From Mobula hypostoma (Eukaryota): a stretch of DNA of 64,000 bases. A program made the translations under genes and the position numbers. This document shows positions 1 to 64,000 of the stretch, piece after piece (the first letter of the stretch is position 1; each line of letters opens with the position of its first letter). The DNA lies in NCBI RefSeq assembly GCF_963921235.1, contig NC_086097.1, positions 132,186,001 to 132,250,000 of the forward strand, written 5' to 3'. The notes beneath the pieces are model-generated. The model was not told the origin of the DNA, did not search any database, and saw nothing but the letters and a program-made list of their open reading frames with translations.

Positions 1-1210
1 GTTTGTTGCGGCCTTGCATGTTAACATTAAGCACATTTAAGTGCTGTGTTATATCCGCCAGAAATGCAAGATCATGAGGCCAGTCTGTATCAACCAGCTC
101 TGCCACTGGCTTCCCTTTCTCGTTCATGAATAGTCCGATTTCCGCATGTAATTGAAAAAAAAACGTTTGAGCACAACCCCTCTGCTCAACCAGCGGACTT
201 CAGTGTGATAGGGTAGGCCGTGTTCAATATTACTTTCAGAAAAAAGGGTGTCAAATTGCCGATGGTTGAGTCCCTTGGTTCTAATAAAGTTAACCGTTTT
301 GATTACTACATCCATGACATTGTTCATTGTCAGGCTCCTGCTACATAGCGCCTCTTGGTGTATAATACAATGAAAATTCCAGAATTCCTGCTCTGGATTC
401 CCTTGTCTGAACTTTCTCTCTGAGTTTCGCAACAACACCTGCCTTTTCCCCGACCATGGACGGTGCGCCATCTGTTGCCACGCTGACAGCGTGACTCCAG
501 TCAACCCCCAGTCTGTCCAAGGCCTCGATGAGGCTGGAGAAAACGTCGTTCGCTGTGGTGGTGTTTGTCATGGGCACCATCTCCACAAACTCCTCGGTGA
601 CGGTCAAAGATGCATCAACGCCATGAATAAATATTCCCAAATGAGCTACATCAGTCATGTCGGTGCTCTCATCAATTGCAATAGAGAAGGCATTAAATGA
701 CTTTTCCTTGTCTTTTAGTTGACTGTTCAAATCTCCTGCAAGATCCCCGATTCTCTCTGCCGCAGTATTTCTTGACAAGCTGATATTACCAAAAGCCTGT
801 CTCTTCTCAGGGCACACCAGCTCAGCCACCATCAGCATGCATGCTTTGATGAATTCCCCCTCTGAGTATGGCTTCGACGCAGCAGCTATTTTGTTGGCAA
901 TAGTATAGCTGGCCTTGACAGCTCCATCATGAGTCTCTCGACTTTTGGTGAAAACTGATGGCTGTTTTTTCAGAGCTGCTTCAAGCTCGTTTACCTTTTG
1001 CGTTCTGAATCGTCCTGCATACTTGTCATATTTTTCTCTGTGTGACATCTCATAGTGTTGTTTGATATTGTACTCTTTTGCCACAGCCACATGTTGCGAG
1101 CATATCAGACATACAGGTTTGCCGTTGACCTCACAGAAGAGAAAACGATCTTTCCAATTATCGTTGAATATCCGACCTTTGATGTCAACTTTTCTATTCG
1201 TGGAAAACAT
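1..1210 (-). pseudogene. Frameshifted hAT transposase
   Basis: ORF 341..1228 (ATG at 1210): BED-type finger CLIC...HYEMSH, catalytic motifs AIDESTD and ATDGAPSM; frameshift near 405 into ORF 124..504 with HCIIHQEALC (CxxH) and EVRWLSRG; second frameshift in the A-run near 155-163, then ...[13 protein letters not shown] to the window edge. Confidence 0.9.
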
Positions 1211-1531
1211 TTTGAACCACAGCAGCAAACAGACTCAGCCTTGCTACAGGTGTTACTTACCTGAGTACTCTGTGTGTTTATACTGTGTCTGATGACGTAA
1301 GTGGGGCCCTAGTGGTCTTCAGTGCGGGGTGGTAGGTGCTTATGCACAGCGGGTGGTGAACTGCACCCTATTGTTTTCTAAGTACACACAACAAGCTGCC
1401 GGCACAGCAGGCAGCACACACAGCAGAGGGAGGGAGAGAGTGCAGCTGCCGTACAGATACATAATAAATGGTCGTGAATATACTTTTTTTTTCCCAAATC
1501 ATCCGCGCGGGCCAATAGTTTGACACCCCTG
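1..1531 (-). mobile_element. hAT DNA transposon (SPIN/Buster/Charlie-like, GTF2IRD2-like transposase), 5' part; continues beyond window start
   Basis: Terminal sequence CAGGGGTGTCAAAC on the minus strand beginning at 1531; flanking 8-mer GTTTAAAG (1532-1539) has the central TA typical of this group's target sites; transposase motifs downstream. Confidence 0.9.
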
Positions 1532-1800
1532 GTTTAAAGCCACACTTAACCATTCTACTGACTGCTATTTTCCCTACCAACTGCCCGTCCTTCCTTACAG
1601 TCTCATTACACATTGCATCTCCTTCTGTACCAACTGTTCCATCCTCAGCCCTATCACTCTGGTTCCTATCCCCCCGCCAAATTAGTTTAAACCCTCTCCA
1701 ACAGCTCTATCAAATCTGCCTGCAAGGATATTGGTCCTCCTTGAGTTTAAGGTGGGCCGAAGGGCTTGTTTCTATGCTGTATTAATCTATGACTCTACAG
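1532..1800 (-). mobile_element. CR1 fragment (ORF1 end and ORF1/ORF2 junction) abutting the hAT terminus, followed by a short plus-strand CR1 tail
   Basis: Reverse complement of 1655-1750 resembles 4490-4580 of the large CR1 (GGACCAATATCCTT...TTTAAACTA...GGAACCAGAGTG). Confidence 0.7.
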
Positions 1801-2621
1801 CATAGGATAGAACTCAAGCATAAACTAATAGAGTTATATGAGTCTACAGTATGTCGACCTTTTTAACTTTCAGAAAATACATTTTACTTGTTTTGGAACT
1901 TATCCTACTAAGCAATGTCAATCAATTTTCTATTACAATATATCTCAAACCTATTGATTGAATCTGATTGCACAACTTCTTTCAGTAGTAGGTTCCAGCT
2001 AACAACTGCTTCATATTTTAAAAAATTCCTCCCTTTAAAACCCCTCCTTTCCCCCTAAGCTTATTTCCTCTTATTTTTCATATCCTCACCAAGGTAAAAT
2101 CTATCTACTCTATCTATGCCTATCATAATTTTATATACTTTTACTGGGTCAGTTCCCTGCTTCCTTCCCTCTAGGGGAAATAAGCCCAGCCTATTTAATC
2201 TTTCTCCATAACTGAAGTCTTTGAATTCATGTGAATCTCTTCTGCATACTCTCCAGCACAGCCAAATCCTTCCATTGTGTCAACAGAACTATACACAACA
2301 GAAGGATAGTTTCTATCCTGCTGTTATATGACTATTAAGTGGTTCCTTAGTACAATAAATTGAACTCTTGATCTTACAATCTAGCTTGTTATGATCTTGC
2401 ACCTTATTGTTTACCTGCACTGCATTTTCTCCATAGCAGTTACACTTTATTCTGCATTATTTTTGTTTTACCTTGATCTATTTCAATACATGTTGTAACA
2501 ATCTGATCTGTATGAATGAGATGCAAGACATGAAGACAAGCCCAACTTCTCCCAATAACCCGGACTTTTGAGTATTGCTAGTGATTGAAGTCACTGAGAA
2601 TTCTGCAACACTGATAAAGGG

Positions 2622-2716
2622 GAGAGAGAGAGAGAGAGAGAGGGAGGGAGAGAGAGAGAGAGAGAGAGGGAGGGAGAGAGAGAGAGAGAGAGAGGGAGGG
2701 AGAGAGAGAGAGAGAG
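2622..2716 (+). repeat. (GA)n/(GGGA) microsatellite
   Basis: Direct reading; it explains the low-complexity ORFs at 2478-2913. Confidence 0.97.
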
Positions 2717-4069
2717 CGCGCAGATTGCCATGGGAACTGGGTACGTTTGAAGAGAACAAAGGCTTTACATGAAAGACAGAAGGATAAGAGAAAGATTCCA
2801 AAGACTCTAGAGATGGGACTTGGCAGTAAGTGAGAGACCAAAATTGATGTAGTTTGGGGTTGGGACCTCATTAAAATGTGACTGAAGAGCTTTAATGGAG
2901 GGACAATTGGCACTGCCCGTGTGCCAACATTCTGCCAGGATTAGGATGTTGATTGATGATAGGTCCATGGACCTTGTCTGCAAAGGAGGAGATATCCTGT
3001 AGTGCAATAAACTGGCTGCTTCTGATCCATCAGTGGGCCCTGGAAAAAATGTGAAGAAAATGAAAAAGGAACAAATTGCGTTTCTGTATCGAAGATGATT
3101 TAACATTAACAAAAAAATGTCAGTATTCCCATTTATGATGCAGGGAATGTGGCAGCCAATATGCACTGGAAGATCCCAGATTATCTGCTTTTGTGTTGTT
3201 TGTAGAGGGAATAGCTGTTGGTCAGGATTCTCACTGCTCTTCCTCGAAATAGTTCTGTGGGACTTCTTACGCCTCTCTTGTATCATATTGTCTTGGGGAA
3301 CTGAACTGATAATGAACGTAGTGAGTGAATAGTTCATCAGGTAAAGACTGCAGCTTGGGCCATGGTGGGAGCAATGATCAAGTACTGTAAGGGAGAGTGC
3401 TGCTCGAAGATAAACGTGCACCAGAAATAAGAATTGGTGAGAGAGAGAGTGCTTATACTAGTTGAAGAATATGTGAGGTCTCAGTTTATGGCCAGCATTC
3501 AAATTGTGCAATTGCTGGAAAAAAATTGTCTGAACAGAACATAGAACGTAGAACACCAAACATAGAACATCGAAGCTAGAATAGTACAGTACAGGAACAA
3601 TCTTACAGCCCATGGTCCTGTGCCAAACTAGTAACTAAATGACTAATTAAACCAGTCCCTTCTCCCTACACAATGTCCATATTTCTTCATTCTCTGCACA
3701 TTCAAGACATATTGAAGAAAGTCCATAATGAAGATAACTATTTTCAAAGTTTGTTTATTGAAGGAGGACATTAGTAACAAGGGAGCACTTGCTTCATATT
3801 GTTTGGCTATCTAGCTTATTTCAGAAAACTCTTGTGAGTTTGGAGTCACGTATCTTTATAGGTCCAGTCCGTCTGGTCCAGTCCTGTGGGACACAGAGTG
3901 GCAACCAAGTCCTATGTAGGGTCTGCACACTCTGTCAGAGATGGGTGATGATCACCAACAGATTGCTTGGACTGTTGTAGGCACCTTCTGTGGATTACAG
4001 CTCTAAATCTTCCCCAGTTGGAGAAATGCTTGGCCAACAGTGTTTCATTTCTTGGGTAGTTCAAGCACA

Positions 4070-4549
4070 TTTGGTGCAGATAGAAGGTTCTGTGGTCGTG
4101 ACAGAAAATCCAGGGTGGTTTGTTGCCTCCCAGGTGCCAGGGTCAAGGATGTCTCTGATCGATTGCATGACATTCTGAAGTGGAAGGGTGACCAGCCAGA
4201 TGTTGTGGTGCACATCGGTACCAACGACATAGCAAGGAAGAGTGAGGAGGTCCTGGACAGTGAGTATAGAGAGCTTGGTAAGAAGTTGAAAAGCAGGACC
4301 TCAAGAGTGGTAATCTCAGGATTGCTACCTGTGCTAGGTGCCAGTGAGGGTAGGAATAGGATGCTCTGGAGGAGGAACAAGTGGCTGAGGAACTGGTGTA
4401 GGGGGCAGGGTTTCAGATTTCAGGATCATTGGAACCTCTTCTGGGGCAGGTGGGACCTGTACAAGAGAGACGGGTTACACTTGAACCACAAGGGGACCAA
4501 TATCCTTTCAGGGAGGTTTGTTAGTGCTGTTGGGGAGGCTTTAAACTAG
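4070..4549 (+). pseudogene. CR1 ORF1 C-terminal SGNH esterase domain (block I GDS lost by truncation)
   Basis: CLPGA (block II), VVVHIGTND (block III), RDGLHL (DxxH, block V). Confidence 0.85.
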
Positions 4550-4590
4550 ACTTCCAGGGGGATGGGAACCAGAGTGTCAGAGCTGACAGT

Positions 4591-7476
4591 GTGGCTGGGG
4601 TGAAAATAAATGATATTGAAAGTTTAAGCAAATCCGCTGATAGAAAGGTTGTGAGTGGTGGTAAAAATCATCTGAGGTGTATATATTTCAATGCTAGGAG
4701 TATTGCGGGGAAGGCAGATGAATTGAGGGCGTGGATTGACACGTGGAATTATGATGTTATAGCAATTAGTGAAACTTGCCCACAGGAGGGGCAGGACTGG
4801 CAGCTTAATATTCCAGGGTTCCGATGTTTCAGATGTGATCGAGGCAGAGGAATGAAAGGTGGGGGAGTAGCATTGCTTGTTAGGGAAAATATTACAGCAG
4901 TGCTCAGGCAGGACAGATTAGAGGGCTTGTCTACTAAGTCCTTATGGGTGGAGCTGAGAAACAGGAAAGGTATGGCCACATTAGTGGGATTATATTACAG
5001 ACCACCCAATAGTCAATGAGACTTGGAAGAGCAAATCTGCAGAGAGATAGCAGGCAACTGCAGGAAACATAAAGTTGTGGTGGTAGGGGATTTTAATTTT
5101 CCATACATTGATTGGGACTCCCATACTGTTAGGGGTCTAGATGGTTTAGAGTTTGTAAAATGTGTTCAGGAAAGTTTTCTAAATCAATATATAGAGGGAC
5201 CAACTAGAGGGGATGCAATATTGAATCTCCTGTTAGGAAATGAATTAGGGCAAGTAACAGAAGTCTGTGTAGGGGAGCACTTTGGTTCCAGTGATCATAA
5301 CACCATTAGTTTCAATTTGATCATGGACAAGGATAGATCTGGTCCTAGGGTTGAGGTTCTGAACTGGAAGAAGGCCAAATTTGAAGAAATGAGAAAGGAT
5401 CTAAAAAGCGTGGATTGGGACAGGTTGTTCTCTGGCAAAGAAGTGATTGGTAGGTGGGAAGCCTTCAAAGGAGAAATTTTGAGAGTGCAGAGTTTGTATG
5501 TTCCTGTCAGGATTAAAGGCAAATTGAATAGGAATAAGGAACCTTGGTTCTCAAGGGATATTGCAACTCTGATAAAGAAGAAGAGGGAGTTGTATGAAAT
5601 GTATAGGAAACAGGGGGTAAATCAGGTGTTTGAGGAGTATAAGAAGTGCAAGAAATACTTAAGAAAGAAATCAGGAGGGCAAAAAGAAGACATGAGGTTG
5701 CCTTGGCAGTCAAAGTGAAGGATAATCCAAAGAGCTTTTACAAGTATATTAAGAGCAAAAGGATTGTAAGGGATAAAATTGGTCCTCTTGAAGATCAGAG
5801 TGGTCGGCTTTGTGCGGAACCAAAGGAAATGAGGGAGATCTGAAATAGGTTTTTTGCATCTGTATTTACTAAGGAAGCTGGCATGAAATCTATGGAATTG
5901 ACGGAATCAAGTAATGAGACCATGGAAACTGTACAGATTGAAAAGGAGGAGGTGCTTGCTGTCTTGAGGAAAATTAAAGTGGATAAATCCCCAGGACCTG
6001 ACAGAGTGTTCCCTCGGACCTTGAAGGAGACTAGTGTTGAAATTGCGGGGGCCCTGGCAGAAGTATTTAAAATGTCGCTGTCTACGGGTGAAGTGCCGGA
6101 GGATTGGAGAGTGGCTCATGTTGTTCCGTTGTTTAAAAAAGGATCGAAAAGTAATCCGGGAAATTATAGGCCGGTGAGTTTAACGTCAGTAGTAGGTAAG
6201 TTATTGGAGGGAGTACTGAGAGACAGAATCTACAAGCATTTGGATAGACAGGGGCTTATTAGGAAGAGTCAACATGGCTTTGTGCGTGGTAGGTCATGTT
6301 TGATCAATCTGCTGGAGTTTTTCGAGGAGGTTACCAGGAAAGTGGATGAAGGGAAGGCAGTGGATATTGTCTACATAGACTTCAGTAAGGCCTTTGACAA
6401 GGTCCCGCATGGGAGGTTAGTTAGGAAAATTCAGTTGCTAGGTATACATGGAGAGGTGGTAAATTGGATTAGACATTGGCTCGACGGAAGAAGCCAAAGA
6501 GTGGTAGTAGAGAATTGCTTCTCCGAGTGGAGGCCTGTGACTAGTGGTGTGCCACAGGGATCAGTGCTGGGTCCATTGTTATTTGTCATCTATATCAATG
6601 ATCTGGATGATAATGTGGTAAATTGGATCAGCAAGTTTGCTGATGATACAAAGATTGGAGGTGTAGTAGACAGTGAGGAAGGTTTTCAGAGCCTGCAGAG
6701 GGACTTGGACCAGCTGGAAAAATGGGCTGAAAAATGGCAGATGGAGTTTAATACTGACAAGTGTGAGGTATTGCACGTTGGAAGGACAGACCAACGTAGA
6801 ACATACAGGGTTAATGGTAAGGCACTGAGGAGTGCAGTGGAACAGAGGGATCTGGGAATACAGATACAAAATTCCCTAAAAGTGGCGTCACAGGTAGATA
6901 GGGTCGTAAAGAGAGCTTTTGGTACATTGGCCTTTATTAATCAAAGTATTGAGTGTAAGAGCTGGAATGTTATGATGAGGTTGTATAAGGCATTGATGAG
7001 GCCGAATCTGGAGTATTGTGTTCAGTTTTGGTCACCAAATTACAAGAAGGATATAAATAAGGTTGAAAGAGTGCAGAGAAGGTTTACAAGGATGTTGCCA
7101 GGACTTGAGAAACAGTTACAGAGAAAGGTTGAATAGGTTAGGACTTTATTCCCTGGAGCGTAGAAGAATGAGGGGAGATTTGATAGAGGTATATAAAATT
7201 ATGATGGATATTGATAGAATGAATGCAAGCAGGCTTTTTCCACTGAGGCAAGGGGAGAAAAAAACCAGAGGACATGGGTTAAGGGTGAGGGGGGAAAAGT
7301 TTAAAGGGAACATTAGGGGGGGCTTCTTCACACAGAGAGTGGTGGGAGTATGGAATGAGCTGCCAAACGAGGTGGTAAATGCGGGTTCTTTTTTAACATT
7401 TAAGAATAAATTGGACAGATACATGGATGGGAGGTGTATGGAGGGATATGGTCCGTGTGCAGGTCAGTGGGACTAG
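4591..7476 (+). pseudogene. CR1 ORF2 (AP endonuclease-reverse transcriptase), disrupted
   Basis: YFNARS, ISET, GGGVAL, YYRPP, VGDFN, SDHN (APE); KSPGPD, NYRPVSLTS, DFSKAFD, GVPQGSVLGP, FADD (RT). In-frame stops at 5017-5019 and 5841-5843; frameshifts near 5650 and 7112. Confidence 0.95.
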
Positions 7477-8617
7477 GCAGAAAATGGTTCGGCACAGCCA
7501 AGAAGGGCCAAAAGACCTGTTTCTGTGCTGTAGTTTCTATGGTTCTATGGTTCTATTTCAGTATTTACTTATGATGAGTCAGACAGAGCATATTTGGCCT
7601 ATTAGATCCAAGCTGGCTTCTACCAGTCCAACCTCATCAGTACTCTTCTCCCTGGTCCAGCTCTCACACACTCACCAGCTACCCATCCACTCTTTTGTCA
7701 CTTATCTCTTCGGAGAGTAAATTATAGTAGCTACTTAACCTTGGGATGTGGGAGAAAACTGGAATACCTGGACAAAATCCACCTGATCATAGGGAAACTA
7801 TGAAGATTTCACAAGGACATCACCAGAGGTCAGGATTGAACTTGAGCTGTTGGAACTGTGAGCAGGATGCAATTTTTTTTTTTCAAAAGAGCTCTGAAAA
7901 CATCATTGAAGAAAGCTTTTGCCATGATGGAGCTTGAAGGTGAATCCTATTTTGGGAGTCTGGAGTCAGACGGTTAGACATTTTAGCCCAACTATCAGAG
8001 GTGATTGACTGTGATCAGAGTTTCATTGCTGGAAATTTTGACCTGGGAGAGGAAAATGATATTGGTTTGTTTATCTTCTATTTGGAGCAAGTACTGGTGG
8101 CTTTGTCACATAATATAGACCAATATTGGCAGAATTTTTTCTTTTAAAGGAGTAACATAAACTATGTTTGTTCTACATTACAGTATTATTATGATCACCA
8201 TTACGGATTTAATAATGGAATTTGATGTCATTAGCTTCCCTTGTGGAATTAAATGAATACTTCCAAATCAACAATTGTTTTCCCTGAATTATGAGTCTAG
8301 TAACATAACCCAAACATGACCTATCACTGTGATGCAGTGTGCTTGTAATAAGACTGCCTCTAATACTCTTGAGTTAAGTAACATACAGGGTGTGGAGAGG
8401 AATGCACAGGAGCTCGAGAAGGTGTGTCTGATTTACTTGAAGTTCTAATGAATATGTCCACATGTTCACAATAACACACAACCACATGGGATCAAGAAAC
8501 ATACTTTGCTGAAAGTGGCAACACAGGTACACATGGTGGTGATAAAGGTGTTTCGCCTGCTTGCCTTCATTGGTCAGGACACTGAGTACAGTATTTGAGG
8601 CATTATATCACAGCTTT

Positions 8618-9181
8618 TGGGGTGTCTGGGGTGTCAGGGAGGGGTAGCACCTCTGGTGGGGGAACATGTCACGTCCTTTTTAGGGCGGTTAGTCCACCTT
8701 TGGTCCCCACCTGGCACTCAGCTCTCACCTGTGGCTCCCTGTAGCTGTTTGCATATGACAGCGGCCACACCCCGAGCAACGGCTTCGACAAGCCGGCTAA
8801 ACCAGGTGAGGGTAGCCGACGGGTCTCAAACCCTTGGTGTGATAGGGAGTTGTCTATCCCAGCATGTGAAGCCAGACTCTGGCGGATTGAGCGGACGAGA
8901 CCAATGGAAGGTCCAATGGTCAACAAGGCAGTCTCTGCAAGTGTCGTGGAACATGTAGAGCAGGACAAGACACAGAAGACATCCTGGTCATCCACTGCGC
9001 CTAGTCCCATCTCCAGCCATCTAGACTCTGTCTTGCCACTGGATCCAGACGGGAATTGGGAAGAGAGAGTGAGGCTGACACTGCGCAACTCTCCCTCACT
9101 TAAATCCAAATCACGTGCTAGTCTCGACACCATCATAATGGTTTCGAGGTCCTCACTGACCTCAACGATGGACAAACAACC
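8618..9181 (+). mobile_element. Non-autonomous non-LTR retroelement, 564 bp, with a ribozyme-like 5' end
   Basis: Perfect 13-bp TSD ATATCACAGCTTT at 8605-8617 and 9182-9194; CpG-rich relative to flanks; no recognisable protein; related to 54431-54867. Confidence 0.85.
8619..8812 (+). ncRNA. Candidate HDV-like self-cleaving ribozyme
   Basis: P1 GGGGTGT (8619-25 or 8628-34)/ACACCCC (8767-73); P2 CTCACCTG (8724-31)/CAGGTGAG (8803-10); P3 GGC (8733-35)/GCC (8764-66); L3 starts TCCCTG; GAGCAA (8774-79) versus HDV GGGCAA; P4 CGGCTT/AAGCCG; J4/2 GCTAA with putative catalytic C8797. Confidence 0.75.
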
Positions 9182-10369
9182 ATATCACAGCTTTAAAATT
9201 TGCTGCTGAGGTCACACCTGGAGCATTGTGCACAATTCTGGTCATCCAGCTATAGAAAGTATATCATTACACTGAAAAGTATGCACAAATGCCTCTACTT
9301 CCTTAAGAGTGTGTGAAGATTCGGCATGACATCCAAAACCTTGACAAACTTCTATAGATGGGGTGAGTATATTGAGTTTTTCATACAGAGAATGGTGAGT
9401 ATGTGGAACGAGCTGCCAGAAGAAGTGGTAGAACTCAGTACAATTAAAACATTTTAAAGACATTTGGACAGGTAAATGTATAGGAAGGGCTGACAGGGGA
9501 TATGGGCAACATGCAGACAAATGGGACTGGCTTAGGTAGGCAATTTGGTCACATTGGATGAGTTGGTTTAAAGGGCCTGTTTCCATGATACATTACTTGT
9601 TGAATCCATGTTAGTGGAGGGCAGTCATACTGTAGTTAAAGATTGACCATGTTTTATTGAACGGTGATACAAGTGTGACGGGTGGAATGGCACACCTCTA
9701 GTTCTGTTTCAAACATTTTGTTGTGAAGCATTCTTAATGGGATGTTGGATGTGTGGAATGCACTGCCAGCAACAGTGATAGAGACGAATACAGTAGGGTC
9801 TTTTAAGAGAATCTTAGGTAGGTACATGAAGCTTAGGAAAATAGAGGGCTATGCGGTAGGCAGATTCTAGAGTAGATTACATGGTCAGCACAGGATTGTG
9901 GGCTGGAGGGCTTGTAATGTGCTGTAGATTTCAATGTTCTATGTTGACCTTATTTACATATATTGCACTACCTGGGCCAAGGAATCAAGATTTGGAACTT
10001 GGGTCTCTATCACGAGAGCAATCAAACCCTGTGAGAAAGATTAGGTTCCTCCAGAGCCTTTGTAGAGGGTTCTGAAGTGAGTAGAATTTGTAGCTTAGTC
10101 TCTCATTCAAACCAACCTTCCCTCCATTGATTCCAACTACCCTTCTTGCTGCTTGGAGAAAGCAGCTGACATCATCAGGACCCCTCCTATTCCACTCATT
10201 CTCTCTTCATTCCTTTCCTGCCAGGCAGAAGATACAAAAGCTTGGGAGTATTTGCTACCAAACTCGAGAATGGTTTCTAATCCACTATTAGCAGACTCTC
10301 AAAGGGCACTGCCATATGGTAAAAGTTGAACTCTTGATCTCCCAATCTACCTCATCAATGTCCAGCATC

Positions 10370-10790
10370 TCAGCTCCGTCCACCAAAAAGCAGGGTTTTC
10401 CACTTCGATTCCTGTCCCCAGTCTCGTCCCGACATGTCGGTCCATGGCCTCCTCTGCTGCCACAATGAGGCCACTCTCAGGCTGGAGGAGCAACTCCTGA
10501 TATTTCATCTGGGTAGCCCCCAACCTGCTGGCACGAACCCTGATTTCTCCATCTTCCAGTACTTTTCGTCCTTCCCCTTCCTGCTCCTTCATTTCCCCAC
10601 TCTGGCCTGTTACATCTTCCCCTGACTGGCCTATCTCCTCCTCCTAGTGCCCCCTCCTTCCTCCCTTTCTTCCATGATCCACTCCTCTCCATACCTTGAC
10701 CTTTGCTACCCACCCTGGCTTCATCTTTCGCCTTCTAGCTACCCTCCTTCCCCTACCCCCCATCTTTTTATTCCGGCATCTTCCCCTCGC
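10370..10790 (+). mobile_element. Penelope-like element relic (GIY-YIG endonuclease C-terminus plus pyrimidine-rich 3' region), nested in a Rex1-like 3' fragment
   Basis: ORF 10434..10625 ...LRLEEQLLIFHLGSPQPAGTNPDFS resembles the PLE GIY-YIG C-terminal motif (E..LI..LG...P.G.N). Confidence 0.7.
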
Positions 10791-13700
10791 AGTTTATTTG
10801 TCTAACTGCACTGCACTTTTTTTGTAACTGTTGCATTATATTCTGCATTTTGTTATGCTTTTTACTGTCTCAGTGCACTAATGAGATGCATGATCTATCT
10901 GTATGGAATGCAACTGGAAGCATTTTACAGTCTATAAGTGTACGTGACATTAATAAACCAATTCCAAATCTAACTGCTGTTCAAGAAAGCTCGGAAACAG
11001 CCAAAATCTTTCACTGGAGTTGGAGGGTCCAACAGTAGGCAGAGGGAGGTCTGTATAATTGCAAATACTAGTATTTCTGTTTTAAAAACCCATCCACTGG
11101 ATGTGGATGTCACTGCCAGTGTCAGCATTTACAGTGCTTTTTCGATTGCCACTGGATTGTAGAGGCAGATGAGAATCAAGACTTAGGTAGGACTAGAGTC
11201 ACATATTGATCAGATCAGGTAAGAAAGACAGATTTTCTTGCTGCAAATGAGTGTTTATAACAACCTACTGTAGATTTGTAGCTGCAATTACAGAAGCAGG
11301 ATAAGTCCCCCTAAGCTCTGAAGTTATTTCTTTATTTTCTTACTTGATTTCAAGTTTCCTAGCTACCACAAAGAGTTAAAAAACCATGTCTGCATCAATG
11401 GTCCAGGTTGCTGTTCATCCACCAACTTAACCATCACACCTGTATCCCTTATAAACTGAATCCTATGTATAGCAAGTTTAAAAGTACTGACATCTCCATC
11501 TAAAGTAAACGTATTATTTCTGCTACCTTCATTTAGCCCTTAAGATGGCAATTTATTTGCAATGGGAAACACTATCCAAGAGATAGCAAAATTAGCCAAC
11601 TTGTGGGAATGTTTTTATTTGTCAGTGCAGTTACCAAAATGGTCAAAGGTCAGCTGTAGGAAATCCTATAGGTCACCATGCAAGTTATGCAAAGCTCTTG
11701 TTCAGCAAAGTTTTTGACTTTGTTTCATTCTCCCTGTGAAGGGATGATTGATCAGTTTGGGCATCAAATTTGGATTAGGTTGGTGCCCTGGACTCCTGTC
11801 CTTAAAGGATTAAATTAAGTCCACAAGAACTCAATTCACATGTGATGCTTACTAGCCATCAGTGCACCAGCCCTCTATTAGCAGTAATGCTATACCAATC
11901 TGAAACCAATTTAGATTGCAGTGTCAGTAAGACCCATATTAAATTTATGAAGGTTTCAGAACCATTAGAGCTTATGAGTGTAGACTGCAAATGCTTGTGA
12001 TGACTCATACCTCCTTCATGCTATTTTGGAAATTAACTACCTTTAATTGAGGCAATGCATCATGGATTTCAATAACCCCATGCTAAACACATGTATCATT
12101 TAATTTTAATTTGTGCAAAGAATGCAGACTAATTAATAAATTGAATTTACATGAAACATAATTATAGCAATTTGAAGTGCTTAGAGACATTGTTTTACAA
12201 TGCAATATTATATTATTTAGAGACAGGCAGGCAGATACATAAAGGAACTTCAGACCTTTCTGAGTTCATACACATTGTGGTTTCATTATTTTTAGCTATC
12301 TTTCAATGCATTAGAAATACAGAGTGCGTCTCAAGGTTAAATTGTCTAGGTTGAGAGGGTATCACAATGTAGAAAGGACAATATGCCTTCTATTTGCAAG
12401 GAAGGATATTATTCATGTTATGAGCTCTGCACATTCTCAGCTCCTTTCAGTTTCTGTTAGCTTTTGGGTAGGGTATGGTTTGAAAGCAAGCAGCAGGGCT
12501 GTCTTCATTTTAAGGTTTACTGTAATGTTAGTTTTCACTGAAAATATACACTGGCATAGAAGAAGTAACCGGTAAAAGGTGACACAGTTTTGTTCAGAAT
12601 CAACTAAAGCATTTCATGGATAAACCTTATACCAATTAATTAAACTAGTCTTAATGTCTCTGAATAAACAGAAATACCATACAATTCATTATGTATAAGT
12701 GTTGCTGTGGATGTAAATATTCATTTACAAGACAATACACTGCATATTTACATGAGGAGTCAAGTTGCTGCAATAAACTGAATGTCACTAAAAGAGCCCT
12801 AAAAAGTTTGTGTAGTACTTTGCTGTGCGGTGTAATCACTTTGTGAACACATATGTATAAAACACCATGTTCCATACTAAGGAATGCAGGCCACTGTGTA
12901 TAAGATAAGCTACTTGTTTAAATGATCTTGTCATGACGCTACTATATTAATAATACCATCCCGGCTGTACTGGAACAGTATTGCCAATGGGCCGTATAAA
13001 CAATTTTAATCAGCATTTCAAGTATCAAGGCCATGCATGAAGATTTCAATGAAGTACTCCACCTTCTATTGCGTTCAGCAGTCACGTGATGCTTGTTGCC
13101 CATATTTTAGATTTACTCCATCTGGGTCCCCTTCTGATCAATGAATTTCATAATATCAACACGACCTTACATTCAGTATTGCATTCCAGTCTGGAAATTT
13201 AGTTCTGTTCACATAATTAATTACATAAGTGAGAATTCAAATACAACTATTATTCTTTTATACATTTAGTGGAGGCAATTGAGGTGAAATTCTTTCTCCA
13301 AGATCACAGTTAGCTTCTTAAATAATTTGTAAGAATGAAATTCACTCACTGAAAGGTCAGTGGAAGCAGATAGTAACTAGCAAAAAAAATAATTGGCTGA
13401 AGAGAAAACATTTTAGGGCTCCAGGGAAAACTGATGGAGGTGGGGTGAATTACACAGCTCTTTGAGTTAGCATAGGAACAATGGGCTGAACAGTCTCCTG
13501 AATTAGCAATGCAATGTTTATTAAAATTAGAAATGAATTGGGAAAGACATGACACAAAATTCCCACACAAAGTCACAATAACCTTGCCCATGTGAGGGCT
13601 TGGATTCTACACAGCATAATTTCCCCATGACCTCTGCACCATTTTATGCAGCCATTGTAAAACTCATTTAAAATAAATAAAACAATACCATGTGATGTTG

Positions 13701-14309
13701 TAAGTTCATTGTAAAATTTATCCAAATTTAGTGCTGACATGCTGGCCATAAAACATCTGTCAGTATCATTTTAATTGATGCGATATTTTGAAGAATCCCT
13801 ATAGTCATTTTGGTCATTATGTATACCAGTCATTAGCAGCAATTAGTTATGCTTTGACCTTACTCTGAAATTGTTCTTTAATTTTTCAATCCTAATAAGT
13901 CAATCACTTTTAGTGTTGTATGGTTTATTCATTGACAATGAAGAATGATAAAGGAGCTTAAAAGGTAACCTTAATGATTATGGGAACAAAATAAAAGGAG
14001 AATCAGATTTAGGTAGTTAAACACACGAGTAAAATTGTTATCGGCAATGCAGAAACAAATGCTGGTGTTTATCCTTCAAGATATTTGAATTATTAAATAT
14101 TATTCTACATAATCACATCTTAATTTTACCTTTCAATTTGCATAATACATGCATCAAAATCCATCTGTAACACACACTATTAGTAGCACAGGGCTTTTGT
14201 CGTAAACTTCGACCAATTAATATCAGAAGTGGATATCACAGAGTCAAGACCCTACCTAAAAATAAGAATATAAAAAATAGAAGTAGGAGCGGGAATTGTC
14301 TGTATAGAG

Positions 14310-14390
14310 CAGGGGTTCCCAACCTGGGGTCCATGAACCCCTTGTTTAGTAGCATTTGTCCATGGCATAAAAAAAGGTTGGGAACTTCTG
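14310..14390. mobile_element. 81-bp hAT-type MITE
   Basis: TIRs CAGGGGTTCCCAACCT / AGGTTGGGAACTTCTG; perfect 8-bp TSD GTATAGAG (14302-14309, 14391-14398). Confidence 0.88.
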
Positions 14391-14719
14391 GTATAGAGCC
14401 TTGTGCCTGACCTGCCATTCAATCAAATCATGCCTAAAGTGATCTTGGTCTCAATTCCAGCTTAATAGCTAATGTCCGCAGTCCTTAATTCCTCAACGGC
14501 CCCAAAAAAATTTAGCCTTGAATATATTCAATCACTGGTTTAGGTGGAGAACATAAAGATTAAAATTCTTTGAAAGATGAAAACCTTCAGTTCCATCTTA
14601 AAAGGATGACCCCTGAAATTATGCCCACTACTCTTAGGTGTTAACACAATAGGAAAACACTTCTTAGTCTGCAATTTGTTATCCATTCTCCTATTTGTTT
14701 CAATACAGTCACCATTCTT

Positions 14720-15110
14720 TGGATAGGTTGAGACTTTTCCTTGGAGTGAAAGATGCTGAGCGATGACCCCAAAAGAGATTTATAAAATCAAGAGGGGAGA
14801 AAGACAGGGAGCAGTTGTTTTCCCAGAAGAGGGGAGTCTAAACCTTAGATGGTGTAGATTTAAAGTAAGAAGGGAAAAATTTAAAGGGGATCTGAGGGGT
14901 ATGTTTTTCACACAGAGGATGTTGGGTATATGGAATGAGCTGCCAGAAGAGACAACAGAGATGAGTACAACGACCAACTTTAAAAGAGTTTTGGACAGGT
15001 CCATGGATAGGAAAGGTTTAGGGAGCTATGAGTCAAATACATGCAAATAGGATTACTATGACCTAGTTGGGCTAAAGAAGCTGTTTTCATGCTGTATAAT
15101 TAATCTGTGA
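14720..15110 (+). mobile_element. CR1 3' fragment
   Basis: FKGDLRGMFFTQRMLGIWNELP matches the C-terminus of ORF2 of the 4070-7555 element. Confidence 0.8.
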
Positions 15111-16104
15111 ATCATTCTTCTGAAGTCTAATTAGTATGGACTCAAGCTGCTTTTCTAGTCTTCATAAAAGGTATCACTTTTCAGATTATCCCATAGGCCA
15201 ATGAAGTGCCATATTATACAGTAGGTTTGTTTTATCTCTTACACTTGTTACAGAGATGCTGGCTCCAGTCCCTGAAGGGTTAAAGGCTTTGCACGTTATT
15301 TCTGTTTTATTTTTCTGCTCCTTTGATCCCTAACAGTTCCACCATCACTGTCACATAAACCCACCAGTTGTATCGTAAGGTGGGTTAAAGGCCACAATTC
15401 ATTTCAGTCAAGGTTCAAAGCCATCAATGAAATAATCACAAAATGACACTGTGAAATTACTGTAAAAAAATAGTCAGCCTGTGTCATGACATTTTTGCAG
15501 CAGAGACCCTCACTACTCATAGCTCTATCAAGAACTATAAAACTGCAACAACAACAAAAATTTTTTTGACAGACATAGAGGCTGGAGATGTACAAGTTAA
15601 GATTGCTTAAAACCAGCCATGTAGAAAGTTATCAGATGTTCCAGACTGTGCCCCCATGAAATTGGCACAAATCATCGAGTTGGCTTCAGGAAGATGTTTA
15701 AGAGGTACATGAAAAAGCCAAATGAGGAGGCAATGGCCATTCAGTAACTTAACCCCTGTCATCCAGGGACTCTTGTGTCAGCTAGGACTCAAATAAAGAT
15801 GAATGAGCTTATCACAGTGTATCAGCCAGGATGGTTGGGCCTCATTCCATCACTGAGAGAGAGTAACTGTTCATATAGAAAGATTAATGGAGCATCCATT
15901 CAGTTCCCTTCACAAGTACTAACACAGAGTGGCATATAAATAGAATTAAGGGGACACAAAATGGACCTGTTACCCACAAAATAACAAAATGGAGTAAAGA
16001 GAATAATAATCTCCCAGAAATCCTAAGAGTAAATGCACAAGGTGAATAGTACACACGTGGCCTGATGTTCTTATATAACTACATTCTATGACACCAGGTA
16101 ATGA

Positions 16105-16385
16105 TGAATTTATTTATTGAGATACAGTGCGGACTAAGCCATTCCAGCCCTTCACACTGCGCTGCCCAGCAATCCCTTGATTTAATCTTAGCCTAACCAT
16201 AGGACAATTTACAATGACCAATTAACTGGTATGGCTTTGTACCATAGGAGGAAACAGGAGCACCCAGAGGAAACCTATGTGGTCAAGGTGTGAACGTACA
16301 AAGTCCTTAAAGGCAGTGACAGGGATTGAACCCTGAGTTGCTGGTACTGTAAAACATTGTGCTGACCACTATGCTACCGTGCCAC
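16105..16385 (-). mobile_element. tRNA-derived SINE
   Basis: Minus-strand head GTGGCACGGTAGCATAGTGG (box A) ... GGTTCAATCC (box B); (AAAT)n-like tail; related copies near 7570-7865, 38040-38370, 47767-48030. Confidence 0.7.
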
Positions 16386-16839
16386 TTCGTTATTTAACAA
16401 ATAAGGAAGCAAAATATGGAATTAAGGCAATGGGCCCTTTCACCTCTTTCTTCACTGACCTCATTGCTTGCTAGTAGGTTTATTGTTTCACTTGCTGAAG
16501 ATTTATTTTTGAAAACTTTCACTCCAGTTTGTTCTCATCCTGGAAGTGCAACAGAAATTGCATTTACATATCAACTTATACTGAGTCCAAAGGCTTTACA
16601 GTTAATTTGTATTTAGATTTCACAAGTGGCAATGCTTCAATAGCTGTTATTTCTGATTAGATGGGGAATTAAATATTGCCCAGGAAAATCAAATAAATTC
16701 CAGAGATTGTTTAACGACTGCTTGAGAGTACATAGTCAGCCTGGTAGTTGGAATAGAAACACTGTTGTTATGCAAAGGACATGGCAGTGAACCTGTACAC
16801 AGAAACATCCCACAATCAACAACATATAAACCCTAACAG

Positions 16840-17700
16840 AACAAAGAACATAGAACACTACAGCACAGTAAAAACCTTTTGATCCATGATGTTGTGCCAA
16901 AATTTTAACCTACTCAAGATCAATCTAGCCCTTCCCTCCTACATAGCCCTCCATTTTTCTCTCATCCACTTGCCTATCTAAGAGTTTCTTAAACGTCCCT
17001 AATGTATCTGCCTCTACCATCACCCCTGGCAAGGTGTTCCACACACTCACTATTCTCTGTGTGAAGAGCTTACCACTGACAGCCCCCCACCCATACTCTC
17101 CTCCAATTACCTTAAATTTTTTTTTAGGCATCCGTTAGTCTAATGAGACCATGGATTTGCACCTTGGAAGGTTTCCAGGGCGCAGGCCTGGGCAAAGTTG
17201 TATGGAAGACCAGCAGTTGCCCATGCTGCCAGTCTCCCCTCTCCAGCTACCGATGTTGTCCAAGGGAGGGGCATTAGGACCCATACAGCCTGACACCGGT
17301 GTCGTTGCAGAGCAATGTATGGTTAAGCACCTTGCTCAAGGACACACACTTTGCCTCAGCCAAGGCTCGAACCAGCAACCTTCAAATCACTAAACAAATG
17401 CCTTAACCACTTGGCCACGCACCAACACACCTTAAAATTATGCCTCCTCATATTAGGCGGTTCTGCCCTGAGAAAACGTCTCTGGCTATTCATCTGATCT
17501 ATGGCTTTTATCATGCTGTACACTTCTATCAGGTCGCCTCTCATTCACCTTCTCTCCAAAGAGAAAAGCATAGCTCGCTCAACCTATCCACATAAAACAT
17601 GCTCTTTAATCAGGTAGCATCCTGGTAAATATCCTCTGCACCCTCTCTGTAGTTTCCATGTCCTCCTTATAATGAGTGGCTGGAATGGAACACAATTATG
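16840..17700 (-). mobile_element. CR1 3' fragment interrupted by the SINE at 17117-17428
   Basis: ORFs 17356..17544 (MRGDLIEVY) and 16925..17131 (LFTQRIVSVWNTLP) are consecutive pieces of the CR1 ORF2 end; (GAACATA)n tail near 16840. Confidence 0.85.
17117..17428 (-). mobile_element. tRNA-derived SINE with A-tail
   Basis: Box A TGGCCAAGTGG and box B GGTTCGAGCC on the minus strand; core GTGTCCTTGAGCAAG; TSD ACCTTAAA at 17109-17116 and 17429-17436. Confidence 0.88.
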
Positions 17701-19383
17701 CACTAGGATATTGGCACTATCTTTCCTGAAATCTGAATATCTGAATTACTATCATGTGATAGCAATGTATAAACCATGAGTTGTCCAATTAGAGTGGATA
17801 GTGGGAAGCTGTTCCCTTTGCTAGACGGGTTGAGGGTTAAAGGTCAGAGGTTTAAATCAGACTGAAGGCAATTAAATGTGACGTGAGGAAATCCATTTTT
17901 GCGTACTAGGTGTCCGGAATTTGGATGCACTGCCTGCAGGTAGTCATAGGGTCATAGAGTTATGGAGCACGGTAAACGGGCCCTTCAGTCAAATATGTCC
18001 ATGTTGATCAAATTGTCTGTCCAGTCCTGTCCTATTTGCCAGTGTTTAGCCCTAATCCCTCTAGATCTTTTCCATACACACTCCTGTCTAAATATCTTTT
18101 AAGGATTGCAATTGCACTCACCTCTATCACTTCCACTAGCAGCTTGTTTCAAATACCCACCATCCTTGATGTGAAATTCATTCTCCCTCTCACATTCAAC
18201 CTATGACCTCTAGTTTTAGTGTACCCAATCCTGTGGAAAAAATTAACTTATCTACACCCCACATCATCTTACATACTTCTCCATAAGATTACCTCTCAGC
18301 CTCCTACACTCCAAGGACAAAGAAGCCTCATGCTTTATAACTCATGTGATAAAAGTAAGTTCCAATGTGGTCTTCAAGAGTAAATTGGATAAATATTAGA
18401 TGTACTAAAATTTGCAAGGTTACCAGGAAAGTTCTGGTGAATGGAACTAGAGAGTCAGTCTTCTAGAGAACCAGCATTGGCACAATGGGCCAAATGGCAT
18501 CCTCCTGGTGGCAATAGTACACTGATTCTCTGGCATCTATCCAAAGACAAAGAGAGGGGTACTGGCTTAACAGTTGCAACAAAAGACAGCAGTCCTTCCA
18601 TACTGCTCTGTAAAGTTAGGTTCGGGAATCTGGTGTGGCTCCTAGGCAGCCCTGAGCTGTAATTGGCACCGTAAGGCTGGTAGATGATTGTAGAAGATGC
18701 AGATTTTCACAACTTTAGCTTTGCAGCAAAGAATGAGGTTACGTTGGAGGCAGAATAATCAGTCTTTGGTTGAACAGGTGGAGGATCTGGGAAAGAGTTA
18801 GCTCAGGTAGGATAGCTGGCCCTGATGGAGTGAAATTTTCACTGTTAGTGCTTCTAGCAAGTAGTAGGCATTGAGAGAAACAGCATAGAAATAGGCCCTT
18901 TGTCCATCAAGTCCAAACCAATCAAACACCACCCATTTACACTAATCCTGCCTGTTCTATTCTTCCCACATTCAATTCAACAGCCCCTACCCAGAATATT
19001 CTGGCACTCACCTGGACACCAGCTTTTTAAAATCTAAAGGCTGGAAAAAGCAAATCACTTATTACACTTTCATGTTTAGTATGTCCCTGTGTTTGAAGGT
19101 CAACAGGCATTGCAATAGCAAAGCTCTGAAACAGAACAAGCAAACAGACAAGTGATATGCTTAAATATGTTGTGAATTACATATATCACAACATGTACTG
19201 GGTACTCTTGGGTAACCAGCTACTGTAATCTTCATTACCTATTAAATTTATGTTGCTGCTTCTCCAACATTACAATTCATTCACTGTAAAGTGAAGAGAT
19301 AATTGAAAAACCAACAGTCTGAGATAAAATAAACAGCAGAAAGACTTATGCATATCTGTTCATATCTTCTGGCAGTAACTCAA

Positions 19384-20178
19384 TTCAATAGGTTTCAATA
19401 GGTACATTTAATGTCAGAGAAATGCATACAATATACATCCTGAAATTCTTTTTCTTCACAAACATCCACAAAAACAGAGGAGTGCCCCAAAGAATCAATC
19501 ACAGTTAAATGTGAGAACCTCAAAGCACCCCCACCCCCCCGCCATTCACAAGCAACAGCAAGGCAACAACTCCCCACCACCAGCAAAAAAGCACCAGTGC
19601 CCCCCACCGAGCACTCAAGCATGCAGCAAAGCATCAATAAGGACACAGATGCAGTACCCCAAAGACCACTCATTCACTCGGTATTCGACATACCACAGGC
19701 TCTCTCTCTCCCCCTAATAAAGTAAAAAGAGATGTTCCCGTTTCACAGTGAGAGGGGAGACACAACAAAGCTTCTCGCTGATTTATGGTGTTAAAGGTCT
19801 GTTGCGTCACTTTTTCCGAGCTCTGTGCCTCTGGTCACACAGCCAGCAAGCCTGCTGCTTCCGATCTTCCTTGTTCTCCCGCAACACATCAGTCAGTGGC
19901 GGTGGAACTGGCCTTGAATAAGCCTGTCTTCAGAGCCACAAAAATGTGGCACCCTGATGGTTCACTAGTCTTCTAGGCCGTGTCCTTGGCGTATTGAAAA
20001 GCGGCTGGTTGCGAGGCCCTGACAGCGGGTCCCATTCCCGCAAAGAACCAAAGTCAGAGTGTAACTCAAGGTCAAGGTCTTCAAAAGAATCTGAAAGGTG
20101 AAAAAAAGAGATATCAAAGATAGAAATAAAGCTGTTTCCGAAGATGCAAGCAAAGGAGTCGCTATTTAGTGGCACCAT
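19384..20178 (-). mobile_element. About 800-bp non-coding interspersed repeat, copy A
   Basis: Reverse complement is colinear with 22089-22883 (GCATCTTCGGAAACAGCT..., CATTTCTCTGACATTAAATGTACC). Confidence 0.85.
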
Positions 20179-20360
20179 CACTCCACTCCACCTGTGACAT
20201 TGGCCATTTTGTTTGAACTTTGTTCTCATGATCTCTAAAATTTTTATAAAAGAAACTGAATTATTAATTGCATCATAGTGATAATCTTCCCCCAATATAT
20301 GAAGGTATGCAGGGAAAGACATGTATGTTTGTTGCCTGTGCAAGTAATTCGGACTCAAGA

Positions 20361-21430
20361 GTTCAAAAGTACAAAGTTCAAAGTGAACTTTATTATCAAA
20401 GTATATATATGTCATCATTTACAGCCCTGAAATTAATTTTCTAGCAGGCATACTCAACAAATCTATTGAATAATAACTATATCAGAATCAGTGAAAGACC
20501 GCCCAGCTTGGGCGTTCATCCAGAGTGCAGAAGATAACAAATTGTGCAAATGCAAAAAGTAGAAACAATAATATAAATAAATAAGCGATAAATATCAAGA
20601 ACATGAGATGAAGAGTTCTTGAAAGTGAGTCCATTGGTTGTGGGAACATTTCAATGACGGGGCAAATAAAGTTGAGTAAAGTTATCCCATTTGGTTCAAG
20701 AGCCCGATGATTGAAGTGTAGTAATTGTTCCTGAACCTGGTGGTGTGAGTCCCGAGGTTCTTATACCTTCTTCATGATGGCAGCAGCGAGAAGAGAGCAT
20801 GACCTGGGTGCCTCTGATGATGGATGCTGCTTTCCTACAACAGCATTTCATGTAAGTGTGCTCAATAGTTGGGAGGGCTTTACCCCTGATGGACTGGGCC
20901 ATACCCACAACTTTTAGTAGGATTTTCTGTTCAAGGGCATTGGTGTTTCCATACCTGGTTGTGATGAAGCCAGTTAATACGCTCCCCACTACCCATCTAT
21001 AGCAGTTTATCAAAATTTTAGCTGGCATTCCAAATCTCCACAAACTCCTAAGGAAGTAGAAATGCTGCCATGTTTTTTTTGTAATTGCACTTACCTGTCA
21101 GACCCAGGACAGGTCTTCCAAAATAATAACACCTGGGAATATCAAGTTGATAACCCTCTCCATCTCTGATCTTCCAGTGAGGACTGGCTTATGGACCTCT
21201 GGTTTCCTTCTCCTGAAGTCTACAATCATTTCCTTGGTCTTGCTGACATTGAGAGAGAGAGATTAGTGTTATGACACTATTCAGTCAGATTTTTAATCTC
21301 CCTTCTACATGCTGGTTTAACGCTATCCTTGATTTGGCTTCATATTATCCTCTGTCATTAGGGCAAGCATTATCAAGTATCATGGTACTAAGTTGTCATA
21401 CAGTCCTAAATGTCATGTCAGTGTATTCCT
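20361..21430 (-). mobile_element. Rex1/Babar-like LINE 3' fragment
   Basis: ORF 20696..21043 WRFGMPAKILINCYRWVVGSVLTGFITTRYGN resembles the Rex1 RT C-terminal region; (GAACTTT)n tail near 20361-20390. Confidence 0.8.
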
Positions 21431-22088
21431 CAGTGTCTGGAGAACATTTCGGAGTTCAGAGCAGTTTCCTCACAGATACTTCAGTGTTTGGCTTCTCATG
21501 ACATGAAAAGGTGAAGTGGCATTCCAATAAGAAGAATACATCTATCCGCATTTATGCCTTTTTTGGACTCGTTCCAGATGCGTAACTTGAACTGATCTAT
21601 ACTGATGGATATGATATCTTGTGTTGCTCACTCAACCTATCCTGAGAAGACATAAGCTATGCTACCCTATGGCTCAAAAGCCACATCCCTAGTTACAATT
21701 AGTAAAAGGGTAATAGATGCTTTCCTAAGTTTTTATTGCCATCTCACTTTTTTACATAGCAGCAAGCCATTAGCATTGCATGCTCAGCATGGAAATCTTT
21801 TGAGGATTTGTCTTTAATCAAGTTACTATCTTTCTAATGCTATTTTGCTTGTTGAAATCAAAAATACTGCAGATGCTGAAAGCCAGAAATAAACGCAGGA
21901 AATGATTGGGATACTCAGCAAGTCAGGCAGCGTCGGTAGAGTAAGAAAGGATTTAATATTTCATGTCAGGAAAAGCTCACTTTGCCTATATTTGGCTTCT
22001 GACCTAAGGTTTAGGTGAAAGGAGAGAACAAAGGCAGCTTATTTTATGAAAGTGGCAATTATGCAGAAGAAGGAGCTTAAGAGGATTA

Positions 22089-22883
22089 ATGGTGCCTAAT
22101 GGCGACTTCTTCACTTGCATCTTCAGAAACAGCTCTATTTCCATCTTTAATATCTCTATTTTTCCCTTTCAAGGTTCTTTTGAAGACCCTGACCTTGAGT
22201 TACATGCTGACTATGGTTCTTTGTGGGAATGGGACCCGCTCTTGGGATTTCACGACTGGCTGTTATTCGGCACACCAAGGGCTCGGCCTAAGAGCTCAGC
22301 TCACCTTTGGAGGACGGAGATCTCGTGGCTCTGTAGATGGGTGGATCACAGGTCCGTGTCATGGCAGGAGATTAGTGTGTTGTCGGGGGAGTCGGAAGAT
22401 CTATGGCTGTGTGCCTCGAGACCTGAGATCTTTGGGCACAGAGCTCAGAAAAAGTGATTCAACGGACTTTTAACATTGTAAACCAGCGAGTTGTTTGTTA
22501 TGTCTCCCCTCTTGCTGTGAAATGGAGACACCTCTTTCTCCCTTATTAGGGAGAGAGAGAGAGCCTGTGGTATGTTGAATACCATGTGAACAAGTAGTCT
22601 TTGGGGTACTGCAAGTCTGTGTCTTTGCTTTTGCTTTGCTTACACTTGAGTGCTCGGTGGTGGGTGTTTTTTTTGCCGGTGAGGGAGGGGGAATCATTGT
22701 TTGCTGCTGCTTATGTGTGGGAGGGAGGGAAGCTGGGGGAGACTTTAGGGTTCTAACATTTAACTGTCATTCATTCTTTGGGGGCATTCCTCTGTTTTTG
22801 TGGATGGTTGCAAAGAAAAAGCATTTCAGGATGTATATTGTATACATTTCTCTGACGTTAAATGTACCTTTGAAACTTTTGAA
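22089..22883 (+). mobile_element. About 800-bp non-coding interspersed repeat, copy B
   Basis: Colinear with the reverse complement of 19384-20178; short repeated TTTGAA tail. Confidence 0.85.
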
Positions 22884-23064
22884 CATCTACCAGAACTGGA
22901 ACTGGATCAGATAAATCTCTGGAAATCCTAATTTCCTGAATTACTTGGGTTCACCTACACCCTCATGGTCACAGCAAATTTGTACTGGTGCCCCTGCCCC
23001 TCTCTAATATGTCAGAGTTTCTTAAATTCACATTCTAATTCTCTAGCTCTTTTTTGAATTTCAA

Positions 23065-23475
23065 GAATAAGACCATAAGACCTTAAGGCATTGGAGTAGC
23101 ATTAGATCATTTGGCCCATTGAGTCTGCTCCACCATTTCATCACGGCTGATCGATTTATTTTCCTTCTGGCTTAAGAAATTCCTCCTCTTCTCTGTCCTA
23201 AATAGATGTCCCCCTATTCTCTGGTCAGAGGCCCTAAGGTCAGGGACTCCCCCATCTTTGGGAACATCCTCTTCACATCCAGTCTGACTAGGGCTTTCAA
23301 CACATCCAATAGGTTTCAATCTTCGAAATTCCAGTGAGTAAATGCCCAGACCCATCGATTGCTCCTCATACATTAAGCCTTTCATTCCTGGAATCATTCT
23401 CAAAAACTTCCTTTGAACCCACTCCAATGTCAACACAGCCTTCCTTAAGTAAGGGGCCCAAAACTGTTCATAATA
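23065..23475 (-). mobile_element. CR1 3' fragment
   Basis: LEWVQRKFLRMIPGMKGLMYEE...YSLEFRRL. Confidence 0.8.
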
Positions 23476-24238
23476 TTATAAATACATGATGTCATATGCA
23501 CAGTAAGTACAATCAGTACATCTTTGTCTATGTTCATTGCCACCAGAAAGTCAATAGATTCACTTACACTAATGCCTGTCATGTTTTCTCCTTAAATAAT
23601 ACACTATTGCAGTGTTTGAGAGGCTGGTCTGCATGTTCCAACCTCTTAGTTTCCAGTAAAGTTAGATTACAGTCCATCTCTGAAAAGACTTTGAAGGGGC
23701 TGCACTTTCCATGCTTTTGAACTAACAGGACTGGATGTTTTATACAGTAAATTTATCAATACTTAGGACTTGAACAATGAATGGATTTGATATCTGATAA
23801 GTTTAAGATATGTCAATTAACTGTAATCATTAAAATTATATTCAGTTTGTGAATATCTAGGTTTTAATTTAATGCAAAAGTTTTATTTATAGCAAAGCTT
23901 TTAAAGAGCGGTTTATGTTCTAATTTGTCAATTACGGCAGTCAGAAAGAAAAACAATAAAAGGAATACAACATTGCAAAGAGGTTTACAATCAGCAATAT
24001 TATAACAAAGGAAATGGAGCAGCATTTAGCAGAATGTGAAAGACAAATGGGATATTGTCTAGGTTCGCATGTTGTTGACTGGGAATTAAGTATTGGCAAG
24101 GACACCTTGGAGAATTCCACTACTTTTCTTTGGATCATTTACATTAATCTTCATTTAATATCTCCAGCGAAAAGAAAGCACCTTCAGCAGTTCAACCCTC
24201 CCTTTGAGCCGTGCTATGTACATCGAACTAGATTATAT

Positions 24239-25318
24239 TGTCATGGTCCGGTCCGTGAACTCTGCATGGGTCCGGTCCATCGACCCTTGCTCCAGGTTTT
24301 CCTGTCTACCCTGTTCCTGATCCTGTTGAGCACTAATTGAGGCAGCTGATTCTCGTTGGGGCTGGCTGCATAAATACCTCCAGAGACCAGGGCGTAGCGG
24401 CTGGATTGTCCTTGTCCTTACTCCTTGTATCCCTTCCCCTACCTTCTGTTTCCACACCTGAAGCCTTGCCTAGTCTTGCTGGTAACTCTCACCTCACCTG
24501 AAGTTCTTGTCTTGCCTTGCATTGCCTGAAGCCTTGCCTTGTCTTGTCAGTAACTCTCTCCTCGCCTCACCTGTAGTCTTGTCTTGGAGCCACCCTGTAC
24601 CTAGCTCCCTTCCTGGCCCTTGCCTCCACAGGGTAAGTCAGGCTGCCTTGCTGTTACCTTGCGGTTGGTTCTGTCCCTTCCTGTCTCTTGCCTCCATTGG
24701 GTAAGGCAGGCCGTATTGCCGTTACCCTGTGGTTGGTTCTGTTCCTTCCTGTCCCTTGCTTCCGTCGGGTAAGCCAGGCCAGATTGCCGTTACCCTGTGG
24801 TTGGTTCTGTTCCTTCCTGTCCCTTGCTTCCGTCGGGTAAGCCAGGCCAGATTGCCGTTACCCTGCGGTGGGTTCTGTCCCTTCCTGTCCCTTGCCTCCG
24901 TCGGGTGGAGAGCCGCGCCCTGCCCAGTTGTACCGCACCCTGCCCAGGAGGAACTTCAAGACCCCAAGCCTCTAGCCAAGCCTTGCCTCAAGTCTTTGGT
25001 CTCCAGCCTTACCTCAAGTCTCTGGTCTCCAGCGTCACCTCAAGCCTGAAGACTCCAGCCTCATCCTGCCTGCCAGTCAAGTCATGTCCTTGCCTAGTTC
25101 TGGGTCCGAGCCAGAGCCAAGACCCAGGTTCTGGGTCCTTGTCCAGTCTCTGGCTCAGAGTCCAAGCCCGGGCTCCTAGCTCTCTTGTCCAGTCCTGTTC
25201 TGGGTTTCCGGTTTTCGTGTCCATGTCCTAGCCCTCACCCTGTATCCTAGTCCTGTCCCTAGTACTTCAGTGTCTGTGTCTTGCACTTGGGTCCGTTCCC
25301 AGCCACCACCTTATGACA
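24239..25318 (+). mobile_element. Solo LTR (1080 bp) of an LTR retrotransposon
   Basis: Inverted termini TGTCAT...ATGACA; 5-bp TSD TATAT (24234-24238, 25319-25323); TATA-like CATAAATA near 24369; GC/CpG-richer than flanks. Orientation inferred. Confidence 0.85.
24617..24906 (+). repeat. 68-bp tandem repeat, about 4.2 copies, inside the LTR
   Basis: GGGTAAG recurs at 24631, 24699, 24767, 24835, with a partial unit at 24903. Confidence 0.95.
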
Positions 25319-25839
25319 TATATGCTTTGGCTCCTGTTGATGTCCTTGGTCTCACAGTTTTAACTCAATGTTTGCCTCTAACCACAGCAGAAACCTTTGA
25401 GTAGCAGGACAAATTGTATTTATTACTGCATTGCTATTAAAAGAAATGATACCATGATCTGTGGTTGGAATATAAAAGTTAGCGTCTAATAAGATAGTCT
25501 GCATAAAGAGAATCTTTTCTGAGGTGATTGGAATACCCAATGAAGAAGTCTCCATTGAATTAATATGACTGGTACATTTACACAGTTAGTATTCTTCCTT
25601 ATAATTCTATGTGCCTGTGATGTTGCTGGAATTCCGTGGTACATACATGTACTTGTGCATATGACAATAAACTTCAATTTGACTCCTTTGCAGCGACCTG
25701 TGATGAACTGCAACAATTACTCTGGATTTTTAGATCCAGCGTGGTTTGAAATTGTCCCATAAAATTAATTTAGATAAAGATATATGTAATGAAAATCCTG
25801 TTGGGATATATATTTTGGGAATTCTAATTCTAATTCTAA

Positions 25840-26310
25840 TTTCTAATTTTTTTTTGTTGTCACATATACTCAGATACAATGAAAAGTTCTTGTTGCATAT
25901 CATACATACAGAAATGAATTGGAGTAGTAAAAAATGAAAAGAAAATAGAATGCAGAATAAGGCGTTACAGTTATAGGGAAAACACAATGAAGGTAGGCAA
26001 AGTACAAGAACTACAACAAGGTGGATCTGGAGAGCAAAAGTCTATCTTCATCATATAAGATGTCTTGTAATAGTTGGACAGAACCTGCCCTTGAGCTTGG
26101 TAGTACCTGCTCGCAAGCTTCTGCCTGATGGAAGGGAGGAGAAGAGAGAATAACTGGGGTGAGTGGGGTCTTAGACTGTGTTGGCTGCTTGCCAGAGGAG
26201 AGGGACATGTAGGTGGAGTCAATGGAGGAAGGCTGATTTTCATGAGAGACAAGGTTGCGTTCACAGCTCTGTATAATATTCTCTCTGCCACACTGAAAAA
26301 CATCTTGAAG
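25840..26310 (-). mobile_element. Rex1-like LINE 3' relic
   Basis: Degenerate ILYRAVNAT...LPPL...HSPQLFSLLLPS motif shared with other Rex1 fragments in the window. Confidence 0.6.
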
Positions 26311-27306
26311 CAATAGGTCAGCCTGCAGAAGTTTCACTGATGTGATATTGGACTAACGTAAACACTAAGAATTGGAATAATGCTTCAAATATGTTTAAAA
26401 TAATGTGTTTGATGCATAGGAACTTCAATTAATAAACTTTGCTTGGAAAAGCCACTTGGAAAGGAACCTGTGGTCTCCAATCAATTACAAAAAGGCAACT
26501 AGGCAAGGATTCAGTGATCTTAACCCATAAAAAATGCCGAGCTGCAGAGAATGCATACATGAAAGAACGCATTGCACTCAGTGTCAGCCATGTCGACATC
26601 CAGGGCTATGACAGACATGCACAAAATCTGAAGGGATCCCTTCAATTTGAAAGCAAAGTAGCAACAAAATTTGGAGGCTAAATTATAAGAACTTCAGTTT
26701 GGTCTCAAAGATCTTTATAGATCATAAATTTATCCAATTTATAAGAACTTTGACAAACTAAGCATGAAAAAGCCTTTCTGGGCTGACAGGCAATGTAGGC
26801 AACATCAGGGGGTTGCGTAGATGATTTTCAACAGGGAATTGAACAGGAGACTCCTGGGTTCAAGCCCTATCAATGATATGTGGCAAAAGAGAAACAAATT
26901 ATGCCTGAAATGGGTTACCTTCACAGGTGCTCTCTCATCCATTGGAGACAGAAGAAAAATTAACTAAACTCTGGTCAATTCTGTTCAGTTCCTTGGTGTT
27001 ACCATATCAGAGACGCCGTTCTGGAACCAGCACGCAAGCGTCACCACAAAGAAGCCACAACAGCGCCTCTACTTCTTAGAAGTCTGCAAAGCTTTGGCAT
27101 GAATCTTAGTGTATTTCTTTGTTTTTCTGTAAATACCTGCAAGAAAATGAATCTCAGTGTATTACATGATGACATATACATACATACTTTGATAATGACC
27201 TTACTTTAAACTTTGAACTTTAAATAAATTATTTCAAAAAACTAATGCTATACTCTATGTTAGTATGCCAGGAAGATTTTTGCTATTGACTATCCTTCCT
27301 CTATTC

Positions 27307-27383
27307 TTGAGGTTCCTAACCCTAATGCATAGACCCCTACCATTAACTGAGGGGTCCCGTGGACTCCAGGTTGGGAACCCATG
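27307..27383. mobile_element. Degenerate copy of the 14310 MITE
   Basis: GAGGTTCCTAACC ... CCAGGTTGGGAACCCATG. Confidence 0.6.
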
Positions 27384-28297
27384 CTGTACACCCTCAGTCC
27401 TGAAATGTTGACCATCCCTTTGCTTCCTCAGCTGCTGCCTGACTCACAGAGTTCCTCCAGCTTTTTGCATCTGCTCCTGGTTCTAGTATCTGCAGTCACT
27501 AGTACCTCCCTACTGACCATTCTTGATATGGTGCCACAGACACAACCAGATACGACTGAAGGAATTTATTAACCCACATGAAAAACAGATAATCATTAGC
27601 TTATACTTCATGTCAAGTATTTCAATATGCCATGCAAAGCAATACTTTAATAACAGATAAAATCAAGTGCAGGCTGACTTCAGTTACACAAGCTAAATTG
27701 AATTGTGCTTCTCTAATCAGGTAAGCATCCTCTAACTTATTTACAGCCAAGTTGCTTTGCTGTACCAAACAGTGAAACCTGATATTAAAGTACAGTATAG
27801 TATCATTTGACTGGAAAGTAGGAATGCAGAAGAAGAAATTAGAAAGGCGACACAAGAAGTTGCAGATGCTGGAATCGGGAGCAAAAAAAACAAGCTGATC
27901 AGGAGGTCAGTAGGAATTACAGAGGGGTATTGAAAGTAAGTCTCACAGAACTCTCATTGAAGAAAGGAGAAACATTTTTTTCGAAGTGGTTATACTTTGA
28001 AGAGTCTTTGTAGTGGAGTAGTACAATAGAGACATGAGAGACTACAGATGCTTGAAATTAAAGAGCAAGAGTGCACTAGGAATCAAAGGGGGAGCAGTGA
28101 AGGATGGACTTGCAGAACTCACTTTGAAGAGAAGCCTCTCAGCTGAAGCTTCACCATGGGCTGGGGAAACCAGGAACAAACTGCTGGAGGAACTCAGCAG
28201 GTTGATCAGCACCTGTGGGGAAAAGGGATTATCAAGGTCCAGCATCAAGACTTGAGTTTGGAGAGAGAAGGATGCCAATATAGATGCCAATCTGTAT

Positions 28298-28465
28298 TCT
28301 TTCAAAAAAGAGTTAGATAGAGCTCTTGGATAGCGGAGTGAAGGGATATGGGGAGAAGGCAGGAAAAGGGTACTGATTGTGGATGATCAGCCATGATCAC
28401 AGTGAATGGTGGTGCTGGCTCGAAGGGCTGAATGGCCTACTCCTGCACCTATTGTCTATTGTCTA
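28298..28465 (+). mobile_element. Young short CR1 3' end inserted in a Penelope-derived repeat
   Basis: GAGTTAGATAGAGCTCTT...AATGGCCTACTCCTGCACCTATTGTCTATTGTCTAT; near reverse complement of 41591-41770. Confidence 0.8.
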
Positions 28466-29341
28466 TAAAGAGGAGAGGAGGAGGAATGAAATAACATCAG
28501 GATGGTGAACAAGTGGGAGTGAGGGAAGGAGATTACTTTCAAGAACTCGGCTGGTCAAGCAGCAGGTGTGGAGGCTAAGATATTTGTGACATTTTGAAAT
28601 AAAGCCCTACAAAGGGACTGAATATATAGAGTGAGGATAGCCAGTACTCAAAACTGGAAACATGAAGAGTTGACATTATGGGTCACAAAGAGTGCATCAG
28701 ACTGTATATCTGATTCATACTCACAAAGTTGTGTAGAATTTCCAAGAGGAGTACCACCCCCTCCTCACTGTTCAGCTTTAAAAAGAGGTTTCTACATTGT
28801 TTGCACAGCAGGGCGACCATTTTAGGGTAGATAGGGGTAGAAATTTGTCTCAGATATCACTTGTCAAACGTGATACGTACAAGTGTACACATCTTCTGAA
28901 ATTCAAAGAGCCTGACTGATCTACCTACCTAACCCAAGAAACTTTTGTCCAACGAAGTTCTGTCAATCTCAGCCTCTGGACAGTGAAGGGAGATCATTCC
29001 AACTACCTCTGGGATACATGTTCTTCTGACTGCACTGTAGATCCTCAATTCCAAAGCAAAGTAGTTTGCATACAGTAGTTCCACCAGGCATGTTATTGCA
29101 TTGCCTATCTGCCTCATCTCTTTTAGAACCACGATGAATAGATGACATCTAATAGTCTTGGCACATTAAGTCATAATCATTTGCTTTGAGGAGGAAATGA
29201 AGAGAAATTCAAAACACACATCAACTGCAGCAAATCAAACAGTTTTTAGCTACGTTTAATATGTCATCTAAATGTTAGTTCTTCAGTATCTTTTTCCATG
29301 TGAATGTCCAGACACTGCCAATTACTTATTGCATTACTGAC

Positions 29342-29731
29342 GTTATCATCATCATCATTATATGCCATGTTATGTGACATGGACGATCATAGTCTCGTGA
29401 CCATGATTGCTCTTGGAAAATTTTTCTACAGCAATGCTTTGCCATTGCCTTCTTCTGAGCAGTGTCTTTACAAGATGGGTGACCCCAGCTATTACCTATA
29501 TTCTTTAGTGATTGTCCGTCTTGAGTGTGTGGTCACATAATCAGGACTTGTGATATGCACCAGTTGCTCATACGATCATCCACCACTTGCCCCCATGGCT
29601 TCATAAAACTCTGACTGGGGGGCTAGGCTGGTGCTACACCTTGTCCAAGGGTGACCTGCAGATAGCGGAGGGAAGGAGTGCCTTACACCTCCTTTGGTAG
29701 AGACATACAATATCTCCAGCCACCACACAAG
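29342..29731 (-). mobile_element. RTE-related non-autonomous element (BovB/Sauria-like GAAGAAGGCAATGGCAAA motif), copy 1
   Basis: 11-bp TSD GCATTACTGAC (29331-29341, 29732-29742); (TGA)n tail; colinear with 49229-49620. Confidence 0.82.
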
Positions 29732-30344
29732 GCATTACTGACACCATTTCAAATGACTACAGGAATACAAATAAGCAAAAATATGCATTACCCATTTGAA
29801 AATCTAAGGCTTACAATGGCAGAAATCTGAAATAAAACCTGAAAATTCTGGAAACACCCAGAAGGGTAAGAGGCGCAGGTTCCAGGTCAATAATCTTCTA
29901 TCTATATTCTTAGTGATATTGATAAATAAGGGCACCTGGCCAAGTAGCTAGGAGGCAGCCCTGCCCATTCATATTTTTGCCCTATTTCCACACGCAGGAA
30001 TATGATTCTGCTAACTCAGGCCACTTGGTTCATATGTAGTACCTCTTTACCAGGCTCGTCTCCATTGCCCAAGCATGATGTCAACCAGAAACCCAACCTG
30101 TGATGCTTGGTGTTCCCACAGAATGACCTTGCTGGGACTTTCCTCTCCACATATTCTTTGACCACTAATGTATTACACATTGAACAATTGTATCCTGGAT
30201 GAGGAGCTCGTTCGGCTAGCCTCCACTTACACATCGCCTCAAATATAATGTGGTACAGAAGGCTATGGGCCTAATGTGGATAAATCAGATCAGTGTAGAT
30301 AAGTACAACAAGCAGCATAGAAATGGACACAAACTGAGACAAAC

Positions 30345-30640
30345 ATTAGATGCTGCTGGAAGGTTATGAATTTAATGAAAAATCCACTTTGGTCTGTCCA
30401 ATCCAGTTCAGTGGAATGTCCGTAAGGGAATGCTGCCACCTGGCACATCCCGGGCTTCAGGAGTACTTGCTGAGGGACACACTGAAGTTCAGTGCAGCCA
30501 ACACAATGGCTCAGTGGGAAGGACTGCAATCTAGGACCATTCTGCCACAAGACACTGAGGGTTTGGGCTCTGCGTAGCAATCCCACAGCTTGAAGGGTGT
30601 GTTCTTCGAAGAAACCACATGAATGGCGTTGGTACTCTGC
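30345..30640 (+). mobile_element. Tx1/L1-clade ORF2 C-terminal relic
   Basis: MSVRECCHLAHPGLQEYLLRDTLKFSAANTMAQW resembles vertebrate Tx1 ORF2 ends (ECCRLAH...YVLRD.LK.GA...AQW), from memory. Confidence 0.55.
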
Positions 30641-30689
30641 TGGTAAAATATATTAACTGGACTGCACAATGAATAGATTGGGCAACACC

Positions 30690-30975
30690 AGGAGGAGAAG
30701 AATGTGTCTTCAGAACAGAGATGGGGATGAATTTCTCTAGCCAGAGGGTGTTGAATTTGTGGAATTCATTGGTACAGATGTCTGAGGAGGCCATGTCTTT
30801 GGGTATATTTAAAGCAGAGGGTGATACGTTCTTGATTAGTCAGTGTATCAAAGGTTACAGAGAGAAGGCAGCAGAATGGGTTGAAAGGGATAATAATTCA
30901 GCCAGGATCAAATAGTGGAGTGACTCAGTGGATCAAATGGCCTAATTCTGCTCTGATGTCTTATGATCTTATATT
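30690..30975 (+). mobile_element. CR1 3' fragment
   Basis: NFSSQRVLNLWNSL...GIFKAE; (TCTTATG)n tail. Confidence 0.8.
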
Positions 30976-32509
30976 GTAAGGAGTACAGTGTACTGTATTG
31001 TTTTTGGTATATACCTCTCATGAACAGAGTTTCTCTCTGAAATAAAATAGGTGGACCCAAGATCTGTCTCTGTGCTGTGAAAGGCATCCCAAAACGTTAC
31101 ACACTACCATACTGTCACCAATCCCAAAAGAATACCAATACTCAGACATCTAAGGAATAATTAGGGCTGATGTCATTACCAAAGCCTGACAGTATGAAGC
31201 ACTAGACTCAAGGATAGCTTCTTGATCCGTGGTAAAGAGTTCAAGTTCAGGGATAAGGAAGACGCTGTATTTGGACATCTCAGCGGGTTGGGTGAGGTTA
31301 TTAAAACAGAAAATGGAAATATCAGAGAAAGATTTGAAATGCAAAATGTGAATCTTAAAATTGAACTTCTTTTAAGTGGTTAAGTAAGTTATCGAGGAGT
31401 GCTGGGTGACTAGCAATGGATGCTTAGTGCAGAAGAAATGCATTGGAGGACAAAGCATTAAGGCATAGACATTCACGTCTTTCTGGCTTGCAGTGATTCC
31501 ATCTGTGTCAGTTTCTGAAAATATATGTTAAAATATATTCAGCAAAAGAACTTATAGCGCTGTGATTAGCTGCAAATGGGATTCAAAAGTGAATGGCTTA
31601 AACATCCCAGAATCATGAGGGAAGGCTATCTGAAGACTGGTTGCAGTCAAGTCAGTCCTCCTGTTTGAGCTGCTTGTGGTGGTGACTGTGCTCTGGCCGA
31701 GTATATCTGATGGAATTGTGAAGCAGAATTGACTTAGTTCCCTGAGAGCACTAATTGGGCCCTGCACATCACACCTATTGAGGAGAGGCACTCTCCCCTT
31801 CTCCATTCCTTGGTAAAAAGATAACACTTGCATGTAAAAAAGGTGGAACTGCAAGATTCCCACAGCAATCCCTCTATGCAGTAATGGTTCCTCCCTCTTG
31901 CTGCCTGAGGCATTTAACATATTGAAACAGTTCATCTTCCTGCAATGAACCCAATAATTCTGCCAGGTGGAGAACTCAGGTTCATATTTCTTCATGTTGT
32001 CTTCTGGCCACATATCTCCACTGATCTCTGCTATCTGCAGAGTTTTACAGCTCAAATGGCTGGAGCGCAATGAATGCAGTTATTACCATCATCAATAACC
32101 TGACAATTTTTATCCATCCTTTAGTTTCACATCCTCTCCTTCATCCTTGTCCTCTCAGGCCAGATAATGTGCATCTTGAAATCACTGACTGACATAACCT
32201 CTGGTGAAGGGGAGCAATGTTTTTTTTAAGGCGTCCTTGCTGAAATTGCATGAAACTGTGGGGAAAACAGGTAGTTTTACCACGTCCATCGCACAATGAA
32301 GTGCTGTCATGTCACAGCAAGCAACTTACACTGACTCATTTCAGTGTAATGTGGGATTTAACAGTGAAGATGAGGTGACTGACTCAAATGAGACGCTTGC
32401 AGTTATAACATAAAGGAAGTTGGTATTTAGTTAAGCTCTTCAGTTATAGTGAAAGGTGATATGCAGCAATAACTAATATTCTCAGGTGAAATGGGTCATC
32501 TCCTTGGTT

Positions 32510-33145
32510 AAAATGATTCTTGGCACCTTCCGTCCATCTGCCATGTCTGCCGGGAGCTACCAGTAACCAGCCATTTTAATTCTACTTCCCATAACCACAC
32601 CAGTATGTCTGTCCACAATCTCCTCTGCTGCAGGGTCGAGCAGCTTATATTCCTCTGGGCTGTCTGCGTGATCAATGAATTCTCAGAATTGTCTAAATGT
32701 TCCACCCGAACCACCCCTCCCATCTCTTTTCCATTTTCTCTCTTCTGGCCAAACCAGGCCCTATTCTCCTGATCTGCTTTCCTCCCCCATGCTTGCCATG
32801 TATCAATCACCCACCCACTCCTCCCACTGTTTCCCTCCCCTTCCTGCCTCCTTTCCATTATTCCATGCTCCATTGCTTTTCCAAATAAATTCATCATTTT
32901 CAGCCCTTTGTCACTTCTGCCTGTCAACCCCCCAACTTCTGACATTACACTGCCCCCCTCCCCCACTTGGATTCACCTGTCCCCTGTCAGCTCTTCCTTC
33001 ACTCTTTCTACCACATTTTTTATACTGGTTATCTCCCTTCTTTCCAGCCCAGATGAAGATTATTGACCCAAAACATCCACTGTCCATTTCTTCAAGAATG
33101 CTGCCTGACCTGCTGAGATCCTTCAGCACATAATGTGCTGCTTGT
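32510..33145 (+). mobile_element. Penelope-like relic (GIY-YIG end, 3' region, decayed hammerhead)
   Basis: ELPVTSHFNSTSH peptide; ends CAGCCCAGATGAAG...ACCCAAAACATCCACTG and GCTGCCTGACCTGCTGAG. Confidence 0.7.
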
Positions 33146-36100
33146 TGATTAAGTTGCTGGTTGAAGTTAACTGAATATAGATGGTGTCACATTATTTATA
33201 ATCTCACAAAAACTGAATATTCCCTAAATAAGCATCTTAAAGAAGAGCTGTCAAAACAGACCTTATAGTCAAAACTTACCGTGTTCCAAGAATGACAATT
33301 TACATTTATGTAGTTCTTTTTTTTACACAGTGAAGCATCCAGAGAGTATTCAGAGGCATGTCATCAGACACTTTGAAGGTGTGGGCCTTTTAGGAGTTCA
33401 GAAGAATGAAAAGGGATTTTACTGAGAGACCTAAGAAACTAAGAAGGCATGACAGGGTGGAAGAGCACTTCACATCTGCTCAAGTAATCTACAACTAGAC
33501 AGCATGAACATTGAATTCTTCATTTTCAGTTCACCTGCTTCCCCTCTGTCTCTTTCCCTCTCCTTATGATCCACGCCATTCCTTCTATGAACAATCTCCC
33601 ATCACCCTCACCTTCCCCCAGCATTCTCGGATTTCCAGCATCTGCAAACTTTCTCTTGTTTGTTCTATCTCCCAGTTTATTTTCCATCCCCCTACCTATT
33701 CCATCTGTCTATCACACACACACTCCTCCCACTAGGTTCCTCCCCCCACTTCCATAACCCAGCCAACACAGTTCTCCACTGCTCTCCCTCACTTGATATT
33801 ATATGTCGCAATGGGAATGCATAGATCTAGTTGTATAAACCTTGAAATCAGGTAGAAGAGGAAAATTCTTCTCCACCTTCTTTCCCTATCAGATTCCATC
33901 ATCTGCAGCCCCTTGTTGTCTCCACCTATCACCTCCCACCTGCAAGACAGAGGAAAGATAGCCAGTATAAAGGGTGTGGACAAAAGGGAGTTGTACGAGC
34001 AGTCAGGAGATTGGTGCCCCCACCTATCACCTCCCGGACCCTTTTATTATTTCCATCCTGTCCTCCCTCCACACCCCGAGATTCCATCTGCTAATCACCC
34101 CTCTTCACATGGATTCACCTACGGCTTGCCAACTCTGGATTTAATGTCACCTAGTCCTGAGCATCAGCCCAGATGTTGGCCCTTGAATCGCAGAAATAGG
34201 AGAAGAGGAACACAAAGTCTAGTGTGCTACCAAAAATGTTGACAGAAGATTGTTTGTATGTTATGGGAGCTTGTGGCACATAAATTAGTATCTTCTCTAC
34301 CATAGTAACTAAATTGGACAAGTATCTCCTTGACTGTAAAGCACTTCATGATGTTGACTAAGTGGCTAAAGATGTGAGGATATTGCCACTATGCTGAGTA
34401 ATATTTGGCATCTCAAGATGTTTGGTAGTTCAATTGGCATTGTGAATTTTCCTCTTCTACAAAGTTTCAAAGATTGTACAACTGGATCTCTGCATTCTGT
34501 TCATTGCCTTGACTCCCGCTGGAAGACAATTCATTGCACAGCTGGATAGTCTCCCTTGCAGTCAAGCTAGATTCTTGAAATGAAGAAACTGTCCTTGCCC
34601 CAGTCACAGAAGGAAAGAGGCAAACTTTGTTCCAGATAACACAAGCTAACAGTGAGAATCTGCTTGTACTTCAATGTTAATCTGACTGCCTCAATTAATG
34701 AACCTCAGGAATGCCTGAAGATGTCACAATGAAAGTTAAAGTTGAGCTTATTGTCATAAGCAGAGGTATATGTATGCTCAGGTGCAACAATAAACTTACT
34801 TGTAGCAACACCAGAGACATATAGCATCATATAAGCAGCATTTACAAGTAAAAACATGCATAAAACATGAATTACATATATTTACAAGAAAAACACAATT
34901 AGAATAAAAAAAGTCTATTTTAGTGCGAAGTGATCAAAGTTGTTATAATGTTGCTAATATTAGTTCCATAAGAGTAATCAACCAAAAATGCAGGTGAAGT
35001 ATCTTCCTGGATGAGGCCTATCCTTCATTTCATCCAAGGAAGACTATATTTGATTTAAGTCACCTCAGTGTAAATTCATAGATTAATTCCTGGGATAACT
35101 TGGTTGTCATGTAAGGAGAAATTAATAAATTTTACTCGAGGTTTGGAAGGAAATGAAATCCTTTTGAGATAAAACATTAAGATAACTAGACAGCATAGAT
35201 TTGGTTTGGCTAGGCTGGAGTGTAGATCAAGATGCCCATGAGGACAAGTTTTGTACATTTGGGACAAGTAAAAAGAACTTAGAAGGTAGTAAACGTTTGA
35301 AAATGTTTGGCCTGTGGACTGTAGGACTTCAGTTATTAAGTACATTCAAGGCTGGTATGAATATACTTCAGGGCTCACATGGATATGGGAGAAATGTGAG
35401 AAAGTGGGATTGAGACAGAGAGTCTCATGAGCAGACAGAATATGGAACAGACTTGACCAGCTGAACTACTCCGGTTCCTATTTCTGATCTGATATGGGAA
35501 TATTATTTGCCTTGACTTTGTGCAAATATTTAATTTGCAGAGTTTGTTTTCTATTGCACATTGGTTATTTGTCAGTCTTGTACTTGATATACAGCATAGT
35601 TTTCCATAAAGTTCTATTGTATTTCTTTTTCTGGTAAATTCCTGAGAGAAAATGAATCCCAAGGTAGTACATGGTAGCAAAAACATACTTTGGTAATAAA
35701 TTTACTTTGAACTTTGATTAATAGTAGCAAAGGTAGAAAAAAACAGGGGAGATCTTTTTCTATCTGCTGTCTTTGACCCGAGCTGCTGCTTACAGTATTC
35801 TCCCGGGTGCTGACCTTCACTGGGATTCTTGCTCCCAGCTTACCATCTGACCCATGGCAATGTAACGGTTCTCCCAGTGCAGATGTCAGCTGCTCATACA
35901 CAAAGCATTTACCAGCTCCCACCCCACTGGTTGTTAACCCCTGTCACTTTCAGCAACATTTGTGAGTATATTTTAACAGTCAAAGCATAAAAATAACTCA
36001 CTAAGAAATAGTTTAAAACAATGATAAAAATGATAAATAATTGAATTTTAGAAAAATAAATTTATAAAGAATATATACATTGAAAAGTAAATGACAGCAA

Positions 36101-36599
36101 CAAAACCAATTTAATTAAATTCAATAAAATGCATGATTTTTGTTCCTGAGAGTTGATTTCTTCCTTTGTTTCAATATCTCACTTTCTGTGGCAGTTTAAA
36201 CACACAGCTGGTTGGATTTTATATCTGGGACATTCTGCACCCCATGGAAGTTAGCTTTGTCCCATTACACTATGAAGAGTCCATCAACACAGTACAGATA
36301 TCCTATAATTGGCACTCTTGGAATAGCCTATGCTCAGGGATAGCACAGCTACAGGGTTATCTACTGGTAGTACTGGTATTACAGCAGAAGATCGGTCCCA
36401 TTGTTACACTGCTGAACTTTGCTGAGCAGTGTATTCTGGGAAGATGCACGTTCATCAATTACAAGAAGTTCAGGAAGGTCGTGCATCAACTCTAAATGGC
36501 TCACAGTAGGAACAACGTAGTCCTCAGGAAAGACTGAGTAGTCTAGGATTATTTTATATCTATGGCCATAACAGTATGAGCTACTGGCATAAATTTAAT

Positions 36600-37030
36600 G
36601 GCCAGCATCGTTTTCCAAGACAGTCTCTTGTGATTGAGAAAGACATGCATTCACACCAGTTCTACAAGTACTCAGGTAGTTGTTGACACCATTGGAGAAC
36701 CTGCAGATTCTGCCACAACTGGGCCAGGACATGTTTCATGTGACAGGTGGGTGCGCTGCTTAGAATGCTACATCTTTAGTTCTTTGTCCTTCGCGTCCAT
36801 GAAGTGACTCAAGGTCCTGAATACCATCCCAACCACTCAGTCCCCATTTTACTAAGGCAGGGGATCAGGATTCCAATGAGTTGATGAATATCTTATTTTT
36901 TCAAGGAGGCTTTGGGAACCTCCGTGAAATGTTTTCTCTTGCCTCTCCGAACTCCTGGAGTACATTGTTTGTGTTGGGAGACTGGTATCTGAAGTGAAGA
37001 TGAAGTGACTTGCCCATTGAAGGTAACTGT
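36600..37030 (-). mobile_element. Old RTE LINE 3' relic
   Basis: Degenerate minus-strand similarity to the RTE ORF end (GG.RK.F...KASLKK...SW). Confidence 0.5.
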
Positions 37031-39674
37031 GAAAGAATCTCTTTAGAAAACATCTGCCTTCAACAATGACTTTGTGGAAAGTTGCTTGTAAAGATATTGC
37101 AAAGTTTATCTGGTGGACTTCCCCAAAATTAAGATCGGTTGCTGCTTATTGACAGTTCCATGACACTCCTGGCAACCAGCAGTGGGTGACTAACCAATTA
37201 CATTAAAAATTTTGATAACCAGAAAAATGTAAAGAAAATTTTATATCTTTACTGTATATAAATGAGGAAAAACAAAGATGCACATACACCCAAGATAAAA
37301 GTAGCGAATGGATCGCTACAATAAATCTTCTTTAAAAATTCCTTTTATTACAAAATCAATTATATTTTAAAATATGAATTTGCTGGAATTATAGTGTACA
37401 TATATATAAATAATAACACACATAGAAGTAATGTGTTTGCTAGGTATATTACTGGTTTGATACTCCATTAAAATTTACATTTATGCAAGAAAGTATACAT
37501 TATTTAGTCACTTTACAAAATAATTTATTGTCACCTGAAATTTCCATTGCTTTCCTCTGATTACAAAATCAAAGTCTAATGGTGAATTTGTGACTTCCAT
37601 ATTAATCTGTTTGGGGAAAGCCTTTCTGAAGTTGGAGGTGGCTTCACAGTACAATGATGGCTTGTGCTTACAACTTTACTTCCATTATATCTGTATAACC
37701 GGAGCCAAATATGAACAGACTTTGTCTGGTTTGATGTGAGTCATTCACTACATTGTGGTATTGAACAATATCAAAACATATTGCCAAAAATAACTTTTGC
37801 GTAGCTTTCATTTAGCAGTCAGGGTATATAAAATTCAATGTTGATATTCCTGTCTGTATTTACTTGGCTTTGACTCAAGTATGGATCTAGTGACACAAGT
37901 GAGGGACAGGAAACACAAGCATTTTGTCATTATATTATTTTTCTTGTGATGGACTGCTATTCTAATACAGAAGGATGGAAGGTTCCTGAGTGAAACATAT
38001 AATTTGGCAAATTTATTCATAAAGTTACAGGCACAGAGGCATGTCTAATGGAAACAAGACTTTCAGCCCACCAAGGCCATGTTGACTTTCAAACACCCAT
38101 TTATACTAATGTTACATGAATCACACTTTTTAAAATTTTTCTCACATTCTTATCAACTCCCATCAGATTCATCTTCTCACCTACAACAGCTTGTTCATCT
38201 ACCAAACTGCACGTCTGTGAGATACGCTAGGAAACCAGAGCACCCAGAGAAAACCCACACATCCTAGGGAGATCTGGCAAATTCTACACTGACAGCATCC
38301 AAGATTAGGATTGAACCCACACCTCTGTTGTCGTGAGGCTGCTGCTCTTCTAGCTGCACCACTCTGCTATCTAAGCCTTGTTCAAAATCAAGTAGTTTTG
38401 AGGTAGCGAACAAGGTGAAGCTGTGCATTTTCTTTTAAGTTATTCATTAGATTTGGATGCCAGTTATTTTGTTGTCTGTGTCCAAGCACTCTGAACAGAA
38501 GATGTACTTAAAGGTCAAACCAATCATTGGGTTTGGAGTTACGTATAGCTCCTATCAAGTGAGGTGTATTTCCTTCTTGAAGACCATTATATGGGATCTT
38601 AATCAATGTGGTGTTTTTTATGGTTAGACAGATTAGCATTTCTAAACATCCAGAGTTATTTTAAAGCTCTATTTTTATGTGCAGTGCTGGGATTTGAATT
38701 CACACCTCTGGATCAATGATTCAGAACGCCATCTGCAGGCTTGGTAACTTCAGGTTACCAGGAGAAAGCAGTATGTCCAGAGGATATATTTCAGGTCATT
38801 AGTGAAAAATAGAAAGAGTCATCATGACATGACTTCTAATAATCCAGAGTACTATGAAAGGGTGAAAGAAACAGATACAACAATAAGTTTCAGAAGGTAA
38901 ACGCAGGAAGAGAAAAAGGACAATGGACAGGAATGGGAAGAGAACAGCAAAATGGATACCCATTCGATGAACTAGTGTAAAAAGAATGAACCGAGTGGCA
39001 TCCCTTTATGCTATACCAGTTTATAATTCTATACTCTCATTCTGGGGTGATCAGGAAATGTGGACCAGGGGCAAAACTCAAGGACAGTTCGTACATGGTT
39101 GTAACTAGTGAGGGGAAGCAACAGAAAATCACAATCAAAAATAGAATTAGGAAACAGATCAATTCTCATTTAGAACTTATCCATAATCTAATCTTGCTGG
39201 AGCCATTTTGTGATCAGCTTCTCAGTAATAAACCTGTCGACTTGCCATCAAAACCAATGCTTCCATGGGTAAAAGGGTGCAATATTAAATCAGAGTGAAG
39301 GGACTGTACATTGCCATGTGAAAGGTAACAATCATTCTGCCATTTATGGTTAAAGTTAGACGCAGGAATTTGAATGTAAACCACTGATTGGCAGCAGAGT
39401 GATATGAGCTTCTTACTAGTGCCCCCATATGGAGTGAAATTTGTCACCAGCACCTCAGTGTTGGGTAATTTTATACTGAAATTTTAACTGGTGATGAGAA
39501 TGTTGTGCACTTTCTCGACATAATCTCAAAATTGTTTCTTAAAGGTATTCTGCTTTTCACTCTGATAAAATCTCAGCACTATAATGTTGTATTAAAATTA
39601 AAATAAGGTCAATGTCGGGAGGAACAGATGACAATACGTTATGTTATTCATCCAATGCTTCACATCTGGTTGAG

Positions 39675-39812
39675 TGGGTGTGACTGTTTAAGGTATGCTG
39701 TCTGTGTCTGAATATCTGTTTGCATGAATGTGTGTGTATAAAACTGTGTGTATGTATGGGTGAATGTATGGCTGTTTGAATGTGTGCTTGTATGTATACA
39801 TGTCTGTATATC
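39675..39812 (+). repeat. Degenerate (TG)-rich low-complexity tract
   Basis: Direct reading. Confidence 0.75.
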
Positions 39813-39814
39813 TC

Positions 39815-40720
39815 CTTAATTTGTTAAGCATTGCCTTCCTTGTTTAACAAATAGCAAAGGGTTAGTTAAAGTGTTTGCTAGGCAGGGGAAAAGCTTTACC
39901 CGGCAGCTTAAAAGCAATTACTGAATGCTGTCTCTCCATCATCGATGGCTCCACTCAACTCATCCCTAACGATCTGCTCTCCCTAGCCTAACTTTTCCAG
40001 TGGCTGCATTAATGAACCCAATAAATAAAGCATTGTACCGCCCATCCATTACACACATTAATTTTAGAACAAAACATTAATCAATTCAAATTTATGTTCT
40101 AATGCAGACACAATCAATTTCAGCTTCTTATGACAATTAACAAAGCCTCAGCTACAACTCTAAAACACACTGACCCATCAATTATAGTTTGCATCAAACT
40201 CAACACTAATGGCACCTCCCCATCCTTAAGCCGTCTGTATCCCACCTGCTTGGTCAAGTTAGACTCAGTCGATCAATTAATATAAATTATACATGCGAGG
40301 AATGAGGGGTTAATATCATAAGTTCATTTAATTAATTGCATTTGATTAAATGAGGTACTTTCATTAGCCTACTTAGCCATGAACCATATATACATCATCG
40401 TAATCCTCTTACAAGCTCAGTCACTGAGACAGAGGGTCGAGTTTGGGAGCATATTCATATTACTAGCCTCAACCATGCAACCCTCCTCATATAATTAACA
40501 ATTAAACAAGCTGCACTCATTTAAGCTGAAACAAAAACTGTACACATCAACCTCTCTGCTGCTGTTTAATTTGAAGATGTCGTGGCTGTAGCAAAGGTGA
40601 AGAGACAATGGTAATTAAAAATTTAAAGGGACGAGTGGAAATTTGCTTCTGAAAGCAGTAAAGTCAGTAATGCAGGAATCTGACCACTTTGGAAATGCCT
40701 ACAATTAGACTGCTGTATTG
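39815..40720. promoter_or_regulatory. Candidate conserved non-coding element / enhancer
   Basis: Repeat-free, no ORF, dense TAAT/ATTA, TAATTA and forkhead-like motifs. Conservation not tested. Confidence 0.4.
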
Positions 40721-41590
40721 GGTTTAGAGCTTTGTACTTTTATGTATTCTTTTCTTTAATTCCTCGACAATATAGATGACATATCCACTATAAGATCAGA
40801 ATGCAAGTACAATTTTGTGTTTGTGAGCAAACTGCTCTTTTATCTGTCTGGGATTTTTTTCACTCTCTCTCTCTCCCTTTCTCTCTCCCTTGAATTGATC
40901 TGGTTTTGCTGTTGTAACGCAAGCAGTTTTCTCCGAGAAAGCTTATGTATTGCTAAGTCAGCAATTCGAATGAAGCTCACTTTCAAATATAGCTATTAAC
41001 CCCCATTTTTCAAAAGAAGGGGCGGAAATGCCAGGATAAAAAATAATTACTGAGTAAAATATTACAAATGCTAGAAACTGAAAACTAAATAATGGCACAC
41101 ACACTGCAATTAAAATGAATAACATCTTTGTGCATCCAAAACTATAGATTGAATTAATAGATGAACCACACTGAAAACTTCTGAATCTTTCCAAAATAAT
41201 CTGATTGCAAGGAGAGTTTGAAGGACCGAATACAGATCCATCAAAACTAATAAAGACAAATACCCTCAGTTAAGGTCTCCTCTGAGTGCAGGATGGTCAG
41301 TGCATGCTCATTGGGATGAAGGACCTGCTTCTGTGCTTTATGTTTCTACTTATCAGTTCATTTTTACTGAATATGTGAGCTGCATCCATTTTTCTGTTAT
41401 GGCTCTGCACTGTGTCATTTTGGTTCTATCACCTAACCTCTGCAAAAACTTTTCCTTTTTTTGCGCCATTAAACACGTTAATGGTAACATTCAGATAGCA
41501 TGACTGCGTTGTACTTTAGGGAATTGCTACATCATCCAAGATCTAAGTTCTAGTTTTTAAGTTTTTATCTTTCTAAGAATTTTGAAGATG

Positions 41591-41908
41591 AAACATAGAA
41601 ACATAGAAAATAGGTGCAGGAGTAGGCCATTCGGCCCTTCGAGCCTGCACCGCCATTTATTATGATCATGGCTGATCATCCAACTCAGAACCCCGCCCCA
41701 GCCTTCCCTCCATACCCCCTGACCCCTGTAGCCACAAGGGCCATATCTAACTCCCTCTTAAACATAGCCAATGAACTGGCCTCAACAGTTTCCTGTGGCA
41801 GAGAATTCCACAGATTCACCACTCTCTGTGTGAAGAAGTTTTTCCTAATCTCGGTCCTAAAAGGCTTCCCCTCTATCCTCAAATTGTGACCCCTCGTTCT
41901 GGACTTCC
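41591..41908 (-). mobile_element. Young CR1 3' end
   Basis: RIEGKPFRTEIRKNFFTQRVVNLWNSLP intact; CpGs retained; (AGAAACAT)n tail. Confidence 0.9.
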
Positions 41909-42804
41909 ATTTCTGTAGTGCCTTTCATGAACTCATGATGCCCCAAAGCGCTTTAGTCAATGAAGCACTCGCGGACTAGCAGAGGGGTAAAGTTGCTGGA
42001 GGTATCGACCAGTTGTCATGACCACATCAGCAAAGGACTTCAAATTCAGATAATCATATAAAATCTTGAATTTTGAGAGTGTTGGCATTAGCTATGGTAA
42101 CCGTGAAACCATAAGGTTGTTGCAAAAAAAAAATCAGGCCTATTAATGTTTTATCTACTGCAGGTACAGTAATTTGCTGTCCCTGTCGAGTCTATCTTGT
42201 ACCTAACTTTGACCCTGTAATATCCTCAAAGACACAATAGAATATTCACTTCATAGTGTAATTAATAGCAACAGAGTTTAAATGTGGATATCACCAGTAA
42301 GGCCCACATTCCATGAGTGAATGGATTAAGCAAAACCTGTAGTCAGGTTTAATTTTGCAGGAGAAACACGGTAGCCTATGAATGCATAGCAGGATCCCAT
42401 AATTGACCTAGACCTGTTATTAATGGTGCTCGTTATGGGATTAATATCAGCCCAGTTCATCACAGAGAACTCCCATGTCCACCTTTGGTACTTGACATCC
42501 ACCAAGTAGAGGAGAGAGGTGTGCTGTTTCATCTGAAAGTAGTCAGTTCAACAACTACAATAGGATAATTTCACTGTTTAAAAAACTCATCCCAAATACT
42601 TGTCCTTTTCTTAAAAACACACAACTAGCATGAAAGTATGCCATAGCACTATGACTTGATTATCTACTCAAGCTTGGTTTCAGAAAATTTTATTTAGCAC
42701 ACTCTCCTCTAAAGTACCTGTTGCTCCACTGTAGAGAAGAAGTGTTGTGAAAAATAATTTAATCTGTTTGAGAACAACAATGCATCACATTCTGTAATAT
42801 TGCC

Positions 42805-43196
42805 AACTCATTCGTAAGGCCAGTGATGTTGTGGGGATGGAACTAGACCTTCTGACAGTGGTGTCTGAAAAGAGGATGCTGTCCAAGTTGCATGCCATCT
42901 TGGACAATGTCTCCCTGGTTGGGCACAGGAGTACATTCAGCCAGAGACTCATTCCACTGAGATGAAACACTGAGCGCCATAGGAAGTCATTCCTGCCTGT
43001 AGCCATCAAACTTTACAACTCCTCCCTTGGAGGGTCAGACACCCTGAGCCAATAGACTGGTCCTGGACTTATTTCCTGGCATAATTTACATATTACTATT
43101 TAATTATTTATGATTTTATTACTATTTAATTATTTATGGTGCAACTGTAATGAAAACCAATTTCCCTCGGGATCAATAAAGTATGACTATGACTAT
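42805..43196 (+). mobile_element. Rex1/Babar-like LINE 3' end
   Basis: KLIRKASDVVG-like and TERHRKSFLPVAIKLYN peptides; AATAAA followed by (ACTATG)n tail. Confidence 0.8.
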
Positions 43197-46100
43197 AAAT
43201 ATCAACAGGTGAATGTTTAATGGTAAAAACTCCTTCGTAAACAATTTCCTTTGCCTACTAATGAATCCATCTGTTTTGATGTTTTTGTCTTTGTTGTAGG
43301 ACAGCCCTTTCCTTGATATTGAATTGCTGTCAATCTGCTCTAAAATTGTCACCCTTGATTGGATCAGGAGGTATAGGTTATGTACAATTTCAGATACTTC
43401 AGCTCAAAAGCTCGTTGATGTACAGTGTCATACTGAGGGGAGTTCTGCAGTGGGAGAGATTCTGTCACTTGGATAAGGTGTTAGACCTCCCTGACTGCAG
43501 TACTCTTCATCCATAGATTAGGTTTTAGATAAAATTCTTCTATCCATGTGGTAACTTAATTCAAATCTGTGTTGTCAACTTCTATGTTTCAATTTAAACA
43601 TACTTAACCTTGCGTTTGATCCATCTTAACCTCATGCAATCTCCTGAGATCTATACACTCCTCCAAGACTGGAGTTTGGCACACCTACAGTCTTAATCAG
43701 TACACCACTGATGGTCAAAGATTCTCAGCATCTGGGCCATGACATTTCCAAAAGCTGCCATCAGGTAGAAAGTACAGAAGCCTGAAGTTCCTCACTACCA
43801 CGTCCAAGGAGTCCTTCCCTGGATTTGGAGGACTGTCCGTATGTGTGGGCGGGCGGGAGGGAGCAAACATTTTTTTTGTTGTTGTTGTTTTGTTCTATTT
43901 TGTTCTGATGAGCATTGTGGGAATGCTATGTTGGTACTGCAATGTGTGGTGACACTTGGGGCTACTCCCAGCACATCCCACTGGTTGTTAACGTAAATGA
44001 TGTATTTCACTGTATGTTTCCATGTATATCTGATAAAAAATAATCTGAATGTGAAGAACATTTACTTTCCTGAACCAACATGCAGAGCCTTAATCACTTC
44101 CTCAGTATAGAAACACTATGACCAATTTCACTTCTTTGCTTTACAATGGACTTCATTTTTTTGGTTTTAGTTCTGTTCCTTCTTGATTAATTTTGCCTCA
44201 TTCATGTTTAGCTCATACTTCTCTTGAGAGGGCTGTAATCTGGTGCTCCATGTCTGTGATGCTGCTGCAACTATGATTTTCATGGCACCTGTGCATACTT
44301 GTATTTGTATGCCTAACAATAAACTTGACTTTGACTTTGGAAATTCTATCTGTATCATCACCCTCAGCTACTTCCTCTCCTTTAAAATAATTTGATTTCT
44401 TGTCCTATTGTTGCAGATCAAGCTCACAGCCACCCAAAAATGATTATCTAGTTGCAATGTGTGTGCGTTGGTGCATGGCAGAGTTCTCCACACTAGTGTG
44501 TGGCAGCATGGAAGCAGGGACTTTGCTGGAGTTTAGATGGGTCAAACACATCTCCTTTCTCAGCCCTTGAGCTTTCTTCTGGGCTGAACGTCCGAGGACA
44601 TTTTGCAACTGTGTCTTAAAGCTTTCCACCCACTATAAGTTGTGCACTTCACTGTTTTGAATGGACATCGCCAACCTTCTTCAAGATAGTGGTGAAGCTA
44701 AGTAGTCTGTTTAACTCTACACTATTTCAATTAATATTAATGTAATTGCTTAACTATCAGTTAAATTTGCTTTGTGAATTTAGAGTAACAGAATCAAAGA
44801 TTGTTACAGCACAGCAACAGGCCTTTGGGCCAACTCATCCTTGCCAACCTAAACTAGTCCCATATCCTTCTAAATCATTCCTATCCATGTACCTATCCAA
44901 GTGTCATTTAAATGTTGCTATTGTACCTGCTTCACTCACTTCCTCTGGTAACTCATTCCATGCATGTATCACCTTTTGCACCCACCTTAAATTATGCCCT
45001 CTAGTTTTTGATTCTCTTTACCTGGGAAAAATGCTGCGTGCATTCACCCTTTTATGCCCCTCATGACTTATACACCTGTATAAGGTCATCCCTCAGTAAT
45101 GACCAGCGCCTTAACTCCAAGTATAAGGTGCTGGCCTGTCCGACCTCTCTGGCTCTTGAGTGCTGGCATTTATTTTTCCTCAACAGTTTTTTTGCTTATT
45201 TAAATTCATTCAAAAATGACTCTAAATATTTCTCAAATTTCAGACGTATTGGGAATCAGTGAAAAAGCTCCACTGGCTGTCAGAAGGTCAACAGAGACGT
45301 ACAGCCTAGTCATTACTCATGCCCTGGTCTTCCTCACAGAAAGAACACAAAACATACACTTGTCGACAAAACACTCATTCATCAACATAAATTATATTGT
45401 CCCATTGGACAGAAGATAGAAAAGCCCAAGAGCAAGAAACACCAGAATCACAGAAAGCTTTTATCTGCTTGTGATCAGACTCTTGAACAAATCTCTCATA
45501 CACTAAAAGATGAAATCTTTTCCTCTTGATCTCCCAGTCTGGCTTCCACTTTATTTGCCTACATACACTGCTCTTTCTCTGCAGCTGCAGCACTGTGTTC
45601 TGTACAGTATTCAGCTTTCTTTAATTGCCTCAGTGTAATTATATGTGGCAGATCTGTCCAGATGGCATACAAACCAAAGGCCTTCCACTGCACTTTGGTA
45701 CATGTGACAATAACGAACCAGTACTTTACCAACAATGAAAAAGTCCCTTCCAAATGCATTCAATTGGGTAATCAAGCTCTCATGGACATAAATACACAAA
45801 TTGCTAGAAAAACTCAACTGGTCATGCAGCATTTGTGAAAAAAGAAACAATTAATTATGGGTCCTACTGGCTGCTGAGCTTTTCAGGTTCTTCAAATGGG
45901 TGCACTACAGGTGTTGTCAAAACACAAACAAAACAGAAGAAGCAACTGATAGTTTTGAGGAAAAACCCTTGACTTCAAATACCAACCATCTCCCTCTCTA
46001 TAAAAGTAGCCTGACATGTAGAGTTTCCCAACACCTTCTGCTTTTACTTATGATCTCCACTTTGTTCCTCTTGAATTTCATTTAAACCGTCTGAATTAGT

Positions 46101-46765
46101 CAAAGCACATCCAAAGACAAGCTCTCCGAGCACATGTTACATTCATTTAGCTGTTCACTGGGGTCTATGTGTTTATTTAATTAATCCATGTTGATGAAAC
46201 AGATCAGAAGGAAGCCTACTCCACTTTTTTACTCTGTGCATTTAACCCTCTAGATTCAGGTAAATGCAATACAAGATCAGTTTGACCCAAAATTAATAGT
46301 GCAAAAATCTTAAAGGACTATGTACCAGTGTACTAGTCTAAATGTTCCTGATAAACCTATGCTCTTGGTCCTTACTAACAGAAGCAGATCTTGCAAAATG
46401 ATTATACTGACACTGGAGGCAGCCCTGAAGAAAGTCATTAGGCTAATTCTTGGAGGATGAGAGAGTTGTTCTGCTAAAAGCAGGAAGAAATTAAAGTTGT
46501 ATGCTTTGGAGTTCAGAAGAATGAGGAAATTTTATAGAAACATGTAAGATCCTGACAGGAGAATGCTGGGATAGATGTCAAGACTTTTTCCATTAGTGGG
46601 AGATTCTCGAAGAGGGGATGTAGTTGCAAGATTAGGAGGCAGTAGTCATTTAAAACTGACGTGCTTAGAACTTTTTCTTGCAGACTGTGGTGATTGTCTG
46701 GAACACAGGATCGTTGAAGCTAAATCAATATGGGAAATAAAGAGAATGTAGATATATTTTTGAAA

Positions 46766-47182
46766 CTTACTTACTTACTGCCCATATGCCACTGGTGTTT
46801 AGGGCAGCAATGAAAGTCCTCCATCTCTGGTGGTGCTCAGGGCTTCCTTCATCATGTCAGTAGCTTCCTCTCTACTGCCAGTCATGCAGGTCCTGGATAG
46901 AGACTCAGAAATACCATTGCACTCAGATGTAGAAGGATTCTTCATTGATGTTTCCATAACAATTTTGTTTTACCATTCAGGGTTGTTAGTCCTGAGCTGA
47001 ACCCCCAAACCTTGAGGACCAGTAGACCCCTCTTAGTCTGGCCTCTACCCTTTGACCTGTTTGGCATGGGTGACCCTACCAAGTGCCAAAGCATAAGGCC
47101 CTGACTCCAGCCAGTGTAGCTTTCTGGTTCATTTGGGCACACAAGCCTCCAAACCATGACAAGGTTGTGGTCCTCTTGGAGG
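46766..47182 (-). mobile_element. Internally deleted RTE (Expander/BovB-like 5' UTR joined to 3' end), nested in an old CR1
   Basis: Minus strand begins ...GGACCACAACCTTGTCATGGTTTGGAGGCTTGTGTGCC, typical of RTE 5' UTRs; (AGTA)n tail; TSD ATATTTTTGAAA (46754-65) / ATATTTCTGAAA (47183-94). Confidence 0.75.
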
Positions 47183-47766
47183 ATATTTCTGAAAGTGCAA
47201 GGAACGGAGGGCTATGGGGAAATAGCACTGAAGTGGGAATGAAACTTGGGGAGGATCAGCTGCGATCATATTGAACAGAGGGGAAAACTTATGGGGGTGG
47301 GAGGGCAAGTGGCCTACTCCTGTGTCCTTATCTGATTGTATATGGTGTTTCAGGAAATGAGGCTGGTGCTCTTTTAGTGCAACGATGTTCTTTACCCTAC
47401 ACAACAGCATCTTGCATTTGTGTGAAACCTGTAATGCAGAGAAAGAGCGAAGATCACTTGCTAAAAGCATTACCATATAAACTTAGGACCATTTAGGTTC
47501 TAATGCAGGGGTTTGATCTAAAGTGTGGACAATTTCCTTACCACCCCCAACCCACAAATGGTGCTTGAACAGCTGAGTTCCACCATCAGAAAATTTTACT
47601 CCTAAGGTTTTATGCATGGAATTCAGCAGACCTGCTTCAGGCTTTGTCATCTATTCAAAGACATTGGCTATCCAACCATTCTTTGAAGAAGTACTTAAAG
47701 TCTGGATCAGTCCCAACTTGTGAAAAGGTGTTAATAATAAAGTACAGACTGAGGCTGTTAATGGCA

Positions 47767-48032
47767 TGGGCACCACAGTAGCCAGAGGTTAGCGCGACGT
47801 TATTACGGCTCGGCGTGTCGAAGTTCATGGTTCAATTCCAACCTCATCAGTAAAGAGTCTGTACATCCTTATTGTTCTCTGGGTGATTTCTCCCACTGTC
47901 CAAAGACGTACCAGTTAGTAGGTTAATCGGTTATTGCAAATTGTCTCATAATTTGGCTGGTGTTAAATTGGGGGTTTGCTGGGTGGTGCAGCTCGAAAGG
48001 CTGGAAGGTTCTGTATCCCAGTAAGTAAATAA
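47767..48032 (+). mobile_element. tRNA-derived SINE
   Basis: Box A-like TAGCCAGAGG, box B GGTTCAATTCC, core CTCCCACTGTCCAAAGAC, (TAAA)n tail. Confidence 0.7.
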
Positions 48033-48489
48033 ACATCATGATAGGTTAATAAGTTAATCCTGCCATCACAGGCAACCTCCTGCGAATACCATGCAAAGGT
48101 GTAAGAAATTGTTTCTGAATTTACAAGACAGTTAAAACATGTGATGTATAACCAGTCCAACTTTGTTCATACCGACAGTGATTAGAATGGCAATGGTGCA
48201 TTTCAACTTTTCCCAACACTGTAATTTGAACTTTCGTCTCATTCACAATAATCAATCAAATTAACAGAATTTCCCCTACATATGTGTGTCAAAGCAGAAC
48301 TATTATGCTCCCTGTAAATTGGCCTTATAACGGTGAGTTACTGCTTGTGGTTTAGTGCTCACGGGAGCTGTGTCCGCTTTGGCTCATTTAACAGCACTCT
48401 CTAAACCTGGAGAGTGGGTTTAGGCCACTAAAACAAGTTGAGCGCTAAACTGGCTGCTGTTCCAGTGCAGTACTGAAAGCAGTTGTTTC

Positions 48490-49030
48490 AAGTCAAATCA
48501 AATTAATTATCACGTGCACAACTATGCAGTGCTACAGGTACAATATAAAAAAATGCTTGCTGCAGTGCCACAGGCTTGTAGGCTCAGATAAAATCATATA
48601 AGAAGGTGGAGAACAAAGACAGTGCAAAACAGGGTGGTATTGGGAAAAAAAGTGCTCGTTCAGATACGAGTCTATGGTGATGCAAGTGGTGGTTCTTAGC
48701 GTTCTATTGCTGAAGTGAGGTTAGGGTTGTGCAGGTCAGTTCAAGAACTTAATAGTTGTAGGAAGGTAACTGTTCCTGAAACTGTGGAACTTCAGGATTC
48801 TGCACTTGCTGCCCAACTGTAGCAGTGAAAAGAGGACCAGACCTGCGTGATGGGGATTCTTGATGGCAGCAGTCATCTTCTTGAGGTAGCACCCCATGTG
48901 GATACCGTCAATGGTGGGCAGGGTTATGCAGGTGATGCACCAGGCTGAGACCACAATCCTCTGCTGGCTGCTGCATTCCTGTGTGTTGGAATTGCAACCA
49001 GTCAGGAAACTTCCCATGTTTTTTTGTAAT
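48490..49030 (-). mobile_element. Rex1-like LINE 3' relic
   Basis: LPTIDGIH...AIKNPHHAGLVLFSLL..G...FRNSYLPTTIKFLN. Confidence 0.75.
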
Positions 49031-49228
49031 TCCTTATGACATAGGAACAGGCTAATTGATCTGTCAAATCTATCTCAGCAACCACAGTGCTCCCATTAAT
49101 CCTATTCCACTCTTCCGACCAATAAATTTGCCAGCAATCTGTTCTCTCTCACACGTCCATCAACTCTCTGCTGATTTCCCCACCACTCACCTACTGTAGG
49201 AGTGGTTTACAGTCATCAACTAGTTTGC

Positions 49229-49620
49229 CTTTGGGTGGTGGGGTGGAGATACATCTCTACCAAAGGAGATGCAATGTGCTCCTTCTCTCCACTGGTGTGC
49301 AGGTTACTCTGGGGCAAGGTGTATCACCTGCTGAGCACCACCACCCCCACCCGATCATGGTCACATAAAGCCGTGGGGGCAGGTGGCGGATGGTCGTATG
49401 AGCAGCTGGTGCATACCATAAGTCCTGGTTATGTGATCACTGAAACCAGGCAGACAATCTCTGAAGACTATTAATAAAGACTGGGATCACCTGTCTTGTA
49501 AAGGCACTGCCCAGAAGAAGGCAATGGCAAACTACTCCTGTAGGTAAAATTGCCAAATACAGTTATGGTCAAGATCATGAATGTCCACTTCCTATGACTC
49601 AGCAGATAATGAATGAATGA
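49229..49620 (+). mobile_element. RTE-related non-autonomous element, copy 2, nested in a minus-strand SINE
   Basis: CCCAGAAGAAGGCAATGGCAAAC motif, (GAAT)n tail, colinear with the reverse complement of 29342-29731. Confidence 0.8.
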
Positions 49621-50559
49621 GTTAATTTCCAAACCAGCACGTATTTGGGATGTGGAGGAATCCACATCACCTGGGGAACCTGACAGAGAAACATGGAGAA
49701 CGTGCGAACTCCATACAAGCAGTGCCAGAGGACAGTTTTGAACTCATGTCATAAATCAAAGGAAATCTGAAATAAAGAAAAGAGTAAATGTTTCACCAGA
49801 GCATCAAATCAGGGTCATTGGGGCTGTGAAGCAGCAGCAATAACTTCCACACCACTTTCCCATCCAAATGAAGCAATAAAGGCAGGTCTGCTCTCCAATC
49901 ACCATTTTCTGTTAATGTTTCTCTGGCACAATGTTTTAGGAATCAGAGTCCTTACTAATGTTTAATCCTCCAAAACTTATCTGCCTACAAAGGTCAGCAT
50001 GCTAAAAGCATAGCATAGAGGTAATACATTGTATTCTACTTCTGTAATCAGTCTATCAAGTTCAGTTCAAGTTTGTGGTCATTCAGTCATATACAAACAT
50101 ATATACCGCAAACAAAACAATGTTCCTCCGGACCAGGAACATAACACAGTACACATAACATATAGGTCACACGCAACACAAAGATAATATTACCATAAAT
50201 AAATTAACAAATCATAAGGTGCATTTACAACACCTTATGCTACTGATTCTTCATGCATGTTGAGATCTGGGTGGTGGCAGGGAGTTCAATAGTCTCACGG
50301 CCTGGAGGAGAAAGCTGTTTCCCATTCCCATCAGTCAGCAACATAACAAAATAAATTTGGGAGACAAAGCCACGCTCTGCTGCTAATCTTTGGTGTTACT
50401 GACCATAGATAAGCTTTAAGAGCAGAATTTGTTCATTGCTGCACAGAGCTTTTGCAGAGCTCAGAATGGACACACATTCGTTTCATTTTAATAGGCACTT
50501 CAGTTCACAAGCAAGTTCCCTGAGCCTCCTGTAACCTGCTATATTAACTCAAAACCCCA

Positions 50560-50720
50560 CCTCTAGTCTGACCTCTCTGTCTGTGATCTCCTGAACTGTT
50601 GCATCAAGGCCTTATATTGTCTGAAGGAGCAACACCTAACTCTTTGCCTGGGCTTATTGCAATGTATAGGACTCAATAGTGAATTCATTAACTTCAGACA
50701 ATTTCTCTTTCTGTTTGTAT
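50560..50720 (+). mobile_element. Penelope-like GIY-YIG C-terminal relic
   Basis: LKEQHLTLCLGLLQCIGLNSEFINF, homologous to 10434-10560. Confidence 0.6.
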
Positions 50721-51633
50721 CTGGATGGGTCATTTGTCCTTTTCCTTCCTCTGTTCTTTCCATTTGTATGTTTTGTCCTGCTGGGTAAGTGCCAGTAGAA
50801 CAGACTATACAACGTCACACAGACTTAGACTCATACAGCACAGAAGCTGTCCCTTAGAGCCAACTGATTCACGTCAACCAAGATTCACTTTAAGCTAATA
50901 CCATTTGCTCATGTTTGGCCCATATCTCTCTATATCTTTTCTATCCATGTAGTTTTAAATGTTGCTAATGTACCTGCCTCAAATATTTCTCCTGGCAGTT
51001 TGCTCCACATACATACCATACACCATATTCTGGATGAAAAAGTTGCCCTCATAGGTTTCTATTAAAACTTTCCCCTCTCACCCTAAATCTATGTCCTCTT
51101 GTTCTATTTCCCCAATCCTGAGAAAAAATATTGTGCTCTTTCAGTGACATGATTTTGTACGTGATTTAAGGTAATTGCTAATTCTCCTATGCAACAATGA
51201 ATAAAATCCCAACCCTGTTCATCCTCTCTCCCTAACTCAGTCTCTTTAACAGCATCTTTCATATAGCGAAGACTGAATCTGAACACAACATTCCAAACGA
51301 GGTCTTAACAATGTCTTCACAACATTAACAATACATTACACAGACAAAGGAGCTTAACTATCCCTTCGATCGTTACATTATTGCATCCTATCACAGACAT
51401 TCCCTTTATTGCAAACGATCGTTTCTCTATTTCTCAATCCTCATGAAGAGTCTTTGAATTGAAATGCTGTCTAGTTTCCTTCTACACAGGTGCTGTTTGA
51501 CAAGCTGAGCTCTTCCAGCACATCTATTTTTGTAACCTGCTGTGTAAGTGACAGACTGTTTCTCAAAATTCAGATTCCAAAGTAAATTTTTAAAGGTCTA
51601 AGTAAATTTATTACCAAGATACTCATATGTCAC

Positions 51634-62979: not shown

Positions 62980-64000
62980 TTCTACAAAGTCAAACCTAAC
63001 ATCATGAATAGCTATGATGCTTCACTCCCAGATGAGCACAATACCTTCTACACATGCTTTAAAAGGGTGAGCGTAACTACAGCTGTGCAAATCTCTGCAG
63101 CATCTGATGACCCTGTGATTTCTGTCTCAGAGGCCGACATCTTTCAAGAAGGTGAACCCTCGCAAGGCATTAGGCCCTGTTGGGGCTCTGAAAACCTGTG
63201 CCAACCAACTGGTGGGAGTGTTCAAAGACATCTTCAATCTCTTACTGTTGCAGTCGGAGGCTCCCAACTGCTTCAAAAGGGTGACAATCATACCAATGCC
63301 CAAGAAGAGCAGCGTGTGCTGTCTCAGTGATAATCACCTAGCGGCACTCACATCTACTGTGATGAAGTGCTTTGAGAAGTTAGTCATGGATAGAATCAAC
63401 TCCTGCCTAAGCAAGGATGTGGGCCCACTGCAATTTGCCTATCACAACAATAGGTCTACAGTGGATGCAATCTCACTAGCTCTCCACCCAGCCTTGGATC
63501 ACCTGAACAATAGCAATACTTATGCCAAGCTGCAGTTTTTTGACTACTGCTCAGCGTTCAACGCAATCATACAATCAGTTCTAATCAACAAGCTCCAAAA
63601 CTTGGACCTCTGTACATCCCTCTGCAATGGAAGTAACATGTCCTCTTCACTGACAATCAACGCTGGTGCACCTCAAGGATGTGTGCTTAACCTACTGCTC
63701 TATTCTCTCTACACCCACAACTGTGTAGCTAGGCACAGCTCAAAACTATCTATAAATTTGCCAGTGATATAACTATTCTTGGCAGAATTTCACATGGTGA
63801 TGAAGTGGCATACAGGGGTGAGATTGATCAGCTGGCTGAGTGCTGTTTCAGCAATGGCCTTGCATAAAGTGTCAGTAAGACCAAGCAATTGATTGTGGAC
63901 TTCAGGAAGGGTAAGTTGAAGGAGCACACCAGGTCTCATCGAGGGATCGGAAGTGGAAAGGGTGAGCAGTTTCAAGATCCTGGCTGTCAACATCTCTGAG
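62980..64000 (+). mobile_element. Rex1/Babar LINE reverse transcriptase pseudogene, runs off window
   Basis: LKTCANQLVGVFKDIFN, ALTSTVMKCFEKLV, PLQFAY, RSTVDAI, DYCSAFN, GAPQGCVL with deletions and frameshifts. Confidence 0.9.

What the first reader, a model, noticed from the sequence alone, without database searches (positions are those of the whole stretch)
8618..8812. HDV-like self-cleaving ribozyme forming the exact 5' end of a small non-coding retroelement
Seen: immediately after the left TSD the element starts with GGGGTGT, and all HDV double-pseudoknot segments follow in the correct order: P2 CTCACCTG/CAGGTGAG, P3 GGC/GCC, P1 3' strand ACACCCC directly after P3, GAGCAA, P4 CGGCTT-CGAC-AAGCCG, then G-C-T-A-A. 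Mapping to genomic HDV numbering gives T8736=U20, C8737/C8738=C21/C22, G8741=G25, C8797=catalytic C75, A8799/A8800=A77/A78; one P1.1 pair is lost (A8775). Known: HDV-like ribozymes process the 5' ends of R2, RTE and L1Tc/Ingi retrotransposons, and the CPEB3 ribozyme works with a one-pair P1.1. Inference: this is a promoter-less, ribozyme-headed non-autonomous retroposon family that excises itself from host read-through transcripts; I do not know of a description in cartilaginous fish.
Basis: partly seen in the sequence, partly recalled or inferred. Interest (0 to 1): 0.88.

Follow-up and report, generated by a model that had tools for sequence, protein, structure and literature searches.

The report
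HDV-like ribozyme heading a fish retroposon
A 564-base non-coding jumping element, present in thousands of copies in this fish genome, most likely begins with a self-cutting RNA of the hepatitis-delta type that sets its own front end, a known trick of such elements but here in an unusual structural form.

Summary
Every stated segment is at the stated coordinates. A 13-bp target-site duplication flanks a 564-bp element (8618-9181).

The element belongs to a young family (A) with at least 1,675 copies carrying an intact core 22-mer. An older sister family (B) has a decayed copy in this window at 54430-54869.

Evidence for a real HDV-like ribozyme:
- My HDV descriptor hits only this site in the window and none of 400 shuffles.
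- The family majority restores the "lost" P1.1 pair (G at 8775).
- Copy 5' ends cluster at the first G of GGGGTGT: 18 of 30 at the first heptamer, 5 of 30 at the second.
- P1, P2, P3, P1.1 and the catalytic C are unchanged between A and B, while other positions differ.
- One compensatory pair in P4 and three in a closed J1/2 domain show selection on RNA structure.
- The only Rfam hit, far below threshold, is an HDV ribozyme family.

Evidence against:
- A 19-nt hairpin sits inside L3.
- The cleavage-site pair is G-C, not G·U.
- The pseudoknot helices show no covariation.
- No Rfam match reaches threshold.
- Cleavage is untested.

Verdict: probable ribozyme-headed non-autonomous retroposon, confidence about 0.7. 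It is a new variant of a known kind.

The parts
8605..8617 (+). left target-site duplication ATATCACAGCTTT
   Evidence: identical 13-mer at 9182-9194
8618..9181 (+). 564-bp non-coding retroposon copy (family A), ending in ...GGACAAACAACC
   Evidence: 40 of 40 scored genome matches are 94-100% identical and about full length; other copies carry their own TSDs and (ACA)n or (AACC)n tails
8619..8625 (+). P1 5' strand (first GGGGTGT); predicted main cleavage site is 5' of G8619
   Evidence: 18 of 30 copies chosen by their 3' end start here
8628..8638 (+). second GGGGTGT: alternative P1 5' strand (cleavage 5' of G8628) and, in the MFE fold, the 5' strand (8629-8638) of the helix that closes the J1/2 domain
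   Evidence: folds; 5 of 30 copies start at this G
8626..8723 (+). J1/2 peripheral domain, closed by helix 8629-8638 / 8710-8719
   Evidence: three family-level compensatory pairs between families A and B
8724..8731 (+). P2 5' strand CTCACCTG
   Evidence: 96.4% of cells paired
8733..8735 (+). P3 5' strand GGC
   Evidence: 96.1% paired
8736..8763 (+). L3: T8736 (U20), C8737/C8738 (P1.1 strand), G8741 (G25), then the inserted hairpin GCTGT 8744-8748 / ACAGC 8758-8762
   Evidence: hairpin 95.6% paired and identical in the majority of A and B
8764..8766 (+). P3 3' strand GCC
8767..8773 (+). P1 3' strand ACACCCC
8774..8779 (+). P1.1 3' strand plus J1/4: GAGCAA in this copy, GGGCAA in the family; A8775 is a private mutation
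   Evidence: G in 28 of 30 rows; G in nearly all depth of 4 runs
8780..8795 (+). P4 hairpin CGGCTT-CGAC-AAGCCG
   Evidence: second pair is G-C in all 30 A rows and C-G in 16 B rows
8796..8802 (+). J4/2 GCTAAAC with the predicted catalytic C8797
   Evidence: unchanged between A and B; aligned to GCUAA of RF02682
8803..8810 (+). P2 3' strand CAGGTGAG
8811..9181 (+). non-coding body and 3' end of the element
   Evidence: A/B divergence rises from 21% to 50% toward the 3' end, with no 3-base periodicity; no credible Pfam domain
9182..9194 (+). right target-site duplication
54430..54869 (+). decayed copy of the older sister family B, with its own GGGGTAT...ATACCCC and the same L3 hairpin

Best explanation
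Window 8618-9181 is a dead copy of a roughly 564-bp non-coding, non-autonomous non-LTR retroposon. Its first 192 nt (8619-8810) encode an HDV-like double-pseudoknot self-cleaving ribozyme. Inferred mechanism: the element is transcribed, by read-through or from a promoter not yet found. P1 (GGGGUGU with ACACCCC), P1.1 (CC with GG), P2, P3 and P4 then form. A large J1/2 domain, closed by a helix made from the second GGGGUGU, holds P1 and P2 together. The C equivalent to C8797 acts as general acid, and the RNA is cut 5' of the first G of P1. That gives the retrotransposition template a defined 5' end. A minority of molecules use the second heptamer as P1 and are cut 9 nt downstream. A LINE enzyme, not identified, then copies the RNA by target-primed reverse transcription, leaving TSDs and a short-repeat tail. 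Shown here: motif, position, family structure, conservation, and compensatory changes in P4 and in J1/2. Inferred: catalysis, which G is used, and the source of transcription. The window's own copy has lost one P1.1 pair (A8775) and is probably a poorer ribozyme than its family.
For: (1) All helices and joining strands lie in canonical order and adjacency. The descriptor gives 1 site in the window and 0 full sites in 400 shuffles. It passes in strict form (GG for P1.1) in 17 of 29 and 11 of 22 family A copies. (2) The family majority reads ACACCCC-GGGCAA and L3 UCCCCG. (3) Of 30 copies chosen only by their 3' 100 nt, 18 start at the first heptamer, 5 at the second, and 7 are truncated elsewhere. 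In family B, by my reading of the alignment, about 21 of 28 independent copies also carry both heptamers. (4) Between A and B there are 28 fixed differences in 204 aligned columns. None falls in the 40 columns of P1, P2, P3 and P1.1, nor at U20, G25 or the catalytic C. L3 positions 23-24 and J1/4 positions 40-42 do differ. (5) Compensatory changes: P4 pair G-C (30 A rows) versus C-G (16 B rows); J1/2 domain pairs G-C/A-U, A-U/G-C and C-G/U-A. (6) The folds of A and B both close J1/2 with the second heptamer. [quoted passage not shown] (7) The 5' 195 nt is the most conserved part of the element: 15% A/B difference against 21%, 34% and 50% further 3'. (8) On a majority-type copy the only Rfam match at E up to 10 is RF02682, an HDV ribozyme, aligned over P1'-J1/4-P4-J4/2. 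(9) A sublineage with a G.G mismatch at P1 pair 3 gives 8 exact matches, against 1,675 for the intact form. (10) Precedent: R2, R4, Dong, Baggins and L1Tc are cut at or near their 5' ends, and J1/2 loops reach 498 nt (PMC3774820, sections read). The non-autonomous NARTc cleaves in vitro (PMC3185411, passages read).
Against: No Rfam family reaches its gathering score. Nothing matches at E up to 10 on the window copy. The RF02682 hit scores 13.2 bits against a cut-off of 44, E = 3.8. L3 is 28 nt with a 19-nt hairpin; I know of no natural HDV-like ribozyme with such an insert (recollection; one search found none). The cleavage-site pair is G-C in both families, not the G.U wobble of HDV; the Ts seen in B are at a CpG and look like decay. 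P1, P2, P3 and P1.1 never vary between A and B, so covariation neither supports nor refutes the two pseudoknots. About 10 of 44 family A copies with a full first heptamer read GGGGTAT, an A.C mismatch at P1 pair 6. A test for GGGGTAT/ATACCCC compensation in family B was negative: 4 of 21 informative ATACCC copies carry TAT in a heptamer, against 3 of 28 ACACCC copies. Most copies carry a T before the first G that cleavage does not explain. MFE z-scores are ordinary: -0.30, -1.43 and -0.96. No autonomous partner was found. Cleavage was not tested.
Confidence: 0.7

Rival explanations
1. The HDV-like drawing is a coincidence in a G+C-rich, structured 5' region. The sharp 5' end is a transcription start set by an internal promoter. 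The conserved, compensating helices serve another purpose, such as promoter architecture, RNA stability or recognition by the partner's reverse transcriptase.
For: No Rfam match at threshold. Covariation exists only in P4 and the J1/2 domain, which are plain hairpin-type structures, and not in the pseudoknot helices. The L3 insert and the G-C cleavage-site pair are atypical. The GGGGTAT variant is common. MFE z-scores are unremarkable. My descriptor was written after seeing the site.
Against: It must treat several things as accidents: 0 of 400 shuffles; GG/CC, U20/G25 and C-N-A-A kept at the catalytic positions in both families while neighbouring positions change; two classes of 5' ends that both fall on the first G of a heptamer complementary to ACACCCC; and an HDV family as the only Rfam hit. 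No tRNA, 5S or 7SL likeness for a Pol III head.
Confidence: 0.2
2. The fold descends from a true LINE ribozyme but no longer cleaves, or cleaves too slowly to matter. It is kept for a secondary role, for example helping translation or reverse-transcriptase loading as proposed for some retrotransposon ribozymes. The 5' ends are set by other means.
For: The G-C pair at the cleavage site and the L3 insert could cripple catalysis. The A.C mismatch sublineage was successful. The P1 pair 3 mismatch sublineage still has 5' ends at the heptamers.
Against: Strict retention of the catalytic C, of U20/G25 and of both P1.1 pairs over the A/B split is hard to explain without catalysis. The P1 pair 3 mismatch lineage is very small: 8 against 1,675.
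Confidence: 0.1

Closest known systems
NARTc / L1Tc ribozyme (L1TcRz) of Trypanosoma cruzi, with RIME and SIDER relatives (PMC3185411 passages; PMC3383444 and PMC4035085 abstracts)
   Same: A non-autonomous non-LTR element whose first nucleotides are an HDV-like ribozyme that cuts at +1. It is high-copy, with no coding capacity of its own.
   Different: L1TcRz is 77 nt, has a weak P1.1 and doubles as an internal promoter (Pr77). Here the ribozyme is 192 nt, with a large J1/2 domain and an L3 hairpin. No promoter function was tested, the host is a vertebrate, and no autonomous partner sharing the 5' end was found.
R2, R4 and Dong 5' ribozymes and the R2-derived SIDE elements (PMC3774820 sections read; PMC3414825 abstract)
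   Same: An HDV-like ribozyme releases the element RNA from a co-transcript. J1/2 loops of hundreds of nt occur. P1.1, P3 and L3 are highly conserved while other parts vary. Internally deleted non-autonomous derivatives keep the ribozyme.
   Different: R2 is specific for a 28S rDNA site. This family inserts at unrelated sites with TSDs of 5-13 bp and ends in (ACA)n or (AACC)n.
drz-Agam-2 type large HDV-like ribozymes with a P1.2 peripheral domain (PMC4908430, abstract and passages read)
   Same: A helix closing the J1/2 linker next to P1 and P2 is predicted in both families, and compensatory changes support it.
   Different: Here the 5' strand of that helix repeats the P1 5' strand, so it can compete as an alternative P1. 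There is an additional hairpin in L3.
Genomic HDV ribozyme and RF02682 (HDV-F-prausnitzii)
   Same: Shared core letters: UCC..G in L3, GG(G)CAA after P1, GCUAA in J4/2 (alignment; the HDV letters themselves are recalled).
   Different: G-C instead of G.U at the cleavage site, a 28-nt L3, an 98-nt J1/2, and far below the Rfam threshold.

Membership tests
HDV-like self-cleaving ribozymes | P1, P2, P3, P1.1 and P4 in the order and adjacency of the nested double pseudoknot | tested here: met
   cells paired: P1 79.5% (first heptamer) or 93.7% (second), P2 96.4%, P3 96.1%, P1.1 89.1%, P4 87.9%, on 69 copies
HDV-like self-cleaving ribozymes | Catalytic cytosine at the start of J4/2 | tested here: met
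   C8797 in GCTAAA; unchanged in the majority of families A and B
HDV-like self-cleaving ribozymes | L3 with U20...G25 and two Cs pairing with two Gs after P1 (P1.1) | tested here: met
   Family majority UCCCCG (A) and UCCAAG (B), with GG after ACACCCC. The window copy itself keeps only one pair (A8775).
HDV-like self-cleaving ribozymes | G.U wobble as first pair of P1 (typical, not universal; recalled, and the title of the Chen 2009 reference seen in PMC13635239) | tested here: not met
   G-C in A. In B, C or a CpG-decay T.
HDV-like self-cleaving ribozymes | Short L3 of about 7-8 nt | tested here: not met
   28 nt, with a conserved 5-bp hairpin (8744-8762) inserted before the P3 3' strand
HDV-like self-cleaving ribozymes | Covariation in the helices | tested here: inconclusive
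   Compensatory pairs only in P4 (1) and in the J1/2 domain (3). P1, P2, P3 and P1.1 are invariant between A and B. The test for P1 compensation in B was negative.
HDV-like self-cleaving ribozymes | Match to a curated covariance model at its gathering score | tested here: not met
   best is RF02682 at 13.2 bits against 44
HDV-like self-cleaving ribozymes | Mg2+-dependent self-scission 5' of P1, abolished by mutating the catalytic C | not testable with these tools
   Needs an in vitro transcription assay
Ribozyme-terminated non-LTR retroposons (R2, R4, RTE, L1Tc and their non-autonomous derivatives) | Hallmarks of target-primed reverse transcription: TSDs, 5' truncations, defined 3' end with short-repeat tail | tested here: met
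Ribozyme-terminated non-LTR retroposons (R2, R4, RTE, L1Tc and their non-autonomous derivatives) | Element 5' end coincides with the ribozyme cleavage site | tested here: met
   23 of 30 copies chosen by their 3' end start at the first G of one of the two heptamers
Ribozyme-terminated non-LTR retroposons (R2, R4, RTE, L1Tc and their non-autonomous derivatives) | Autonomous LINE sharing the 3' end, or both the 5' and 3' ends | tested here: inconclusive
   Not found. The CR1-type LINE next door ends in (TTCTATGG)n and shows no similarity. Genome searches return only the family's own copies.
Pol III SINEs | tRNA-, 5S- or 7SL-derived head with A and B boxes | tested here: not met
   No Rfam match at E up to 10; no tRNA by ARAGORN
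Retrozymes (circular-RNA retroelements bounded by ribozymes) | Ribozyme copies at both ends or in tandem units | tested here: not met
   One HDV-like site per element; no other ribozyme family in the window

The most novel reading that the evidence does not exclude
This is a new structural subclass of HDV-like ribozyme. A conserved hairpin is inserted in L3 (J1.1/3). The tandem GGGGUGU works as a two-register device: the second copy either closes the J1/2 domain (P1.2, activating cleavage at the first G) or replaces the first copy as P1 (cleavage 9 nt downstream). The device is kept since before the split of two families and drives a several-thousand-copy non-autonomous retroposon in a vertebrate.
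Probability: 0.25. Interest if true: 0.65.

Novelty: new variant of a known kind. Interest (0 to 1): 0.5.

Why it matters
If it cleaves, it adds a high-copy vertebrate retroposon to the list of elements that make their own 5' ends with an HDV-like ribozyme. It would also show that the fold tolerates a hairpin inside L3 and a G-C pair at the cleavage site. The thousands of decayed copies, together with two families that have diverged, form a natural mutational data set for this fold. For genome annotation, it explains the sharp 5' boundary of an abundant repeat without invoking a Pol III head.

Tried and rejected
- **Rfam.** Nothing at gathering scores on the window. Nothing at E up to 10 on 8560-8860.
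- **A-specific core pattern with P1' excluded.** It gave 8 hits: 2 mutated family copies, and 6 copies of an unrelated repeat with no complementary P1 or P2 strands upstream. I take the latter as chance.
- **Wider pattern.** It gave 39 hits against 3 in the control. They were family copies plus scattered unrelated sequences. No further ribozyme family with a different P1 or P2 emerged.
- **Coding capacity.** A 93-aa frame on the + strand runs to the element's end, and a 188-codon open frame lies on the - strand. Neither has a credible Pfam match. A/B differences show no 3-base periodicity, and the ATG is absent from family B. I rejected both as genes.
- **Alternative P3.** I considered the hairpin GCTGT/ACAGC as P3, with a GC/GC P1.1. 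I rejected it because J1/4 of family B has no GC.
- **8-bp P1 starting at the T before the first G.** Rejected because it would break P1.1 in family B.
- **Shared flanks in 11 of 39 family B hits.** They looked at first like uncleaved longer elements. They are one single-heptamer B insertion inside another repeat that was then copied, since both flanks are shared.
- **P1 compensation in family B (ATACCC with GGGGTAT).** No enrichment.
- **Public runs.** Only assembled contigs were available, so no RNA starts, ends or strand could be read. Contig ends at the element boundary mean nothing for a repeat. The runs labelled "RNA?" are guesses.
- **Autonomous partner.** Not found.
- **Papers.** Ruminski 2011 and Webb 2009 are not held, so what I say about RTE and lamprey ribozymes is recalled or second-hand.

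Full report
**What is there.**
- GGGGTGT occurs twice, at 8619-8625 and 8628-8634.
- P2 is CTCACCTG (8724-8731) with CAGGTGAG (8803-8810).
- P3 is GGC (8733-8735) with GCC (8764-8766).
- ACACCCC (8767-8773) directly follows GCC, then comes GAGCAA.
- P4 is the hairpin CGGCTT-CGAC-AAGCCG (8780-8795), followed by GCTAA with C8797.

A 13-bp duplication, ATATCACAGCTTT, flanks a 564-bp element at 8618-9181.

**It is a large repeat family.**
A search of the window's own genome gave 4,850 first-look candidates. The 40 that were scored are all 94-100% identical and about full length. The 30 loci fetched have their own TSDs of about 5-13 bp. Their tails continue the element's end as (ACA)n or (AACC)n. 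An exact 22-mer of the core occurs 1,675 times.

I call this family A. The element has no tRNA-like head.

It has no coding constraint. Its open frames have no credible Pfam match. Differences from the sister family show no 3-base periodicity.

**More than chance.**
I wrote a descriptor of the HDV-like fold with relaxed L3 and J1/2 lengths. It finds only this site on both strands of the 64-kb window. In 400 dinucleotide-preserving shuffles it found 21 partial (core-only) sites and no full site. The descriptor was written after seeing the site, so this overstates significance. Genome-wide, some chance matches would be expected. The weight therefore rests on the independent lines below.

**The family repairs the copy.**
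In 28 of 30 aligned family A rows, position 8775 is G. The family therefore reads ACACCCC-GGGCAA, with both P1.1 pairs. In 26 of 30 rows, 8740 is C, giving L3 = UCCCCG. In contigs of four public runs from four coded organisms, G holds nearly all the depth at 8775. The strict descriptor passes in 17 of 29 and 11 of 22 family A copies.

On a majority-type copy, Rfam's permissive scan returns one match among 4,227 families. It is RF02682, an HDV ribozyme, aligned over P1'-GGCAA-P4-GCUAA. The score is only 13.2 bits against a cut-off of 44, E = 3.8. On the window copy there is no match at all.

**5' ends.**
I chose copies only by their 3' 100 nt to avoid bias. Of 30:
- 18 begin at the first heptamer.
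- 5 begin at the second heptamer.
- 7 are truncated elsewhere, at element positions 71, 188, 225, 269, 282, 286 and 293.

Several junctions place the first G directly after the TSD, for example L034, L040 and L017. So there are two discrete 5' ends. Both fall on the first G of a heptamer complementary to ACACCCC.

A T precedes the first G in most copies, and the TSD does not explain it in several. I cannot account for it. Non-templated addition by the reverse transcriptase is a guess.

**A sister family.**
BLAST of the element against the window found a 71%-identical stretch at 54503-54600. It belongs to a decayed 440-bp relative at 54430-54869. That relative's family, B, gave 2,610 and 3,526 first-look candidates in two searches, at about 75-84% identity. 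I aligned 30 A copies and 39 B copies of the 5' region.

Between the two majorities there are 28 fixed differences in 204 columns.
- None lies in the 40 columns of P1, P2, P3 and P1.1.
- None lies at U20, G25 or the catalytic C.
- L3 positions 23-24 differ (CC in A, AA in B).
- J1/4 differs (GCA in A, UAC in B).

At the background rate of about 14% per column, zero changes in 40 columns is unlikely (0.86^40 is about 0.002, my arithmetic). The 5' 195 nt is also the best-conserved part of the element: 15% difference, against 21%, 34% and 50% further 3'.

**Compensatory changes.**
The second pair of P4 is G-C in all 30 A rows. In B it is C-G in 16 rows, with the rest mostly CpG-decayed.

MFE folds of an A copy, the window copy and a B copy all show the same feature. 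The second heptamer (8629-8638) pairs with 8710-8719 and so closes the J1/2 insert into a separate domain. Within that domain, three pairs differ between the families on both sides while staying paired: G-C/A-U, A-U/G-C and C-G/U-A. Two more pairs change on one side only and stay paired through a wobble, and a third such pair is in P4. Three pairs are broken in B under A's fold.

A helix closing J1/2 is the "P1.2" peripheral domain that accelerates large HDV-like ribozymes (PMC4908430, abstract and passages read). This reading makes the first heptamer the P1 strand and the second a structural strand that can also compete as P1. That fits the 18-to-5 split of 5' ends.

**What does not fit.**
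- L3 is 28 nt because a 5-bp hairpin (8744-8762) sits before the P3 3' strand. The hairpin is conserved in both families but shows no covariation. I know of no precedent (recollection; one search found none).
- The first P1 pair is G-C, not G.U.
- P1, P2 and P3 are invariant, so the pseudoknots rest on conservation only.
- About 10 of 44 family A copies read GGGGTAT in the first heptamer, an A.C mismatch at pair 6.
- A small sublineage reads ACACGCC, a G.G mismatch at pair 3, with no compensating change. It still has 5' ends at the heptamers. It is rare, however: 8 exact matches against 1,675.
- The window's B copy pairs GGGGTAT with ATACCCC, but a wider test found no enrichment. Of 21 informative ATACCC copies, 4 carry TAT in a heptamer, against 3 of 28 ACACCC copies.
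- MFE z-scores are ordinary.

**Comparison with the known.**
HDV-like ribozymes at the 5' ends of R2, R4, Dong, Baggins and L1Tc are established, with J1/2 loops up to 498 nt (PMC3774820, sections read). Non-autonomous derivatives that keep the ribozyme are known: NARTc, which cleaves in vitro (PMC3185411, passages read), and R2 SIDEs (PMC3414825, abstract). So the kind is known.

I found no paper linking such ribozymes to sharks or rays, or to a vertebrate SINE-like family. The library lacks most subscription journals and any repeat database. Earlier notes of this scan call this genome a ray's and report RTE LINEs in it; I did not test either point.

The autonomous partner is unknown. The CR1-type LINE just upstream (4007-7552) has a different tail and no similarity.

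**Verdict.**
The best reading is a real, or recently real, HDV-like ribozyme that sets the 5' end of a non-autonomous retroposon, confidence about 0.7. The window's own copy is a slightly damaged member. The claim that the element has no promoter and rides host read-through transcripts is plausible but untested. Novelty is a new variant of a known kind, and interest is moderate.

Noticed in passing
window 4007-7552 (+): A CR1-type LINE with endonuclease (PF03372, PF14529) and reverse transcriptase (PF00078, E = 7e-36) frames. It ends in (TTCTATGG)n at about 7530-7552. It is not the partner of the ribozyme element: the tail differs and there is no similarity.
   Followed up: partly
window 8560-8617 and 9195-9300: The ribozyme element sits inside a fragment of another LINE of the same type. 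The flank across the insertion site translates to ...LRSHLEHCAQFWSSSYRK..., like LEYCVQFWSPNYKK of the LINE upstream.
   Followed up: no
family A copies, e.g. L003:1501-2064 (- strand): The whole 564 nt is free of stop codons in one minus-strand frame in many copies (188 codons). A 93-codon plus-strand frame runs from an ATG at element position 287 to the end without a stop. There is no Pfam match and no codon periodicity against family B. Probably composition, but unexplained.
   Followed up: partly
L069, L073, L074 and 11 of the 39 loci L082-L120: One single-heptamer family B copy lies nested in another repeat. Both of its flanks are shared by many loci, so the composite was copied further by some other means.
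   Followed up: partly
L003, L122, L128; L039-L041, L057: The number of GGGGTGTAT units at the 5' end varies from one to three among copies. This suggests slippage or alternative cleavage.
   Followed up: partly
5' junctions of family A copies: A T precedes the first G in most copies, and the target-site duplication does not explain it in several of them.
   Followed up: no
window 344-1234 (-): A 297-codon open frame with a Spin-doc type zinc finger (PF18658, E = 1.3e-7). It is probably part of a domesticated or decayed transposase-like gene.
   Followed up: no
window 63119-63769 (+): A further reverse-transcriptase fragment (PF00078, E = 1.7e-12).
   Followed up: no
L061-L065, L067: An unrelated repeat family matches the short core pattern TCCCCG...GCC...GGGCAA...GCTAA but lacks P1 and P2 partners. 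It is an example of a chance descriptor hit.
   Followed up: partly
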